From positions 224,001 to 288,000 of the forward strand of contig CAVRAO010000008.1 in NCBI GenBank assembly GCA_963719035.1: a stretch of 64,000 nt of DNA, read 5' to 3'. Under the pieces are notes generated by a model that ran no database searches, was not told the origin of the DNA, and saw only the letters and a list, made by a program, of their open reading frames with translations. The DNA is from Methanobacteriota archaeon (GTDB lineage: Archaea > Halobacteriota > Bog-38 > Methanoflorentales > Methanoflorentaceae). Both the position numbers and the translations under genes were made by a program. Of the stretch, positions 1 through 64,000 are shown one piece after another (within the stretch, counting starts at the first letter, position 1; each line of letters begins with the position of its first letter).

Positions 1-221
1 GGGGTTGGCGTTGGTGTTGGCGTTGGGGTTGGCGTTGGTGTTGGCGTTGGAGTGGGCGTAGGTGTTGAAGTCGTAGCGGTAGTAGCCGTAGACGTCGAAG
101 TATTTGTGTTTGTTTCTGAGCTAGACCCTACATTAGCTTGATCAGATGTAGTGCAGCCAGTCATTATAATGGAAGCGATCACCATCGCGACCGTTAACAA
201 ATAAAGATAACCCTTCCTCAT
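1..221 (-). CDS. Lipoprotein with Ser/Thr-rich region and (PT)n linker; partial, runs off window start
   Basis: Manual translation from ATG at 221: MRKGYLYLLTVAMVIASIIMTGCTTSDQANVGSSSETNTNTSTSTATTATTSTPTPTPTP...; lipobox MTGC; not in the ORF track. Confidence 0.8.
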   Translation of the reverse strand, partial: MRKGYLYLLTVAMVIASIIMTGCTTSDQANVGSSSETNTNTSTSTATTATTSTPTPTPTPTPTPTPTPTPTPT

Positions 222-459
222 TTTTACCAGATAGTTAAACTAGACGTAGCCCGTATATAAAAACGACGATATGCTCATTGACGTTCTGTTTCACAGTTTT
301 AATTCAAGCCCATTTCACGCAGCAGAGCGACTCCTAATAGCAGGCATCTAGTGCTAAATAACTATGATGGCCTGATTAGTATCGTAACAAACTCAGAGCG
401 TCGACGATGCATAAGACAACGTAACGACAGAGTACGAACTACGAACGACAACATCCAAG

Positions 460-2525
460 CTAACTTACGTTTACGTTAACGACGGTGCTCGTCGATGATG
501 CATAGGCGCTGTCACCGGTGAAGGTGGCGTAGTAGGGGCGTTGGCCTGCAGAGTTAAAGGTCTGGGTGAGGGTGATCTGGCCGTTAGCGTTGGTGGTCGC
601 GGTGATGTCGTTGTAGCGGACGTTGTTGAGGTAGTGGTAGATGGTGACGGTTTTGCCGGAGAGGGCAGTGGTGCCCTTGAGGGTGGCGGTGAAGGTGACC
701 TTATCATTGATAGCGGGGGCGGTGGTGGACGCTTGGAGAGCGGTGGTGGTGGTTTGGCTGCTAATCTTGCGACGTTGATGTTGACGGCGCTGCTCGTTGA
801 TGAGGCGTAGGCGCTGTCACCGGTGAAGGTGGCGTAGTAGGGACGTTGGCCGGCGGAGCTAAAGGTTTGGGTGAGGGTGATCTGGCCGTTAGCGTTGGTG
901 GTCGCGGTGATGTCGTTGTAGCGGACGTTGTTGAGGTAGTGGTAGATGGTGACGGTTTTGCCGGAGAGGGCAGTGGTGCCCTTGAGGGTGGCGGTGAAGG
1001 TGACCTTATCATTGATAGCGGGGGTGGTGGTGGACGCTTTGAGGGCGGTGGTGGTGGTTTGGCTGCTGCTACTGCCGACGTTGATGTTGACGGCGCTGCT
1101 CGTTGATGTGGCATAGGTGCTGTCACCGGCAAAGGTGGCGTAGTAAGGGCGTTGACCGGTGGAGCCGAAGCTCTGGGTGAGGGTGATCTGGCCGTTAGCG
1201 TTGGTGGTCGCGGTGATGTCGTCGTAGCGTACGTTGTTGAGGTAGTGGTAGATGGTGACGGATTTGCCGGAGAGGGCAGAGGTGCCCTTGAGGGTGGCGG
1301 TGAAGGTGACCTTATCATTGATAGCGGGGGTGGTGGTGGACGCGGCGAGGGAGAGTTGGGCAGTTTGGCTGCCAGTGACATTGATGTTGACGGCGCTGCT
1401 CGTTGATGATGCGTAGGTGCTGTCACCGGCAAAGGTGGCGTAGTAGGGGCGTTGACCGGTCGAGCTGAAGGTCTGGGTGAGGGTGAGCTGGCCGTTCGCG
1501 TTGGTGGTCCCGGTGAAGTCGTTGTAGCGGACGTTGTTGAGGTAGTGGTAGATGGTGACGGATTTGCCGGAGAGGGCAGAGGTGCCCTTGAGGGTGGCGG
1601 TGAAGGTGACTGGTTTGCCGACAGTGGGGGTAGAGTTGGTGACGGAAAGCGTAGTAGAAGTGGTTTGGCCAGAAGAAAATTGAGTTGAACTAGTCGCTGG
1701 GTAATAAACCTGTAAGTCTGCCACTACCTTTTCGAATCCTAGCTCTTTATATCTACTAAGCCCCTGCGAATTACTACCACACCACACGTGGAAATGGCTG
1801 AAGCCAATCCCGTTGGAATACGACCAATCAAGCATTGACTTATAACTTGGTGATCCCCCAGTCTTCGAGTTGGTCAGAATTGGATTGTAATCTTTCCCAT
1901 CAGAACCATATTCCCACACCCCTGCTAGTATGCCATTCTGCTTTCCTAAAGAAGCGGCCTCTGTCGCTCCTTGCTGGATATACGGCCACTCCTGAGTATA
2001 GTAGCTCTCCCAGCTATTTGCTACTGTAAAGGAGTGTTTGTACATATCCTTCCAGAGGCCACATTGATCACAGTTGTAGTTCACGTACCCTTTGAAATGT
2101 TTTGACAAATAGTCAAGATCGCCAGCTCTGCCACCTTCCGAAGAGACGTACTCCCAGCCGGCGGCTTTGAGCGATTGGAAGTAGCTGGCAAAATTGCTAA
2201 TCGGTGTGCTTTGTAGCCGTCCTCCGTCCCAAATAGGGATTTCAACGTCGATAATTGGCTGCATACCAAGCGATTTGATCTTGTTAAGCTCAGTTTGGTA
2301 CGTTCCTTTGTCCAGAACGACCAAATGAACGGCGGTGAATCCATGCGCTTTAAAATAGTCAAGTGAGCCGTCATTTACCATTGACGCGGCGCAGCCAATG
2401 TGATACTGAATTGGGTGGGTAGTGGCGGCTCCGACTGGTGGTGTCGTAGCTATAATAGAGAACAAAAACGCAGCCAGAACCAAAATAACCGCAAATTTGT
2501 TATTGGACTGACGTAAACGTTGCAT
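460..2525 (-). CDS. Secreted protein: ~245-aa N-terminal domain plus four ~100-aa Ig-like repeats; -1 frameshift at ~762-770
   Basis: Signal peptide (FAVILVLAAFLFSIIA); repeat VTFTATLKG..IYHYLNNVRY..YYATFxGD; the 4th repeat continues in another frame to TAG at 460-462. Confidence 0.8.
463..1665. repeat. Four tandem ~300-bp near-identical coding repeats (Ig-like domains)
   Basis: Recurring blocks such as gttgttgaggtagtggtagatggtgacgg and ggtgcccttgagggtggcggtgaaggtgac. Confidence 0.95.
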
Positions 2526-2789
2526 CCGCGGGCGTTTTTTGTCAGGAGGTGTCAACATAATCCTTATCAACAGCAAAAAACTGCAGCCTAAGCAGTTAAA
2601 TGTGAATTACTTCCTTTTAAAAGCCTGCGTAACTTTTTTTTCAATAATACTTAACCTTTGTTGTTTACGTCCAAGCCTTCCACAACCATCGCTGGAACAA
2701 ACGGCAGCATATTACCTCTATTTTCGTTATGATATGCGCGGAGACAGCGGAGAATAGTTTTTATGCCTGAACGCGGCGCGGTTTTCGTA

Positions 2790-3725
2790 TCAAAGCTTCG
2801 ATGTACTTTTAGTGCTCGTTTTCCGCTCCATCGCAGAGTTCTCAGGTTTTCGGGCGTATCTCAAGTAAATAACAGAAAAGCCAAGAAACCAGACCGGAAA
2901 GAGCACATAGCTGGCGTAGTCGTGTACGGTCCAAAGCGCTTCAGCGCCGTAGAAATAGCCTGCGGCAAAAAGCAACAACAGCCTCACGAAGTTCTGGAGA
3001 TACGTACCAATCACACCAAAAATGAGTAGCCCAATCAAGAGCTTGTTCTGCGGTTTTCGGTCGATGATCATAAGTCCGAAAATGGCGAGAAATATGGCCA
3101 GCGAATCGCTTCCGGCGCATCTTGCATCAACCTTCGTGACGATATCGTAGCCCAACAGACTGGTCAACGTGACCGTAACGCCATTTAGAGTGATCGGCAC
3201 TCCGAGAGATTGCAGCGTTGACACACAGAGCACCGCAGTTACCCGGGGAAACCAAAAAGCTGTCGTGTTTTCAAGCAGCACTGGAAAACCTACGGCAACC
3301 CCGAACAATCCTAAGAGCAAGAGCGGTATTTTTGACGCTTGTCCAAAAAAAAGTGAGAATTGAGCGACGATGACGAACCCCACGGCAAAAAGGGTTAGTG
3401 GGAGCGAAGCTGAGAATGCCGAAACGTAGAATAGGAGAACAATCGAAGCACTCACCAATAACAGGCCAAAGATTAACCACTTAGCATCGGTCCCTCCTCG
3501 GGATGCCTCGACGATGTCCGCTCGCTTGATGTACGTCCACAAGATGCATAGGGCTAGAACTACCCAAAAATAGAACCCGTTTTGCTTCAGCGTGGCGTAA
3601 TCAAAAAGAAGCGCTGCACCAGCAAAAACGCTTCTAAACACCGCAAACGTAAAAATAAGGCAGACACATAGTAAGCCTAGCTTCAACACGAGTTTATGGT
3701 CCTTTCTGAGCACTGAACGATCCAC
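2790..3725 (-). CDS. Exosortase/archaeosortase family intramembrane transpeptidase
   Basis: Multi-TM; catalytic Cys (VDARCAG), Arg (NFVRL) and His (WTVHD) in family spacing. Confidence 0.85.
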   Translation of the reverse strand: MDRSVLRKDHKLVLKLGLLCVCLIFTFAVFRSVFAGAALLFDYATLKQNGFYFWVVLALCILWTYIKRADIVEASRGGTDAKWLIFGLLLVSASIVLLFYVSAFSASLPLTLFAVGFVIVAQFSLFFGQASKIPLLLLGLFGVAVGFPVLLENTTAFWFPRVTAVLCVSTLQSLGVPITLNGVTVTLTSLLGYDIVTKVDARCAGSDSLAIFLAIFGLMIIDRKPQNKLLIGLLIFGVIGTYLQNFVRLLLLFAAGYFYGAEALWTVHDYASYVLFPVWFLGFSVIYLRYARKPENSAMERKTSTKSTSKL

Positions 3726-3812
3726 GGTTTATTTGCCTCTGAGAGATCAGATTAAAAAAACGCACTTTAAAATAGCTTCTAGCTACAGCAGCCTTAATAT
3801 TTAATATGGTTT

Positions 3813-4694
3813 GTGAAAACTTTTGTAGATATACTTTTTGTGGAATTGACGATGCTTGAAACCCCCGCAGCGATAAGAATAGATGTCGACAGCACGCGAG
3901 ATATTGCTCTCCTACCTGAATTGCTCGACTTGCTACTGCTTCTTGACGTTAAAGCAACTTTTTTTATCACGACTGGCCCTGACAGGTTAGCGCTTAACCT
4001 GTTCAATTATCTTACAGATCCGCGAAGTTTCTTCAGATTCGTTAAATCGAAACCGCTGCGGTATGGGTCCCACAGTCTAAATGGGCTTTTAAGAAAAACG
4101 CCAGTAGAAGCCACATGCCCAGAGGTATTACTGAGAGCCCAACTAGAAGGACACGAAATCGGTTTACACGGATACGATCACTATGCGTGGATACGTAACT
4201 TGCGCAACATGGATGAACTCCAGATCACTGAGCTAATTAGCCGAGGGTTGGGGGCATTACACGCGATAACTGTAGCTGACATAAGGGGCTTTGCCTCTCC
4301 CGGATTTGCTGTTACAAGCGCTTTGTTAAGGGCTATTGACGCGCTTGGCTTTGACTATTCAAGTGATTTTAAAAGCAATAAGCCGACACCCCCCTTCTAC
4401 CCAGAAACAGAGACTAAAAGGGATTCTGTCTTGCAAGTGCCGGTTTCGATGGATTCGATTGGTGAGCTCTTTATAGCAGGATTTTCTGAAGATGAGATTA
4501 AAGCGAAGATTCACAAGAACAGAGATGTTTGGCACAACAAAATGGTACCGTTCGTGATGTACGCTCACCCAGCGCACGAAATCGGCTGCTACAAGGAGTT
4601 ATTCTCCTCGGTCTTACGAGATCTGCGCGAAGATTCACGCTTTACATTTTTAACACTAGCCCAAATTGCGCAACAATGGAAGGTGCGTGCTTGA
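3813..4694 (+). CDS. ArnD-like polysaccharide deacetylase (NodB/CE4 fold); likely start 3853
   Basis: RIDVDS, ATFF..GPD, HEIGLHGYDH, GFASPG, YSSD motifs. Confidence 0.85.
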   Translation: MKTFVDILFVELTMLETPAAIRIDVDSTRDIALLPELLDLLLLLDVKATFFITTGPDRLALNLFNYLTDPRSFFRFVKSKPLRYGSHSLNGLLRKTPVEATCPEVLLRAQLEGHEIGLHGYDHYAWIRNLRNMDELQITELISRGLGALHAITVADIRGFASPGFAVTSALLRAIDALGFDYSSDFKSNKPTPPFYPETETKRDSVLQVPVSMDSIGELFIAGFSEDEIKAKIHKNRDVWHNKMVPFVMYAHPAHEIGCYKELFSSVLRDLREDSRFTFLTLAQIAQQWKVRA

Positions 4695-5863
4695 AGTCGC
4701 TCAGAATTGCACACATCTACGAACTCGGTCCGCGACAAGAGGGCGTGCTGCTAGGCGGCATTGAAGTTGCATTGCTTGAACTTTCAAAATCACTTACGAG
4801 ACTGGGGCACGAAGTAACGATCATCAATGGGGCAAGCAATGGAGCTGCCGAGTTTCATATAGAAGACGTGATGGTTAAAACCATTGATCTCGCAGGCACC
4901 ATGAGACGTACCTGGGATCCTACAAACCTAAGGTTTGCAAGACAGGTCGCATTTCCGTTTGCAGCGCTTGCGGCAGAGCTCCCCGGTTTTGATGTCTATC
5001 ACGGTCATTTCTACACGTCAGGCGTAGCAGCAAACGTCTTAGCTCGAAAATATGGAGGGTCGGCGGTCAACACAATCCACGGCTCGTATTATGACATCTG
5101 GCGTTACATAGAGCCTCCGATCATCTCATCGATGTACAGACTAACTGAGCGCACACTCGCTCCGATGCTTGCACGGATGTCCAAAATACAAATTCACACA
5201 GGTGGCTATTTTGCACGCAGGGTCATAAACTGGGGGGCCCCACCCGATAAGATAGTAACGATTCACAACGGCTTTGATCCGCACGTGTTTAAACCCGGCG
5301 TTGCATCCAGCGATCTCGTCGGGGAGAGACCTATTCTTTTCACTGCGAGGAGGCTCGTTGAGAAAAACGGTTTAGAGTACCTTATTTTGGCGATGCCAGA
5401 CATTATTGCACAAAATGATGCTGAGCTTGTGATAGCTGGAGACGGACCGCACAAGCAGCACCTCCAAAAACTAGTGGCGCACCACAACCTTCAAAACGAT
5501 GTCTCGTTTATCGGGGCGGTGCCGCATTCTAAGTTGCCACAATTAATTTCAGCATCGGATATAGTAGTGATCCCAAGCCTCATGGAAGCTTCAAGTCTCT
5601 TCCTGATTGAGTCTATGGCTTGTAAACGCCCTATTGTCGCAACTAACGTGGGTGGGATTCCTGAAATTTTAAACGAAGGCTGCGGCGTACTTGTACCCCC
5701 ACGAAATACGCTCGCCCTTTCCCAAGCTATAAACCGACTAATTGCTGATCAGGGTTTACGAGACAATCTAGCAAGTGAGGCCTGTTTAGCAGTAAGAGGA
5801 ACGCTTACGTGGGATAAAATCGCCCAACAGACTGAGAACGCCTACGCGACTGCAGTTGCGTAA
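4691..5863 (+). CDS. Glycosyltransferase family 4
   Basis: GGIE N-terminal motif, RLVEKNG, PSLMEASSLFLIESMAC; TTG start overlaps the upstream stop. Confidence 0.9.
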   Translation: MKSLRIAHIYELGPRQEGVLLGGIEVALLELSKSLTRLGHEVTIINGASNGAAEFHIEDVMVKTIDLAGTMRRTWDPTNLRFARQVAFPFAALAAELPGFDVYHGHFYTSGVAANVLARKYGGSAVNTIHGSYYDIWRYIEPPIISSMYRLTERTLAPMLARMSKIQIHTGGYFARRVINWGAPPDKIVTIHNGFDPHVFKPGVASSDLVGERPILFTARRLVEKNGLEYLILAMPDIIAQNDAELVIAGDGPHKQHLQKLVAHHNLQNDVSFIGAVPHSKLPQLISASDIVVIPSLMEASSLFLIESMACKRPIVATNVGGIPEILNEGCGVLVPPRNTLALSQAINRLIADQGLRDNLASEACLAVRGTLTWDKIAQQTENAYATAVA

Positions 5864-5871
5864 TCGAAAGA

Positions 5872-6048
5872 CTAGCGGTAGTAATCAGGCACTGTCGCTT
5901 TCCGGAACTCGACGCATCGTTTGCAGGAATCAACTGGGAGTATTCCAAACGCTCCGCAACGGACGTATTTGGTTGCTCCGTACCGTTCGTATCCCATGAA
6001 CGCCACGCAGTCCACGTCGGGTTCGGTCGTGCCGGTTCCTAAACCCAT
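5872..6048 (-). CDS. Small 58-aa Cys-rich hypothetical protein
   Basis: ATG at 6048 preceded by GAGG; four Cys including CKRC. Confidence 0.5.
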   Translation of the reverse strand: MGLGTGTTEPDVDCVAFMGYERYGATKYVRCGAFGILPVDSCKRCVEFRKATVPDYYR

Positions 6049-6137
6049 TTGTCTGCCTCTAAAGAACGTTTGGGTTTTATTATTTATAAGTTGGCGCAGC
6101 TTTCGTAAGGCAGAGTATTTCTGATTGGTTAACGAAG

Positions 6138-6863
6138 TCAAACTCGAGCTATTGTCACGAAACCTGTGTGTCCAACTCTAGTAGCGGGACGAGTGCCTCT
6201 TTTCCCAAACTGTATCTCTCGTTCAATTCCCTCGAAAGTTTTGATTTGAGTGAAGCTCGTAAGCGCATTTCGCGCCTCAAATACCTGCTCATAAAATGGA
6301 GAGAATGACGCTATGAACCCGCCAGGTGCCAAGCAGTCTGTTACTACACGGATTGCGTTGCTGATGTCGTACAAGTCGAGGGTGACGATGTCAAACTCAA
6401 TTTCTGATTTTATTTCGAGTATATCTCCTTCGATAATATCGACGTTTGTCAGCCCTGCCCTTTTTACGTTCTCCGCAGCGCGTTTTGCAAAATCCGGGTT
6501 AATCTCGTAAGAGACAACGTGTTTAGCAATATTGCCCAAAAAGATAGCGGTTATCCCTGACCCAGTGCCTGCATCGAGCACAACGTCATCTTTGTTCAAC
6601 CCAGTATAGGCAACAATAATGCCGATGTCTTTCGGCATCATGGGCGCCCCGGTGCGCTTCAAATGGGTAAAATAGTCGGGTGCACGTGGTTCCAGCACCT
6701 TAAACTCATAGCAAAGGTGCGTGCTTACGGTACTTCCGAATTCTAGAGCTTTGAGTGCCCCAAGGTTTATTATGCCAACGTCAGTATGGAGCTCCCCCTC
6801 AGATCTAACTAAAAACTGCTTTTTATTATTCGCGATCGAGACCAGAAGGGCGTTCTCAACCAT
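6138..6863 (-). CDS. trmI: tRNA (adenine57/58-N1)-methyltransferase
   Basis: PKD motif, LDAGTGSG, TRP..RVGHTGF. Confidence 0.92.
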   Translation of the reverse strand: MVENALLVSIANNKKQFLVRSEGELHTDVGIINLGALKALEFGSTVSTHLCYEFKVLEPRAPDYFTHLKRTGAPMMPKDIGIIVAYTGLNKDDVVLDAGTGSGITAIFLGNIAKHVVSYEINPDFAKRAAENVKRAGLTNVDIIEGDILEIKSEIEFDIVTLDLYDISNAIRVVTDCLAPGGFIASFSPFYEQVFEARNALTSFTQIKTFEGIEREIQFGKRGTRPATRVGHTGFVTIARV

Positions 6864-6875
6864 ATCTTCCTGCTA

Positions 6876-7226
6876 TTACGACTCTTTCAGTTTCAGAATT
6901 GCTTCGGCAAGGTCCCCGTCACTTGCCATAAGCGCCTCTCGCGCATCATTCTCGCTGACTCCCGCTTGTTCTGTGACCAACTTTACGTCTTCTTCATTTA
7001 TCCGCGCACGTTCAGTAGGCTCTCCTGATATCTGATAGTTTTTAGTTCCTTGAGCTTTCATTATCGTGACCGCCACGTCTTCGAAAACGAGCTCTTTGTC
7101 AGAAAGCTGTATAATCACTCTCTCGACGTTTTCTAGCTGTTCTACGTCGATCCCCATTTGTTTCATCATCTGCTGCAATTTCTTGGGACTCATTCCTCGC
7201 ATTCCGGGAATCATGAAACCACCCAC
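6876..7226 (-). CDS. nac: Nascent polypeptide-associated complex protein
   Basis: MMKQMGI.., EDVKLV.EQ, GDLAEAI UBA domain. Confidence 0.95.
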   Translation of the reverse strand: MGGFMIPGMRGMSPKKLQQMMKQMGIDVEQLENVERVIIQLSDKELVFEDVAVTIMKAQGTKNYQISGEPTERARINEEDVKLVTEQAGVSENDAREALMASDGDLAEAILKLKES

Positions 7227-7289
7227 TTTAACGAAATATTTACAGGGCTTTTTTACGTTTTAAGGCGCATTCGAACCGCTCTGCTTAGG

Positions 7290-7757
7290 TTACGAATACT
7301 CGCAAGCACCTAGAAACCCCTGCCTCACTTTAACTGCGACTCCTTTGTTAAACGCGTTCATCTCCAGTGGACTCAAAAGCGCCCGTCCTGTTGCGATCAA
7401 CGCATCATTTTCGTCAACCAACAACACTTCGTCGTGTGCCCTCAAGTCAGAATCCACGTGCACAACGTGTTTAGCAAAGGCAGTTTTTCCCGCTCCAACG
7501 AATGGCGTCGCTTCGGAATTGACTATAACCCGAAGCTTTGGATATGGAAAACACGTGTGCAAGCGGCGTGCCCCTAGTTGACTTAATGTGAAAAGCCCGT
7601 CTGAAGCACGTAGAGTTGCGACCCTCGTATCTCCGTCTAGCACCTGACTAACCCGTCGCGTTCGCGACAAAGAGAACCTCACCGAGTCTGAAAAGAGGGC
7701 TTCTCCTGCTCCAGGCCCGAACTGGTAATCTGCAATAACCCTGACGCGTCGTAGCAC
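7290..7757 (-). CDS. PUA-domain protein (archaeosine TGT C-terminal-like)
   Basis: IADYQFG.GAG, LRASDG, GKTAFAKHV, AVKVR. Confidence 0.85.
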   Translation of the reverse strand: MLRRVRVIADYQFGPGAGEALFSDSVRFSLSRTRRVSQVLDGDTRVATLRASDGLFTLSQLGARRLHTCFPYPKLRVIVNSEATPFVGAGKTAFAKHVVHVDSDLRAHDEVLLVDENDALIATGRALLSPLEMNAFNKGVAVKVRQGFLGACEYS

Positions 7758-7792
7758 AAGCGTTATATTTCAACACTAAGCATTTTAGGTTT

Positions 7793-9247
7793 ATGCCTCT
7801 CGAGTCACTGTCTGTAGAAGACATGCGCCGCATTGAGGAGAACTGCGTCGGACTCGGCATCTCCAAGTTACAGCTTATGGAAAACGCCGGTAAGGCTGTC
7901 GCGGAACGAGTAAGGCACCTACATAAAAGCTCACGTATCCCAGCCAACAAGGTAGTTGTCATCTGCGGTCTCGGAAATAACGGAGGTGATGGCTTCGTCG
8001 TGGCTCGACATTTATCAAGCGAGTTTACTGTTCATGTGGTGCTCGTCGGCTGTGAGAGTGCCCTGAAAAGTGACGAGGCGCAAAAGAACTGGGACGCTTT
8101 AAAGCATCTGGATTATTCCGTGTCCATTCACCAAGGTCCCGCAATTTTTAGTCCAGAAAGTCCACTTGAGAACCTAGCGGGTTTTGACATACTCGTCGAT
8201 GCTATTCTAGGGACAGGACTGACCGGATCGGTGCGCGAACCAGAAAAAACGGTTATTCAACTAATAAATCAATCAAAAATCAAGAAACTGTCGATTGATG
8301 TCCCTAGCGGCGATCGCACAGAAACGACGGTAAATGCAGATTACGTAATAGCCCTCCATCGCCTTAAAACTGGAACAATTGTTAAGAATACAACAATCTG
8401 CGACATAGGGATTCCCCTAGAGGCAGAACTCTACACAGGCCCGGGCGATATATCTTTTCGCCGGAGGGCTGAAAGTCACAAAGGCGAAAACGGAAGGGTG
8501 CTGATTATTGGCGGCGGGCCTTTTACAGGCGCACCGACTTTGGCCGCTATGGCAGCTTTGAGAAGCGGCATCGATGTTGTGACCGTCGCTTCACCAAAAG
8601 CTGAAATCATAGCTGGATTCAGTCCGAACCTTATAGTCAAACAGATAGGCACTGAACGAATCACTTCAAAAGAAGTAAAAACCCTCATCGATCTCATCGC
8701 CCGGCACGATTCCGTCGTGCTCGGGCCTGGTCTCGGCGCTGACCCAGAAACGACAAGAGCGGTAAGTGCCCTACTATCTGCTTCTGACAACATAACGCTT
8801 GACGCAGACGGGCTTAGTGCCCTGGCAACCGCTGATTACAAGGCACACAGCATAACTGTTACCCCACATCAGGGTGAGTTCACAGCTCTAACAGGTGCCA
8901 CAATTCCGAGCAGTCTTCAAGAAAGAATAGAGGCGGTCAAGGCTTTTTCACGAGAATGGAACGTCATTACACTGCTAAAAGGTCGAATTGACATCATCTC
9001 AGATGGGGCGAAGTATCGCTTAAATAAGACTGGCAATGCCGGAATGACGGTCGGCGGCACAGGTGACGTCTTGGCGGGGCTTGTTGGCGCTTTTTCAACG
9101 CGTCTAGACAAAATGCAAGCAGCGTCAACTGCTGCTTACCTCAACGGCTGTGCGGGTGACTTAGCATTTTCCCGCTTGGGGTACGGCCTGTTAGCAACAG
9201 ACGTCATAGATTGCATACCGGGTGCGGTATCTGGGCTATCTCAATGA
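7793..9247 (+). CDS. nnr: Bifunctional NAD(P)H-hydrate epimerase/dehydratase
   Basis: LMENAG, GNNGGDG, DAILGTG, HKGENG, GGTGDVLAG. Confidence 0.95.
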   Translation: MPLESLSVEDMRRIEENCVGLGISKLQLMENAGKAVAERVRHLHKSSRIPANKVVVICGLGNNGGDGFVVARHLSSEFTVHVVLVGCESALKSDEAQKNWDALKHLDYSVSIHQGPAIFSPESPLENLAGFDILVDAILGTGLTGSVREPEKTVIQLINQSKIKKLSIDVPSGDRTETTVNADYVIALHRLKTGTIVKNTTICDIGIPLEAELYTGPGDISFRRRAESHKGENGRVLIIGGGPFTGAPTLAAMAALRSGIDVVTVASPKAEIIAGFSPNLIVKQIGTERITSKEVKTLIDLIARHDSVVLGPGLGADPETTRAVSALLSASDNITLDADGLSALATADYKAHSITVTPHQGEFTALTGATIPSSLQERIEAVKAFSREWNVITLLKGRIDIISDGAKYRLNKTGNAGMTVGGTGDVLAGLVGAFSTRLDKMQAASTAAYLNGCAGDLAFSRLGYGLLATDVIDCIPGAVSGLSQ

Positions 9248-9300
9248 TTGGTGTCTGTTTTCTTTTTTCAACACATGTTTGTTAGAATTCCGACAATGAT

Positions 9301-9410
9301 ATAGGCTAAGCGGCGAACAAGGCCCAGCAAGACCCATCGAAGGTATGCCCGGCTGCCGGTGGTTGCGTTTAGTCACGATTTAGCTGAACGCCAGGAACTG
9401 TTGATTCCTT
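9301..9410 (+). ncRNA. Candidate structured ncRNA (family uncertain)
   Basis: GC-rich intergenic segment with stems CCGG/CCGG, GCGTTTAG/CTGAACGC, AGGAA/TTCCT; from memory it resembles a conserved euryarchaeal ncRNA pattern (unverified). Confidence 0.45.
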
Positions 9411-10316
9411 GACGCCGATATACACCCATTGGTCGTAAATGCTGGTGTCGTCTTGGTTGTCTACTATCTGGCCTTTGATGCCTAAACCTTTCATTGTTTT
9501 GTCAATGAAATCAATTTCCTCTTTCTTGTGAACAGTGAACAGAAAAAGCCCTTCATTGACGATCGCCGCCGCTTCCGACAGTATTTTTTGCCAATCAGTT
9601 TTGTTAAACTCGTAGATAGCCCCCAACATAAAGCCGACTACGGATCTAAACTCGTGGTACTGAGCGAAATCATATTCTGAGAGATAACGGGCGTCCAACA
9701 CGGCCGTATTTTCTTTTCGCAGAGCGCCATGGAATAACCCCTCACAAATGGCGCATTTGTCGTTATCTAAAGCATAAACGTTGTATCCAAGATCGTAGAG
9801 CGCAGCGGTACCCATGCCATTTCCACAGCATATCTCGAGCATCTCTGCAGCGCCTAGATCAAAAAGAAGCTCAATTTTCGTCTTAAATAGCAATTGTAAG
9901 CGTTCATGACGCTCTGATGAGTATGCCAGTATACGCGAACGTCTACCGTCAGGACAGTCGCAAGATTCACCGCTTACCAGCAAATCGCACAAAAGCGTGA
10001 CTATAGCTCGATGAAAGTCAGCCGCCTCGACCATATAGGACTGTTTTTTATTGCATTTGGCCTCCTGAAGTAGCGCTTCGGCATAGCTTTCGAATTCAGG
10101 ATCAAACCTGACGATATCAGTTACGAGCGTCCAAAAGTCCTGCTTAAAGGCGACTCCACGAATTCGATCGTCGCAGATAAACGCTGTAGTTGCGTCAAGC
10201 GCCGAATCAAGCATCTCTGCAAGGAGATACTTCGAAAATGTGGTGTCTTTCAAGCCAGCGTACGTATTGTCAACGAGCAAGACGCTTGTAGTATTGAGCA
10301 CATGCTTCAGATCCAT
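9369..10316 (-). CDS. Putative class I SAM-dependent methyltransferase
   Basis: LEICCGNGMGT motif I followed by ALDND; ATG at 10316 follows the pyrD stop. Confidence 0.7.
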   Translation of the reverse strand: MDLKHVLNTTSVLLVDNTYAGLKDTTFSKYLLAEMLDSALDATTAFICDDRIRGVAFKQDFWTLVTDIVRFDPEFESYAEALLQEAKCNKKQSYMVEAADFHRAIVTLLCDLLVSGESCDCPDGRRSRILAYSSERHERLQLLFKTKIELLFDLGAAEMLEICCGNGMGTAALYDLGYNVYALDNDKCAICEGLFHGALRKENTAVLDARYLSEYDFAQYHEFRSVVGFMLGAIYEFNKTDWQKILSEAAAIVNEGLFLFTVHKKEEIDFIDKTMKGLGIKGQIVDNQDDTSIYDQWVYIGVKESTVPGVQLNRD

Positions 10317-10317
10317 G

Positions 10318-11226
10318 TCAGTAACTCTTGTGTGCGATTCCGATTGCGTCTTCAAGTGTTAAACCCTTCGTGGACAGGTAACGGTCTATTCCGACTGCGA
10401 CGTGCTCAAATACCAACAGATCTCTGGCGACCGCCGACCCGATCTGAACGGCCCTAGCTCCTGCCATAATGAATTCTAATGCATCTTCGTAATTGCGAAT
10501 CCCGCCGACACCGATTACGGGGATGGTAAGGGCGCTGTATAAGTCATAAACGCATTTCACCGCGATAGGCTTTATCGCGCTTCCTGACAGCCCGCCAAAC
10601 ACGTTGCCTAAAACTGGCGTCGCGCTCTCGACATCAATCGCCATAGCCTTGACCGTATTAATAGCCACTACCGCATCGGCTCCGCCTTTTTCTGCTGCTT
10701 TGCCAAGTGCCGTGATATCGGTCACGTTAGGCGTGAGCTTGACCCATATCGGAATGTCAACGTGTGTGCTCACGGAATTAGTAATCGCTTCAACCGCCGC
10801 AGGCTCTGATCCGACTTCGATTCCGTAACCCTGAGCATGAGGACAGCTCAAATTGAGTTCTATCGCGTCGGCGTAATGGTAGAACTTTTCGGCCAGCTCC
10901 ACAAAGTCGTCGGCACAGTCGCCAAATATGCTTACGATTATCGGCGTTCGCTCCTCTTCAGTGCTCAGCGTCTCAAGTTCGTCCAAAAACGCAAGGCCCA
11001 TATTGGGTAGTCCCAGTGCGTTGAGGTACCCACCCGGAACCTCAGCGATTACCGGTCCTAGGTGACCTTCGCGTGACAGAAGTCCAATAGACTTAGTAAC
11101 AACGGCACCTGCCCCACACGACATGATCCGCCTTAGAGAAGATGCGGCGGATCCCATGATCCCAGCTGCGAGCATAGTTGGATTGTTGAGCGTTATTTTG
11201 CCGATTTCGATATTCAATTCTATCAC
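10318..11226 (-). CDS. pyrD: Dihydroorotate dehydrogenase (family 1B catalytic subunit)
   Basis: VTKS, ELNLSCPH, KLTPN, INT, GGLSG. Confidence 0.95.
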   Translation of the reverse strand: MIELNIEIGKITLNNPTMLAAGIMGSAASSLRRIMSCGAGAVVTKSIGLLSREGHLGPVIAEVPGGYLNALGLPNMGLAFLDELETLSTEEERTPIIVSIFGDCADDFVELAEKFYHYADAIELNLSCPHAQGYGIEVGSEPAAVEAITNSVSTHVDIPIWVKLTPNVTDITALGKAAEKGGADAVVAINTVKAMAIDVESATPVLGNVFGGLSGSAIKPIAVKCVYDLYSALTIPVIGVGGIRNYEDALEFIMAGARAVQIGSAVARDLLVFEHVAVGIDRYLSTKGLTLEDAIGIAHKSY

Positions 11227-11339
11227 AGCCAGCCGATAATCTATTATTCTGCCTCAAGATATATAGGATATCTATCAACAAGCTAAAGAGGCATCACTGT
11301 TCTTCGTTAGGAATAGCGACATCAATAGCCAAATAGGGT

Positions 11340-12227
11340 ATGACAATCCTCAAAACTTGGTTCGGAGAGGTCGAGCTGCACAATGACGCGATCGTTCGTT
11401 CAAACGTCTTGAAAGCGGACGTCGTCGCGATGGCATTGCAGCTTCAGAGAGGAGAATTTGCCGATTTTGAAAAGCATGCCAGGGGCCGTCTCAGGGAGAT
11501 GGCGATTCAACTCCAATTGGTCACGTCGGAGCACGACTACATTTCGCTCCTACGCACCGTTGCGATACAGCGTGCGAAAGAGCAGATAACCGCCGCGTTT
11601 GCTCGCCCAGACGCACGAATTATACAGCTAATCGGTGGAATCGATGATATCGACGAGTCGATAAACTTGCTCTCGGAACGCCTTTTGGAGTGGGATGTCC
11701 TCGAATTTGAAATATCGAGACCCGGGGACTTAACAGAAACTGACGCCTCCCCGGCAACCACATACCTGACGCTTAAGCACGAGTTTGTCAAATCCATCGA
11801 GCGACTAAGCGAACTGAGGAGGAAAATTGCCGGTGCCATTAAACTTGAGATGCGCGACATCGCTCCTAATCTCTGTTCTCTCGCTGGTGAACTTCTCGGC
11901 GCACGACTGATCGCTCGAGCCGGCGGATTAGAATCACTCGCGAGAATGCCAGCGAGCAAGATTCAAGTGATGGGTGCGTCTAAGGCGCTGTTCAAACATC
12001 TCCAGTATGGCGCAAAACCGCCTAAGCATGGACTCATATTTCAACATCCGTTGGTCCGCGGCAGTCCCTTAGACAAAAGAGGGAAGATTGCAAGGACAAT
12101 GGCCGCAAAACTAGCTATCGCCGCTCGCCTAGATTTTTATTCAAAAAAAGAGTATCCAGAACTTTTAGCTCAATTGGAAAAACGAGCAAGCGAGATTAAT
12201 AAGCCCACGATACACGACCAGACATGA
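11340..12227 (+). CDS. nop5: Box C/D RNP protein Nop5
   Basis: APNL, GARLI, PASKIQVMGA, PKHGLIF, RGKIAR. Confidence 0.93.
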   Translation: MTILKTWFGEVELHNDAIVRSNVLKADVVAMALQLQRGEFADFEKHARGRLREMAIQLQLVTSEHDYISLLRTVAIQRAKEQITAAFARPDARIIQLIGGIDDIDESINLLSERLLEWDVLEFEISRPGDLTETDASPATTYLTLKHEFVKSIERLSELRRKIAGAIKLEMRDIAPNLCSLAGELLGARLIARAGGLESLARMPASKIQVMGASKALFKHLQYGAKPPKHGLIFQHPLVRGSPLDKRGKIARTMAAKLAIAARLDFYSKKEYPELLAQLEKRASEINKPTIHDQT

Positions 12228-12850
12228 CGATAAGGGCCCACAAAGTTGCCGGAGTTTTTTTATTGAACTCGCATCTCGCCACGAAAGGTGAGGCTCTCTA
12301 TGGCGAGAAGATGTTTGGAGAATATCGGCTGTGGAATCCGCAAAGGAGTAAGCTAGCGGCATTATTGAAGAAAGAGGAGAATGTGCCGCTGAGACCGGAC
12401 CAGATTGTACTATACCTGGGGGCCGCGTCTGGTACGACGGTGTCATACATGGCCAACATCGTTTCACTCGTCTATGCCGTAGAGTTTGCGCCGCGTGTCG
12501 CTCGGGACCTTGTTCGCTTGTCAGAGCGCGTGAAAAATGTCGTGCCCTTAGTAGCTGATGCGCTCCAGCCTGACTACGGACACATTGTCGAACTGGTAGA
12601 TTTCCTATACCAAGATATTGCACAGCCGAGACAAGCTGAAATCGCTATTACCAACGCTGAAATGTTCTTGAAGACAGGCGGGTACGCTTGCATTATGATA
12701 AAAGCACGAAGCATAGACGTCACTGCAAAACCGAAGGCAGTGTATAAAGGAGAAGTGAAGAAACTTGAAGAGCTGCTGGACATTATGTGCGTACACGAGC
12801 TTGATCCGTTTTATAAGGCACACGCAGCAGTCATTGCTCGCTTGGCTTAG
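12224..12850 (+). CDS. flpA: Fibrillarin-like 2'-O-methyltransferase
   Basis: WNP.RSKLAA, LYLGAASGTT, QDIAQ, KARSID. Confidence 0.95.
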   Translation: MTIRAHKVAGVFLLNSHLATKGEALYGEKMFGEYRLWNPQRSKLAALLKKEENVPLRPDQIVLYLGAASGTTVSYMANIVSLVYAVEFAPRVARDLVRLSERVKNVVPLVADALQPDYGHIVELVDFLYQDIAQPRQAEIAITNAEMFLKTGGYACIMIKARSIDVTAKPKAVYKGEVKKLEELLDIMCVHELDPFYKAHAAVIARLA

Positions 12851-12984
12851 GTGACGCATAAGCAATTGATAACAAATCAGGTCTTTTTTTGCGGTGCCGT
12901 TAGTTTTTACGCCTTGCTCTAACCCAGCAAAACTTTTTAATGAAGCACGTGTATGCTAGATACAGCTGACATAAAGAGGATAGA

Positions 12985-13506
12985 ATGGCACGCAAACCAG
13001 CTAAGATGTACAGGAAGATTACAGGGCCCGCCTACACGAGGAAGTATTACATGGGGGGAATCCCTGGTAGCAGGATATCACAGTACGATACGGGCAACCT
13101 CAGTGGCGATTTTAAAGTGGCGGTATCGCTCACCGCTGACGAAGAATGCCAAATAAGACATACTGCTCTGGAAGCGGCCAGAATTGCCGCTAACCGGTAC
13201 CTGATGAAATCAACGGGTAGGTTGAATTTTAGACTTAAGCTGCGGCTGTACCCGCACCATGTGCTGCGAGAAAACAAGATGGCCACCGGTGCTGGCGCTG
13301 ATCGGGTTCAAGATGGAATGAGGGGAGCGTTCGGTAAGGCGGTAGGAACTGCCGCGCGTGTTCGCACTGACCAAAGAGTATTTACCGTGTACGTAAACCC
13401 GCTCAACTTCTTGAAAGCCAAAGAAGCGTTGCGCCGCGCTTCGATGAAAGTCCCGCCACCGTGCAGAATCGTCGTAGACGAAGGGCGTGAGCTAGTCAAG
13501 GTGTAA
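12985..13506 (+). CDS. rpl10e: 50S ribosomal protein L10e (uL16)
   Basis: [22 protein letters not shown]. Confidence 0.97.
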
Positions 13507-13555
13507 AGCTAAGCCACGGCCTCATTTCTTTCAATATGGTGCGAACAGCGAGAAG

Positions 13556-14179
13556 GTGAGTAGTACGGATAGTTATGAAAATTACTTGAACCGGGGAATG
13601 AAAAACCTACCTCAGACCACGGTAGACGCCGAGCGTTTTACGATACCTGTGCCCCGCGTGTTTATTGAAGGGCGAATGACTGTTTTTGAGAATTTCGGCG
13701 AGATCACCGACGTGCTGAATAGAAACCCCGAGCACCTGCTTAAGTTTCTCTTGCGAGAGCTTGCGACCGCTGGCAAAGTCGAGGGGGGGCGGGTCATTTT
13801 TCAAGGCAGATTCTCGCAGGAAATGATAGCCGGCATCATCGAGGACTACGTCTCCGAGTATGTCATCTGCTCAGAGTGCAACAGACCGGACACACATTTA
13901 ACGAAAAGTGATAGAACGGTCATGTTGAAATGCGACGCTTGTGGAGCCCACAGACCTATACGGAAACGCTACGTGAAGAAAGAGAGCGCGGCGAGTGCGC
14001 TTGAAGAGGGGAGTATCTACGAAGTACGCATCGAAGCAGTGGGCAAACGAGGCGATGGCATCGCCAAGATCGGCAAATACTCGCTGTTCGTTCCTGGCGC
14101 TCAGAAGGGGGATACCGTAAAGGTCCGCGTCAAAAAGATCTCAGGCACCCTCGCGTTTACCGAAAAAGTGCTGAGCTGA
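13556..14179 (+). CDS. eif2b: Translation initiation factor 2 beta with C-terminal TRAM domain
   Basis: C..C.RPDT and C.ACGA zinc ribbon; GKRGDGIAK TRAM. Confidence 0.93.
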   Translation: MSSTDSYENYLNRGMKNLPQTTVDAERFTIPVPRVFIEGRMTVFENFGEITDVLNRNPEHLLKFLLRELATAGKVEGGRVIFQGRFSQEMIAGIIEDYVSEYVICSECNRPDTHLTKSDRTVMLKCDACGAHRPIRKRYVKKESAASALEEGSIYEVRIEAVGKRGDGIAKIGKYSLFVPGAQKGDTVKVRVKKISGTLAFTEKVLS

Positions 14180-14197
14180 CACAGTCCGGAGACGACT

Positions 14198-14785
14198 ATG
14201 CGGCAGTTCATTGTAGTTGGACATAAAGCCGCCACGTCGGGAGATTTTACGCTTGATGATATGCCGGGCTCGGCAGGCCGTATTGATATATTGGCGCGCT
14301 GCGTTACCGCTGCATTTGTCACGTCGTTTGATATACGCCATGACACCCAAGTGTGCCTTGTACTGTTGGGGGAACCCGATCCGCCGAAGCTTATACGTTT
14401 TGAGGGCGCTGAATTGAGATACCTCAATCCTGACGAAAGGAGTGCTGGCGCGCTCATTAGGAAAGCCCTCCAAGTGAGGCTAGGCACGGGACCGCGACCG
14501 TCGACGCAGGGAGTTTACGTTGAGCGCGCCGGCCTCGTCGAAGCACTGCGTAACAGCGACGCATCTGTCCTTTTTTACCTTCACGAACACGGCAAAGACA
14601 TTCGAGGCGTGGATCTGCACGCAAACAACGTTGCTTTCATACTCGGAGATCATCTAGGCCTTTTTGAAGAGGAAGAGGCACAGCTCGGTGAAGCGCAAAC
14701 GATACGAGTCGGGCCAACTAAGCTCCACACAGATCAGTGCATAACGCTAATACACAACGAATTGGACAGATTATGTTCGACATAG
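14198..14785 (+). CDS. trmY: tRNA (pseudouridine54-N1)-methyltransferase
   Basis: AGRIDIL.RC, PDERS, FILGDH. Confidence 0.93.
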   Translation: MRQFIVVGHKAATSGDFTLDDMPGSAGRIDILARCVTAAFVTSFDIRHDTQVCLVLLGEPDPPKLIRFEGAELRYLNPDERSAGALIRKALQVRLGTGPRPSTQGVYVERAGLVEALRNSDASVLFYLHEHGKDIRGVDLHANNVAFILGDHLGLFEEEEAQLGEAQTIRVGPTKLHTDQCITLIHNELDRLCST

Positions 14786-15984
14786 TCGCCTCGATAATGG
14801 GGGAAGGACCCATTTGCGCTGACTGTCTCGGGCGACAGTTTGCAGAGCGCTCCACGCAACTTACGAACAAACAACGGGGGCAGGCAATCCGCGTTGTTGC
14901 GGCAATGCTGAATAACACACCAGTCAACGCTGAAGAATGGGAAGCTGCAGACGACGGCTGCTGGGTTTGCGGAGGTCTGTTTGGGCGTCTCGATTCGTGG
15001 GTTGACCGCTGCCTTGAGCAGCTCCAAGACTACGAGTTCTCCACTTTTCTCGTGGGCACCAAACTGTCTGGCAGGTTGGCCGAAAATGAGGAGATCTTAT
15101 GGGCTGAATCCAAAACAACGGCAGCAGAACCACTTAAATCTGCCTTAAACAGAGAATTGGGAAAGCGGATCGAGGTTCTCACTGGCAAAAGGGCCGAATT
15201 CAGCAAGCCAGAGATCCTGCTCATCGTCGACTTGGCACGAGACAAGATTGAACTCCACGTTAATCCGCTATTCCTGTATGGGCGGTATAAAAAGTTCGTA
15301 CGGGGCATCCCGCAGACGAGATGGCCATGCCGCGATTGTGGCGGAAAAGGCTGTCCAAAGTGCAACCTAACGGGTAAAACATACCAGGAATCTGTTCAGG
15401 AACTCATTGGGACTTACGTTCTTGACGTAAGCTTCGGAAAGGACGTCGTTCTTCACGGGGCTGGCAGAGAAGATATTGACGCGCTCATGCTTGGAAACGG
15501 CCGGCCATTTGTCTTGGAGGTGAGGTCTCCCCGTAAGAGACAAATAGACCTACAACAGCTAGAACACGCTGTCAACTCATCTCAGGAAAAAGTTGCCGTT
15601 AGCGAGCTCGCATTTGTCGACCACGAAACGGTTGTAAAAGTGAAGAACACGCGGTCGGATAAAGTTTATAGGCTTAAAGTGACATACGACCATCCGATCC
15701 AACCGGAGAAGCTACAAAAAGCCTTGCTGCAACTTGAAGGCGATGTTGAACAAACCACGCCTCAAAGAGTGGTTCATCGTCGTGCAGAGTTAAAAAGGAT
15801 CAAAAAAGTATATTCCGCTGAACTGAGAGGGGAGGATATAGTCATTCGGTGTGAGGGTGGGCTTTACGTAAAGGAATTGATATCTGGTGACGACAAACGC
15901 ACCACCCCAAGCCTTTCAGCCCTTTTAGGCGTAAATGCAAAAGTTGAAGAGCTTGATGTTCTGGAAGTTAGAGGGGGTCTCTAA
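14773..15984 (+). CDS. pus10: tRNA pseudouridine(54/55) synthase Pus10
   Basis: [31 protein letters not shown]. Confidence 0.95.
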
Positions 15985-16283
15985 TGCCAAGGTCACATGG
16001 TGAGCGAAGAAAGACGCGATACAAACTGAAGAAGAGCATACGTGAACGGGGTATCGCTCCTGTTAGTCACGCAATACGGAGCTTTGAATCTGGACAGAGA
16101 GTTCATATCGACCTCGACCCAAGCGTCCACAAAGGGATGCCCAATCCAAAATTCCATGGAAGGACTGGTACAGTAGTGGAGCAACGTGGCAACGCCTACG
16201 TGGTGAAAGTGACTGACGGCAACGCAGTTAAAACGATAATTGCTCGTCCACAGCATTTGAAAGTGCAGAAGCAGATATTATGA
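15984..16283 (+). CDS. rpl21e: 50S ribosomal protein L21e
   Basis: [19 protein letters not shown]. Confidence 0.96.
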
Positions 16284-16624
16284 TCGTAAAGACCGTTTTG
16301 GAGGAGGAGGGGCTAACGCTTTCTGAGGTCAAAGAGATTTTCGTTGAACTAACGACCCCCCGTTCTGAAGAAGAGTTCACGTATGAATTTAGACGAGCGC
16401 TAGACCACGTCAATACTTTCGCAAAACTCACGGCTTCACAATCGAGGCAACTCGTTGACGAGCTAAAGGGCCTTGAAAAGATGAAAGCGGAGATCGCAAT
16501 TCGAATTGCCGATATCATACCGCTTTCTAAAGATGAGGTACGGTCTATTTACGCAAAAGAACGGTTCTCGCTTACAGAGGCAGAACTCGACGAAATACTC
16601 GATATTATCGCACGCTTTTATTAA
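16280..16624 (+). CDS. rpoF: RNA polymerase subunit F (Rpo4)
   Basis: [18 protein letters not shown]; conserved position after rpl21e. Confidence 0.92.
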
Positions 16625-16641
16625 GGTGTGAGGCGAGGAAG

Positions 16642-17199
16642 ATGAGAGGGGAGAGGGAGCAATATGTCCGCGTTTTAGACTACTTACCGCACGGGCACCC
16701 TGACGATCCTCATCCAGTTTATAAGAAGAAACCAATTGTGCACGTCGTTGGTGAGGGCAACTTTACACTCCTCGAACTCGTACCCTGTGAGGGTTTCTTT
16801 CCGCAATCTTATGACCGCCTTTATATCGGGGAAGAGGACCGAAGCGAGATTGATCACGTCAAAAGGCGAGTGAGCTACAAAGAGCTCACACACGGCGCGA
16901 AAGTGGAATTGCCGTACACGCTTGAGATGATAGTTAAAGAGCAAGAGCCAAGGTTCGTGGATTTCTTCAATGAAGCGCAGCCTATAACAACGCGTCTACA
17001 CACCATAGCGCTTCTCCCAGGTGTAGGTAAGAAGCTCATGTGGCAGATTCTCTCGGAACGCAAAAAAAGGCCCTTCGATAGTTTCGAAGATATCTCGCAT
17101 AGAATCAAAGGATTATATCACCCTGAAAAAGTAATCGCGAAAAGAATAGAAGAAGAACTTAAAGACGAACACGCTAAATATAAGTTTTTTGCGAAATAA
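16642..17199 (+). CDS. DUF655 family putative RNA-binding protein
   Basis: LDYLPHG, FTLLE, ITTRLH..LLPGVGKK. Confidence 0.9.
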   Translation: MRGEREQYVRVLDYLPHGHPDDPHPVYKKKPIVHVVGEGNFTLLELVPCEGFFPQSYDRLYIGEEDRSEIDHVKRRVSYKELTHGAKVELPYTLEMIVKEQEPRFVDFFNEAQPITTRLHTIALLPGVGKKLMWQILSERKKRPFDSFEDISHRIKGLYHPEKVIAKRIEEELKDEHAKYKFFAK

Positions 17200-17226
17200 C
17201 GATAGGCGCGACGGCTCAAACATTCA

Positions 17227-18042
17227 ATGCCCCGTGAAGTCGATAGGAAAAATCATAAGGCTAAATGGGGTCAGCACTTCTTAGTAGATGATCTGATTAT
17301 TGAAAGGATACTCAGCTATGCTGACATTCAGCCAACTGAAACGATCTTAGAAATTGGTGGAGGTACCGGAAACTTAACCAGGAAGCTCGCAAGAAAATGC
17401 CGAAAACTTTCGGTCATTGAAGCAGATTGGCGCCTAGTTGAGCGGCTTCGTACAATTCCGGGCGTCGAAGTCCTTCATGGCGACGCTCTGAGGCTAGAGT
17501 TTCCACCGTTTGACAAGACGGTCTCAAACTTACCATATCAGATATCGTCTCAAGTTACTTTCAAACTACTGGAGCATCCGTTCGTATGCGGAGTTCTGAT
17601 GTACCAAAAAGAGTTTGCAGAACGAATGGTGGCAGTGCCCGGCACAAAGAATTACAGCCGCCTTACTGTTTGCCTAAGTTACAAGTCACAAGTTGAAGTA
17701 TTGGAGCACGTCCCGAGCACCGCATTCATTCCGCGACCACGGGTCGATTCAGCTATCGTCAAACTGACCCCAGTGAGACCACAATTTGACGTGCTTGATG
17801 AGATTTTCTTCCACGCCTTCGTTCGCGCGCTTTTTACGCAGAGACGTAAACGGCTTAAAGCTGCACTCGTTATAGCAGCACGGCTGCTAAACGTGCAAGC
17901 CGTGGACCAACTTATCGCTAAGCTTCCGCAACGTTGTCTACAGCTACGGCCGTATGAACTACCTCCCGAAAAAATTGCAGCGTTGTCGGATGATTTTTTT
18001 AACATTGAGCCAACTATAAAAAAAGGAACCAAAACCACATAG
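17227..18042 (+). CDS. rsmA: 16S rRNA adenine dimethyltransferase
   Basis: GQHFL, LEIGGGTG, SNLPYQIS. Confidence 0.95.
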   Translation: MPREVDRKNHKAKWGQHFLVDDLIIERILSYADIQPTETILEIGGGTGNLTRKLARKCRKLSVIEADWRLVERLRTIPGVEVLHGDALRLEFPPFDKTVSNLPYQISSQVTFKLLEHPFVCGVLMYQKEFAERMVAVPGTKNYSRLTVCLSYKSQVEVLEHVPSTAFIPRPRVDSAIVKLTPVRPQFDVLDEIFFHAFVRALFTQRRKRLKAALVIAARLLNVQAVDQLIAKLPQRCLQLRPYELPPEKIAALSDDFFNIEPTIKKGTKTT

Positions 18043-18064
18043 TCTGTGGGTCACGATTGGAGCT

Positions 18065-18688
18065 ATGGTTTTAGATACCCACTCAACAGCCAAAAGGATA
18101 GGCTACCGTGGAGAACAATTAGAGTTGCTGGCGAACGTGTATGAACCGTGTGACGATACGTTTCTACTCGCCGACGTCGCGCTCGACGTGGTGCGTCCCA
18201 CTGACTCGGTCTTGGAAGTAGGCACTGGCTGCGGGCTAATCGCCAAAGTTGTGGCAGGTTTAGCTCATAGCGTGATAGCGACTGACATAAATCCACAAGC
18301 TGTCGAAAATGCCACTTTAAACGGCGTTGAAGCAATTCAGGGCGATCTTTTTTGCAACCTCAATCGTCGATTTGATTTGATCATCTTTAATCCGCCTTAC
18401 CTCCCCACAGATACCAATGTGCCGTGTAACTGGCTAACCCGGGCCTGGGATGGTGGCCCCACAGGTCGGGAGGTAATAATGCGTTTTCTCACACAAGTTA
18501 ACAGACACTTAACCAACCGAGGGAGCGTGCTTATAACGATCTCATCGCTCACAGGTTACCGAGAAGTCACGGAGAGAATGAAAGCGCAGTTTGAGATTGT
18601 GAGAAGTCTTGCTGATCGCAAGGTCTTTTTTGAGACGCTGTATATACTCCTAGGCGCTAAATTACGAACGTTGCCAGAGCAAGAATAA
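18065..18688 (+). CDS. HemK2/MTQ2-family protein methyltransferase
   Basis: VYEP.DDT, LEVGTGCG, FNPPY, DGG..GR. Confidence 0.9.
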   Translation: MVLDTHSTAKRIGYRGEQLELLANVYEPCDDTFLLADVALDVVRPTDSVLEVGTGCGLIAKVVAGLAHSVIATDINPQAVENATLNGVEAIQGDLFCNLNRRFDLIIFNPPYLPTDTNVPCNWLTRAWDGGPTGREVIMRFLTQVNRHLTNRGSVLITISSLTGYREVTERMKAQFEIVRSLADRKVFFETLYILLGAKLRTLPEQE

Positions 18689-18703
18689 ACTGTCAATACT
18701 TAC

Positions 18704-19243
18704 TCAAAAAGGGTTTAGAAACTTAGATAACAGAATTTCATCGACGTAGGTGCTGTCGTTCAATCGTCCTTTCTTTAGTCTTCTCCCCTCATAGTCATAA
18801 TCCAAGGACTTATACAGTGCCGCTGCCGGGTTTCCATCGTAAAAATTAACCTCGATTTTCTTAATGCCCTGATCGCGAGCGATCTGCTCCAGTGCAGCAA
18901 TCAGCTGTTTGCCAAGACCTTTTCGCTGAAAATCAGGGTGAACTGCAACACCAAAAGAAGCGACGTGAGAGGATCGTGACTGAGGTTCGTTTAAGTTCAG
19001 AGTCGCAGAACCTATGATTTTGTCTTTGTGGAGACTAAGCACCGTAACCTTGTTTCTGTCGAGGTTGTCCAGCCACTGTGCCTTGTTGTCGATGAGATCC
19101 TCCAACTTATATTGCTTAGCAAGAAACTTATCGACTTTGCATAGCCACGCGTATAGGTATTCATACCTCCCACAGTCGTAATCATCCTCACGCGCGACTT
19201 TTAGGTCAACAATGGTCCCATCATCAAGTGTGACGTGTCTCAT
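18704..19243 (-). CDS. GNAT family N-acetyltransferase
   Basis: VHPDFQRKGLGKQL acetyl-CoA motif; N..A.LYKSL. Confidence 0.85.
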   Translation of the reverse strand: MRHVTLDDGTIVDLKVAREDDYDCGRYEYLYAWLCKVDKFLAKQYKLEDLIDNKAQWLDNLDRNKVTVLSLHKDKIIGSATLNLNEPQSRSSHVASFGVAVHPDFQRKGLGKQLIAALEQIARDQGIKKIEVNFYDGNPAAALYKSLDYDYEGRRLKKGRLNDSTYVDEILLSKFLNPF

Positions 19244-19259
19244 CGATCTGATTTAGCAA

Positions 19260-19544
19260 TCAGGCAAGCCACTCAGATTGCAGCCTCACAAGTCCCAGCA
19301 GCGTTTCAAACTCGTCTTTTAACCTTAATGAAGCATCCCTCAGCGCTTTCAACGGATCCTTGGATTCGGTTTTTATATAGAATATTGGATTGCTTATCAT
19401 CGGGTGCTTTATATCGTAAGTAGCACTTTCGACGTGCGGGTCTTGAAGGAGCGAGTGTTTTAAGACGTTCAAGAATGTATGGCCCTGATCAAGAAATTCT
19501 ATCTCAGCTTCGTCCTTTGTGACGCGAATAATCTTGAGATTCAT
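19260..19544 (-). CDS. rpoL: RNA polymerase subunit L (Rpo11)
   Basis: GHTFLNVLK, A.YDIKHP. Confidence 0.93.
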   Translation of the reverse strand: MNLKIIRVTKDEAEIEFLDQGHTFLNVLKHSLLQDPHVESATYDIKHPMISNPIFYIKTESKDPLKALRDASLRLKDEFETLLGLVRLQSEWLA

Positions 19545-19594
19545 TGTAAAAAGCCCTGTCAAAGAATGCGTACCGCAAAAACAGTCATCGATGT

Positions 19595-20152
19595 TTAGAT
19601 TATGCCCGTTCCATAGTCTTCTGAGATCTTACGCGTTTCGATCCGTTCACAACTCGGACATTCAAGCTTGTGTTGCTTCCGCACGAGCGGCGTTCGACAT
19701 CTCGCACAGAGCGCCTTAACCACGCCTAGATCCTTTTCAACAGTGCTCAACCTTAAACTCTTTTCGTCTATTACTCTCGCCTTTATGATATCCTGTTGGT
19801 TAAATTCCGTATCAAGTTTTGCAACGTAAGAATCCTTAACGTTTGAAATATGAATAGCACCTTGATCTGCGTTCGCAATTTCGCGGTTTTCTTGGCCTTT
19901 TATTCGAGCAATATCGACAAGGACGACAGCGTTCTTGAGGTCGACGACACGCCCGACCACAATGTCTCCCACTTTTAAGACCGGCGGGGTCTTCATCACA
20001 GGCAGCACCCGAACTGTTCTGTCTTCCTTGTTGATTTCAACTTTCCCTGTTATTGCAGCGAATATCTTGCCTCTTTCTTCATAAGTCCCTTCTTCTGCCA
20101 AGTATTCCTCTGAGGCACCTATAAGGTCCCCTGGAACGACTATATCGGTCAT
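19595..20152 (-). CDS. csl4: Exosome RNA-binding subunit Csl4
   Basis: VVPGD, S1 domain, LGVVKA.C..C and C..C..ETRKIS. Confidence 0.93.
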   Translation of the reverse strand: MTDIVVPGDLIGASEEYLAEEGTYEERGKIFAAITGKVEINKEDRTVRVLPVMKTPPVLKVGDIVVGRVVDLKNAVVLVDIARIKGQENREIANADQGAIHISNVKDSYVAKLDTEFNQQDIIKARVIDEKSLRLSTVEKDLGVVKALCARCRTPLVRKQHKLECPSCERIETRKISEDYGTGII

Positions 20153-20193
20153 TTCTTACCCTTTCCTTCCTGTCCCAGATTCAAATAAGTAAA

Positions 20194-20787
20194 TTAATGA
20201 GCGACTTCAATTCGATAGATTATCGCATCCACATATCGTACTTCATCCTTATGAAACTTAAAGGTATGTGCAATGGGCAGCTTCACGGAAATTGCGTCAG
20301 TAACGCGATGCGGCTCAACGAAGTGCCGCACGAAGCCGTTTACAATGGCGTTGTGAAGCAAGTAAATCACTTGGCCCACACTTACTGCCTTACGTAGAAA
20401 CGGCCTGTCACTGCGCCGCTTCTGGGCACCGAACGGGGGATTCATTACGACGGTATCGTAAGAACCCGCAAAGCTTTCTATGTCACTTTGTTGCCAAACT
20501 ACTTTTACATCGAGCAACTTGGCGTTTGCTCGGGCGATCTCTAACGCTCGATCGTCTGAATCGACGCCGGTCGCAACTCCCCCTAATAAGGCCGCCCCCA
20601 AAGCAAGGACGCCCGTCCCACAGCCCAAATCAACCACGCGCTTGCTAACAATGTCGCCTCGCAAGAACGCGAAGTGGAGGAGTCGGGCAGCGACGGTTGC
20701 AGGCGTGTAATATTGTTCGAGCTTTGCTGAAGGAGATTCGAAGACTTTTACGTGCTCGAGGATGATTTCAAGCTTACGCTGTCTCAT
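20194..20787 (-). CDS. METTL5-family methyltransferase
   Basis: LEQYYTP, DLGCGTG, MNPPFG. Confidence 0.92.
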   Translation of the reverse strand: MRQRKLEIILEHVKVFESPSAKLEQYYTPATVAARLLHFAFLRGDIVSKRVVDLGCGTGVLALGAALLGGVATGVDSDDRALEIARANAKLLDVKVVWQQSDIESFAGSYDTVVMNPPFGAQKRRSDRPFLRKAVSVGQVIYLLHNAIVNGFVRHFVEPHRVTDAISVKLPIAHTFKFHKDEVRYVDAIIYRIEVAH

Positions 20788-20871
20788 TGTTGCCAAATGC
20801 CTCAAATGCTAGCGCGCTTGGGAGCGATTGGGGTCGGAAGCTAGATAATCGATCTCGTTGAGATAAGCAGC

Positions 20872-21831
20872 CTATCGCCTTCTATTAACCAAATATGCAA
20901 CAAAAGTCAATCCTAACACGACAAAAACGGCTTCAAAGCCAGGCAGTGGATTGCTCGAACCAGTTGATTTTGCTGAAGACGTGTTGCCCTGAGTGTTATC
21001 TTCGTTTGTGGACTTGGGGGGTATATTAACTGCTTTGTTGACGCCGGCAAATGCTGTCGATTGTGTTGTTAAGTTGCCAGCCGGATTTGTGCCAGTTACA
21101 GTGACATTGACCGTCTGATTGTCAGCAAGCGTCTTGCTCGTAATACCCATCCATTGCACTAGCAGGTGATGCACATAATCAGGCGCAACAGCGGTATCAG
21201 TTGACAGTCCCGTAATTCCACTTAAATCGGCGGAAAAAGCCTTCTTCACCTTTTCTTCATTTACACCTGGGTTTTGCGTTGTTGGCTTATCTGTCGTATG
21301 ACAAAGACGGCAGTTGCCAGTCACAGCGGTACTCACAGAAAAAGAGTCCCCTGGTTTGACAAGACCGGTGTCCTTCACCGTGTTTGGCCCGACTATGGTT
21401 GGTATCAGCTTAAGCTTAGCACTCTGCACGGTCAACACAGTTGTTCTAGTCGGCCCGTATGGATCTTCAACTTTGATAATATATTGCCCAGGGGCTAAAG
21501 GTGGGGTTAGCCACGAGAAAAGTATGAAACCATTGGTAGAGTTATCAGCGTCATTCACGCCCCCATCAGTTGCGTTCGCTATTTTCACCAACACGCCGCC
21601 GTCGTCTTCCTTGCCGTTCTTGTTGGAATCGGCGTAATATGAAAGTGCAACTGAACTCCCGTTTCGTGCCATGTCGGCTGATATTAGAACCCTGTCTCCG
21701 GAATTTACTGTATTCGGCTGAGGTTGTACAATTTTGGTTGCCGATGTGTTGATTACAGCAGAACTTACTAGCAATAAGACAGCAATGACAGATAGCAACA
21801 GCAATGTCGTTCCATGGGTCGATGGTGGCAT
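20872..21831 (-). CDS. Secreted PGF-CTERM surface protein with a single CxxCH motif
   Basis: GAGGT upstream of ATG 21831; signal peptide; CRLCH; C-terminus LPGF + TM + RRR. Confidence 0.8.
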   Translation of the reverse strand: MPPSTHGTTLLLLSVIAVLLLVSSAVINTSATKIVQPQPNTVNSGDRVLISADMARNGSSVALSYYADSNKNGKEDDGGVLVKIANATDGGVNDADNSTNGFILFSWLTPPLAPGQYIIKVEDPYGPTRTTVLTVQSAKLKLIPTIVGPNTVKDTGLVKPGDSFSVSTAVTGNCRLCHTTDKPTTQNPGVNEEKVKKAFSADLSGITGLSTDTAVAPDYVHHLLVQWMGITSKTLADNQTVNVTVTGTNPAGNLTTQSTAFAGVNKAVNIPPKSTNEDNTQGNTSSAKSTGSSNPLPGFEAVFVVLGLTFVAYLVNRRR

Positions 21832-21994
21832 TTTGATTACCTCGAACAAGTTGTGAACAATTATCGGCAAGTTCATATATAAAACATTCGAGTATCCTAA
21901 TGCGGCACAATCCTTATAATCAAGAACCAAAGCCGCAGAATTCCTAAATCGGCGAGTTACGTTTATAACCGTCAAAAAAGCTAAAAAGATTACG

Positions 21995-24104
21995 ATGGAC
22001 GACTTCTTTTTTCCAAGATCGATTGCGGTAATTGGCGCTTCCAGAGAGAGTGGCAAAGTTGGATATTCTGTGTTAAAAAACCTTATGGACGCCAACTACG
22101 ACGGAGAGCTTGTCCCGGTAAATCCAAACGCCGACGAGATCTTGGGCTTAAAAGCATATCCTAAGGTAAAAAAGGTAGACCTCGCAATTATCGTAGTACC
22201 AGCAAGCATCGTGCCTTCTGTACTCGAGGATTCAGCGCGCGTCGGCGTTAAGGCCTCAATAATTATATCGGCGGGATTTAGAGAGTCCGGACCACAAGGC
22301 GCGATCCTGGAAACGCAAATTCGGGAGATAGCTAAAGAACATAGCATTAGAATAATCGGCCCTAACTGTCTAGGTCTCATCAGCACCGGCGCAAATATGA
22401 ATGCCTCCTTCGCGAGCGAATATCCACGCAAAGGCAATATCTCTCTTATATCACAAAGTGGAGCAATCTGCACCTCTTTTCTTGATTGGGCCGCCAACGA
22501 AAGCCTCGGCTTCGATAAATTGGCAAGCGTCGGAAACAAAGCCGACGTAACAGAAGCTGAGTTACTCGAATATATCGCACACGATCTGTCGACGAACGTC
22601 GTTGCGCTCTACGTCGAAGGGATTGATAACGGGCGCGAATTCATGCGCGTTGCGAAAGCGGTGTCTAGGATGACGCCGCTCGTCGTGCTCAAGGCGGGTC
22701 GGACTGATATGGGGGCTAAGGCAGCCTCCTCCCACACCGGCGCGCTTGCGGGATCAGATGCAGCCTATGACGCTGCGTTCAAGCAATCGGGGATTATACG
22801 GGTCAATTCAATTGACGAGTTGTTCGATGCAGCAAACGCCTTCTCGCGATGTCCAATTCCGAAAAGCTCAGGAATGGCTATCATAACAAACGCCGGGGGA
22901 CTTGGCGTGCTTGCGAGCGATGCAGCCGTTGAGTACAAGGTACCATCTAGCAAACTTTACCAAAGAGACGATCATCGCACTTCGGGGCGCACTAACCCGA
23001 GAGAGCAATATCTACAATCCAGTTGATATCCTCGGAGATGCAAAGCCACAACGATACGTCGACACGTTAAAAACTGTCTTGGCTGATCAAAACGTCGGGT
23101 TGGTTATTGTGCTTCTCACTCCGCTAGCTATGACAGAACCAGAAGAGACCGCAGGTTTGCTCAATAAGCTCGCCTTAAAAGCGTCCAAGCCCATATTGAC
23201 CTCCTTTCTAGGCGGAAAAGAGCTGGCCAAATCGCGCGATAAGTTGAAACAAGGCAAAACAGCTAACTTCACAAGTCCAGAAACTGCCGTCCGAGCAGCG
23301 AGCAACCTTATCAGATTTAGAGAGATCGCAATGTCAGAAGAGTTGGAATCGATGCCACCCAGAGAGGCCAGCCAAAAAAGCGGTGCGTTGCTGCAAATTC
23401 AACGAGTTCAAGCAGAGGGGAGAACGTCGTTGACAGAAGAAGAAGGTATGAACGTCCTGCGGGTGTACGGCATCAGGACCCCGAAAGACAAGATTGTGAC
23501 CTCGCGAGAGAACGTGATACGAGCGGCGCGCGAAATAGGTTACCCTGTCGTGTTGAAGGTAAACTCGACAGATATCTCCCACAAGACCGATGTTGGAGGG
23601 GTAATTACAGGCATTAGCACTGACAAGGCAGCCAACAACGCTTTTGATCAAATTTACACTAACATTAACAAGAGAATGCCGCAAGCGCTAATCGGAGGAG
23701 TTACGGTAGAAGAGATGGTGCACGGAGTAGAGGTGATAATCGGGGTCACCCGCGACCCCCAATTCGGACCTTTTATCACCTTTGGCCTAGGGGGGGTTTA
23801 CGTAGAAGTGCTAAGAGACGTATCGCATAGATTAGCTCCGATTACCCTAGCCGAGGCAAAGAGGATGATTTCTGAAGTCAAGTCATACCCGATTCTCCTT
23901 GGCGCGCGCGGTAGAAAAGCGCTCGACATCGATGCCATAGCGCGCACTATAGTCTGCGTCAGCAGAATCAGCCAAGATTTCAAAGAGATCCTAGAGATAG
24001 AGATTAACCCCCTTATGGTACAAGAAGTGGGCTGCATTGCAGTAGATGCGCTAGTTGTCATAGAGAGGAGAGATAATGCTCTTAAAAATAGCGGAGGTGG
24101 ATGA
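21995..24104 (+). CDS. acd: ADP-forming acyl/acetyl-CoA synthetase, fused alpha-beta; +1 frameshift at ~22946
   Basis: GPNCLG, SQSGA, SHTGALAG, NPVDILGDA, SHKTDVGGV, EINPL; removing one base restores EYKVPLANFTKET. Confidence 0.88.
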
Positions 24105-25107
24105 CTTGAGAGTTGAGTGCGAGATTCCAGCACTCGTCATAAGTTCCGTTTCAGAACGAAGCGGAAAAACCGTTGTCGCATTAGGTCTTGCATTAAACTT
24201 TAAAGGAGTTTTAGGGTTCTACAAGCCGATCCGTGAAAATCTTATCCCCGTTAAAGGAAATTTGGTTGAGGAAGACGCGTATCTAATGAAACACGTCCTC
24301 AACTTAGAGGATGAGTCACTGCTATCGCCTTTCACCTATAACCTCTTTAAAGGCATTAAAGCTGAGGACATTATTAGCGGTTTGAACCGCATTTACCGCG
24401 ATAAGCAGGCAGTTTTGCTCGAGGGGACGAAAGACATCAGCACTGGGTTCTTACACAACGTTTCAAGCATTCAGATTGCTAAATTACTGAACGCTGAGAT
24501 CTTGCTAGTGACCGACATTTACTCGCTTGATATGGTAGCAATGACCAAACTACTTCTCGACAAACTCAAGGTAAAGCTCAAAGGTGTGGTGCTAAATCAG
24601 TCACAAGATCCACAATTTGAAAACTATATGATAAAACGAGGGATAAAAATCCTCGGGTCAATTCCGTTCCTAACGGAGCTGAAAGCACTTCACGCGAACG
24701 AAATAGCTGAAGAACTCGGTGCAGAAATCATAGTCGCTGGAGAAGACCACCCTATAGAGAGGATCCTTATCGGAGCGATGACGCCCGAATCTGCACTTAA
24801 ATATTTCAGAAAGGCGCCCGCTAAAGCGGTCATAACCGGAGGAGACAGGGCAGATATACAACTTGCCGCTTTGTCGACTTCGACATCGTGCCTCGTGCTA
24901 ACTGGTGGATTGTACCCAGCCAATCACGTTATTGCAAGAGCACAAGAACTCGGCGTTAGCGTAGTTCTTGTGAATTTGGATACGTTGACTGCTGCTGAAC
25001 GATTAGAGAGACTAACAGCGCGCATAGATCCATTTGACAGCCAAAAAATCAATTTGATAAAGGAAACCGTAAGACAGAACCTCGATACAGAAGCAATATG
25101 GGGGTGA
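24076..25107 (+). CDS. BioD-like P-loop/DRTGG protein (phosphotransacetylase N-terminal family)
   Basis: SGKTVV, IGAM, ITGGDRADIQLAAL, LVLTGG. Confidence 0.88.
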   Translation: MLLKIAEVDDLRVECEIPALVISSVSERSGKTVVALGLALNFKGVLGFYKPIRENLIPVKGNLVEEDAYLMKHVLNLEDESLLSPFTYNLFKGIKAEDIISGLNRIYRDKQAVLLEGTKDISTGFLHNVSSIQIAKLLNAEILLVTDIYSLDMVAMTKLLLDKLKVKLKGVVLNQSQDPQFENYMIKRGIKILGSIPFLTELKALHANEIAEELGAEIIVAGEDHPIERILIGAMTPESALKYFRKAPAKAVITGGDRADIQLAALSTSTSCLVLTGGLYPANHVIARAQELGVSVVLVNLDTLTAAERLERLTARIDPFDSQKINLIKETVRQNLDTEAIWG

Positions 25108-25164
25108 TGGTTTCAAAATCGTGCATTATCATCTGTAAAAATAGCGGTTTATGCGAAAGAGCGA

Positions 25165-26214
25165 CTAGGCGCCTTTTTTGCCCCTCATTTTGTTCCTCAA
25201 CGCCTTTTTTGAGGTTACATCCCCCAAAACAAATCCGTCAGCATCAAACTGCAGCATCTGCTCAGTCGAACGAGGCGGATCCTTCGTCGTAGTCACCCCG
25301 GCCCCCTCAGAGGCATCTTCAGGTGCAGTTACTTCTATCTTTCTCGATCGCTGTGGCTTTGAGATAACACCTAAATCTGAGCGATCCTCGACTGTCGCAG
25401 ACGCACTGCTGAGTGCGGGGGGATTGGGTATACTGCTATCTCCTGCTCCATAGTCGTCTCCCTTGAAATGGTCATCATCATAACGGTCTTCACCAGACCT
25501 GTTTTGTGAGAAGACGAAAAACAGCGCAACTGTAATAAGCCCAGTCATTGCGATTATGAAATACGCCCACGGGCTGAGATGATTTATAACATCACCAACG
25601 TTACTGATCCCAATTTCTGCGTCCGCCGCCTTTCCCGCTGCTGCCTTAGTAGGAGTTAGACTTGCAATTGTGAGTGTCGCCGCATTTTGCTGCACATCAT
25701 AAAGGGGCGTTGCTTGACTGGATGGGTCAGTGCCGTTTTTATAAATAACAACCCCTATTACATAACTGCCTGCTGACAAGCCTTGGGGCGTAAATGTGAT
25801 TGAGCGTGTTTCTTCAGCTTTTAGTGCTAACACCGTGCTATTTGAGAGCACGTTCGCGCCAGCCGAATTCTTATATACGACGTCAATGCTGACGCCATCG
25901 AGTGCGACTTTCCCATTTTGCACAGTAACTATCACTTGTGGCGTTGCAGTCGATTGACCTGTGTTAACAGTTTTGACGCTGGTGATGTTGACCGATGGGG
26001 TCGTTGTTTGTTGCGGTATCAAAGAATTAAGGTCAAAGCGCTTTGTGAAATTACTTAATAGACTGTCAATTTGGTTGAAAACGCCATTGTTGTCGAGTTG
26101 CGCAGCAGTCGATTGGTGGGGGGAAAGCTCTATTGCCTCTGATAGCGGCGCTAATATTATTAGCGCTGTAAACGTCAAAACTAGCGAAAGCACAAGCAAA
26201 GCTGATCGACGCAT
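25165..26214 (-). CDS. Single-pass membrane protein with external CARDB/Ig-like domain and acidic cytoplasmic tail
   Basis: Signal peptide, beta-rich domain (VTVQNG..AGSYVIGV), one TM, D/S-rich tail. Confidence 0.7.
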   Translation of the reverse strand: MRRSALLVLSLVLTFTALIILAPLSEAIELSPHQSTAAQLDNNGVFNQIDSLLSNFTKRFDLNSLIPQQTTTPSVNITSVKTVNTGQSTATPQVIVTVQNGKVALDGVSIDVVYKNSAGANVLSNSTVLALKAEETRSITFTPQGLSAGSYVIGVVIYKNGTDPSSQATPLYDVQQNAATLTIASLTPTKAAAGKAADAEIGISNVGDVINHLSPWAYFIIAMTGLITVALFFVFSQNRSGEDRYDDDHFKGDDYGAGDSSIPNPPALSSASATVEDRSDLGVISKPQRSRKIEVTAPEDASEGAGVTTTKDPPRSTEQMLQFDADGFVLGDVTSKKALRNKMRGKKGA

Positions 26215-26393
26215 GTCCTAACTAACCCTCGTGATTTGTACACGCATGTGCGAGTCCCAATGCCTAATAACTATACGTAAACCTACCATGGGCGCAGAAG
26301 TCTTAAGTTCACCGAACAAAAAAAACCGAATGTGGCAATTTTTCCAGTATTGCGAATAAGGACACTTGTATCGCTGCAAGAGACCTCACTAAA

Positions 26394-27233
26394 CTAGTAC
26401 TCTAGTACTCTAATGAGGTCCGAGTCTTTTATGATCCCTTCCAATTTATCATCGGCCGTCACTATAGGCAAGAGCTCGACGTCAAAACGCCGCATCTGTC
26501 TAGCACATTCACTAATACCTGTCTTGTGATATAGCGATTCGTATTCAGCCATCATTATGTCCTTCACTGGTGAGTTTGGAAGCTCTACTCTAGATACGCC
26601 GTAGTACAGACTCATCGTATCCCTGACCGCTTCCCATGTCCAAGCATCTTCGTCCGAACCCGCAGATAGGTCTGCCTTTTCTATTGTATCTTCAATTTTA
26701 CTAGCTTTCAGCAGAGCGCCCTCAGTAATAATACCCACGACCCTGTTGGTCGAATCTAGTACCGGACTCGCTTCAGCGTTCGCGAGCTTCATAATTTCAC
26801 CGACAACGTCAACGGGCGTCATTTCCCAAACCGCAACGATTTCACGTATGAAATAGTCATCCACAGGAGTCTTGATATCCATATCTGCTATAGCACTCAC
26901 GATATCGGTTACCGTAATAAAACCGACGAGTTGAGAATCATCGACTACAGGCATACGTCTAATCGCGTTTTCAATAAATAAACGGACTGCATCTTTGATG
27001 GTCGCCGTCGGAGATACAAAAACGGGCTGCCTTGTCATAAGAAGGGCGATTTGATCCTCCTCAGGATTCCTAAATATGTCGCCGCGCGTTATTATACCGA
27101 CAAGCGTGCGATTCTTGACGACAGGAACGCTTGTTATCCCCTTGTCCTTCATAATTTTGATGGCCGTGTCTCGAGATCCAGGTACCTCAACGAAGACAAC
27201 ATCCCTTGTCATGACATCTTCGACGTTCATCAT
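26394..27233 (-). CDS. CBS domain protein (4 CBS)
   Basis: Repeated PVV..LVGIIT..D motifs. Confidence 0.9.
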   Translation of the reverse strand: MMNVEDVMTRDVVFVEVPGSRDTAIKIMKDKGITSVPVVKNRTLVGIITRGDIFRNPEEDQIALLMTRQPVFVSPTATIKDAVRLFIENAIRRMPVVDDSQLVGFITVTDIVSAIADMDIKTPVDDYFIREIVAVWEMTPVDVVGEIMKLANAEASPVLDSTNRVVGIITEGALLKASKIEDTIEKADLSAGSDEDAWTWEAVRDTMSLYYGVSRVELPNSPVKDIMMAEYESLYHKTGISECARQMRRFDVELLPIVTADDKLEGIIKDSDLIRVLEY

Positions 27234-27392
27234 TTTTTAAGCCTCTAGTACGCGATCGTTCTAGTGTCACGTGAGGTTCATGCAGCAAGCCAAGCTTTGA
27301 CCTGCCGGATCCGCCGTTGCGGGTTTGTGCGCATGTCGCTTGTGACCCCGTTGTAGCAGCAAATAGCGCAGTTCGACGCGCTAACTAAGCAT

Positions 27393-28490
27393 CTAGCCCC
27401 CGTGAGTATGGAGGACAATGTCGTCTGGACGAGCTCTTCTGACCACGCTGCTGATAATATTCTGAGTTCCAAAGAGGTTGTGTGATCGGTTGTTAATGAT
27501 TAGGAGATTAGCATGCTTACCGGCGACAATTGAGCCAAGTTCATTGTCAATTCCTAAAATTTTGGCATTGTTGAGTGTCGCCATTTCGAGCACCTTGATG
27601 TCGTCATGCAGAAATGCTTTTGACGCAAACTCCATTTCCGCAAACATATTTACTGAATTGAGCATCACATTATCAGTACCCAGCCCAACAGTGGTCGCCT
27701 GCATCATTTCTCCGATTGGCGGCCGCAGAAAAGACGAACCGACACCAGTTACGAGGTTTGACCTAGGACATACCACAATGGGAACCCCGCTTTCAATCTG
27801 GTGTTTGGAAGCATACGTCATGTGGATAAGGCAGTCCGGGTTGAGTGATATCGCAGAATCAATATCCGAGGCGTCCTTTTCGCCTGCATGTATAGCAACA
27901 AACTTCCCACGTGTTCGTGCCCTGTTGAACATCGCACCAATGACTGAACTATCGCAATCCCGACTTCCACTTACCCCTAGGCCGTGCGCAATATCGAGAA
28001 TGGTATCAATTTCATCTTCTACTATATAATTTCGTGCATCGTTTAACCTGCCTAGAATCATTACCCTCACTTGTTTTACAAAGTCCATCGCGCTTCTTAG
28101 CGCGTTTATGCCATATAGTCCGCCCTCTCTGAAGTCTGCTAACATGGCAGTTCCCGTAACAAAAGCGTCTAAAAGTGACTGATGCATAGCCTCGACTATT
28201 ACACCCAGTGCTGCCTCACGAAGAGCACGATGTTTCAAACCGTGAGGGGGTCTCACTAGAGTGTCTAAGTCACCGTAGGGGGCATCTTTGATTATGGAGT
28301 CGCCGAGGTGTGTATGTGCGTTAATCAAAGCAGGCATAACGATGCCGCTTGCCTCACAATTGTCGGGTTTGACGTTTGATCGCTCTTCTATTTCGACGAT
28401 TCTCCCCCCCTCAACGTGGACATAACCAGTTATTAAATCAAAATCATCGCCATTTAGAATGCGTCCGCCGACAACGTAATCCCTCATCAC
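27393..28490 (-). CDS. Amidohydrolase/deaminase family protein
   Basis: NAHTHLGD, HAGE, CPRSN, GTDN. Confidence 0.9.
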   Translation of the reverse strand: MMRDYVVGGRILNGDDFDLITGYVHVEGGRIVEIEERSNVKPDNCEASGIVMPALINAHTHLGDSIIKDAPYGDLDTLVRPPHGLKHRALREAALGVIVEAMHQSLLDAFVTGTAMLADFREGGLYGINALRSAMDFVKQVRVMILGRLNDARNYIVEDEIDTILDIAHGLGVSGSRDCDSSVIGAMFNRARTRGKFVAIHAGEKDASDIDSAISLNPDCLIHMTYASKHQIESGVPIVVCPRSNLVTGVGSSFLRPPIGEMMQATTVGLGTDNVMLNSVNMFAEMEFASKAFLHDDIKVLEMATLNNAKILGIDNELGSIVAGKHANLLIINNRSHNLFGTQNIISSVVRRARPDDIVLHTHGG

Positions 28491-28524
28491 AACGTATAAA
28501 TCGTAGCGGACTGTATTTTAAATT

Positions 28525-28695
28525 ATGGCGAGAGGGAAACGTGAAACAGGCGGACCTATGTCGAGCGCTGGCTTGGTACGGTACTATGAATCAGAAGACA
28601 AGAACGCCATACACATTCCTCCTCGATCAATTATCGTAGCGTGCATTCTATCTGCTGTAATAATAATAGCGCTAAATTTTATCTTTGCAAGCTAG
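28525..28695 (+). CDS. secG: Preprotein translocase subunit Sec61beta (56 aa, below ORF-track cutoff)
   Basis: Manual translation MARGKRETGGPMSSAGLVRYYESEDKNAIHIPPRSIIVACILSAVIIIALNFIFAS; diagnostic SSAGLVRY. Confidence 0.93.
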   Translation: MARGKRETGGPMSSAGLVRYYESEDKNAIHIPPRSIIVACILSAVIIIALNFIFAS

Positions 28696-29113
28696 CAAAC
28701 ATCGCATTTGGGCGTAATTAGATCGAATGCGCAGCCGTAATAGGGACATCGGGCCTGTCTGCTGCAATATCGAAAATGAAAATTTAGTTAATGAACGGTC
28801 TGCCCTATATTTGATTGACTTTTTCAATTTTGCAGGAAGTTTCTTCAACAAGCGTTCGAATCTGATCTAGTAGGCGTAACTGTTCTTTCATCGCAGCAAC
28901 AGTAGAACTTATCGACATGCTGATGGCCAAATTGATGTCCTGACTGAAGCATATCAGAAAACAGATCAAATAGCATCGGAATCTATGCTGCAGTTAAAAA
29001 CTTGGCCGACTGCTTTTGCTTTGAAATAATAAGCTGTTTTTCACGCATATTCATGTGCAGCTGATGAGGGCGTACAAACTTAATACTAGAAACACAATTT
29101 CAAACGAAGGTTC

Positions 29114-29614
29114 ATGGTTAACGTAACGCGAAATCTCGTTCGAATCTTGTTTTTAGTCGTCATGCTGCTGTTAACAGCCACATATGGAATGGCAAATGTG
29201 CAGAAACAGGGCGACCTCTGGCTCGATCCAGTAGTAACCAAGGGCGAGTTAGAATCTACAACGTGGATAAAAACGAACACCCACGCGTCAGATCACTTCC
29301 AATCTGACATCTTTGGCGGCGAGCTGGTAATGGGCATGACCACCCGCACACCTATCGTTGGTGGTGACTGGGCTAACGCGCCAGATCCTATTGCGAACAT
29401 GAAAGATTCCCAACAGATTTACCAAACGAGCTCCGCGAGCGAAGCATATGCACTGTGCAAACAATACAACTTGAGTTACGTGTTTGTTCCACTTAACAGA
29501 CTGGTTTTTTGCGGATTTGGATGGATATCAGTTAATGCTACAAAGTTTGACAATAGCGACTATTTCAAGCTCCAATATTCAAACGAGGATGTACGAATTT
29601 ATGAAGTGGCTTAA
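29114..29614 (+). CDS. Stand-alone GT-C-type C-terminal extracytoplasmic domain with own N-terminal anchor
   Basis: WIKTNT, YNLSYVFV, YSNEDVRIYEV align to the C-terminus of 30706-32664. Confidence 0.75.
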   Translation: MVNVTRNLVRILFLVVMLLLTATYGMANVQKQGDLWLDPVVTKGELESTTWIKTNTHASDHFQSDIFGGELVMGMTTRTPIVGGDWANAPDPIANMKDSQQIYQTSSASEAYALCKQYNLSYVFVPLNRLVFCGFGWISVNATKFDNSDYFKLQYSNEDVRIYEVA

Positions 29615-30713
29615 CGAAGCAAAAATCCGCAATCGCTTGACGTCACTTGATGCTATCGCTGTTCTTAGATATGGGTTTATTATTGGATTGTTAGTCCTGT
29701 GGTTTAGCTATCACGTGAATATCCTACGAGGTTATGTAATACCAACGTACGGAAACACCCTATATCATGTAGGAATAGAACGTCTGACGATTGAATCTGG
29801 ATACTACCCAACGCAAGAGCTGTCGTACAACGGCGGCTTCCCTAACTTTTATGTTCCGGCATATCGCCTACTAATAGCGTCACAGTCATTATTTTCCGGA
29901 ATCGATCCTATGGTGGTTTCGGGGCTTGTCACGATAACGCTGTCCGTCGCTGTGTTCTGTGTCATCTACACATTCACGAAGCAACTTGTGCATGCGAGCG
30001 CAGCCGTTTGTGCTTTGTTCTTCCTAATCGTGTCGCCAGAAATGACGATATTCACGATCCGCGCATTGCCAGAGCTGCTCGGACTCTTCATGTTACCGCT
30101 TACGCTCGTGTTTGTTCTGGCCAATAGAACAGAGGGACCATTTAAACTCAACGCATACGTAGGACTCTCCGTTGTCTCTGCGGCAGTAACGGCATTAACG
30201 CATCAAATGACGCTGCTCACGCTCGCCCTCGTTTTAGCAGCCTACGCCCTTACGCAAGTGAAGCACAAAAACGAGTTTCTAAAGGCGTTTGTCCCCCTCA
30301 TAACGGTCCTAGCGGTTTATGCATTATGGCAAGTATACACTTTGCATACGGTGAGCATCTTGGGACTTTCTCAAGTTAAGTATCACGAAGGCACGCCGGT
30401 CGATTTCCTGGCAAGTGAGTTTAGCGTAGGATTCTTCGAGCGAGCTGGGGTGCTTCTTCTTCCTTTTGCTGCTATCGGGCTTGGTTGGCTCGAACGAAAT
30501 AAAACTAGAAAGCGGTTCCTGCTTTATTCGTGGGTCATAGCTTCCCTTTTGCTCACGAAAAACGATTTGCTAGGAATAGGAATATTCATGGACCGATTTC
30601 TGACTTTTTTTGTTGAGTCCTTGGTCGTGGCAGCCGGAATTGGAGCATTTGTGGTCCTACATTTCCTCGATGCTCGTTTGTTAGGTTCAATAAAACAAAC
30701 CCAAGGTGCGTAA
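29601..30713 (+). CDS. GT-C-fold membrane core lacking the soluble C-domain
   Basis: Multi-TM; EL1 PTYGNTLYH..IESG; LTHQMT; DRFL. Confidence 0.75.
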   Translation: MKWLNEAKIRNRLTSLDAIAVLRYGFIIGLLVLWFSYHVNILRGYVIPTYGNTLYHVGIERLTIESGYYPTQELSYNGGFPNFYVPAYRLLIASQSLFSGIDPMVVSGLVTITLSVAVFCVIYTFTKQLVHASAAVCALFFLIVSPEMTIFTIRALPELLGLFMLPLTLVFVLANRTEGPFKLNAYVGLSVVSAAVTALTHQMTLLTLALVLAAYALTQVKHKNEFLKAFVPLITVLAVYALWQVYTLHTVSILGLSQVKYHEGTPVDFLASEFSVGFFERAGVLLLPFAAIGLGWLERNKTRKRFLLYSWVIASLLLTKNDLLGIGIFMDRFLTFFVESLVVAAGIGAFVVLHFLDARLLGSIKQTQGA

Positions 30714-32664
30714 ACGAACTATGGTTAGGCCGCTCAATTTTCCGATTCAGCTATTGACTGCTGTGACAGGGGTGGTCTTATTGCTTCCTTTGCAGTTCTT
30801 TTTGCTTCCATTACTTTTTTTCCTCCCTGGTTTAGCTTTTTTTCTGCTTTACAAGGGCGCCAAGCAGACTGATATTTTGGAGACTGTAACCTACTCCCTT
30901 TCTCTCTCACTCGTAGTCATACCGACTGCTGCAACGTTCGCTTACTTCGCAGGGGTCGGTATCGCACTGACTGGCGCGGCCATAGGTCTCGCGATCATCG
31001 CGGCGTCGATATTGTCATTTGCTGTAAGAAAAAAAGGCTTGAAGCCGCCCGAGGTCACCAGCGAAAAAGACAAGCGCGACCATAAGTTGGTCTCTCTCGC
31101 ACCCCCCTTCCTACTAGCACTGTCGCTGGCACTCGTGGTCAGCGTTCCGCTCTCTAAATCGTTGATCGTTGACGAAGAAGGGTTCGTAATGAATCCAACT
31201 CAAGCGTCTGACTTAAACTTTCACCTTTCTATAATAGCTCGATTCATTGAATCCCCACATATTCCGCCTGAGAACCCCTATTTTCCTGCGCACTACATCG
31301 TTTATGATTTTTTTATGCATCTTCTTGTGGGGACACTAAGTATCCTAACTGGCATCAGCTCACTTACAATCTTCAAGATTACAGTTCCCCTCCTCTTCTT
31401 CACTCTTTCTATGAATATCTACGTGCTTTGTCGGAGGGCATTCAACAACGCAACAGCGTTGATCGCGATGATTCTGTACACGCTTGGTGGAGGGCTTGCG
31501 TGGATTATAATAATCGCACAAAGTCCAAGCGACCTGTTTCCCTCTCTTATTTACCGTTTTGCAGACGTAGCGGCCGTCAAGTACGACCAAACCTTGCTAT
31601 TCTATTTGCTGCCACAAACGCAAACATTTGCGCTAGTCATCCTTACATTTGCATTTATTTTGTGGATAACGTTGATAAAGGAGCTGAGCGTGCGAAATGC
31701 GCTGATTTTCGGGTTTATCCTCGGCTTGCTCCCCTATTATCATCTCATCACAGCGTTCTTATTATTCGTTGCAGTAGCGGTTTTTGTGGTGTATGAGTCT
31801 GCAAAACGAAGACGTAAGCGCGCCCAATATCATCTTGGTGTACTCGTCGTTGGAGGGGTTATAGCGTCACCGATCCTATCTCTTCTTATAGGGGGCCCAA
31901 ATCAAGCTGAAATTGCATTTTTCACTTTTCCACTTTTTTTCTGGTTTGTCGTTTATGGCTTAGTCGGAATCATAGCATGCGTCGGAGCCTACAAGTCGTT
32001 GAGTCAAGAAACAGGCAAACCACTCATATCCTTCGCGCTATGCGCTTTAGTAGCCGCGAATGTTATCGCACTTCCGCTCACTACCAACAGCTATCGCTTC
32101 TTAGTTTATCTATGGCTTCCCGTAGCCATTTTTGCCAGTTATTATATAGCAACCGTTTTTGTAAAGGCGCCTCGTGAACATTTTTGGAAAAAAACTAAAG
32201 CTCTCAAAATTCTTGCTATTTCAGCAGCGCTTTGCCTCGCACTTCCCACGTCGGTTATGTTATGGGAGTTCTACAACGGCGAAACGTATGTCTTCGCTTC
32301 GTCTGACGAATTACAAGCAATGCAGTGGATTAGAGCAAACACACCCAAAGACGCAATCTTTCTCGAAGAACCCTCCACATTCCCTCGAATTCCATTTGAG
32401 ACCGGAAGGCGGCTTGCTTTTGCAGGCGAGCTTTATGCAATTCAGTATAACGGAATCGACTTGCAGCAACAGATTAACGGGTTGATGAACGAGCGCAGTC
32501 CAGAGATTTTAAGTCCCAACCTCAAACAAAACAACGTGTCCTACATTTTCGTAGGCTCGCATGAACAGCAGTATGAGATCGCGACGACAGTAAAAGATCC
32601 AAACTACTTTGAGATTGTGTACTCAAATCCGTCGGTCATCATTTACAAATTGAAGGGCACCTAG
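30706..32664 (+). CDS. Full-length GT-C superfamily membrane glycosyltransferase
   Basis: N-module LPG..ETV.YSL, EL1 SDLNFH, YRFL, C-domain WIRANTP..NVSYIFVG. Confidence 0.8.
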   Translation: MRKRTMVRPLNFPIQLLTAVTGVVLLLPLQFFLLPLLFFLPGLAFFLLYKGAKQTDILETVTYSLSLSLVVIPTAATFAYFAGVGIALTGAAIGLAIIAASILSFAVRKKGLKPPEVTSEKDKRDHKLVSLAPPFLLALSLALVVSVPLSKSLIVDEEGFVMNPTQASDLNFHLSIIARFIESPHIPPENPYFPAHYIVYDFFMHLLVGTLSILTGISSLTIFKITVPLLFFTLSMNIYVLCRRAFNNATALIAMILYTLGGGLAWIIIIAQSPSDLFPSLIYRFADVAAVKYDQTLLFYLLPQTQTFALVILTFAFILWITLIKELSVRNALIFGFILGLLPYYHLITAFLLFVAVAVFVVYESAKRRRKRAQYHLGVLVVGGVIASPILSLLIGGPNQAEIAFFTFPLFFWFVVYGLVGIIACVGAYKSLSQETGKPLISFALCALVAANVIALPLTTNSYRFLVYLWLPVAIFASYYIATVFVKAPREHFWKKTKALKILAISAALCLALPTSVMLWEFYNGETYVFASSDELQAMQWIRANTPKDAIFLEEPSTFPRIPFETGRRLAFAGELYAIQYNGIDLQQQINGLMNERSPEILSPNLKQNNVSYIFVGSHEQQYEIATTVKDPNYFEIVYSNPSVIIYKLKGT

Positions 32665-32699
32665 CATGCGTCAGAAATAGCGAACAGTTTAGCTTTATT

Positions 32700-33053
32700 G
32701 TGGCAAGGAGAACAAAAGTGAACATCGAGTTTTCAAGCATCTTACTCTTCATTCTAGGGCTGCTTTACTTGATTATGCTCCCTGGTTATCTGATTCTCGC
32801 CGGCACAAAGATGCACAATTTTGACATTATTGAGACACTGACGGTGTCTTTCGGCATCGGCGTCGGAGTACTAACGACGATTTCGATCGTACTTAGTCTG
32901 CCTGGGAGTTTAGGTCTGACGGCCTCAAATCTCGCGCTAGCCAACGCGGCAGTATTAGTTATTGTATTTGCCTGGTGGTACCTGAAATATAGGCGAAAAA
33001 AAGAGAGACACGAGGCTCAAGGACACGAGGATGACATAAATACAGAGAGGTAA
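32700..33053 (+). CDS. Small DUF1616-like membrane module
   Basis: 3 TM; LPGYL..IETLTVSFGIG resembles the N-terminus of 30706-32664. Confidence 0.7.
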   Translation: MARRTKVNIEFSSILLFILGLLYLIMLPGYLILAGTKMHNFDIIETLTVSFGIGVGVLTTISIVLSLPGSLGLTASNLALANAAVLVIVFAWWYLKYRRKKERHEAQGHEDDINTER

Positions 33054-33082
33054 ATAGAAACTACCGCAGCGTCAGCTCAACT

Positions 33083-33667
33083 ATGAAGCGCATTGAATTG
33101 TTTTTTGTTGGAAGAACAAACGCAGGTAAGTCTACCGTAATTAAGGAACTTTTCGGACTGAAAACGCGGATGGGAAAAAATCCTGGTGTCACTAACGTGC
33201 CTGTGCGGTATGAACTTGGAAATTTGATGATCACAGATTTGCCCGGGATCGGATTTCGGCGCGGGCTGATCAGTTTTCGGTCTATGCTGCGCGATATTAC
33301 CGAAAACACACATAAGAAACGTCAACAACCTCCATTAGCAGTGCAAATCATCGATGCGAAATCTTTCCTAAAAATAATTGAGCGGCATTCTAGACCGCTT
33401 GACATTGACCTTTTTGAATATTTGCTAGATCTCGAGATTGACCCTATTATTGCTATCAACAAGATGGATAAGATCGAAGCTCACGAAGCCAACTTAAACA
33501 AAATAGTATCACAACTTGGGATGCTCCCCCCATATAGGCAGTGGATCGATCGAGTTGTGCCTATAAGTGCCAAAAAACACGACGTCTCAGAGCTCCGATG
33601 GCTAATTAAGTACCGAATACAGCACCTAAGTGAAATCGACGAAACCACAACGGCGTTGATTAACTAG
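33083..33667 (+). CDS. engB: GTP-binding protein EngB
   Basis: GRTNAGKS, PGVT, DLPG, NKMD. Confidence 0.9.
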   Translation: MKRIELFFVGRTNAGKSTVIKELFGLKTRMGKNPGVTNVPVRYELGNLMITDLPGIGFRRGLISFRSMLRDITENTHKKRQQPPLAVQIIDAKSFLKIIERHSRPLDIDLFEYLLDLEIDPIIAINKMDKIEAHEANLNKIVSQLGMLPPYRQWIDRVVPISAKKHDVSELRWLIKYRIQHLSEIDETTTALIN

Positions 33668-33897
33668 ACATCAGCGACGAACCTACTATTCCCGGTCGAA
33701 TGATGGTAGCCTGCATGCAACACGATAATAGCTAAGGCGGCGAGTTCGGCCTACGTCTTTCACCTCATTTTGGCCCTTCAATCGCCGCACGAACAGCGTG
33801 GGCATGGCCTCTGCACGGTGAATCACAAGAGGTCGGAACACAAACAAACATATAAAGCCAATTGCCGTCACGCCATTTCTAAGCAACGTTTATTAGG

Positions 33898-35016
33898 TTG
33901 AAAGGGCTCTTGGCAAGCGTGGCACGCGCATTCACAGCTGCTTTCGATTTAGAAGGACCATTATCGCCGCAAGACAATGCGTATGAAGTAATGCATTTGA
34001 TCAAAGATGGACCATCTCTTTTTGAAATTTTAAGTAAGTATGATGATTATCTCGCTCTACAAAACACTCCGGATTACGAGCCCGGTGACACGCTAAAGCT
34101 GATCGTACCATTTTTGCTAGTTAATGGCATAACAGAAGTAGATATCGTAAAGGTTTCAAAGCGAGCAAAGCTGGTAAGCGGCGCCAAGGAGCTCATCAAG
34201 TGGTTGCAAGAGGATATGTGGAATGTTCACGTCATTTCAACAAGCTACGAACAACACGCTTACAACATCGCATCGCAGCTTGGCATTGAACGTAACAAAG
34301 TACACTGTACCCGTTTTCCATTGGATTTGTTTTATGACTTGCTGGACGAAACAGAAACAGAATTGATAAGCGAGATTCAAAACGAAATACTCTCGTTTTG
34401 TTCTTGCGACGGCTGTGACAATTTTGGGATTGAGAAACTGGCCACCCAGCTTAACCAGTTCTTCTTCGAAAAGATACCAAACACACGAATAAATGAAATT
34501 TTCAAAAGGGTTTCGGTAGTAGGTGGCAAACGTAAGGTTGACGCCCTAATGTCAGTGATCGGCAGCGCACATGCGAAACAAACTGCAGCAATCGGGGATA
34601 GTATAACTGACTACAAAATGCTTCAGCGGATTGGTAGCGCTGGGGGACTTTCCGTGGCATTCAATGGAAATATGTATTCGCTACCCCATGCCAATATTGG
34701 AATTGCGTGTGTTGATATCCGCCCCTTGTACCTTATCCTTACAAAGTTCCGAGCCGGTGGCGTCAACTCTGCTTTTGACATAGTTACCTTGTGGGAAGAT
34801 CAGTTTAGTGAATTTTTGCGCGACCCGCGCTTGATTCCAAAACACGCTACCACACCAGAGCTAGCGCGTTTTTTTGCCATCGCTCCCGATAAAACAGTCT
34901 TCCCACGTTTGAACGTTCTAACAAGCAAAACTGACGAGCAGTTGCAGCAAATAGCAGCAGTTCACGCCAAATTTCGTAGTCTTGTAAGGGGGCAAGACGC
35001 TGCCCTGCTTGGTTAG
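33898..35016 (+). CDS. EhaR-like HAD-superfamily hydrolase
   Basis: FDLEGPLS..DNA, STSY, GDSITD, FNGN. Confidence 0.75.
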   Translation: MKGLLASVARAFTAAFDLEGPLSPQDNAYEVMHLIKDGPSLFEILSKYDDYLALQNTPDYEPGDTLKLIVPFLLVNGITEVDIVKVSKRAKLVSGAKELIKWLQEDMWNVHVISTSYEQHAYNIASQLGIERNKVHCTRFPLDLFYDLLDETETELISEIQNEILSFCSCDGCDNFGIEKLATQLNQFFFEKIPNTRINEIFKRVSVVGGKRKVDALMSVIGSAHAKQTAAIGDSITDYKMLQRIGSAGGLSVAFNGNMYSLPHANIGIACVDIRPLYLILTKFRAGGVNSAFDIVTLWEDQFSEFLRDPRLIPKHATTPELARFFAIAPDKTVFPRLNVLTSKTDEQLQQIAAVHAKFRSLVRGQDAALLG

Positions 35017-35215
35017 CAACAAAGGTTTGAATCCAAGCGGTGTTTTGCCTGAGATTCTATACCAGTTTGATCGCAATAGATTTTCAGAGACTTGCAGCAG
35101 CTGGGGCGCACGATTGACCACGCGCTATAGAATTGTGTCGCTACTTGAAAAAATCGAACTCACAGTGCATGGTAGAGCGCAGGCAAACGCGCTAAATCAA
35201 ATAGAGCTTAGATCA

Positions 35216-35611
35216 CTATTCTTCAGGCTCTGTCGCTTTAAAAATCTCATCGAGTGGTTTAGCGCCGCTTTTCTCTACAACGAGATTTATCTGACCAGTT
35301 TCTGCCGAAATTACTCGACCTCGGATGCTTTTACGCCTTCTAATCCCCGCTCTCTTTGGATGATAGCCTACGCCGCCAGTTAACAGCAATCTCTTTCGAA
35401 CCGTCCCAGGAAGGTCTCGACGCATAGCGACGCCATCTTTATCGGAACCACCTGTTATGACGAGCGCGTAATCGTTGAGGCCAAGCACCTCACCCTGTAA
35501 CGAATCACCAATACCTAAACCAAATAGCTTGTTTGCTTGCGCCCCTGTAACTTCCATCTTAAACGCGCTCTTTTTGCTTGGATCAGAAATGATTAACCTA
35601 AAGTCTGCCAT
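35216..35611 (-). CDS. rps6e: 30S ribosomal protein S6e
   Basis: ITGGSDKDG, RRRKSIRG, QIN. Confidence 0.96.
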   Translation of the reverse strand: MADFRLIISDPSKKSAFKMEVTGAQANKLFGLGIGDSLQGEVLGLNDYALVITGGSDKDGVAMRRDLPGTVRKRLLLTGGVGYHPKRAGIRRRKSIRGRVISAETGQINLVVEKSGAKPLDEIFKATEPEE

Positions 35612-35688
35612 TCGTATTACTCTCCTCTTTAGTGGTTCATCTATCCTCTGTTTTGATATCTTGCAGTGTGAAGATTTGACGGGTAGAT

Positions 35689-37431
35689 TCACTTAGCCCA
35701 AAAAGGGTTATCCCTGCGCTTGATCGTTAAAAACTCATCAAGCATCAATCTCTCGCCCTGACTAAGCGCATCGTAGAGTTCTTGCTCCATAACTTTTGCG
35801 TGCTTTTCTGGCACTTCAACGTAAAGTAAGTCCCCCTCATTTATTTGTCTTCCGACCGTTGGTCCGTCAATCGAGACCGCAACTTCTTTTCCTTCGCGTA
35901 TTTCGCTAACGTTTTCGCCTCTGTCTTGCATACCTTTTAGCGTTCCAACTCGGACTCCGTCTTCTCGCACTAAAGAGACCCCATTCCTAAGCGTTCCTCC
36001 GAGCACCTGAATTCCTACTATCGCAGGCTTACTTTGCCTGAAAACGAATCCAGGCAATATTTTGAATTTCCCAGGCCTTACGATAGTCTCGTAGCGTTTT
36101 TTTCCGTGCAATGTTTTTTGTTTTTCAAACCAAGTCTGATATTCTTCGATTAGCCCGTAGATCACGTCACTTACAAACACACTCACATCTGATTTCTCAG
36201 CTTCATCTTTAGCATCTGGCAAGACATCGACATTGAAGCCGAGAACAACTGCATATAATGGGTCACTTATTGTTTCTGCTTCGATGATGTCTCGTCGAGA
36301 GACTTCTCCCAACCCGGCTTTGCTGATCGGGACCTCAGCACGGCTTAGCTCTCCCACAAGCGCTTCCAAAGCGCCTATAGTATCTGCTTTGATTACAACT
36401 CCAACGTCTTGAGTGCTGATCGTTATCTCACGCATCTCTCTCTCGACATCTTCAAGTACTTTGTCGGTATCGTTTGCAGCGACTCTAATAGGTGACCCAG
36501 CAAGTGCATTTTCAATGCCTGGGGCGGCTATCTTAACTCCTGCAGCTGCGATCACTTTTTTAACCCGTTTGAAGCCCCCTGTCGGTTCGGGTTTTAACAA
36601 CGCCCTCACTTTTGTCTTGATTGGTTGCTCAAAAGCCCCAACCACAATCTGGTCCCCGGTCTTGAGAACGCCATCATATATTATGGCGTCAAGCGTTATG
36701 CCAAACCCTTTTTCTTCTTTAATTTCAATAACGGTACCTAGAGCCGGGCCGTTGGCGTGGAGCCGCAAATCCTTTTCGAGAAATCGTTGAGCAAGACCAA
36801 GCGAAACCATGAGCAGGTCCGGGATTCCTTCGCCTGTTCGTGCGCTTGTAGGGACGATACTTATATTTTGAGTAAAATCTCTTATTCTGTCATACCTATC
36901 CGAACTAAAGCCCGCATTGTAAAGGCCTTCTACAAGTGCGTAGATTCTGTCGTCAAGAAGGCGTTGAGTTCTCTCGCTCTGAAGCTTGAAGGTTTCAGTG
37001 AAAAGCATATTGTCGTAGGGTAGCCACCCGTGGATCCTATCAATTTTGTTGGCAGCGACGATGAAAGGAGTTTTATGCTGTTTTAAGATGTTGACGCTTT
37101 CTATGGTCTGCGGCTGAAAGCCTTCATTCAAATCGACGACTAGTATCGCGATGTCTGCTAAAGCGCCTCCACGAGCGCGCAGTGTCGTAAACGCATGATG
37201 ACCAGGCGTATCGATGAAAAGTAACCCAGGAACTCGAATGCCCTCTAAGAGTGACCCGCAAAGCTTTGATATAATGTCTAGCGGAACCTCAGTTGCACCT
37301 ATATGTTGAGTAATTAGCCCTGGTTCTTTTTCAGCAATGGTTGTGCCGCGAATCTTGTCTAGAATGGTGGTTTTCCCATGATCTACGTGACCGAGTACTG
37401 CTACAATAGGTGTCCTCAGATCATTTGGCAT
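35689..37431 (-). CDS. infB: Translation initiation factor aIF5B (IF-2)
   Basis: GHVDHGKT, ITQHIGA, DTPGH, NKID. Confidence 0.97.
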   Translation of the reverse strand: MPNDLRTPIVAVLGHVDHGKTTILDKIRGTTIAEKEPGLITQHIGATEVPLDIISKLCGSLLEGIRVPGLLFIDTPGHHAFTTLRARGGALADIAILVVDLNEGFQPQTIESVNILKQHKTPFIVAANKIDRIHGWLPYDNMLFTETFKLQSERTQRLLDDRIYALVEGLYNAGFSSDRYDRIRDFTQNISIVPTSARTGEGIPDLLMVSLGLAQRFLEKDLRLHANGPALGTVIEIKEEKGFGITLDAIIYDGVLKTGDQIVVGAFEQPIKTKVRALLKPEPTGGFKRVKKVIAAAGVKIAAPGIENALAGSPIRVAANDTDKVLEDVEREMREITISTQDVGVVIKADTIGALEALVGELSRAEVPISKAGLGEVSRRDIIEAETISDPLYAVVLGFNVDVLPDAKDEAEKSDVSVFVSDVIYGLIEEYQTWFEKQKTLHGKKRYETIVRPGKFKILPGFVFRQSKPAIVGIQVLGGTLRNGVSLVREDGVRVGTLKGMQDRGENVSEIREGKEVAVSIDGPTVGRQINEGDLLYVEVPEKHAKVMEQELYDALSQGERLMLDEFLTIKRRDNPFWAK

Positions 37432-37549
37432 AAAAACCCCATCGTACATCGGCATCTGCGCTTAAATGTCTTCCGTTCAGGCTGCATTTTACGTAATAAA
37501 CCTTGTAACAACCTTTATGCTAGAGAACGGAGTATGTAGCCGCATTGTC

Positions 37550-37620
37550 GCGGTAGTGGTGTAGAGGCAGCACAAAGGCTTCCCAAGCCTTTAACCCGGG
37601 TTCGAGTCCCGGCTACCGCA
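37550..37620 (+). tRNA. tRNA-Gly(CCC)
   Basis: Acceptor GCGGTAG/CTACCGC; anticodon loop TTCCCAA; GTTCGAG T-loop. Confidence 0.95.
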
Positions 37621-37795
37621 CTGTCTAAGCTAAGAACATAAAGTCGTTCCTACGTTACTTAGGTGCGCACTTTTGCAACAGCAGAGATATGTTGCTGTAG
37701 TTCTGTCAAAAAGGGCCTTATACAAATCGACGGGTCATCAAAAACGAGGAAAAATGAAGGGACTGCCTCAGTCAAAAGCGAAATAAGTGACGGAT

Positions 37796-38011
37796 TTAGC
37801 GTCTGTTTACTCGTTCAGTTGCGAGCTTTATATCATTCCCTAAGACCGTCTTTCGATCTGCGTACTTCGTAAGCTCAACGGCTTCTTTGGCAACGGCTGC
37901 ACCAAAGTCTTCCGCCCTCTCTGCCATTATTTTTACCGCCGTGCGATTAGCTCGTTCAGCTCCAGCAACCTTCATAATGCGCAAAACGACTGCCAGTGGT
38001 ATCTCTGCCAT
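37796..38011 (-). CDS. Archaeal histone (HMf family), divergent
   Basis: EIP.A...RIMK.AGAER...RKTV...DIKLA. Confidence 0.92.
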   Translation of the reverse strand: MAEIPLAVVLRIMKVAGAERANRTAVKIMAERAEDFGAAVAKEAVELTKYADRKTVLGNDIKLATERVNRR

Positions 38012-38355
38012 AATTACCGCTCTCTCCTAAGGCCGTCACACATAAAAAAGTTGTGATTAGCGTCTTACACACTTTGCTACAATTTGCCCGCAAACGCTTC
38101 AAACTGGAAAAATTAATAACTGGCGCTGCCCAACTATCGTGCGGGATTGTAGTGGAGAAGTGTTAAACAGCGAAAAACACAGCGGTGCCAATTGCCAGTG
38201 GCGGCGTTCTAAACTTGCGGCAGGGCGTTCAGCTGAACACGTAGGGCTTCGACAAGAACTCAGACAGAAAGAAAACAAAATACGTAAGAAAAGAGTCCCT
38301 TAGCTCTGAATATGCGCGTTATTTTCTAGGAAAAACAACGCTATCGATTACGAAA

Positions 38356-39864
38356 ATGTTAAAAATAGACGGCTTAAATGCGCTTACGTATGGGATACTT
38401 GACGCTGGCGTCGGAGTTGCTACAGGAGTTATAGGGTATCCTGTCACTGAAATCATCGACAATTTAAAACCTATTTGGATATTCACAGCTAATGAAAAGG
38501 TAGCGCTCGATTTGGCGTTAGGAGCCTCAGCATCAGGCACTTCATCTGTTTTTATAGCCAAACACGTTGGATTAAACGTGGCAGCAGACTCTTTGGTCAC
38601 AGCAGCAACCCACGGCGTTGGTGCCGGGCTGGTCATAATCGCAGGAGACGACCCCGGCGCTAAATTATCGCAAAATGAGCAGGATTCTAGATACTACGGA
38701 AAGTTAGCGGAGATCCCAGTATTCGAGCCACATAGCGCCAGAAATGCGTATGATTGTGCTTTATGGGCTTTTAAACTATCTGAACAACTCTCAGTGCCAG
38801 TAATAATGAGGGTGACAAGCAGGCTCTTGAACGTGGAGGGTTATGTTGAGCGCGTACCCGTTGAGTCGCTTCCCGTTGTAAGAATAGGAAAAGGCGTCTG
38901 GGACCTTACACTTTTAGGAAGGCATCAAAACCTTCTTAAAAACAAATATCCCAAGATGCTCGAGTTTGCTGAGACAACAGAACTAAATGAAGAAAACGGC
39001 ACAGGCGTTATCGGAATTATTTCCACGGGCTTTGCATCTACTGTGGTCGATGATGCAATCGACAGACGAAGTGATTTTGCGCACCTAAAACTTGGAATAG
39101 TCAACCCGTTATGTCAGCGGCGAGTTGATTCATTTCTAAAAGATCACGACCGCGTGCTAGTCATTGAAGAAGGTGCACCGCTCGTCGAGGAGTCGATCCG
39201 CGGTAAAGTCCTCGGCAAGCTCTCAGGACATCTGCCACGCTTTGGAGAACTCACGCTAGATGACGTCAATCGAGCGTTGAATTACGTTGATGCTGATTGC
39301 ATCTCCACACAATTTGACGTCGAAACACTCGAGAGCAGACACTACAAAGCAGAGATCTGTGAAGACTGCCCCTTTTTGCCGTTCTATCACGCTCTTGCCA
39401 AAGTCGACGAGATGATTGCCGGAGATCTGGGCTGTATCATAAGGTCGGCAAGTCCGCCATTAAACGTTATCGACGTGGCTTATTCTCTCGGCTCAGCAAT
39501 TGGAGTGGCTTCTGGATTTGAACATGGTGGCATAGCAGTGTTAGGAGATTTCGCGTTCTTACACAGTGGCGTTGTCGCGTTAATAAGCGCGCTAGTCTTT
39601 AAGCGCAGCGTCAAGGTATTTGTGCTCGAAAATCGAATTTCAGCTATAACAGGGGGACAGCAAACACCTGTGGTCTCCGACTTGGTCGGCGCACTATGTA
39701 GAAACTACGGAGCCAGCTATAAAATAGTGAATGCAATAGAGATGGGCGAAAAATCGTTCGAGGACCTCCTGCGAGCAACGAAGAACTCTACAGGAGCCCT
39801 AGTTGTCGTTGTCAGGGCCTCATGCCCCAAATACAGCAAGCCTCCTCGAAATGCCGAAGCTTAG
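38356..39864 (+). CDS. IorA-like TPP-dependent 2-oxoacid enzyme lacking the C-terminal ferredoxin domain
   Basis: NEKVA, KHVGLN, SQNEQDSR, CEDCP, GDLGC, GDFAFLHSG; ends at SCP; no iorB in window. Confidence 0.85.
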   Translation: MLKIDGLNALTYGILDAGVGVATGVIGYPVTEIIDNLKPIWIFTANEKVALDLALGASASGTSSVFIAKHVGLNVAADSLVTAATHGVGAGLVIIAGDDPGAKLSQNEQDSRYYGKLAEIPVFEPHSARNAYDCALWAFKLSEQLSVPVIMRVTSRLLNVEGYVERVPVESLPVVRIGKGVWDLTLLGRHQNLLKNKYPKMLEFAETTELNEENGTGVIGIISTGFASTVVDDAIDRRSDFAHLKLGIVNPLCQRRVDSFLKDHDRVLVIEEGAPLVEESIRGKVLGKLSGHLPRFGELTLDDVNRALNYVDADCISTQFDVETLESRHYKAEICEDCPFLPFYHALAKVDEMIAGDLGCIIRSASPPLNVIDVAYSLGSAIGVASGFEHGGIAVLGDFAFLHSGVVALISALVFKRSVKVFVLENRISAITGGQQTPVVSDLVGALCRNYGASYKIVNAIEMGEKSFEDLLRATKNSTGALVVVVRASCPKYSKPPRNAEA

Positions 39865-41022
39865 TCAGGTGTACATCACACCTCGAACGATGTCCTCGAG
39901 CTCCTCCTGAGAGACCGATTTCTTTGTTTCACAAACGCGTTTTACATCGTCAAGAATTTGGCACAGCTCAGCGCGGGTCGGTCTATAGCCTAGCTGTGCG
40001 ATCACGTACTGGAGTGCTTTTTTTCCTGTATGCTTGCCGATGACGATTCGTCTCTTGTTGCCTACTAAGTCAGGTGAGAACAGTTCGTACGTCTCTGGCT
40101 CCTCTAGCACTGCAGCAACGTGTATACCCGACTCGTGTGAAAACGCATTCAAACCTACTACCGGCTTATTTTTCGGCAGGCGAAAGCGTGAGTGATATTC
40201 GACTATTTTCGACAAATCCATCAGTTTTGTGAGGTCGTACGAGTCAACGCCAAACTGGACACGCAGCGCCACAAGCAACTCCTCGAGCGGAGTGTTTCCA
40301 ACTCGCTCCCCTATTCCGTTGACAGTTGTGTGCAACTGAAACACCCCAGCTTCTGCTGCGGTGATAGTGTTGGCGACAGCCATGCCGAGGTCGTTGTGAC
40401 AATGAATACAAAACGGTATATCGACGACCTTTTTCATTTCAGTTACTAGGTCGTAGCACGATGCCGGCCTGAGGGCGCCAACCGTGTCTGCGATGCTGAC
40501 GTAGTCGGCCCCGTGGTCTTCACCCTGTTTAAAAAAACGCTTAAGTACCTCTGGATTGGTTCTAGTCGCGTCTTCTGCCGCAAATCGCACTATTAAGCCA
40601 TGTTCTTTTGCATACTCTAGCGTCGAAAGGGCACACTCCAACATCTCATCAAATGTGCGATGATACTTGTGTTTGAGATGCAGAGCGGAAGTGGCCATGA
40701 AAAGCCCCACAACGTCCACATCGCAGTCCAACGCTTCATCTATGTCGTGAAAAATCGCTCTCGAAAGACAGCATACCTTAGTGTTTAACCCCAAATTCGC
40801 AATTTTTTTTACCATCGCCTTTTCTTTTGAAGAAACTGCGGGAAATCCAGCTTCGATGATCTCGACCCCAATCGAGTCCAGCTTCGTGGCGATCTCAACT
40901 TTTTCTTCCATACCAAAAACGACGCCAGGCGCTTGTTCGCCGTCACGCAGTGTAACGTCACAAATTTCAATGTTGTGAATACCAGTTCTCGGCAATGTAA
41001 AAGGCGATTCAAAGTTACCCAT
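39865..41022 (-). CDS. aksA: Homocitrate synthase family protein (AksA-like)
   Basis: DVTLRDGEQ, HCHND, GIGERVGN, HESGIH; no LeuA regulatory domain. Confidence 0.8.
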   Translation of the reverse strand: MGNFESPFTLPRTGIHNIEICDVTLRDGEQAPGVVFGMEEKVEIATKLDSIGVEIIEAGFPAVSSKEKAMVKKIANLGLNTKVCCLSRAIFHDIDEALDCDVDVVGLFMATSALHLKHKYHRTFDEMLECALSTLEYAKEHGLIVRFAAEDATRTNPEVLKRFFKQGEDHGADYVSIADTVGALRPASCYDLVTEMKKVVDIPFCIHCHNDLGMAVANTITAAEAGVFQLHTTVNGIGERVGNTPLEELLVALRVQFGVDSYDLTKLMDLSKIVEYHSRFRLPKNKPVVGLNAFSHESGIHVAAVLEEPETYELFSPDLVGNKRRIVIGKHTGKKALQYVIAQLGYRPTRAELCQILDDVKRVCETKKSVSQEELEDIVRGVMYT

Positions 41023-41213
41023 AGTCAACCTGAATGACTTCGATAAGCACACTCACAGTCTGCACTTAAATAGATTACTTGCCCGACTTGTGGAGTTTGG
41101 AGGCTTGAGTTAACGTCAAGATCAGCTTATTATGCACAAACCAAGCGGGCATAGTTTAGAAGATCCATAAATTGATAATATCGAGAGCGGCAAATAGTAC
41201 TGGTGAATAAATC

Positions 41214-42467
41214 TTGGATACTCAAAGAACTATTAGCGAGAAGATACTGTCTAACGCTTCGGGAAAACCAGCGAGAGCTAATGACTTTGTTTTAGCGCAG
41301 GTTCACGCAGCAATGGCTCACGATGGTACCAGCGTACTCGGAGTGCGAGCATTTGAAGCGATGGGCGCGGATTCTGTTTGGGACCCAAATAAGATCGCTA
41401 TAGTCTTTGATCATATTGCCCCGGCCAGCACGGAGGCAGCAGCAACCCTTCAGCATACGATCCGCGCGTGGACAAAACGTCAGGAAATTACTCACTTCTT
41501 CGATGTTGGCGAGGGAATATGCCATCAGCTCATGGTCGAGCACGGCCTTGCCCTGCCAGGCACCGTAGTCGTTGGGGCGGATTCACACTCGTGCACGTAC
41601 GGAGCTCTGGGAGCCTTCGCGACAGGCGTCGGTGCAACAGACATTGCCGAGGTTTTTGCAACGGGAACGTTGTGGTTCAAAGTGCCTGAAACGCTCAAGA
41701 TTGTCATTAATGGAAAACTCCGCGCTTATGTTGGCGCAAAAGATGTCATTCTCAAAATCGCAGGAATGATTGGTGCCGACGGTGCGTCGTATAAAGCACT
41801 CGAGTTCTACGGTTCGACGATCGCTGACATATCGATGGACGGGCGGCTCTCAATTAGCAACATGGCAATCGAAGTTGGGGCGAAAGTGGGAATCATCCCG
41901 CCAGATCGAAAAACCATTGAGTACCTCGACCGAATTCAACCTCCTTTGAGTTTTACGCCGTGCTATGCTGATGAGGGCGCTGCTTACACAGATGAGCTCT
42001 ACTTTACAATTGATGATTTGGGACCTCAGGTCGCGTGTCCTCACGAAGTGGATAACGTGAAAGACGTAGAAGATGTAGCGGGAACGCCGATCGACCAGGT
42101 CTTCATCGGTTCGTGTACGAACGGACGTTTTGAAGATCTAAAAGAGGGCGCAACCATACTACGCGGCGAGACGGTCGCCGTGCGAACGATCATCGTTCCA
42201 GCGTCGAAGCACGTTTTGCTAACTTGCATACGGACTGGTGTCTTAGAGACATTGATCGAAGCTGGTGCCACTATTTGTAGTCCAGGATGTGGACCGTGTC
42301 TCGGTGCGCAAAACGGCGTTTTGGGACACGGAGAAGCTTGTCTCTCAACTTCCAACAGAAACTTCAAGGGCAGAATGGGTGTAGATGGGCTAATCTACCT
42401 TGCGTCCCCGGCAACAGCCGCAGCAACAGCACTCGCGGGCGAAATCGCTGACCCACGACAGCGCTAG
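41214..42467 (+). CDS. aksD: Homoaconitase/isopropylmalate isomerase large subunit
   Basis: HDGT, DSHSCT, GSCTNGR, CGPC, SNRNF. Confidence 0.8.
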
Positions 42468-42501
42468 ATCTTGTCGAGTACTATCTCATAATCCTAACTT
42501 T

Positions 42502-42837
42502 TTAAATGCTGGAAGATCTCTTGATCTCCTCAATCTGTTCAATCAAGATCTTTTCAATGGCGTCTAGCAAATACTCGAGCGAGGGACTTCTGACTGTGAA
42601 TTTTCTAGGGATTCCTTTGTAGGTCACGGTGTCGCCTGCGTCAATTGAAATCATTGGTTCTCGGACGACGAGATCTGCTTTGAACTCGCTTGCGGCGATT
42701 TTTTCAATTTGGAGGTCCCACATTTTTTCATCAATTTCTTGTTCGATTTCTTGCGCCAGATGCTTCGCCATGTGAGTCAAAAACGCAATTTTTTGATTAA
42801 CTAGGTATTCTTCTTGTAAGGACAACGCCACTGACAT
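42502..42837 (-). CDS. Hypothetical acidic protein
   Basis: Clean ORF with AGGA upstream; no recognised motif. Confidence 0.55.
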   Translation of the reverse strand: MSVALSLQEEYLVNQKIAFLTHMAKHLAQEIEQEIDEKMWDLQIEKIAASEFKADLVVREPMISIDAGDTVTYKGIPRKFTVRSPSLEYLLDAIEKILIEQIEEIKRSSSI

Positions 42838-42956
42838 AATCCTGCATTGTTTCGGAACTATTAAACACTTCTTCAGTCTTTTAGCGCTCATACAGATATG
42901 TTCGCCCCCCACAATCCCCGCATACTTTATATCGCTACGTTTTCAATTAGTCTATA

Positions 42957-43463
42957 ATGCTCATTAGGGGAAACGTGTGGAAATACGGTGACAATGTTAA
43001 CACTGATCTGATAATACCTGGCAAATATTTGAGAACAACTAACATCAGCGTTTTCGCAGCGCACGCAATGGAGGGGATTGACAGAAATTTTTCACCCCGT
43101 GCTGGAGACATAATAGTTGCCGGCAAGAACTTTGGCTGTGGATCATCCCGAGAGCAAGCGGTTCTCGCGCTGAAACACGCTAAGATCGGATGCGTCGTTG
43201 CGATATCATTCGGTCGAATCTTTTTCAGAAATGCAATCAATATAGGTCTGCCAATAGTCGAAGCTAACGTCGTTGATTTTGTCCACAAGGGAGATGAGAT
43301 TGAAGTCGATTTTTCCGCAGGGCTTGTGAAAACGCGCAATAAGGTCGTTCAAGGTTCGAAGCTTCCTAGATTCTTACAGGAAATCCTCGAAGAGGGGGGC
43401 CTAGTTGAATATAGACAGAGACATCCGCGTGGCCCCAGCCTGGAGGAATCTGATGTTTCGTAG
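42957..43463 (+). CDS. aksE: Homoaconitase small subunit
   Basis: [13 protein letters not shown] (YLRT loop), [11 protein letters not shown]. Confidence 0.85.
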
Positions 43464-43502
43464 ACGTAGGCGCGTAGCTAAGCAGCTTTTCCTTAGAACT
43501 AT

Positions 43503-44456
43503 ATGAAAATCGCCGTTGCTCAAGGAGATGGAGTTGGGAAGGAGATCATACCGCCGTGTATCGAGATTCTAAATCTGCTGTTAAAGGGCCCAAAATTCAT
43601 TGATTTGGATATAGGTTACTCCAAATGGGTAAGAGAAGGCGCGCCTATAACCGATTTAGACATTGATTTGATCAAACAAACTGATTGTATGCTTTTAGGT
43701 GCAGTAACCACTGCTCCCGGGAGCAGCGTCGTCGTCCGACTAAGAAGAACATTTGATCTTTTTGCTAATCTTCGGCCTTTTCGATCGTACGATTTAACCC
43801 CTCATAAATTGAACATGACAATAATCAGAGAAAACCTTGAAGGATTATATGCAGGCATAGAAGAAGTTTCAGTTGATATTGCAGTCACTAAACGTGTGAT
43901 TACTCGCTATAATACGGAAAGACTCGCTTCCTTCGCTAGCGCGTTACAGAACGTAAAAAAAATTACAATAGTTCACAAAGCAAACGTACTTAAATCAGAT
44001 GTCCTCTTTCGAGATGTCTGCGCGCATGTGTTAGATGAGCGCCGCATCTCTTACGATGAAATGTACGTTGATACCGCGGCATACAATCTAATTAAACACC
44101 CAGAGATTTTTGACCACATCCTGACATCGAATTTGTTCGGTGATATCTTGTCAGATGAGGCTGCTGGACTTACAGGCGGCCTCGGACTTTGTCCAAGCGC
44201 TAACATCGGGCCTGACTATGCAATTTTTGAGCCAATACACGGATCTGCACCTAACATTGCTGGGCGTGGCATAGCAAATCCAATCGGGGCAATACTAAGT
44301 GTTAAAATGCTTCTTGAGTGGGCCGGTGAACAAAGTAAAGCTATCCTGCTAGACAACGCAGTCAAGAAGACTATAGAAAAAGGCGTAATGACCCCTGATC
44401 TTGGCGGTATGAACTCGACAAAAGAAGTGACGCGATCGATAATAAGTTGTCTCTGA
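43503..44456 (+). CDS. aksF: Homoisocitrate/isopropylmalate dehydrogenase family
   Basis: GDGVG.E, RENLEG, HKANV, NLFGDILSD, HGSAP. Confidence 0.78.
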   Translation: MKIAVAQGDGVGKEIIPPCIEILNLLLKGPKFIDLDIGYSKWVREGAPITDLDIDLIKQTDCMLLGAVTTAPGSSVVVRLRRTFDLFANLRPFRSYDLTPHKLNMTIIRENLEGLYAGIEEVSVDIAVTKRVITRYNTERLASFASALQNVKKITIVHKANVLKSDVLFRDVCAHVLDERRISYDEMYVDTAAYNLIKHPEIFDHILTSNLFGDILSDEAAGLTGGLGLCPSANIGPDYAIFEPIHGSAPNIAGRGIANPIGAILSVKMLLEWAGEQSKAILLDNAVKKTIEKGVMTPDLGGMNSTKEVTRSIISCL

Positions 44457-44463
44457 TGATCAA

Positions 44464-45318
44464 ATGATTTTTCCTGAACACTGTATGTATGTTGCAGTCA
44501 GAGACTGCGACGATAAGACAACACGACCATCGGCCGGTGAAGCTATCTATTTCTCTTCTCGCTATATCGTGTTATTTTGGCAAGGACAGGCTGCAATCTA
44601 CGAAGTCAATTCAAATGGAGACGGACTACTACGATCCATCTCGGTTGTCAACGAGATTGCAGGCTTTGCCGAGACTTTTGTGTACGAACAGAAAGTCGAC
44701 ATCTTCAACAGAAGCAGGTTAATTACAGAAGCAAAGCGTTTGTGCAAGCCACCAATAAAAGCTGTAATCTTTCAAGGATTTGATCTTCATTGGACGTTTG
44801 TCTACGATCCGGACTTGAACAGCGTCATAGAGATCGAGGTTTTTGACATCACCCCCCCAGACCCACCCTATCTCGTCACGCTTATCAAGAAACTTGAAGA
44901 TGCAGGCATTTTTGGGGACCTGTCCGTTCAGTTCAAGCCGATCGTACAAGATCTTAGAAGACTTAATGCAGGTACTATATTCCCTTGTTCAGCGTCAGGC
45001 ATTGGATCGAGCCATCTCAACAGGCCCGGAGTTCAAATTGAGGAGGATTCGGTGCTTGTGGGATGTGACATTTCAAGACAAGTACTCGAAGCGCGATTTC
45101 CAGCGTCAAACTTCGAACACGAGAATATATGTCCAACAAAAACCATCAGGCCGCGCAAGCCTTTTATCGCAAAATGTTGCAGGTCAGCAAGAGTTGGACC
45201 TATTGAACTGTTTGGCATACAAGGATACATCGTTCATTGGGGGGCAAACCCGTACGAAGTCGTCTCTGCTATTAGGGATCTCATAACGCGATATACTGAC
45301 GGAGTCAAGCAGGAGTAG
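44464..45318 (+). CDS. Cys-rich hypothetical protein (DUF7714-like)
   Basis: FPC, VGC, CP, CCR, VHWGA; starts 7 nt after the aksF stop. Confidence 0.7.
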   Translation: MIFPEHCMYVAVRDCDDKTTRPSAGEAIYFSSRYIVLFWQGQAAIYEVNSNGDGLLRSISVVNEIAGFAETFVYEQKVDIFNRSRLITEAKRLCKPPIKAVIFQGFDLHWTFVYDPDLNSVIEIEVFDITPPDPPYLVTLIKKLEDAGIFGDLSVQFKPIVQDLRRLNAGTIFPCSASGIGSSHLNRPGVQIEEDSVLVGCDISRQVLEARFPASNFEHENICPTKTIRPRKPFIAKCCRSARVGPIELFGIQGYIVHWGANPYEVVSAIRDLITRYTDGVKQE

Positions 45319-45341
45319 CTCAGCCCTTCTGCTTAGAGAAA

Positions 45342-45442
45342 TGCGGAGGGAGGGATTCGAACCCACGAATGCCTTCGCAACAGGATGTCTCAAACAACAG
45401 TTCTTAAGTCCTGCGCCTTTGACCTGGCTTGGCTACCTCCGC
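45342..45442 (-). tRNA. tRNA-Leu(TAA) with 16-nt intron at 37/38
   Basis: GCGGAGG/CCTCCGC; CTTAAG|AACTGTTGTTTGAGAC|A; BHB helix CTTA/TGAG; long variable arm. Confidence 0.93.
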
Positions 45443-45465
45443 TGTAAGTTGACTAATCCATAAAC

Positions 45466-45473
45466 ATATAAAA
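45466..45473 (-). promoter_or_regulatory. TATA box of tRNA-Leu
   Basis: TTTTATAT on the minus strand ~25 nt upstream of the tRNA. Confidence 0.6.
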
Positions 45474-45939
45474 GCTTATTTTGGCAACTCGTTTTGCTGT
45501 GAGAGGTTGACCTGCTGAGAGCGTTTTCTAATACGCCCGTCCAAGAGCCTCTCTATCCAACGCAAAAACGCCGTCGAAAGTGACGTTCAACTGTCCTCCG
45601 GCTTTGTGATCCAGCTCTCGAACTGCTGCTCGCCACACCTGATAGTTCCATTTTCTATAGGGGCGTCGATCCACAATTCTAATAGCACGTGAAATAACAT
45701 AAATATGTGTTTGATACGGTTCAATCGGAAGCGTACTAGTTTAACCAGTTCCGTGCTTCCCGACCGTGAGCGAGGATTCGACAAATGATAGCGTCCACAT
45801 TGTGCGTGCCATTTGACGAAGTTCAATCATTCAGCTCTTTTGATGATGCTTCAAGGATCGTCCACCTATACATGTTTCAGGGTTAAAAAAGACGCACTAC
45901 GGATTATGACAGGCCGGATGTAACGACAAACTGATAGGA

Positions 45940-46033
<94 letters not shown>

Positions 46034-46305
46034 ATGTCTCATCTTCGGGAGAATATAGCGAAATCGCTGCGCGTTTTTACCCGATCGATGACAACGATAC
46101 GCTTTATAAAATATATTTTTTTCTGACTTTTCTTCAAGGGCTTGCAAGGCAATGCTTCACAGAGGTTTATTAAATTTTGCCATACTAGTTTTAAAACGAT
46201 TTCTATCAAAAAAAATAAGAAACTACGGCACAATGTTTCCTCAAGCTGCAGCTTAGTACAAGACAGCTAACATTCAAAACTTAGCTAAAGTCGATAGGAG
46301 GGATC

Positions 46306-47253
46306 ATGAGAGTATTGATAACTGGCGGCGCTGGATTCATAGGTAGTAATTTCGTACGCTACATGCTCAGCATACACCAATCGGCGGAACTTGTGGTTCT
46401 AGATAAACTGACGTACGCTGGGAATGTGGACAACCTGAAAGACGTATTAGCTAGTATCGAATTCGTCAAAGGTGACATTTGCGATGAGAAACCCGTAAAG
46501 TTGGTAATGAAGGACTGCGACTGCGTGATTAACTTTGCAGCTGAGACGCACGTCGATAAGTCTATTCTTAACTCCGCTGCATTCGTTCGAACAGATGTCT
46601 TGGGCACTCAAGTCTTGCTTGACTCGGCGAAAGAGCACCAGATTGAGCGGTTCATTCAAGTGTCTACAGATGAAGTTTACGGCAGCACTCGTAGCGGATC
46701 CTTCGGCGAGTCTGATAAGTTAGATCCTTCAAGTCCTTATGCGGCGAGCAAAGCAGGGGCAGATTTGTTGATGTCCTCCTATTTCAAGACGTTTAACTTT
46801 CCTTGTGTCATAACCCGCAGTGCTAACAACTATGGGCCATATCAGCATCCCGAGAAATTGATTCCGCACTTTATTACCAGCGCTATAAGAAACAGCAAGC
46901 TAACTCTTTATGGCCAAGGAGACAACATCCGAGATTGGATCCACGTTGAAGATAACTGCAAAGCTATAGACTACGTTCGTCAGATGGGCAAGACTGGAGA
47001 AATTTACAACATTGGCGCTGGTAACGAGAAGAGCAACTTGGACGTAACGAAAGCTATCCTACAGCTTCTGGATAAGCCTTCAACGCTCATGACGTTCACA
47101 AATGACCGTCTGGGACACGACTTTAGATATTCCCTAGACTGTTCGAAGATTAAGGCTCTTGGATGGCAGCCCCGAATTTCATTTGAAGATGGATTGGCCC
47201 AGACTGTTCGATGGTACCAAGAGAACGAGCCGTGGTGGTCATCGCTAGTTTAA
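46306..47253 (+). CDS. rfbB: dTDP-glucose 4,6-dehydratase
   Basis: GGAGFIG, DKLTYAG, AAETHVD, STDEVYG, YAASK. Confidence 0.95.
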   Translation: MRVLITGGAGFIGSNFVRYMLSIHQSAELVVLDKLTYAGNVDNLKDVLASIEFVKGDICDEKPVKLVMKDCDCVINFAAETHVDKSILNSAAFVRTDVLGTQVLLDSAKEHQIERFIQVSTDEVYGSTRSGSFGESDKLDPSSPYAASKAGADLLMSSYFKTFNFPCVITRSANNYGPYQHPEKLIPHFITSAIRNSKLTLYGQGDNIRDWIHVEDNCKAIDYVRQMGKTGEIYNIGAGNEKSNLDVTKAILQLLDKPSTLMTFTNDRLGHDFRYSLDCSKIKALGWQPRISFEDGLAQTVRWYQENEPWWSSLV

Positions 47254-47306
47254 AAAAACGCTTGAGCGGGTTTTCATGGAAAAAAAGGTTCCTAGGGAGA
47301 TGAGTT

Positions 47307-47987
47307 TCAGAGCGAGTTAATATGTCTGATCATCGATTCAAAGACTGTATTCCCATCCACAGAACCCAGAAGTTGCTCTGAGGCTCGTTCCGGGTGCGGC
47401 ATCATAGCAAGTACGTTTTTTTCCAAATTGCTAACCGCTGCAATGTTATCTTGCGATCCGTTTGGGTTTACAGCAGAAGTCGGGCGTCCTTTGTCATCGA
47501 CGTACTTAAAAACGACCTGATCATTTTCGTAAAGCTCTTTGAGCAGTTCAGGGGGAACGACGTATCGTCCTTCTTTGTGAGCTATAGGAAGCTTCACCAC
47601 ATCGCTTGAGAGTGACGTAAAGGGGGATCTACCAATCTTAAGGAGTTTCACCCACTTACAAATGAACTTCGGATACTGATTTAATGTAAACGTACCCGGC
47701 ACAAGGTTTGATTCACTGAGGATTTGAGCCCCGTTACATATACCCAAGATGGGTTTCCCATCCGAAGCCATCTCCCGGACCGACTGCATAATCTTAGTTC
47801 GCGCGGCAATGGCACCTGCTCTTAAGTAGTCCCCGTATGAAAAGCCCCCTGGGATGACCGCGCCATCAAAACCCTCCAAGGCTTCTTTGTACCAAACGAG
47901 TTCTGCATGAACGCCTAAATTATTCAAAGCTTTTTGGACGTCGAGATCGCAATTGCTGCCACCGAAACGAACAATTGCAATCTTCAT
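47307..47987 (-). CDS. purQ: FGAM synthase glutaminase subunit
   Basis: GGFSYGDYLR, GICNG, MMPHPER. Confidence 0.96.
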   Translation of the reverse strand: MKIAIVRFGGSNCDLDVQKALNNLGVHAELVWYKEALEGFDGAVIPGGFSYGDYLRAGAIAARTKIMQSVREMASDGKPILGICNGAQILSESNLVPGTFTLNQYPKFICKWVKLLKIGRSPFTSLSSDVVKLPIAHKEGRYVVPPELLKELYENDQVVFKYVDDKGRPTSAVNPNGSQDNIAAVSNLEKNVLAMMPHPERASEQLLGSVDGNTVFESMIRHINSL

Positions 47988-48004
47988 TAGCACCTTCGTA
48001 ACTC

Positions 48005-48247
48005 CTATACGAGCACTACGCTGTAATCGTGTATGATGGGATTCGCGAGCAGTCTCTGGCACATTCCTTGAGCGACATCAGTTGCATTCTGGCGCGAATC
48101 TGCTTCGAACTCAAGCTCGAAGACTGCCGCTTGTTTCACGGATCGACAATCATATCCAAGATGCTTAAGGGCCTTTTTTATTGTGGCAGCTTCAGGATCC
48201 AACATGCCATTCTTGAGCTTAACGGTTATCTCAGCGCGGAAAAGCAT
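48005..48247 (-). CDS. purS: FGAM synthase subunit PurS
   Basis: LDPE, LLANPII. Confidence 0.95.
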   Translation of the reverse strand: MLFRAEITVKLKNGMLDPEAATIKKALKHLGYDCRSVKQAAVFELEFEADSRQNATDVAQGMCQRLLANPIIHDYSVVLV

Positions 48248-48373
48248 AGGATGACTGTTGGATCGTAATAGTAAATATTAGTTGTTAATAGATCGTAGTC
48301 TAGCAACTTGATCGATCTAACGCGACCACACGCAAAAAAACGGTGGTGCTCAAAAAACGACTTGAGTGCCCTA

Positions 48374-48399
48374 TTAGACACATTTAGACCTCGTTAGAC
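48374..48399. repeat. Three TTAGAC direct repeats at an exact 10-bp period
   Basis: TTAGAC at 48374, 48384 and 48394. Confidence 0.8.
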
Positions 48400-48446
48400 G
48401 TCAATCCGAACAACTTTAAGCCTACTTCATTGTGGTCAGGAATGTG

Positions 48447-49058
48447 CTACCGGAACCTCTGAACGACTAGCGTTAGGGCAACAGCGATCATTATACCAGC
48501 GAATGAAGGAATCGCTTCAAAACCAGGCACTCCTGCAGCTTTGCCTGTATTGCTTGGGCCTACGGTTGAGGTACTCGATGTAGGCACTGGGGTGTTTGAA
48601 GGATTCGCAGTCGGAGAATGAGAGGCAAACGGAGCTTCCGCGAGTACCTTGCGTTGCAGTGCAGCCACCTCTGAAGCCGATAGTTCTGTATTGTATTTCT
48701 CTAAGACTTTTCCTTGCGGGTCAGTGAGCACGACCAATGGCGGCTTGCTGTAATTGTATAAGTGACCTTGTTCGGTCCCAAGCACGTTGATGTTTACGAA
48801 GCTTGATGAAAGCGCAACAACTTCTGTGTTATTCCATGTGTTTTGATCCATGTTTTTGCATCGCGGACACCATTGTTCGTGTATATATATCAACACGGGC
48901 TTGTTTTTCTCGGCTGCTGTTTTCATCCCCGTTGGATAATCATAAACCCACGCGACTTCGTTTTGCGCTTTGACGCTGACCGTTAGAGAGCAGGTTATTG
49001 TTAAAAGAAGTAGAGCAAGAACGGATAATAGCGTTGCAGAACGAATTGTGAATGACAT
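48447..49058 (-). CDS. Secreted thioredoxin-fold protein with PGF-CTERM anchor
   Basis: Signal peptide, KPVLIY...WCPRC, S/T/P linker, VPGF + TM + RFR. Confidence 0.85.
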   Translation of the reverse strand: MSFTIRSATLLSVLALLLLTITCSLTVSVKAQNEVAWVYDYPTGMKTAAEKNKPVLIYIHEQWCPRCKNMDQNTWNNTEVVALSSSFVNINVLGTEQGHLYNYSKPPLVVLTDPQGKVLEKYNTELSASEVAALQRKVLAEAPFASHSPTANPSNTPVPTSSTSTVGPSNTGKAAGVPGFEAIPSFAGIMIAVALTLVVQRFR

Positions 49059-49272
49059 ACTTATGTACACTATCACTGTGCTATTTAATTCTTCCAATAC
49101 TGGACCTTAGAGAACCCAAAAGCGATGTAAGTGCGACCCGATCCATTCGATGGTGCGAAAAGGTTTCTAACTTCTTTCATTTCGAGCTGTTCAAATCAAT
49201 AAAAGTCGACGCGAGCGATTGAACTTCACGATAAATTATTCAACTCTTACGCGCACAATAAGGTGAATTTGC

Positions 49273-50397
49273 GTGAGAATCATTCAAGCCTCCTCGTATT
49301 TCTATCCGCATATTGGTGGCGTAGAGACTCATGTCTTTGAGCTAGCTCAAAGCTTGCAGGATATGGGTCATGAAGTCATTGTATTATGCGCTGCCGTTCC
49401 GAAATCAGATCCTAAGGAGGTTCTGAACGGACTCTGCATCTACAGATTTCCCGCTCTAGATCTCCCGTATGTTCCCTTCGTTTATGCTCTGCGACGGCGG
49501 ATTGCGCAGTTCAGTGCTGATGTTATCCATTCGCATTATCCGCCTCCATTCATGTCTTATGGCGCGGTTAAGGGGTTGCCCCACGTCCCACACGTCCTTA
49601 CGTATCACTGTGATCTAGAGATCCCTGATCATATCGCAAACCTAAGGATCCCGAGCGTCTTAAAACACTCTATTCAATGGGTCAACAATAGCTTTTACAC
49701 AAAACCCGTCCTCGATAAGGTTAACCAGATAATTGCTACAACTCGCTCCTACGCACAAAGCTCCCCGGTTCTGCGTAACTATCAGCACAAAATCGTGCCT
49801 AATGGGGTCAGGCTGCAGGCTTTTAACAGCCTACAAGACACAAGCGAGAGAAAGGTTAAGCAAGTGCTCTTCGTCGGTCGGCTAAGCTCTGTCAAAGGCA
49901 TCGACTATCTCATCAAAGCTGCGAAAATCGTACTGAAGCAGCATAAGGATGCAACTTTCCTGATCGTTGGCGATGGAGAAGAGCGACAAAGCCTCAAGGC
50001 GCTTGCCAAAGGCTATGAAAATTGCATCAAGTTTTGCGGGCATATACCAAGACGTGCTCTCGTGGAGCTTTATAAGAGCTCTGCGGTGCTCGTCCTCCCA
50101 TCTTTCACACGACTTGAAGCTTTTGGCGTCGTCCTTTTGGAAGCAATGGCATGCGAAACGCCAGTCATTGCGTCGCGAATTCCGGGCGTGCTCGACGTGA
50201 TCGGCGAGGGAGGTTTTTTAGTAAAGCCGTGTAGCCCACAATCTCTAGCAACAGCTATTCTAGAGATTTTTGAAAATCCAGAAAATGCAAGACGAATGGG
50301 CAAAAAAGGTCGGCAGCTTGTCGAACAGAAGTATGACTGGAAAATAGTGGCGCAGGAGGTCCTGAATGTGTACGCAACTGTCCAAGACCACCCATAA
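49273..50397 (+). CDS. Glycosyltransferase family 4
   Basis: GGVETH, GRL..KG, EAFGVVLLEAMA. Confidence 0.92.
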   Translation: MRIIQASSYFYPHIGGVETHVFELAQSLQDMGHEVIVLCAAVPKSDPKEVLNGLCIYRFPALDLPYVPFVYALRRRIAQFSADVIHSHYPPPFMSYGAVKGLPHVPHVLTYHCDLEIPDHIANLRIPSVLKHSIQWVNNSFYTKPVLDKVNQIIATTRSYAQSSPVLRNYQHKIVPNGVRLQAFNSLQDTSERKVKQVLFVGRLSSVKGIDYLIKAAKIVLKQHKDATFLIVGDGEERQSLKALAKGYENCIKFCGHIPRRALVELYKSSAVLVLPSFTRLEAFGVVLLEAMACETPVIASRIPGVLDVIGEGGFLVKPCSPQSLATAILEIFENPENARRMGKKGRQLVEQKYDWKIVAQEVLNVYATVQDHP

Positions 50398-50457
50398 GAC
50401 CGTAGGCAAGGCGCGATTGCGACGATTTAATATATATTAATCGAATTCCATTCTGAG

Positions 50458-51435
50458 ATGAAAATCTGCGCCATTGTACCAATAGCGCCATCTGAACCGT
50501 TCACACTTATCGAAAAATCGATCAAGAGCATAAATGACCTGGACTGCAGTGGGCTAGATTTTGAAGCCTACTATGTCATTGATAGCGGCGGAGAAGATCG
50601 TAACGATCTGTATCAGCTGCTGCCGCCGCATTTTCATTTAGTTTTCAGAAATGACAACAGAGGCCGGCGGGCAGGTGCTATCAATGACGTTCTTAGTATC
50701 ACGGAGGGTGCGGACTACATCGCGTTGTTTGACGTTGATAGCCGCCCCAACATAGATTTTTTGACTGAATGCGTGCGTGAGCTGACAGCAACGAGCAACG
50801 GCGTGCTTGCAAGCGGTTGCCGCTTCGTCACCAATAAAGAGAACACACTTACGAAGATCGTTTCTGTCGAGTACAAGTTCTTTTGTGACATCTATCGCCT
50901 CTGTAGGTGGTCGGGGGGTTTCATTCAATTCAACGGATTGATAGGGGTGTCAAAAGCAGCCTTTCTTCGGAGCACTGGTTTTGACGAACGCTGTGCTTGC
51001 GAAGACTTAGACGTCAGCGAACAGATATATCTCTCGGGGAGCTCTGCGCTTCTCGTTAATGCAAACGTGGGCGAACAAGCCCCCACTTCTATTCAAGACT
51101 TATACAATCAAAGAGTACGGTGGTTCCGCGGAGCAGTCGAAGGATTGCGAAAATATCTTGCTCAGATGTTGACAGCGAACGTGCCGATCTTGGTAAAAAT
51201 TACGTGGCTTAGCTCGCTCTCAGTGCCATTTTTTTCATTCTTGCTAGCACCTTTAGTCCCGCTATACTTACGTGCAATTAAGGCAGAAAGTGACACTCTA
51301 TCAGAATTACTGCAGATCCTGTTCGGCACAATAGGTTATACGTGCTTAATGACACTCTGTGGCGTAGTAGCAGTCGGACAACATCTCACTTCCCGCAAAA
51401 GCGAGTGGGCTGCTGTGACCCGATCAGAGGTCTAA
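50458..51435 (+). CDS. Glycosyltransferase family 2 (processive-like)
   Basis: RAGAIN, FDVD, EDL, QRVRW, C-terminal TMs. Confidence 0.9.
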   Translation: MKICAIVPIAPSEPFTLIEKSIKSINDLDCSGLDFEAYYVIDSGGEDRNDLYQLLPPHFHLVFRNDNRGRRAGAINDVLSITEGADYIALFDVDSRPNIDFLTECVRELTATSNGVLASGCRFVTNKENTLTKIVSVEYKFFCDIYRLCRWSGGFIQFNGLIGVSKAAFLRSTGFDERCACEDLDVSEQIYLSGSSALLVNANVGEQAPTSIQDLYNQRVRWFRGAVEGLRKYLAQMLTANVPILVKITWLSSLSVPFFSFLLAPLVPLYLRAIKAESDTLSELLQILFGTIGYTCLMTLCGVVAVGQHLTSRKSEWAAVTRSEV

Positions 51436-51452
51436 TTGAGGGGAGATATATC

Positions 51453-52484
51453 GTGAAGGGCTTACGTAAGTGGCTTGCGGTTTCGTTAACTTTCAGCATA
51501 GTCTCAATACTTGCGCTGCTGCTGCTTACGATCACACCAGGCCAACTCCGCAGCCTCATTCAAATCCATCCAGCCTTCTTAGCTGCCGCGTTGATTGTTC
51601 AGCTCTGTTCTTGGCTTGTCTGGAGCGCCCGAATGAAGGTCATGTCAGAAGCACTCGGAGGCGAGGTTCCTTTCAAAAAATCAGTCGAGATAATATTATC
51701 AAATCTGTTTGCCGCGGCAATCACCCCTGGGCACGCTGGCGGGGAAATCACTAGAGTGCAGTTGTTAAGAAGCTGCAACCTCTCTGTGGGGGATGCCTCT
51801 GCTGTCGTTCTAGGAGAGAGAATGTTGGATGCGCTTTTCTTAGGCATAGCTGCGCCGATCGGATTTCTGTTATTTACCAGGTACGTCGAGACCGGTGCAG
51901 GTTTGATAGCCCTTTTTGGCGGTGCGGCCCTAGTTTTCGGTATGCTCTTTTTCATCCTCCTCTACGTCATCGTAAAGCCACGAAAATTGAAGTCTCTCGT
52001 TGGAAAAGCACATTGGTTGTTCGTCAAAGTGCAAGGCGCTGACAAGGCAGACCAGTCTATGCAAAAATTCGTGCGAGAGATTGATGTCTTTCACAATAGC
52101 ACAAAACGGTACCTGAAGGAAGAACGTCAAGCTTTAGCCAAAGGTTTTCTTTTTACGACGGCGTTTTGGCTTCTGCAGTTTTCTATCGCTTCTCTCATCC
52201 TCGTTGGCCTCGGATCATCTCCGTGGATTTTGGCGTCCTTTTCTGCCCAAACAGTCCTGATGATGATCGCCACGATCCCGCTTACCCCGGGAAACAGCGG
52301 CATAGCCGAATTGAGTACTGCTACGATTTATTCGGCCTTCGTAAGCACCTCCGTATTAGGCATCTTTATTCTCGGGTGGAGAGTCGTCACTTATTATCTG
52401 AATATAGTCGTGGGCGGGCTGGTCAGTATAAGGGTCTTACGAGGTCGCGCCGTAGTGGAAGGCGCAGTTGACGGCGTCACCTAA
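51453..52484 (+). CDS. Flippase-like UPF0104/AglD2 family membrane protein
   Basis: ITPG..GGE, ER..D, PLTPG.SG.AE, WR..TYY. Confidence 0.88.
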   Translation: MKGLRKWLAVSLTFSIVSILALLLLTITPGQLRSLIQIHPAFLAAALIVQLCSWLVWSARMKVMSEALGGEVPFKKSVEIILSNLFAAAITPGHAGGEITRVQLLRSCNLSVGDASAVVLGERMLDALFLGIAAPIGFLLFTRYVETGAGLIALFGGAALVFGMLFFILLYVIVKPRKLKSLVGKAHWLFVKVQGADKADQSMQKFVREIDVFHNSTKRYLKEERQALAKGFLFTTAFWLLQFSIASLILVGLGSSPWILASFSAQTVLMMIATIPLTPGNSGIAELSTATIYSAFVSTSVLGIFILGWRVVTYYLNIVVGGLVSIRVLRGRAVVEGAVDGVT

Positions 52485-52499
52485 CGGTATAAAGATGGC

Positions 52500-53171
52500 T
52501 CAATGCATGGGGGCGAGGACCTCCCACTTAATAAGCACACCATCCCCTATTTGACGTATTTGCCTCAGTTTGAGCTTAACGAAGTCAGAGGTCAGGCCAT
52601 CGCCATCGGCGAGCGTCGGCGCTAAACTGCCTCCGATTATGATATTCCCCACATAGGTATAGAGCTCATCGACTAATCCCAAACTCAGAAGGGCGAAATT
52701 GAGCGTTGCGCCGCCTTCAACCAGCACAGAGTCTACCCCTCGATCTTTCAATCTCGCAAGGAGCGCGCCCAGATCCACCTTGCGCTCTCCAACAGCAAGT
52801 ACCTCAGCCTTTGTGCCCAGTTCTTCAACCTTATGACGAGGAGCTTGTTGCGCTACTGCTATTAGCGCGTTTGGCCCCAGAATTGCCGCCGTCGATGGAG
52901 TTCGTGCATTGCTATCAACAACGATTCGTAGCGGATTTTCAGTTCTTCCCTTCGCTACTCGTTCACGCTTGAGCATATCTGACTTAACGGTCAGCTTCGG
53001 ATCATCCGCAAGCACTGTTCCGACTCCCACCATAACCGCATCGGTGCATGCCTTTAACGCATCAACGCGTTGCAAATCCTCTTTTCCAGAGATTCGCACC
53101 TGTTTTCTCGCTACCGTTGAGATCTTCCCGTCAGCACTCATAGCCGAATTAATAATGACAAATGGCCTCAT
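52500..53171 (-). CDS. arfC: 2,5-diamino-6-ribosylamino-4(3H)-pyrimidinone 5'-phosphate reductase
   Basis: AMSADGKI, VG.GTV.ADDP.L, VEGG. Confidence 0.9.
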   Translation of the reverse strand: MRPFVIINSAMSADGKISTVARKQVRISGKEDLQRVDALKACTDAVMVGVGTVLADDPKLTVKSDMLKRERVAKGRTENPLRIVVDSNARTPSTAAILGPNALIAVAQQAPRHKVEELGTKAEVLAVGERKVDLGALLARLKDRGVDSVLVEGGATLNFALLSLGLVDELYTYVGNIIIGGSLAPTLADGDGLTSDFVKLKLRQIRQIGDGVLIKWEVLAPMH

Positions 53172-53232
53172 TGATTCGCCCCAGCTGATGAATGTATATT
53201 AACTTGTGGTTCATATCCTACACGATAACAGC

Positions 53233-53643
53233 ATGCTAAAATACGAGTTTGTTGAGCACACAGCCGATCTCACTTTTAAAGCTTGTGGAAGAGACTTGAA
53301 CAAACTATTCGAGAATGCGGCAGAAGCCCTTGAAAGCACGCTTATTATGCTTGAAGGCGTGGCGCTTAGAGAGACTACCACAATCGAGATGACTTCCGAC
53401 AGTTGTGAGGACTTGCTTTACGATTGGCTTGTTGAGCTTCTCGTTACGTTCGAAGTCAATCGCTTTGCCGTTAAAAAGTGTATCGTTAATATCGCTGGTT
53501 TATCATTGAATGCGGAGTGCTGGGGCGAGCGAATCGATCCTACCAAACACACGTTAAACACGGAAGTGAAAGCGGTGACATATCACAACCTACAAATAAA
53601 GAAGAATAACGTCTACCACGCAGAAATAACGCTCGACGTATAG
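53233..53643 (+). CDS. Archease
   Basis: EHTAD, VKAVTYH, terminal LDV. Confidence 0.95.
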   Translation: MLKYEFVEHTADLTFKACGRDLNKLFENAAEALESTLIMLEGVALRETTTIEMTSDSCEDLLYDWLVELLVTFEVNRFAVKKCIVNIAGLSLNAECWGERIDPTKHTLNTEVKAVTYHNLQIKKNNVYHAEITLDV

Positions 53644-53651
53644 GAGGTTTA

Positions 53652-55064
53652 ATGACGCTCGCAGAATTGCGAAGGGAAGGCGAGTACATTTGGGAAGTGC
53701 CAGAGGGTACCGTGCCAGGAATGCGCGTCCCTGGGCGAATCTTCTTATCAGACAAGCTTATTAAATACCTCGAGCCTGGAGCGATCCAACAGGTAGCTAA
53801 TGTTGCGACTCTTCCTGGGATCCAGAAATGGTCACTAGCGATGCCAGATGTGCACACCGGGTATGGCTTCCCCATTGGCGGTGTTGCTGCTTTTGATGCT
53901 ACCGAAGGTGTATTATCCCCAGGAGGGGTCGGTTTCGATATAAACTGCGGGACTAGGCTTTTAGCAACGACGCTATTTAAGGAAGAAATTGAACAAAGAA
54001 TTGATGAATTCCTAACAGCTTTATTTCAAGCGATTCCCTCAGGACTCGGTTCGAAAGGACCGCTACGGCTCTCCGAAACGGAGCTAGACAACGTATTTTC
54101 TAGCGGTGCAAAATGGGCCGTCAATCATGGATACGGAGACGCTCCAGATCTTACACATTGCGAGAGCGATGGGTGTTTGGATGGTGCCGATCCCTCAACA
54201 GTGAGCCCGCTGGCGAAGAAAAGAGGCAAGCCGCAACTTGGGAGTTTAGGAAGCGGAAATCATTTCTTAGAGATTCAATACGTCGATCAGATTTGTGAGA
54301 GGCAAGCCGCGAACTTGTTTGGTTTGAAAGAAGAACAAGTTTGTATCATGCTTCATTCAGGGTCACGAGGAGCTGGCCACCAAATCTGCACAGACTACTT
54401 GAAAGTGTTTCAAGGGGCGAGCCGCAAGTATGACATCAAACTTCCTGATAAGCAACTTGCTTGTGTTCCTGCAGAGTCGCCAGAAGGTCGAAATTATTTC
54501 GGCGCCATGGCGGCAGCTGCAAACTATGCGTGGACAAATAGACAAATGATGTCTTTTTGGGTGCGAAATGTCGTTGAACAGAAGTTTGGCGCAACTGCAA
54601 CCCTCGTTTACGATGTTGCACACAATATCGCTAAGCTTGAAAGACATTCCGTTGGGGAAGCGCGTAAGGAAGTGTATGTGCACCGCAAAGGCGCTACAAG
54701 GGCATTCGACAAGGACTCGAGTTACGGAATTGGGCAACCAGTGCTCATCCCTGGCAGTATGGGAACCGCTTCATACGTCCTACAAGGCACAAAAAAAGCA
54801 ATGGCCGCTTCTTTCGGTTCAACTTGCCATGGAGCAGGCCGTGTTCTCAGCCGCAAGGCCGCAAAAAGCTCACTGACTTGGAAAGCAGTTACAGAAAACC
54901 TGAAGCAAAAACATATCACAATAAAAACGGATCATTTGTCGGCTGTGCCTGAGGAGGCACCGGAAGCGTACAAGCCAATAGATGATGTCATTGAAGTCGT
55001 CTCTAAGCTCGGCATTTCGAAAACCGTTGCACGGCTCGTCCCTATAGGTGTCATCAAGGGGTAA
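53652..55064 (+). CDS. rtcB: tRNA-splicing ligase RtcB
   Basis: MPDVH.GYGFPIG, DINCG, GSGNHF, HNIA, HGAGR, EAPEAYK. Confidence 0.97.
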   Translation: MTLAELRREGEYIWEVPEGTVPGMRVPGRIFLSDKLIKYLEPGAIQQVANVATLPGIQKWSLAMPDVHTGYGFPIGGVAAFDATEGVLSPGGVGFDINCGTRLLATTLFKEEIEQRIDEFLTALFQAIPSGLGSKGPLRLSETELDNVFSSGAKWAVNHGYGDAPDLTHCESDGCLDGADPSTVSPLAKKRGKPQLGSLGSGNHFLEIQYVDQICERQAANLFGLKEEQVCIMLHSGSRGAGHQICTDYLKVFQGASRKYDIKLPDKQLACVPAESPEGRNYFGAMAAAANYAWTNRQMMSFWVRNVVEQKFGATATLVYDVAHNIAKLERHSVGEARKEVYVHRKGATRAFDKDSSYGIGQPVLIPGSMGTASYVLQGTKKAMAASFGSTCHGAGRVLSRKAAKSSLTWKAVTENLKQKHITIKTDHLSAVPEEAPEAYKPIDDVIEVVSKLGISKTVARLVPIGVIKG

Positions 55065-55134
55065 CGAGCAATCGCTGCGCTTATGCCGGTCAAATTCGAC
55101 TAGAACTTTACCAAAGATCTCGAAACACGTTCAG

Positions 55135-55147
55135 CGATAATTTTATG
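55135..55147 (+). promoter_or_regulatory. BRE/TATA promoter of SRP RNA
   Basis: CGATAA-TTTTAT ~25 nt upstream of the RNA 5' end. Confidence 0.6.
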
Positions 55148-55170
55148 GATGATTGTGGTCACATACTAGC

Positions 55171-55477
55171 TGGGCTAGCTTGGATGGCTCGGCGTCATCT
55201 GTGACCCAAAAACGTCGATAAGTGGGGAGCGAAGCAGAAGGAAGGCATTTTGACAGTTTGACCATCTAACAATTCAGACGATGAAATTCCGTCCTGCGGG
55301 GTCAACGGCAGTATACCACTGATTGGAGAACCAGGGATATACGCTTACCGTGAGCACCGGTTCAGGCCCGGAAGGGAGCAAACCTATTGCGGACGCGTGA
55401 CGCTCGGAGGGGTGCGGGATAGAGAATGAGTTGGGAGCTCTGACAAGCTGCGAAGTGACGACCTTTCTGTGCGCCCA
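55171..55477 (+). ncRNA. ffs: Archaeal SRP (7S) RNA
   Basis: Helix 8 GGTTCAGGCCCGGAAGGGAGCAAACC; helix 6 GAGA tetraloop; terminal TGGGC/GCCCA; ~307 nt. Confidence 0.92.
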
Positions 55478-55486
55478 TATAGCATT

Positions 55487-55573
55487 GTTGGGGTAGCCAA
55501 GCTTGGTCTACGGCGCTGGTTTGCTAAACCAGTGTCCCTCCGGGACTCGTGGGTTCAAATCCCACCCCCAGCG
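55487..55573 (+). tRNA. tRNA-Ser(GCT)
   Basis: CTGGT-TTGCTAA-ACCAG; long variable arm; G discriminator. Confidence 0.95.
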
Positions 55574-55650
55574 CTTTCTGCGCGCTCCATTTCGGCTCTG
55601 CTGCAGCGCTCCTTCGAGCTATCGCAAAAAAGGCGCACCTAACGTGCCTA

Positions 55651-55660
55651 CTTATAAATA
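55651..55660 (+). promoter_or_regulatory. TATA box of the rps13 operon
   Basis: CTTATAAATA ~40 nt before the start; GAGGT SD at 55688. Confidence 0.55.
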
Positions 55661-55698
55661 CGATGATAGGTTAAAAACCACACACACGAGGTATTAAT

Positions 55699-56169
55699 GT
55701 GCCCAAGGGTGACACGGAATCGGCTGAACACGAGATTAAATATATAGTTAGAATCGCCCAAACAGACCTGGATGGCAAAAAAGCAGTTCAGTATGCACTC
55801 ACAGGATTGAAAGGCGTGGGGATACGGACAGCGCGGATTCTGACTCAACGCGCCAGCATAGACCCTAACGCCAGTATGGGTTATTTGGATGACGAACAAG
55901 TTGAACGGTTAAGGGAATCAGTTGCTAACTTTAATCAGAACGTTCCTGCGTGGATGTTTAACTATCGAAAAAATCCCGTTACTGGCGAGAACCAACACCT
56001 GCTTGGGCCTCAAGTGGAGTTGACGCTTCGAGAGACTCTCAATCGAATGAAAAAGACGCGAAGCTATACTGGCATTCGCCACGAACGGGGACACAAAGTC
56101 CGCGGGCAGAGAACCAAATCGACGGGAAGGAGAGGTGCCACCGTCGGCGTCCAGCGTAAGAAACGCTAG
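55699..56169 (+). CDS. rps13: 30S ribosomal protein S13
   Basis: ALTGLKGVG, GIRH.RG.KVRGQRT. Confidence 0.97.
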   Translation: MPKGDTESAEHEIKYIVRIAQTDLDGKKAVQYALTGLKGVGIRTARILTQRASIDPNASMGYLDDEQVERLRESVANFNQNVPAWMFNYRKNPVTGENQHLLGPQVELTLRETLNRMKKTRSYTGIRHERGHKVRGQRTKSTGRRGATVGVQRKKR

Positions 56170-56186
56170 TCTAAAAGGTGCGATTT

Positions 56187-56729
56187 ATGGGGTATCCAGG
56201 GAAAAGCAGAAAAGCGTTTGACACGCCACGTCACCCATGGCAGGGAGCAAGAATCAGCGAAGAAGCTGAGGTCGTAAAGACGTTCGGGTTGAAGAACAAA
56301 AGAGAGGTCTGGAAAGTCGCCACGACATTGAGGAAATATAGGCGCGAGGCACGACAATTGCTCTTCGACATTCAAGAGGTAGGCGAGCGCGGTGAGCACG
56401 CCAAGTTTGAAACGGAGAAATTCCTCGACAGATTAAGACGCATAGGGCTCATCAAATATGACTCTACGTTGGATGACGTGCTTACGCTAGCAAACGAGGA
56501 TTTAATGGAAAGGCGACTGCAAACACAGGTGCAGAAGCAAGGTCTTGCCAATTCAGCGAAGCAAGCGAGGCAACTTGTTGTTCACGGACATATAGCGGTG
56601 GCAGGACGAAGAGTCACTGTCCCCAGCTATATCCTGTCAACAAATGAGCAGGAACTGATTGGGTACTACGAGGGGTCGCCGCTACGACAGGTTGGCGATT
56701 CCGAAAAGCAAATGAGCAACGGAGGGTGA
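56187..56729 (+). CDS. rps4: 30S ribosomal protein S4
   Basis: GLKNKREVW, ERRLQT, ARQLVVHGH. Confidence 0.97.
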   Translation: MGYPGKSRKAFDTPRHPWQGARISEEAEVVKTFGLKNKREVWKVATTLRKYRREARQLLFDIQEVGERGEHAKFETEKFLDRLRRIGLIKYDSTLDDVLTLANEDLMERRLQTQVQKQGLANSAKQARQLVVHGHIAVAGRRVTVPSYILSTNEQELIGYYEGSPLRQVGDSEKQMSNGG

Positions 56730-56737
56730 TGTGAATC

Positions 56738-57127
56738 ATGGCTGAGAGAAAGTGGGGAATAGCGCATATCTTTGCGTCGTTTAACAATACGATCATCACC
56801 ATCACAGATTTAAGCGGCGCGGAGACGATTGCCAAATCCTCAGGTGGCATGGTAGTAAAGCAAGATCGTAACGAAAGTTCACCGTACGCCGCCATGCAGC
56901 TTGCTACGAGCGCAGCTGAACAGGCACTCGATAAAGGGGTGATGGGCGTACACGTAAGAGTTAGAGCACCGGGCGGAAACGGACAGCGAAGCCCGGGTCC
57001 CGGAGCGCAAGCTTCGATTAGAGCACTCTCAAGAGCTGGATTAAAAATAGGGAGAATAGAAGATGTAACCCCCATTCCTCACGATGGCACTCGATCACCC
57101 GGAGGACGACGGGGACGCAGGATCTAG
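56738..57127 (+). CDS. rps11: 30S ribosomal protein S11
   Basis: [22 protein letters not shown]. Confidence 0.97.
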
Positions 57128-57143
57128 AAACTTCGCGTACACC

Positions 57144-57929
57144 ATGGATTTGAAATTCCTCGAGCTTACAGACAGACAAGCGCGGTTCATAATCTCAGGC
57201 ACAACACCAGCGTTTGTGAACAGCATTAGACGAAGCTTGATAGCTGACATCCAATCGATGTCGATTGATGATGTGAACTTCTACAACAATACGTCTGTCC
57301 TCTTCGACGAGATGTTGGCACTTCGCTTAGGACTTATCCCGCTCACAGGAGGGGAACACTATATGTCTCAGTCAGAGTGTTCGTGCGAAGGAGAAGGGTG
57401 TTTTCAGTGTCAAGTATCCTTGACGCTAAACTTGCAAGGGCCGGCTACAGTCTATTCAAGGGATTTGACGTCGGCCGACGCCGAAGTGGTTCCCGCAGAC
57501 GGCAACATACCCATCATTAAACTATTCAAGGATCAAGAATTGATGCTTGAAGCAATTGCACGAAAAGGTCGTTCCAAAACGCACGCGAAATTCCAGTCTG
57601 CAATCGCCACAAGTTACAAGTATTTGCCAAAGTTTGCTATACAGGAATGCAACGGATGCAAGGAGTGTGTGGAAGCATGCCCGAAGCGCATCTTAAGATA
57701 TGAAGATGGATCGGTGCACGTTACCGACGAGCTTCAATGCACCCTCTGCAATTTGTGCGTTGAGGCGTGTGAAGCTGGAGCGATTACAGTAACTGGTGAT
57801 CCGCAATCCTTTGTGTTTTATACGGAGTCAGACGGTTCAATGAGCTGCAAAGATCTATTGCTTCGTTCAGTTGAGTCTTTGATGAAGACGGCGAGCGAAT
57901 TAGCAGAGTTTCTAGGAACGTTTGGTTAG
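57144..57929 (+). CDS. rpoD: RNA polymerase subunit D (Rpo3) with ferredoxin-like domain
   Basis: NSIRR, DEMLALRLGLIP, HAKF; two CxxCxxCxxxC motifs. Confidence 0.96.
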   Translation: MDLKFLELTDRQARFIISGTTPAFVNSIRRSLIADIQSMSIDDVNFYNNTSVLFDEMLALRLGLIPLTGGEHYMSQSECSCEGEGCFQCQVSLTLNLQGPATVYSRDLTSADAEVVPADGNIPIIKLFKDQELMLEAIARKGRSKTHAKFQSAIATSYKYLPKFAIQECNGCKECVEACPKRILRYEDGSVHVTDELQCTLCNLCVEACEAGAITVTGDPQSFVFYTESDGSMSCKDLLLRSVESLMKTASELAEFLGTFG

Positions 57930-58013
57930 CGGGGGTTGCCAAGCTAGGTCAAAGGCGCTAGGTTGAGGGCCTAGTCTCACAGGAGTTCGTGCGTTCAAAT
58001 CGCACCCCCCGCA
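57929..58013 (+). tRNA. tRNA-Leu(GAG)
   Basis: GCGGGGG/CCCCCGC; CTAGG-TTGAGGG-CCTAG; long variable arm. Confidence 0.95.
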
Positions 58014-58045
58014 TTTGTGATCAAAGATGCCCAATAGGAGATAGC

Positions 58046-58414
58046 ATGGCAAAGCAAAAAACAGAGAAGGCCAACCCCCAGTTGAAACCGCTGATAGAGA
58101 AGCTGAAAGCGTACGCGAGAGAGCATCAAGCAGATGTTTGGAAGGAGGTCGCTAGAAGGTTGGAAGCGCCTTCTAGCAACTATGCAAAAGTAAATTTGAG
58201 TCGCCTTAACCGACATACGAATTCGGGCGACGTCGTCATAATCCCAGGCAAGGTCCTTGGCGCTGGGTCAATAGATCACCCTATATCTGTTGGCGCGCTC
58301 AATTTCAGCGCTAACGCACGATTTAAACTCCTTGCAGCTTCAGGAACTGTTATGACGATCGACGAGATCCTCAACGGATCTCCAAAAGGCAGCAATGTAA
58401 AGATTATGCGATGA
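58046..58414 (+). CDS. rpl18e: 50S ribosomal protein L18e
   Basis: VNLSRL, PGKVLGAG. Confidence 0.95.
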   Translation: MAKQKTEKANPQLKPLIEKLKAYAREHQADVWKEVARRLEAPSSNYAKVNLSRLNRHTNSGDVVIIPGKVLGAGSIDHPISVGALNFSANARFKLLAASGTVMTIDEILNGSPKGSNVKIMR

Positions 58415-58438
58415 TATATATGTAGGAGTGGTGAATTT

Positions 58439-58867
58439 GTGACAGTAATCGATGCTAACGGTTTAATACTCGGGCGTCTCGCAGGCATAGTAGCTCATAG
58501 GTTGTTGTCAGGAGAACAGATCGATATCATTAATGCAGAAAAAGCGGTCGTCTCAGGGTCGCCAGAAACTACGGTCTCAAAGTACCAGACGATGCGTAGA
58601 AAAGGTTCGAAAGAAAGAGGACCATATTACCCCAAACGTTCAGATATGATTTTACGGCGGACCATTCGAGGAATGTTGCCTTATAAGAAAGCCCTTGGCA
58701 AGACGGCATTCGGTCGACTTCGCGTGTATATGGGTACGCCAAAAGAGCTAGAAGACGTAGATGCAGAAACGCTTAACAGCGCGCATAAATCGAGGTTAAG
58801 CACTATTAAAGTCACTGACTTAGAGAAGATTTCCCGACGACTGGGGGCGAAAAATCGGGTGAGATAA
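58439..58867 (+). CDS. rpl13: 50S ribosomal protein L13
   Basis: ILGRLA, NAEKA, RRTIRGMLP. Confidence 0.96.
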   Translation: MTVIDANGLILGRLAGIVAHRLLSGEQIDIINAEKAVVSGSPETTVSKYQTMRRKGSKERGPYYPKRSDMILRRTIRGMLPYKKALGKTAFGRLRVYMGTPKELEDVDAETLNSAHKSRLSTIKVTDLEKISRRLGAKNRVR

Positions 58868-59272
58868 TTGGCGAAAAAAACGATTAGTTCAAGTGGAAAA
58901 CGCAAAACCTCAATAGCGCGAGCTTCATTTAAAGAAGGAATCGGCGTTGTACGGATCAACAAGCAACTTTTAGACGTCGTTGAGCCAGCGCTTGTACGAG
59001 AGAAGATTCAACAACCGCTAACTCTCGCCGGTGACCTCGCAAAACGACTAAATATATCGGTGACCATTCGGGGTGGCGGAGTGATGGGACAGGCAGATGC
59101 AGCACGAACAGCAATCGCCCGGGGGTTAATCGACTGGACAAACGACCTAAGTTTGAAGGATCTTTTCCTCAAACAAGATCGTTCTTTGCTCGTCAACGAT
59201 TACCGACAGAAAGAACCGAAGAAATTTGGCGGCAAAGGGGCACGCGCGCGGCGACAAAAATCCTATAGATAA
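58868..59272 (+). CDS. rps9: 30S ribosomal protein S9
   Basis: GKRKT..ARA, GGG..GQA, QKSYR. Confidence 0.97.
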
Positions 59273-59283
59273 CAAGGCAAACG

Positions 59284-59472
59284 ATGATACCCGTAAGATG
59301 CTTCACATGTGGCGCGGTGATATCCAAACACTGGGATGAATATAAAGACAGGATAAGTGCCGGGGAAGACAAAAAGTCGGTGCTCGACGATCTGGGCGTA
59401 AAGCGATATTGTTGTCGCAGGATGCTCCTAACACACAAGGAACTTGTTGATATTTTTGCTCCGTATCAATGA
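59284..59472 (+). CDS. rpoN: RNA polymerase subunit N (Rpo10)
   Basis: [15 protein letters not shown]. Confidence 0.97.
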
Positions 59473-59475
59473 TAA

Positions 59476-59549
59476 GGGGTTGTGGGGTAGCCTGGATATC
59501 CTACGGCGTTCGGGACGCCGTAACCTGAGTTCGAATCTCAGCAACCCCA
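59476..59549 (+). tRNA. tRNA-Pro(CGG)
   Basis: GGGGTTG/CAACCCC; CGGCG-TTCGGGA-CGCCG. Confidence 0.95.
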
Positions 59550-59578
59550 TGCAGAGGCCCTAGAAAGGAGGAGAGTCG

Positions 59579-59770
59579 TTGAAAGAAGTTGTTGAAGAAC
59601 TTACTCGTTATGAAAGGGCCAGAATCATCGGGGCGCGCGCTTTGCAGATTTCCATGGGCGCTCCAACGTTGATTGAGTCTAACACAACAGATCCAATCGA
59701 CATGGCGCTTGATGAGCTCAAGAAAGGGGTCATTCCAATAACAATTAAGCGCCGCGGGACCCCGAAATGA
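59579..59770 (+). CDS. rpoK: RNA polymerase subunit K (Rpo6)
   Basis: [16 protein letters not shown]. Confidence 0.97.
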
Positions 59771-60855
59771 ACTTGATCGAAGCAGTATCAGTCAGCAAGA
59801 TATTTGATGTAAACTCGACAGATGCAATAGAAGTGGAGATAGTGACGACCAGCGGCTACGGTCGATGCTCTTATCCGGCCCCAAGCGACGCAGTCAAAAA
59901 AGCACGAGAACAAGTTTCCGCGCTTATCGGTTCAGAAGTGAATCAGCAGGTAGAAATCGACGAGTTACTCAAAGAACTCTTTTCGTTGTCCAATATGAGC
60001 ATGGCGTTTTCGGTTGCCGTGGCTAATGCAGCAGCGGCTTCCCTAGGAATGCCGCTGTATCGTTACATGGGTGGCCTTTCAGCCAATTCTATGCCCTACC
60101 CTTTGATGAAGATCTTTAGCGCAGAAGTTGATTATTTCGCCGTTCCTACAGGAGCAGGTTCATTTGCGAACGCAATTGCTGCTTCGGTTAGCGCCTATCG
60201 TGAGTTTAACAAATCAAAAATGCCAAGCTATCCCACTCAACTCGACATTTTAAGTCGGTTGAGTATGATCACAGAAGGAATTAGCAGAAGATTTGGGTTC
60301 GATGTGAAGCTAGGTGTTGATTTCAAAGCATCGAAACAGGCCCAAAATACGCTCAGTTTCAATGAACAAGGCCAAATGATGGCAAATGATAGATTAGAAC
60401 ATATTCTGACCCTCGCCACTCAATACGGTCTTTACTTCATTGAAGACCCATTCAACGAAGCAGAATATGAATTTCAGAGTCAGTTGGCCGATGAGCTTCG
60501 GGCGACGTGTCTCATAGCATCTGGGCAGAATCACGATAAAGGCGTTACTGGCTCAAACGTCGTCAGTAGCGATGGAAGGGCGAATCTAGCATTGATCGTA
60601 CCAACGAAAACAGTTTCGAGCGTTTTTGAGAATTATGCCAGTGAGAAGGCTAAAGGACACAGCTGTGCGTTGCTCACCGACAATTCAACGACCTGCGAAG
60701 CATCAACTTCACACGTCGCAGTTGCATTGTCTGCCCCCTTCATTAAGCTGAGCGTTAAAGGCAGGCAGAGCACAGCAAAAACGAATGAACTTATACGCAT
60801 AGAACAAGAATTATTTGAAGGAAAAAACTATAGAATGGCAACTAAACCGATTTAA
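59767..60855 (+). CDS. Degenerate enolase-like protein (catalytic motifs lost)
   Basis: Syntenic eno position; retains PLYRY.GG, EDPF, K.NELIRIE; lacks DSRG, SGAS, GDD, catalytic Lys, SHRS. Confidence 0.85.
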
Positions 60856-60869
60856 CAAGAGGTTGAGCG

Positions 60870-61467
60870 ATGGAAGAAGTCACGGAATACGAATCACTCA
60901 TACCGGTGGACGAGTACCTAGCCGCTGGGGTCCATATTGGCACTCAGCAAAAAACAGAGGACATGAAGCGTTTTGTTTACCGCGTCCGAGCAGATGGGCT
61001 TTACGTACTGGATGTCAAGGCTACAGACGACCGAATAAAAACTGCAGCTAAGTTTCTCAGCAAATTCGACCCAGCACGTACACTGGTAGTTTCGGCACGA
61101 CAATACGGCCAATTCCCGGCAACGATGTTTGCCAAAGTGATAGGGGCAAAATCAATGGTAGGACGCTTTATTCCGGGCACGCTTACAAATCCTGAGGTAC
61201 AGGGACTTTGTAGAGCCTGATGTAGTGGTTGTCACAGACCCTATCGGAGACTTACAGGCAGTCAAGGAGGCCGTCGACATTGGAGTTCCGGTAGTCGCAA
61301 TGTGCGACACAAATAACATGACGATGCATATTGACGTCGTTATTCCGACCAACAACAAAGGGCGGAAAGCCTTAGCACTCATCTATTGGCTACTTGCACA
61401 GGAGATTACTAAGCTTCGCGGCCAACCGATGGACTACGTCGTAACCGATTTCGAAATCGAAATTTAA
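60870..61467 (+). CDS. rps2: 30S ribosomal protein S2; +1 frameshift at ~61197
   Basis: [26 protein letters not shown]; removing one G restores [13 protein letters not shown]. Confidence 0.93.
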
Positions 61468-61476
61468 AGAGCACTA

Positions 61477-62235
61477 ATGAGGAAGCCTGCAAAAGCAGGA
61501 TCGTGGTATCCCAGTGACCCTCGAGCGCTGGAAGGACTCCTGCATAGTTTTATTCAAAAGAGAGAACCGCGTAAAATCAACAGCGTAGTGGTTCCTCACG
61601 CTGGCTACGCTTGTTCTGGTATAACCGCAGGAAAAGTTTTCTCCTTACTTCCTCAGGCGGATACTTACATTATCATAGGGCCCAACCACCAATACCCAAT
61701 TGTCTCAGTATCGAACGAACCGTGGCTTACTCCTTTCGGCAAAGTGCGCGTTAATACACGTGTCATTGAAGCACTCGATATCGAAATAAATAATGAGGCT
61801 AACAAAGAGGATAACTCTGTAGAACTTCAGCTACCGTTTCTTCAGTTTCTTTTCGAAGACTTTGAAATCGTCCCAATTACTATGGGGGTTCAAGGGCCTG
61901 AAAGCATAAAACAGGTTTTCGACGCCGTCCGAAGGGGTGCAGACGAAAACACTGTGGTCATTGCTTCCAGCGATTTTACGCATTACGAGCCAGAGTCTAC
62001 TGCTAAAACAGTTGATAAATGGGTAATAGAACCCATTTTAGAGCTGAACTCGCAAGAATTTCTAGCACGGTCTCGCTCAACTTCTCTTTGCGGCTATGGA
62101 CCTATAGCAGTCGCAATTGAGTTCGCTAAATATAAGGACAGCGAGCTGGGGGAACTTGTCGATTATTCAACTAGTGCAGACACGTGCGGTAACTCGGCGG
62201 CAGTAGTTGGATATGCCGGAATAGTTATGGCATAA
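61477..62235 (+). CDS. MEMO1 family (AmmeMemoRadiSam protein B)
   Basis: AGSWYP, PHAGY, GPNH, SSDFTHY, CGYGP, VVGY. Confidence 0.92.
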   Translation: MRKPAKAGSWYPSDPRALEGLLHSFIQKREPRKINSVVVPHAGYACSGITAGKVFSLLPQADTYIIIGPNHQYPIVSVSNEPWLTPFGKVRVNTRVIEALDIEINNEANKEDNSVELQLPFLQFLFEDFEIVPITMGVQGPESIKQVFDAVRRGADENTVVIASSDFTHYEPESTAKTVDKWVIEPILELNSQEFLARSRSTSLCGYGPIAVAIEFAKYKDSELGELVDYSTSADTCGNSAAVVGYAGIVMA

Positions 62236-62281
62236 CGCTCGAGAAAGCTTTGAAGGACGAGTTTACAACATAAACCTAAAG

Positions 62282-63202
62282 ATGGTAACGTGTTCGGCGC
62301 CCGGTAAGGTCTATCTGTTTGGTGAGCACGCTGTTATCTACGGAGAGCCAGCGATAGCTTGCGCGATTAACATGCGAATAAGCACATCAGTGAAGCTCGT
62401 GTCCTCAGGAAAAATCAAGATAGATGCGATGGGCAAGCGCTTAAACTGTATGAGTGAGGAGTTCAAGTATGCCTGTTGTGCTGCTCAAACCATAAAACGA
62501 CTATTCAATACAGACTTTGGCGCAGAAATCACGATAAAATCGCAACTGCCCCCTCGTCAAGGGTTAGGTTCCTCAGCGGCCGTGACAGTCTCGACGATAA
62601 AGGCTCTTGCAGAATGTCTAGGTATAGAACTAAAAAATGAAGCAGTAGCAAAGATCGGACATCAAGTAGAGACCGCTGTTCAGGGGATGGCCAGTCCAGC
62701 AGACACATTTGTCTCTTCAACCGGTGGCGTAGTGTTAATAGAGCAGACTAAAACTTGCCATCTTTCATCGCTCAATATACCGCTCATAATCGGCGCAACA
62801 GGCATTGAACGGTCAACCAGTGACGTCATCGCCTCAGTAACAAGATTAAAACAGAAGTATCCTACTCTGATTACGGACGTCTTGTCTTCAATAGGAGACA
62901 TAACGCGCTTAGGAAAACAGAAGCTTGCTGACGAAGACTTTGTCGGCTTGGGGGAATTGATGAACATCAATCAAGGACTGCTCGAGTCAATCGGGGTGAG
63001 TGATGAAGCGCTGAGCAGACTTATTTACGCATCGAGGGCGGCAGGAGCACTCGGAGCAAAAATTACAGGCGCCGGACGAGGGGGCTGTATGCTGGCAATT
63101 ACGCAAGATGAAAACGTCAAGAATATCTCGCAAGCTATCGAAAAGCACGATGCCAAAGTGTTAAACACGGCGTTCTCTGATTCAGGTCTTCAGACAGAGT
63201 GA
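62282..63202 (+). CDS. mvk: Mevalonate kinase
   Basis: APGKV.LFGEHA, GLGSSAA, KITGAG.GG. Confidence 0.95.
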   Translation: MVTCSAPGKVYLFGEHAVIYGEPAIACAINMRISTSVKLVSSGKIKIDAMGKRLNCMSEEFKYACCAAQTIKRLFNTDFGAEITIKSQLPPRQGLGSSAAVTVSTIKALAECLGIELKNEAVAKIGHQVETAVQGMASPADTFVSSTGGVVLIEQTKTCHLSSLNIPLIIGATGIERSTSDVIASVTRLKQKYPTLITDVLSSIGDITRLGKQKLADEDFVGLGELMNINQGLLESIGVSDEALSRLIYASRAAGALGAKITGAGRGGCMLAITQDENVKNISQAIEKHDAKVLNTAFSDSGLQTE

Positions 63203-63219
63203 AAAAGGCGTGATTCAAT

Positions 63220-63975
63220 GTGATTCTGCTTAAAATCGGTGGCTCTGTCTTGACGGACAAAGCGCGAGCGAGCACTGTGCGAAAAGATTTCGTGCGCACG
63301 GTGGCTCAACAGATAGCCAACGCGAATAGAGCTGATCTAGTGCTTGTCCACGGCGCTGGCTCATTCGGCCACCCGCAAGCAGCGACGTACTTGTCTAAAG
63401 GCCGAAGCGTTAGTGACGTGTGGAAGACCCATCGAGCGGTATCCTCACTGAACACTTTGTTTATAAACGAGTTGCATTCCCAAAGTGTGCCTGCACTGCC
63501 TATTCACCCGCTAGATAGCATCACGCTACATGCTGGCAGAATTGCACATTTCGACATGACTGTGTTAAGCCTGATGCTCGAAAACGGTACCATTCCGGTG
63601 CTTCATGGCGACATCGTTATAGACAGCGCTGACGGTTTCAACATATTATCAGGAGATCAAATAATAGCATTTCTGGCGCAAAGGATGCAACCTGAAAAAA
63701 TAGGTATTGGAACCGACGTTGACGGAATTATATACAAAGGCGAAAAAATCTCCCATCTCAACGCTAGCGAGTTTGAAAATTACCGCAAAGATATCGCCGG
63801 TTCAAGCGTCGTAGACGTTACTGGGGGTATGCTCCGTAAAGTTTCCGAACTTGTGGAAATCGCTAAAGCTGGCATTCAATCTGAAATATTCAACGCTACT
63901 CGTGATGGCAACATAGCTAAGTTCTTGATGTCAAACCAACAGGTAGGGACGATTATATCCATGGAAACAAAATGA
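63220..63975 (+). CDS. ipk: Isopentenyl phosphate kinase
   Basis: KIGGS, HGAGSFGH, SGD, DVTGGM. Confidence 0.93.
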   Translation: MILLKIGGSVLTDKARASTVRKDFVRTVAQQIANANRADLVLVHGAGSFGHPQAATYLSKGRSVSDVWKTHRAVSSLNTLFINELHSQSVPALPIHPLDSITLHAGRIAHFDMTVLSLMLENGTIPVLHGDIVIDSADGFNILSGDQIIAFLAQRMQPEKIGIGTDVDGIIYKGEKISHLNASEFENYRKDIAGSSVVDVTGGMLRKVSELVEIAKAGIQSEIFNATRDGNIAKFLMSNQQVGTIISMETK

Positions 63976-64000
63976 CAACGAACAGAAAAATAGAACACTT
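63972..64000 (+). CDS. fni: Type 2 isopentenyl-diphosphate isomerase, 5' fragment
   Basis: ATGA overlap with ipk; MTTNRKIEH matches the IDI-2 N-terminal RK.EH motif and synteny. Confidence 0.7.

Follow-up and report, generated by a model that had tools for sequence, protein, structure and literature searches.

Gene content of the locus

The window analysed here is a 64,000-nucleotide stretch of an archaeal genome. ORF calls and family profiles place a TPP enzyme gene, AksA-, AksD-, AksE- and AksF-like genes and a DUF7714 gene between positions 38356 and 45318, and the cluster is bounded by tRNA genes on the left (37550..37620, + strand) and on the right (45342..45442, − strand). The first gene (38356..39864, + strand) encodes a short IorA-like TPP/[4Fe-4S] enzyme of 502 aa, recognized by the Pfam families TPP_enzyme_C and POR_N, by its motifs and by its Cys ligands. 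It abuts the gene for an AksA-like homocitrate/(homo)n-citrate synthase (39865..41052, − strand; 395 aa; HMGL-like and HCS_D2) tail to tail, with the ORF ends at 39864 and 39865 and 0 bp between them. Since the two genes are convergent in the window, they are not co-transcribed. The + strand then carries the genes for an AksD/HacA-like homoaconitase large subunit (41214..42467; 417 aa), an AksE/HacB-like small subunit (42957..43463; 168 aa; LeuD/HacB-type profile) and an AksF-like homoisocitrate dehydrogenase (43503..44456; 317 aa; Iso_dh). The original prediction had described these four aks-like genes as lying together, with the TPP gene tail to tail with aksA and a YLRT motif in AksE, and the ORFs and the Pfam and NCBIfam matches agree with it on each point. 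A sixth gene in the same interval, absent from that prediction, starts 8 bp past aksF (44464..45318, + strand) and encodes a 284-aa DUF7714 protein (PF24830), a homolog of XcbA.

AksD passed the hacA_fam model (548.9 bits, cut-off 385.7) and reached 505.9 bits on HacA_Meth, below the cut-off of 550. AksE passed the subfamily model LEUD_arch (205.2 bits, cut-off 108.95) and scored 175.2 bits with HacB_Meth and 177.6 bits with HacB2_Meth, for which the cut-off is 230. AksF was under the cut-offs of LEU3_arch (366.7 bits), AksF2_Meth (314 bits) and AksF_Meth, as was AksA with every NCBIfam LeuA, NifV and LysS model; we provisionally assigned AksA, AksD and AksF because they cluster with a YLRT-containing small subunit in a genome that has mcrA. 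YLRT is the specificity motif of the methanogen homoaconitase small subunit, and the 168-aa protein carries it as PGKYLRT. Three LeuCD-like sets are present in the genome and only the small subunit in the window has YLRT, the paralogs having YLVL and KYKY. All 49 of the 49 small subunits found adjoining DUF7714 genes have either YLRT (46) or YLRS (3).

The short IorA-like TPP protein and its clade

The best NCBIfam match of the 502-aa protein is IOR_alpha (TIGR03336), at 318.9 bits where the cut-off is 650.9. The match spans only positions 7-536 of the 595 in the profile, which indicates that the C-terminal ferredoxin part is missing. Like IorA, the protein combines Pyr, middle and PP domains in one chain and has the GD...N motif, the catalytic Glu, the 2-oxoacid Arg and four Cys. 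In a pairwise alignment with the canonical IorA of the same genome (609 aa; 31.7% identity), the GD...N TPP motif is retained and the proximal-cluster residues C335, C338, C360 and C490 correspond to C368, C371, C396 and C539, whereas the tail of the canonical protein, which holds nine more Cys, has no counterpart. The claim that the enzyme keeps the TPP motif and Cys ligands but lacks the C-terminal 2x[4Fe-4S] domain was thus upheld by the alignment. The protein also differs from IorA in having no IorB neighbour. As had been predicted, the window contains no IorB-like sequence (best tblastn E value 2.7), and in the loci examined no IorB/gamma-type CoA-binding partner adjoins any member of the clade, the neighbours being AksA or MMP11 (methanogenesis marker protein 11).

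The substrate loop is altered, although not quite in the form first proposed. A motif search located GVIGYP at residues 24-29, and the alignment sets TGVIGYP opposite SGYPGTP of canonical IorA. Among 15 clade members, however, the Ile is restricted to close kin of the window protein, and the clade consensus is GVPGYPxT where IorA has GYPGTP. In the same 15 sequences E47, R112, D398, N426, C335 and C360 are invariant, and C338 and C490 are found in at least 90%. All four proximal [4Fe-4S] ligands are common to the short, mini and canonical forms, so that an electron-transferring enzyme is no worse a fit than a simple decarboxylase; absence of the ferredoxin domain does not by itself imply a non-oxidative decarboxylase. 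When the structure model of the protein (pLDDT 77.8) was searched with Foldseek, the top matches were ALS, KivD and PDC, members of the non-oxidative TPP 2-oxoacid decarboxylase fold group, with TM scores of ~0.5 but rmsd values of ~18 Å.

Searching a set of representatives with the TPP protein gave P0026 as the nearest of them (64% identity, 741 bits), followed by nine representatives at 370-332 bits and one at 281 bits, with canonical IorA-type proteins from 261 bits downward. A quick maximum-likelihood tree divided 23 short, 6 mini and 2 'other' rows from 32 canonical ones, the split having an SH-aLRT value of 100. Distribution was profiled in 201 genomes of the phylum, each at least 85% complete. 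The clade occurs in two forms, a short form of ~500 aa (51/201 genomes) and a mini form of ~400 aa (31/201), the latter in six families and with the middle domain largely deleted. All 82 of these genomes fall inside the mcrA-bearing families that carry DUF7714, and of the 87 genomes with DUF7714, 82 also have the TPP clade.

In 51 of the 82 genomes the TPP gene belongs to the aks cluster, no more than 7 kb from DUF7714: 11/11 in family f1, 9/10 in f9 and 31/31 in the six mini-form families. Linkage to aks is kept in 8 of the 11 clade-bearing families, with two different gene orders. In f1 and f9 the order is TPP|AksA|AksD-E-F-DUF7714, while the other six families have MMP11-rSAM-TPP-AksA-AksD-AksE-DUF7714-AksF on one strand. 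No TPP gene was found near aks or DUF7714 in f2 (0/24), f20 (0/5) or f29 (0/1). In the mcr-bearing families f4, f7, f10, f11, f17 and f28 the TPP gene and DUF7714 are both absent, and tblastn with the short and mini proteins, together with Pfam analysis of selected neighbours, gave no TPP-enzyme homolog beside aks genes in lineages without the clade. As only part of the mcr-bearing archaea have the clade, it cannot provide a universal enzyme. Judging from this distribution, the TPP/DUF7714 pair cannot be a solution shared by all methanogens and would be a lineage-specific one; the families that have it include relatives of Methanosarcina, Methanothrix, Methanoperedens and Methanoregula.

The DUF7714 protein and its relationship to XcbA

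The product of the last gene gave a full-length match to PF24830 (261.1 bits, gathering score 25). It also matched the XcbA family NF052538 over positions 36-290 of 293 with an E value of 1.4e-20, at 73.8 bits and hence under the cut-off of 150. A tblastn search with the protein identified Xaut_5070 of Xanthobacter autotrophicus Py2, the XcbA gene located upstream of phosphosulfolactate synthase on pXAUT01. In hhalign, DUF7714 and XcbA aligned over 241 columns with a probability of 98.9% and an E value of 3.4e-17, and all five invariant Cys of DUF7714 (C175, C201, C223, C238 and C239) stand opposite Cys in Xaut_5070. DUF7714 gave a confident structure model, for which no match was found in the PDB.

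According to PMC9457059, XcbA contains a [2Fe-2S] cluster and produces coenzyme M by reduction of sulfoethanethioaldehyde. The two proteins share full-length homology and five Cys, and both are encoded inside a cluster for the biosynthesis of a thiol cofactor. They differ in that identity is ~25%, that DUF7714 is archaeal and linked to aks whereas XcbA is tied to phosphosulfolactate synthase, and that XcbA has Pro at the position of the invariant His in the VHWG motif of DUF7714. The presumed substrates differ as well, that of DUF7714 being a C7 carboxylate thioaldehyde in place of sulfoethanethioaldehyde.

DUF7714 is present in 87 of the 201 genomes and is confined to 12 families, every one of which bears mcrA; the M. 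jannaschii control genome is without it. AksE, AksF or both flank DUF7714 in 44 of 44 genomes examined. This is the tightest aks linkage of any gene discussed here, and DUF7714 also offers an independent biochemical lead.

A possible route from 2-oxosuberate to coenzyme B

The coenzyme B pathway was described as still unknown in 2025 (PMC12068725, in the portion drawn on here). A further account has the pathway run via 2-oxosuberate and a semialdehyde, and in the part that we used names only Aks-type enzymes (PMC3087415). No paper in the literature searched assigns an enzyme to 2-oxosuberate decarboxylation or to formation of the 7-mercaptoheptanoate thiol, and the TPP and DUF7714 genes appear to be the best available candidates for the steps after 2-oxosuberate. 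On balance we favour, at somewhat better than even chances, the view that the locus is a coenzyme B (7-mercaptoheptanoyl-threonine phosphate) cluster in which the TPP enzyme acts as 2-oxosuberate decarboxylase and DUF7714 is responsible for making the 7-mercaptoheptanoate thiol. AksA, AksD/E and AksF would convert 2-oxoglutarate to 2-oxosuberate, as established for the family. Of the OFOR (2-oxoacid:ferredoxin oxidoreductase) scaffold, the TPP protein retains no more than the TPP site with the Pyr and PP domains, the Arg that binds the 2-oxoacid, and the proximal [4Fe-4S] cluster; ferredoxin domain and CoA-binding partner are both gone. It would most likely convert 2-oxosuberate on TPP to 7-oxoheptanoate and not to an acyl-CoA. 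DUF7714 would most likely reduce the thioaldehyde arising from 7-oxoheptanoate and sulfide to 7-mercaptoheptanoate.

That a repurposed IorA acts as the 2-oxosuberate decarboxylase was the central proposal of the original prediction, and it survives in part. The genome has mcrA and no LysW, IorB is never adjacent to clade members in the loci examined and linkage to aks is conserved, as one would expect if the protein belonged to the coenzyme B pathway and had a 2-oxoacid as substrate. Against it stand the retention of four [4Fe-4S] ligands, the restriction of the clade to a subset of the mcr-bearing archaea and the coupling of the TPP gene to MMP11 in three families.

The same logic of TPP-dependent decarboxylation of a 2-oxoacid to an aldehyde, followed by thiolation, applies to ComDE (sulfopyruvate decarboxylase of the coenzyme M pathway), although that enzyme belongs to another TPP family and has no Fe-S ligands. 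MMP16 (ComF) and L-ASST (COG1900-type) likewise use sulfide to convert an aldehyde into a thiol, but are unrelated in sequence to DUF7714. The relevant part of PMC12068725 identifies MMP16 as the coenzyme M synthase of M. acetivorans and gives its authors' suggestion of a possible further role for MMP16 or L-ASST in coenzyme B synthesis, a role that competes with the one proposed for DUF7714. In the source genome MMP16 is not linked to aks; it lies 5.4 kb from the ComD-type gene, and both of these coenzyme M genes are located outside the aks cluster.

A wider arrangement can be put forward tentatively, with a modest chance of being correct. In class-II methanogens and ANME-2-type archaea, as many as four proteins may form a module devoted to the late half of the coenzyme B pathway, namely a TPP/[4Fe-4S] decarboxylase whose cluster may relay electrons, a DUF7714 thioaldehyde reductase, MMP11 (a TiaS-kinase-domain protein) and the rSAM neighbour, the last two serving ATP-dependent threonine attachment or phosphorylation, or sulfur delivery. 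If this were true, bacterial coenzyme M and archaeal coenzyme B syntheses would share one thiol-forming enzyme family.

We consider it rather unlikely that the TPP enzyme has remained an oxidoreductase, which would decarboxylate 2-oxosuberate or another 2-oxoacid oxidatively, pass electrons via its single [4Fe-4S] cluster to an external acceptor, perhaps ferredoxin or DUF7714, and yield an acyl product in place of the free aldehyde. That the clade as a whole conserves its proximal Cys, catalytic Glu and TPP motif is consistent with this, as is the fact that the clade is closest in sequence to IorA and not to a decarboxylase family. In addition, archaeal OFORs of two subunits that possess a single cluster and lack the ferredoxin domain are still able to reduce ferredoxin. 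However, the clade members examined have no CoA-binding IorB/gamma-type gene beside them, and the genome has no BioB or BioF above cut-off that could use a pimeloyl product. Labelling work established the aldehyde oxidation level in the coenzyme B route. An aldehyde and not an acid is also what the route requires according to the part of PMC3087415 used here.

Less likely again is that the enzyme acts with MMP11, and perhaps the rSAM protein, in some other methanogen-specific process, its proximity to aks reflecting co-regulation of cofactor- and MCR-related genes. MMP11 lies directly upstream of the TPP gene, with a 4-bp overlap, in 12/12 loci unlinked to aks, and with or without the rSAM gene it is also upstream in 3/4 loci of f9 and 6/6 mini-form loci. 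Because the TPP gene is coupled to MMP11 and unlinked to aks in f2, f20 and f29, MMP11 could be its primary functional partner. Furthermore, the MMP11-rSAM pair stands without a TPP gene in f11 and f4, and MMP11 of the source genome adjoins TfuA and YcaO, which we take to be the McrA thioamidation genes. On the other hand, the conserved 2-oxoacid-binding Arg demands a 2-oxoacid substrate, which the Aks genes make, and aksA is joined to the TPP gene in eight families with two gene orders. MMP11 could itself be a late coenzyme B enzyme, in which case this explanation merges with our preferred reading of the locus as a coenzyme B cluster.

It is very improbable that we are dealing simply with the alpha subunit of a conventional indolepyruvate/aryl-pyruvate oxidoreductase relying on IorB and ferredoxin encoded elsewhere. 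IOR_alpha is the best NCBIfam match of the protein, and public annotations label clade members IorA, but the score is half of the curated family cut-off, the substrate-motif region is unlike the canonical one, and the clade forms a separate branch found in mcr-bearing families only. Moreover, the genome encodes a separate full-length canonical IorA (761.5 bits on TIGR03336) with an IorB-type ORF beside it.

Finally, the alternative raised at the outset, that the Aks-like genes serve aminoadipate (LysW) lysine biosynthesis, is scarcely credible: homologs of homocitrate synthase, homoaconitase and homoisocitrate dehydrogenase do also start that route, and LysS and homoaconitase models are among the matches, but LysW is absent from this 91% complete genome (0 matches to TIGR01206), which encodes mcrA and a DAP-type LysA (DAP decarboxylase, 496 bits), and mcr-bearing families are the only ones to have the DUF7714 partner.

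The aks-type cluster and its genomic setting

Six genes, delineated by ORF calling, occupy positions 38356-45318 of the window, between a tRNA gene at 37550-37620(+) on the left and another at 45342-45442 on the right. The first gene (38356-39864, plus strand) encodes an IorA-like TPP protein of 502 residues with POR_N and TPP_enzyme_C domains. It is convergent with the gene for an AksA-like synthase (395 residues, HMGL-like/HCS_D2), whose stop adjoins the end of the TPP ORF, one base on. There follow, on the plus strand, genes for an aconitase-type large subunit (aksD; hacA_fam, 548.9 bits), a small subunit carrying a PGKYLRT motif (aksE) and an Iso_dh dehydrogenase (aksF). Starting 8 bases past the dehydrogenase, also on the plus strand, is the gene for a 284-residue protein that scores 261 bits to DUF7714 (44464-45318). 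The original prediction described this cluster correctly in every detail that we checked and named its other genes, leaving out the one for DUF7714.

The genome as a whole is 2.19 Mb in size and 91% complete. It contains mcrA and a diaminopimelate (DAP) decarboxylase (LysA), and no LysW was found in it. Among its three LeuCD-like gene sets, YLRT occurs only in the small subunit of the window, the others having YLVL and KYKY; we found no papers pairing YLRT with homoaconitase in a search covering few subscription journals. Taken together, these features indicate a coenzyme B-type cluster rather than one for lysine. A role of the TPP enzyme in biotin or pimelate synthesis carries low weight, as neither BioB nor BioF scored above the cut-off in this genome. 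ComD and MMP16, the decarboxylase and synthase for coenzyme M, are encoded together on another contig, so that neither the TPP gene nor the DUF7714 gene is needed for that coenzyme; MMP16 is described as the coenzyme M synthase of M. acetivorans in the available text of one study (PMC12068725). Aminoadipate lysine biosynthesis, the alternative offered with the original prediction, was rejected, as LysA is present and no LysW was found in the 91% complete genome. A LeuA/AksA-like gene elsewhere in the genome (G000:C2:192170-193667) appears split into neighbouring ORFs of 379 and 143 residues, each approximately 40% identical to the AksA of the window, and may contain a frameshift.

Several minor features surround the coenzyme B-type cluster. 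An archaeal histone-fold gene (PF00808; 37796-38026, minus strand) lies with the left-hand tRNA gene between aIF-2 and the TPP gene. A further tRNA match is present at 45940-46032; since this match and that at 45342-45442 both exceed 71 nt, they may carry introns. The genes aksD and aksE are separated by 490 bp, a gap that is conserved in the family of the window (f1) and missing from f9. It contains an antisense ORF (42502-42912, minus strand) of up to 136 residues with no Pfam match, whose protein sequence is retained in two other members of that family (75% identity over 93 residues in L016 and 60% over 97 residues in L011). Of the sampled words, 5% occurred in one soil metatranscriptome run, whose contigs are 90-99% alike and hence derive from relatives. 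They cover portions of the TPP gene, of aksA and aksD, of the interval between aksD and aksE, and of aksE-aksF, and none was found over 43633-45500 in this run. As such a library can contain DNA and the contigs give no expression level, we counted them neither for expression nor for silence of the DUF7714 gene.

A short IorA-like form and its distribution

Among protein families the TPP protein best matches IOR_alpha, scoring 318.9 bits where the cut-off is 650.9; its alignment to the 595-position profile ends at position 536. The protein is 31.7% identical to the canonical IorA of the same genome (609 residues, 761.5 bits to IOR_alpha). Both have the catalytic Glu, the GD...N TPP motif and the conserved Arg within an SQNEQDSR segment, and C335, C338, C360 and C490 match the proximal [4Fe-4S] ligands of canonical IorA. 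In contrast, the Cys-rich C-terminal tail of the canonical protein is lacking; the original prediction, that the TPP motif and Cys ligands are kept and the C-terminal domain is gone, is thus borne out by this alignment. The canonical GYPGTP is aligned to GVIGYP, the clade consensus being GVPGYPxT. The canonical iorA is followed by a POR/IorB-type ORF, whereas no IorB-like sequence was found in the 64-kb window, as originally claimed. This IorB-type ORF (G000:C2:228009-228600) aligns to no more than positions 57-171 of the POR profile, which has 173 positions; stop codons break the frame upstream of it, and it may be frameshifted or mis-assembled.

When the TPP protein was compared with 1.84 billion representative sequences, the nearest (P0026, 64% identical) scored 741 bits, followed by nine at 370-332 bits and one at 281, with canonical IorA-type proteins appearing from 261 bits. 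A mini form of approximately 390-430 residues, found in six families, is missing most of the middle domain and keeps a PGYPVT motif, the CxxC...C...C pattern and the TPP motif. In a quick maximum-likelihood tree, a branch with SH-aLRT support of 100 separates 23 short forms, six mini forms and two rows labelled 'other' from 32 canonical sequences that include the IorA of this genome. Judged from these sequences, the short and mini proteins are a distinct clade with two forms. Searches against the sequences of solved structures gave no match at E <= 0.001, and no long fused forms were found at E <= 1e-80, the latter being weak evidence. The genome search reports a single in-frame stop within the aligned match to the short protein in some genomes: TAG in a pair of f1 genomes from genus g2 (G020:C3:9178-10656 and G022:C1:221017-222495), and TGA or TAA in several f2 and f29 genomes.

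To profile these genes we used 201 genomes of the phylum, including that of the window, each at least 85% complete; the family counts leave out the window's genome unless stated, and thresholds were E <= 1e-85 for the short form and E <= 1e-40 for the mini form. DUF7714 is present in 87 of the 201 genomes (86 tabulated by family plus that of the window), always in whole families, and was not found in the remaining 17 families of the sample. The families with the short form and no mini form are f1 (DUF7714 10/10, mcrA 9/10, short form 10/10), f2 (26/26, 26/26, 24/26), f9 (10/10, 9/10, 10/10), f20 (6/6, 6/6, 5/6) and f29 (1/1 for each). Those with the mini form and no short form are f3 and f12 (each DUF7714 9/9, mcrA 8/9, mini form 9/9), f14 (5/5, 4/5, 4/5), f22 (2/2 for each), f23 (3/3 for each) and f24 (4/4 for each). 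The single f27 genome has DUF7714 and mcrA and neither form. Thus mcrA accompanies DUF7714 in 81 of the 86 tabulated genomes. The short form (51 genomes) and the mini form (31) together account for 82 of the 87 DUF7714 genomes, and neither occurs outside these 12 families. Conversely, mcrA is found without DUF7714 in f4 (4/32), f7 (3/3), f10 (15/27), f11 (3/4), f17 (2/2) and f28 (1/1), and f18 has one sub-threshold mcrA match and no DUF7714. The aks surroundings of mcr-bearing lineages with neither gene (f4, f7, f10, f11 and f17) yielded no alternative decarboxylase candidate, the neighbours there being RtcB, SufBD, amidase, VIT and Yip1.

Comparison of coordinates placed the TPP gene within 7 kb of the DUF7714 gene, on the same contig, in 51 of 82 genomes; this aks linkage, together with the mcrA-bearing families, supports the original prediction for the IorA-like clade. 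The linkage is seen in 11/11 f1 genomes (that of the window included), in 9/10 f9 genomes (the tenth has its TPP gene at a contig end) and in 31/31 genomes of the six mini-form families, and is absent from f2 (0/24), f20 (0/5) and f29 (0/1). Gene orders were obtained by tblastn of the six proteins of the window against fetched loci. Families f1 and f9 share the order of the window, with TPP, convergent AksA, then AksD-AksE-AksF-DUF7714, and a MAG record (L013, 43% identical) has TPP, AksA and AksD only. All six mini-form families have TPP(mini)-AksA-AksD-AksE-DUF7714-AksF on a single strand, with the TPP and AksA ORFs overlapping in one locus (L141).

DUF7714 and its resemblance to XcbA

DUF7714 is the second candidate in the region, and its context evidence is stronger than that for the TPP enzyme. 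Even in f2, f20 and f29 the order is AksE-DUF7714-AksF, and AksE and/or AksF flank DUF7714 in all 44 distinct genomes examined (the window plus sets of 2, 17 and 30 loci, with six genomes common to the latter two). The small subunits adjoining it carry YLRT in 46/49 cases and YLRS in 3/49. By the names of their homologs, the genes of the profile belong to Methanoperedens, Methanosarcinales, Methanothrix, Methanoregula and 'Halobacteriota archaeon' MAGs; among 14 control genomes, DUF7714 was found only in Methanosarcina acetivorans and not in Methanocaldococcus jannaschii. Methanogens of other phyla are covered by this M. jannaschii control and by the comparison with representative sequences.

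A tblastn search of plasmids with the DUF7714 protein matched seven records, five of them plasmids of four bacterial taxa: Xanthobacter, Mycolicibacterium chubuense NBB4 (two), Nocardioides JS614 and Methylocystis (two). The first three we take to be alkene oxidisers that use coenzyme M. The Xanthobacter match, Xaut_5070, lies directly upstream of phosphosulfolactate synthase and two lyase-family genes, a position that identifies it as xcbA. Although the DUF7714 protein scores 73.8 bits against the NCBIfam XcbA family, below the cut-off of 150, comparison of the two profiles gave a probability of 98.9% (E 3.4e-17, 241 columns), and all five invariant Cys residues of DUF7714 are aligned to Cys of XcbA. 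On this sequence evidence DUF7714 is a homolog of XcbA. According to the available text of its description, XcbA contains a [2Fe-2S] cluster and forms coenzyme M by reducing sulfoethanethioaldehyde, and no known protein was found to be homologous to it (PMC9457059). The AlphaFold model of the DUF7714 protein is confident (pLDDT 90.4). Foldseek of this model against the PDB gave no match at E <= 0.001, the sequences of solved structures gave only weak, repeat-driven ubiquitin matches with no passing stretch, and the protein atlas gave no usable match. No papers containing 'DUF7714' were found in a search covering few subscription journals.

Candidate late steps of coenzyme B synthesis

Every methyl- and alkyl-coenzyme M reductase needs coenzyme B. 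To our knowledge, assigned genes for its synthesis cover only the 2-oxoacid elongation half. In the portions available of the respective papers, the Aks enzymes convert 2-oxoglutarate to 2-oxosuberate, the route then proceeding via a semialdehyde (PMC3087415), and the pathway is still termed unknown in 2025 (PMC12068725). In our search, covering few subscription journals, neither the 2-oxosuberate decarboxylase nor the late steps were found to be assigned. We propose that the TPP enzyme decarboxylates 2-oxosuberate and, since it has no CoA-binding subunit, would release 7-oxoheptanoate. Sulfide would add to this aldehyde, and DUF7714 would reduce the resulting thioaldehyde to 7-mercaptoheptanoate. 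The retained [4Fe-4S] cluster may be structural, may relay electrons to DUF7714 or may be the mark of an oxidative reaction. A predicted complex of the two proteins scored 0.00, which counts neither for nor against. Each genomic test proposed with the original prediction supports its interpretation of the TPP enzyme, short of proving it, and on balance we lean towards the combined explanation involving both proteins.

The next two steps have concrete, clonable candidates: a TPP/[4Fe-4S] enzyme for 2-oxosuberate decarboxylation and an XcbA-like protein for thiol formation. If the proposal is correct, an OFOR alpha subunit would work without CoA-binding and ferredoxin modules, and a single family of thiol-forming enzymes would tie bacterial coenzyme M synthesis to archaeal coenzyme B synthesis. 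The genes could mark coenzyme B synthesis in metagenomes and could be targets for methanogen-specific inhibition.

Methanogenesis marker protein 11 (MMP11) is a third lead. Where the short form is not beside aks genes, an ORF of approximately 300 residues lies directly upstream with a 4-bp overlap in 12/12 loci (the Methanoperedens-type records L012, L014 and L015, and L126-L134 from f2, f20 and f29). This ORF, which contains a TiaS kinase-type domain, is MMP11, scoring 323-361 bits to TIGR03280 (cut-off 255.8); at such loci it is translationally coupled to the TPP gene. MMP11 is also upstream of the TPP gene in 3/4 f9 loci, and in 6/6 mini-form loci MMP11 and then a radical SAM gene precede it. 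The radical SAM gene, with a weak LipS2-like match (60 bits), follows MMP11 in many families, and the pair occurs also in f11 and f4, both of which are without the TPP gene. In the genome of the window, MMP11 is on another contig (C2:273705-277007, locus L159), in one run of genes with those for a HycI-like protease, TfuA and YcaO. No papers on MMP11, under its names or by function, were found in a search covering few subscription journals. All three proteins are present in genetically tractable Methanosarcina, so the question is directly testable. In L012, L014, L015 and L134, thrC, which encodes threonine synthase (296 bits), lies approximately 7-8 kb upstream of MMP11 and the TPP gene; this conserved neighbour in Methanoperedens-type loci is of note only since coenzyme B contains threonine phosphate.
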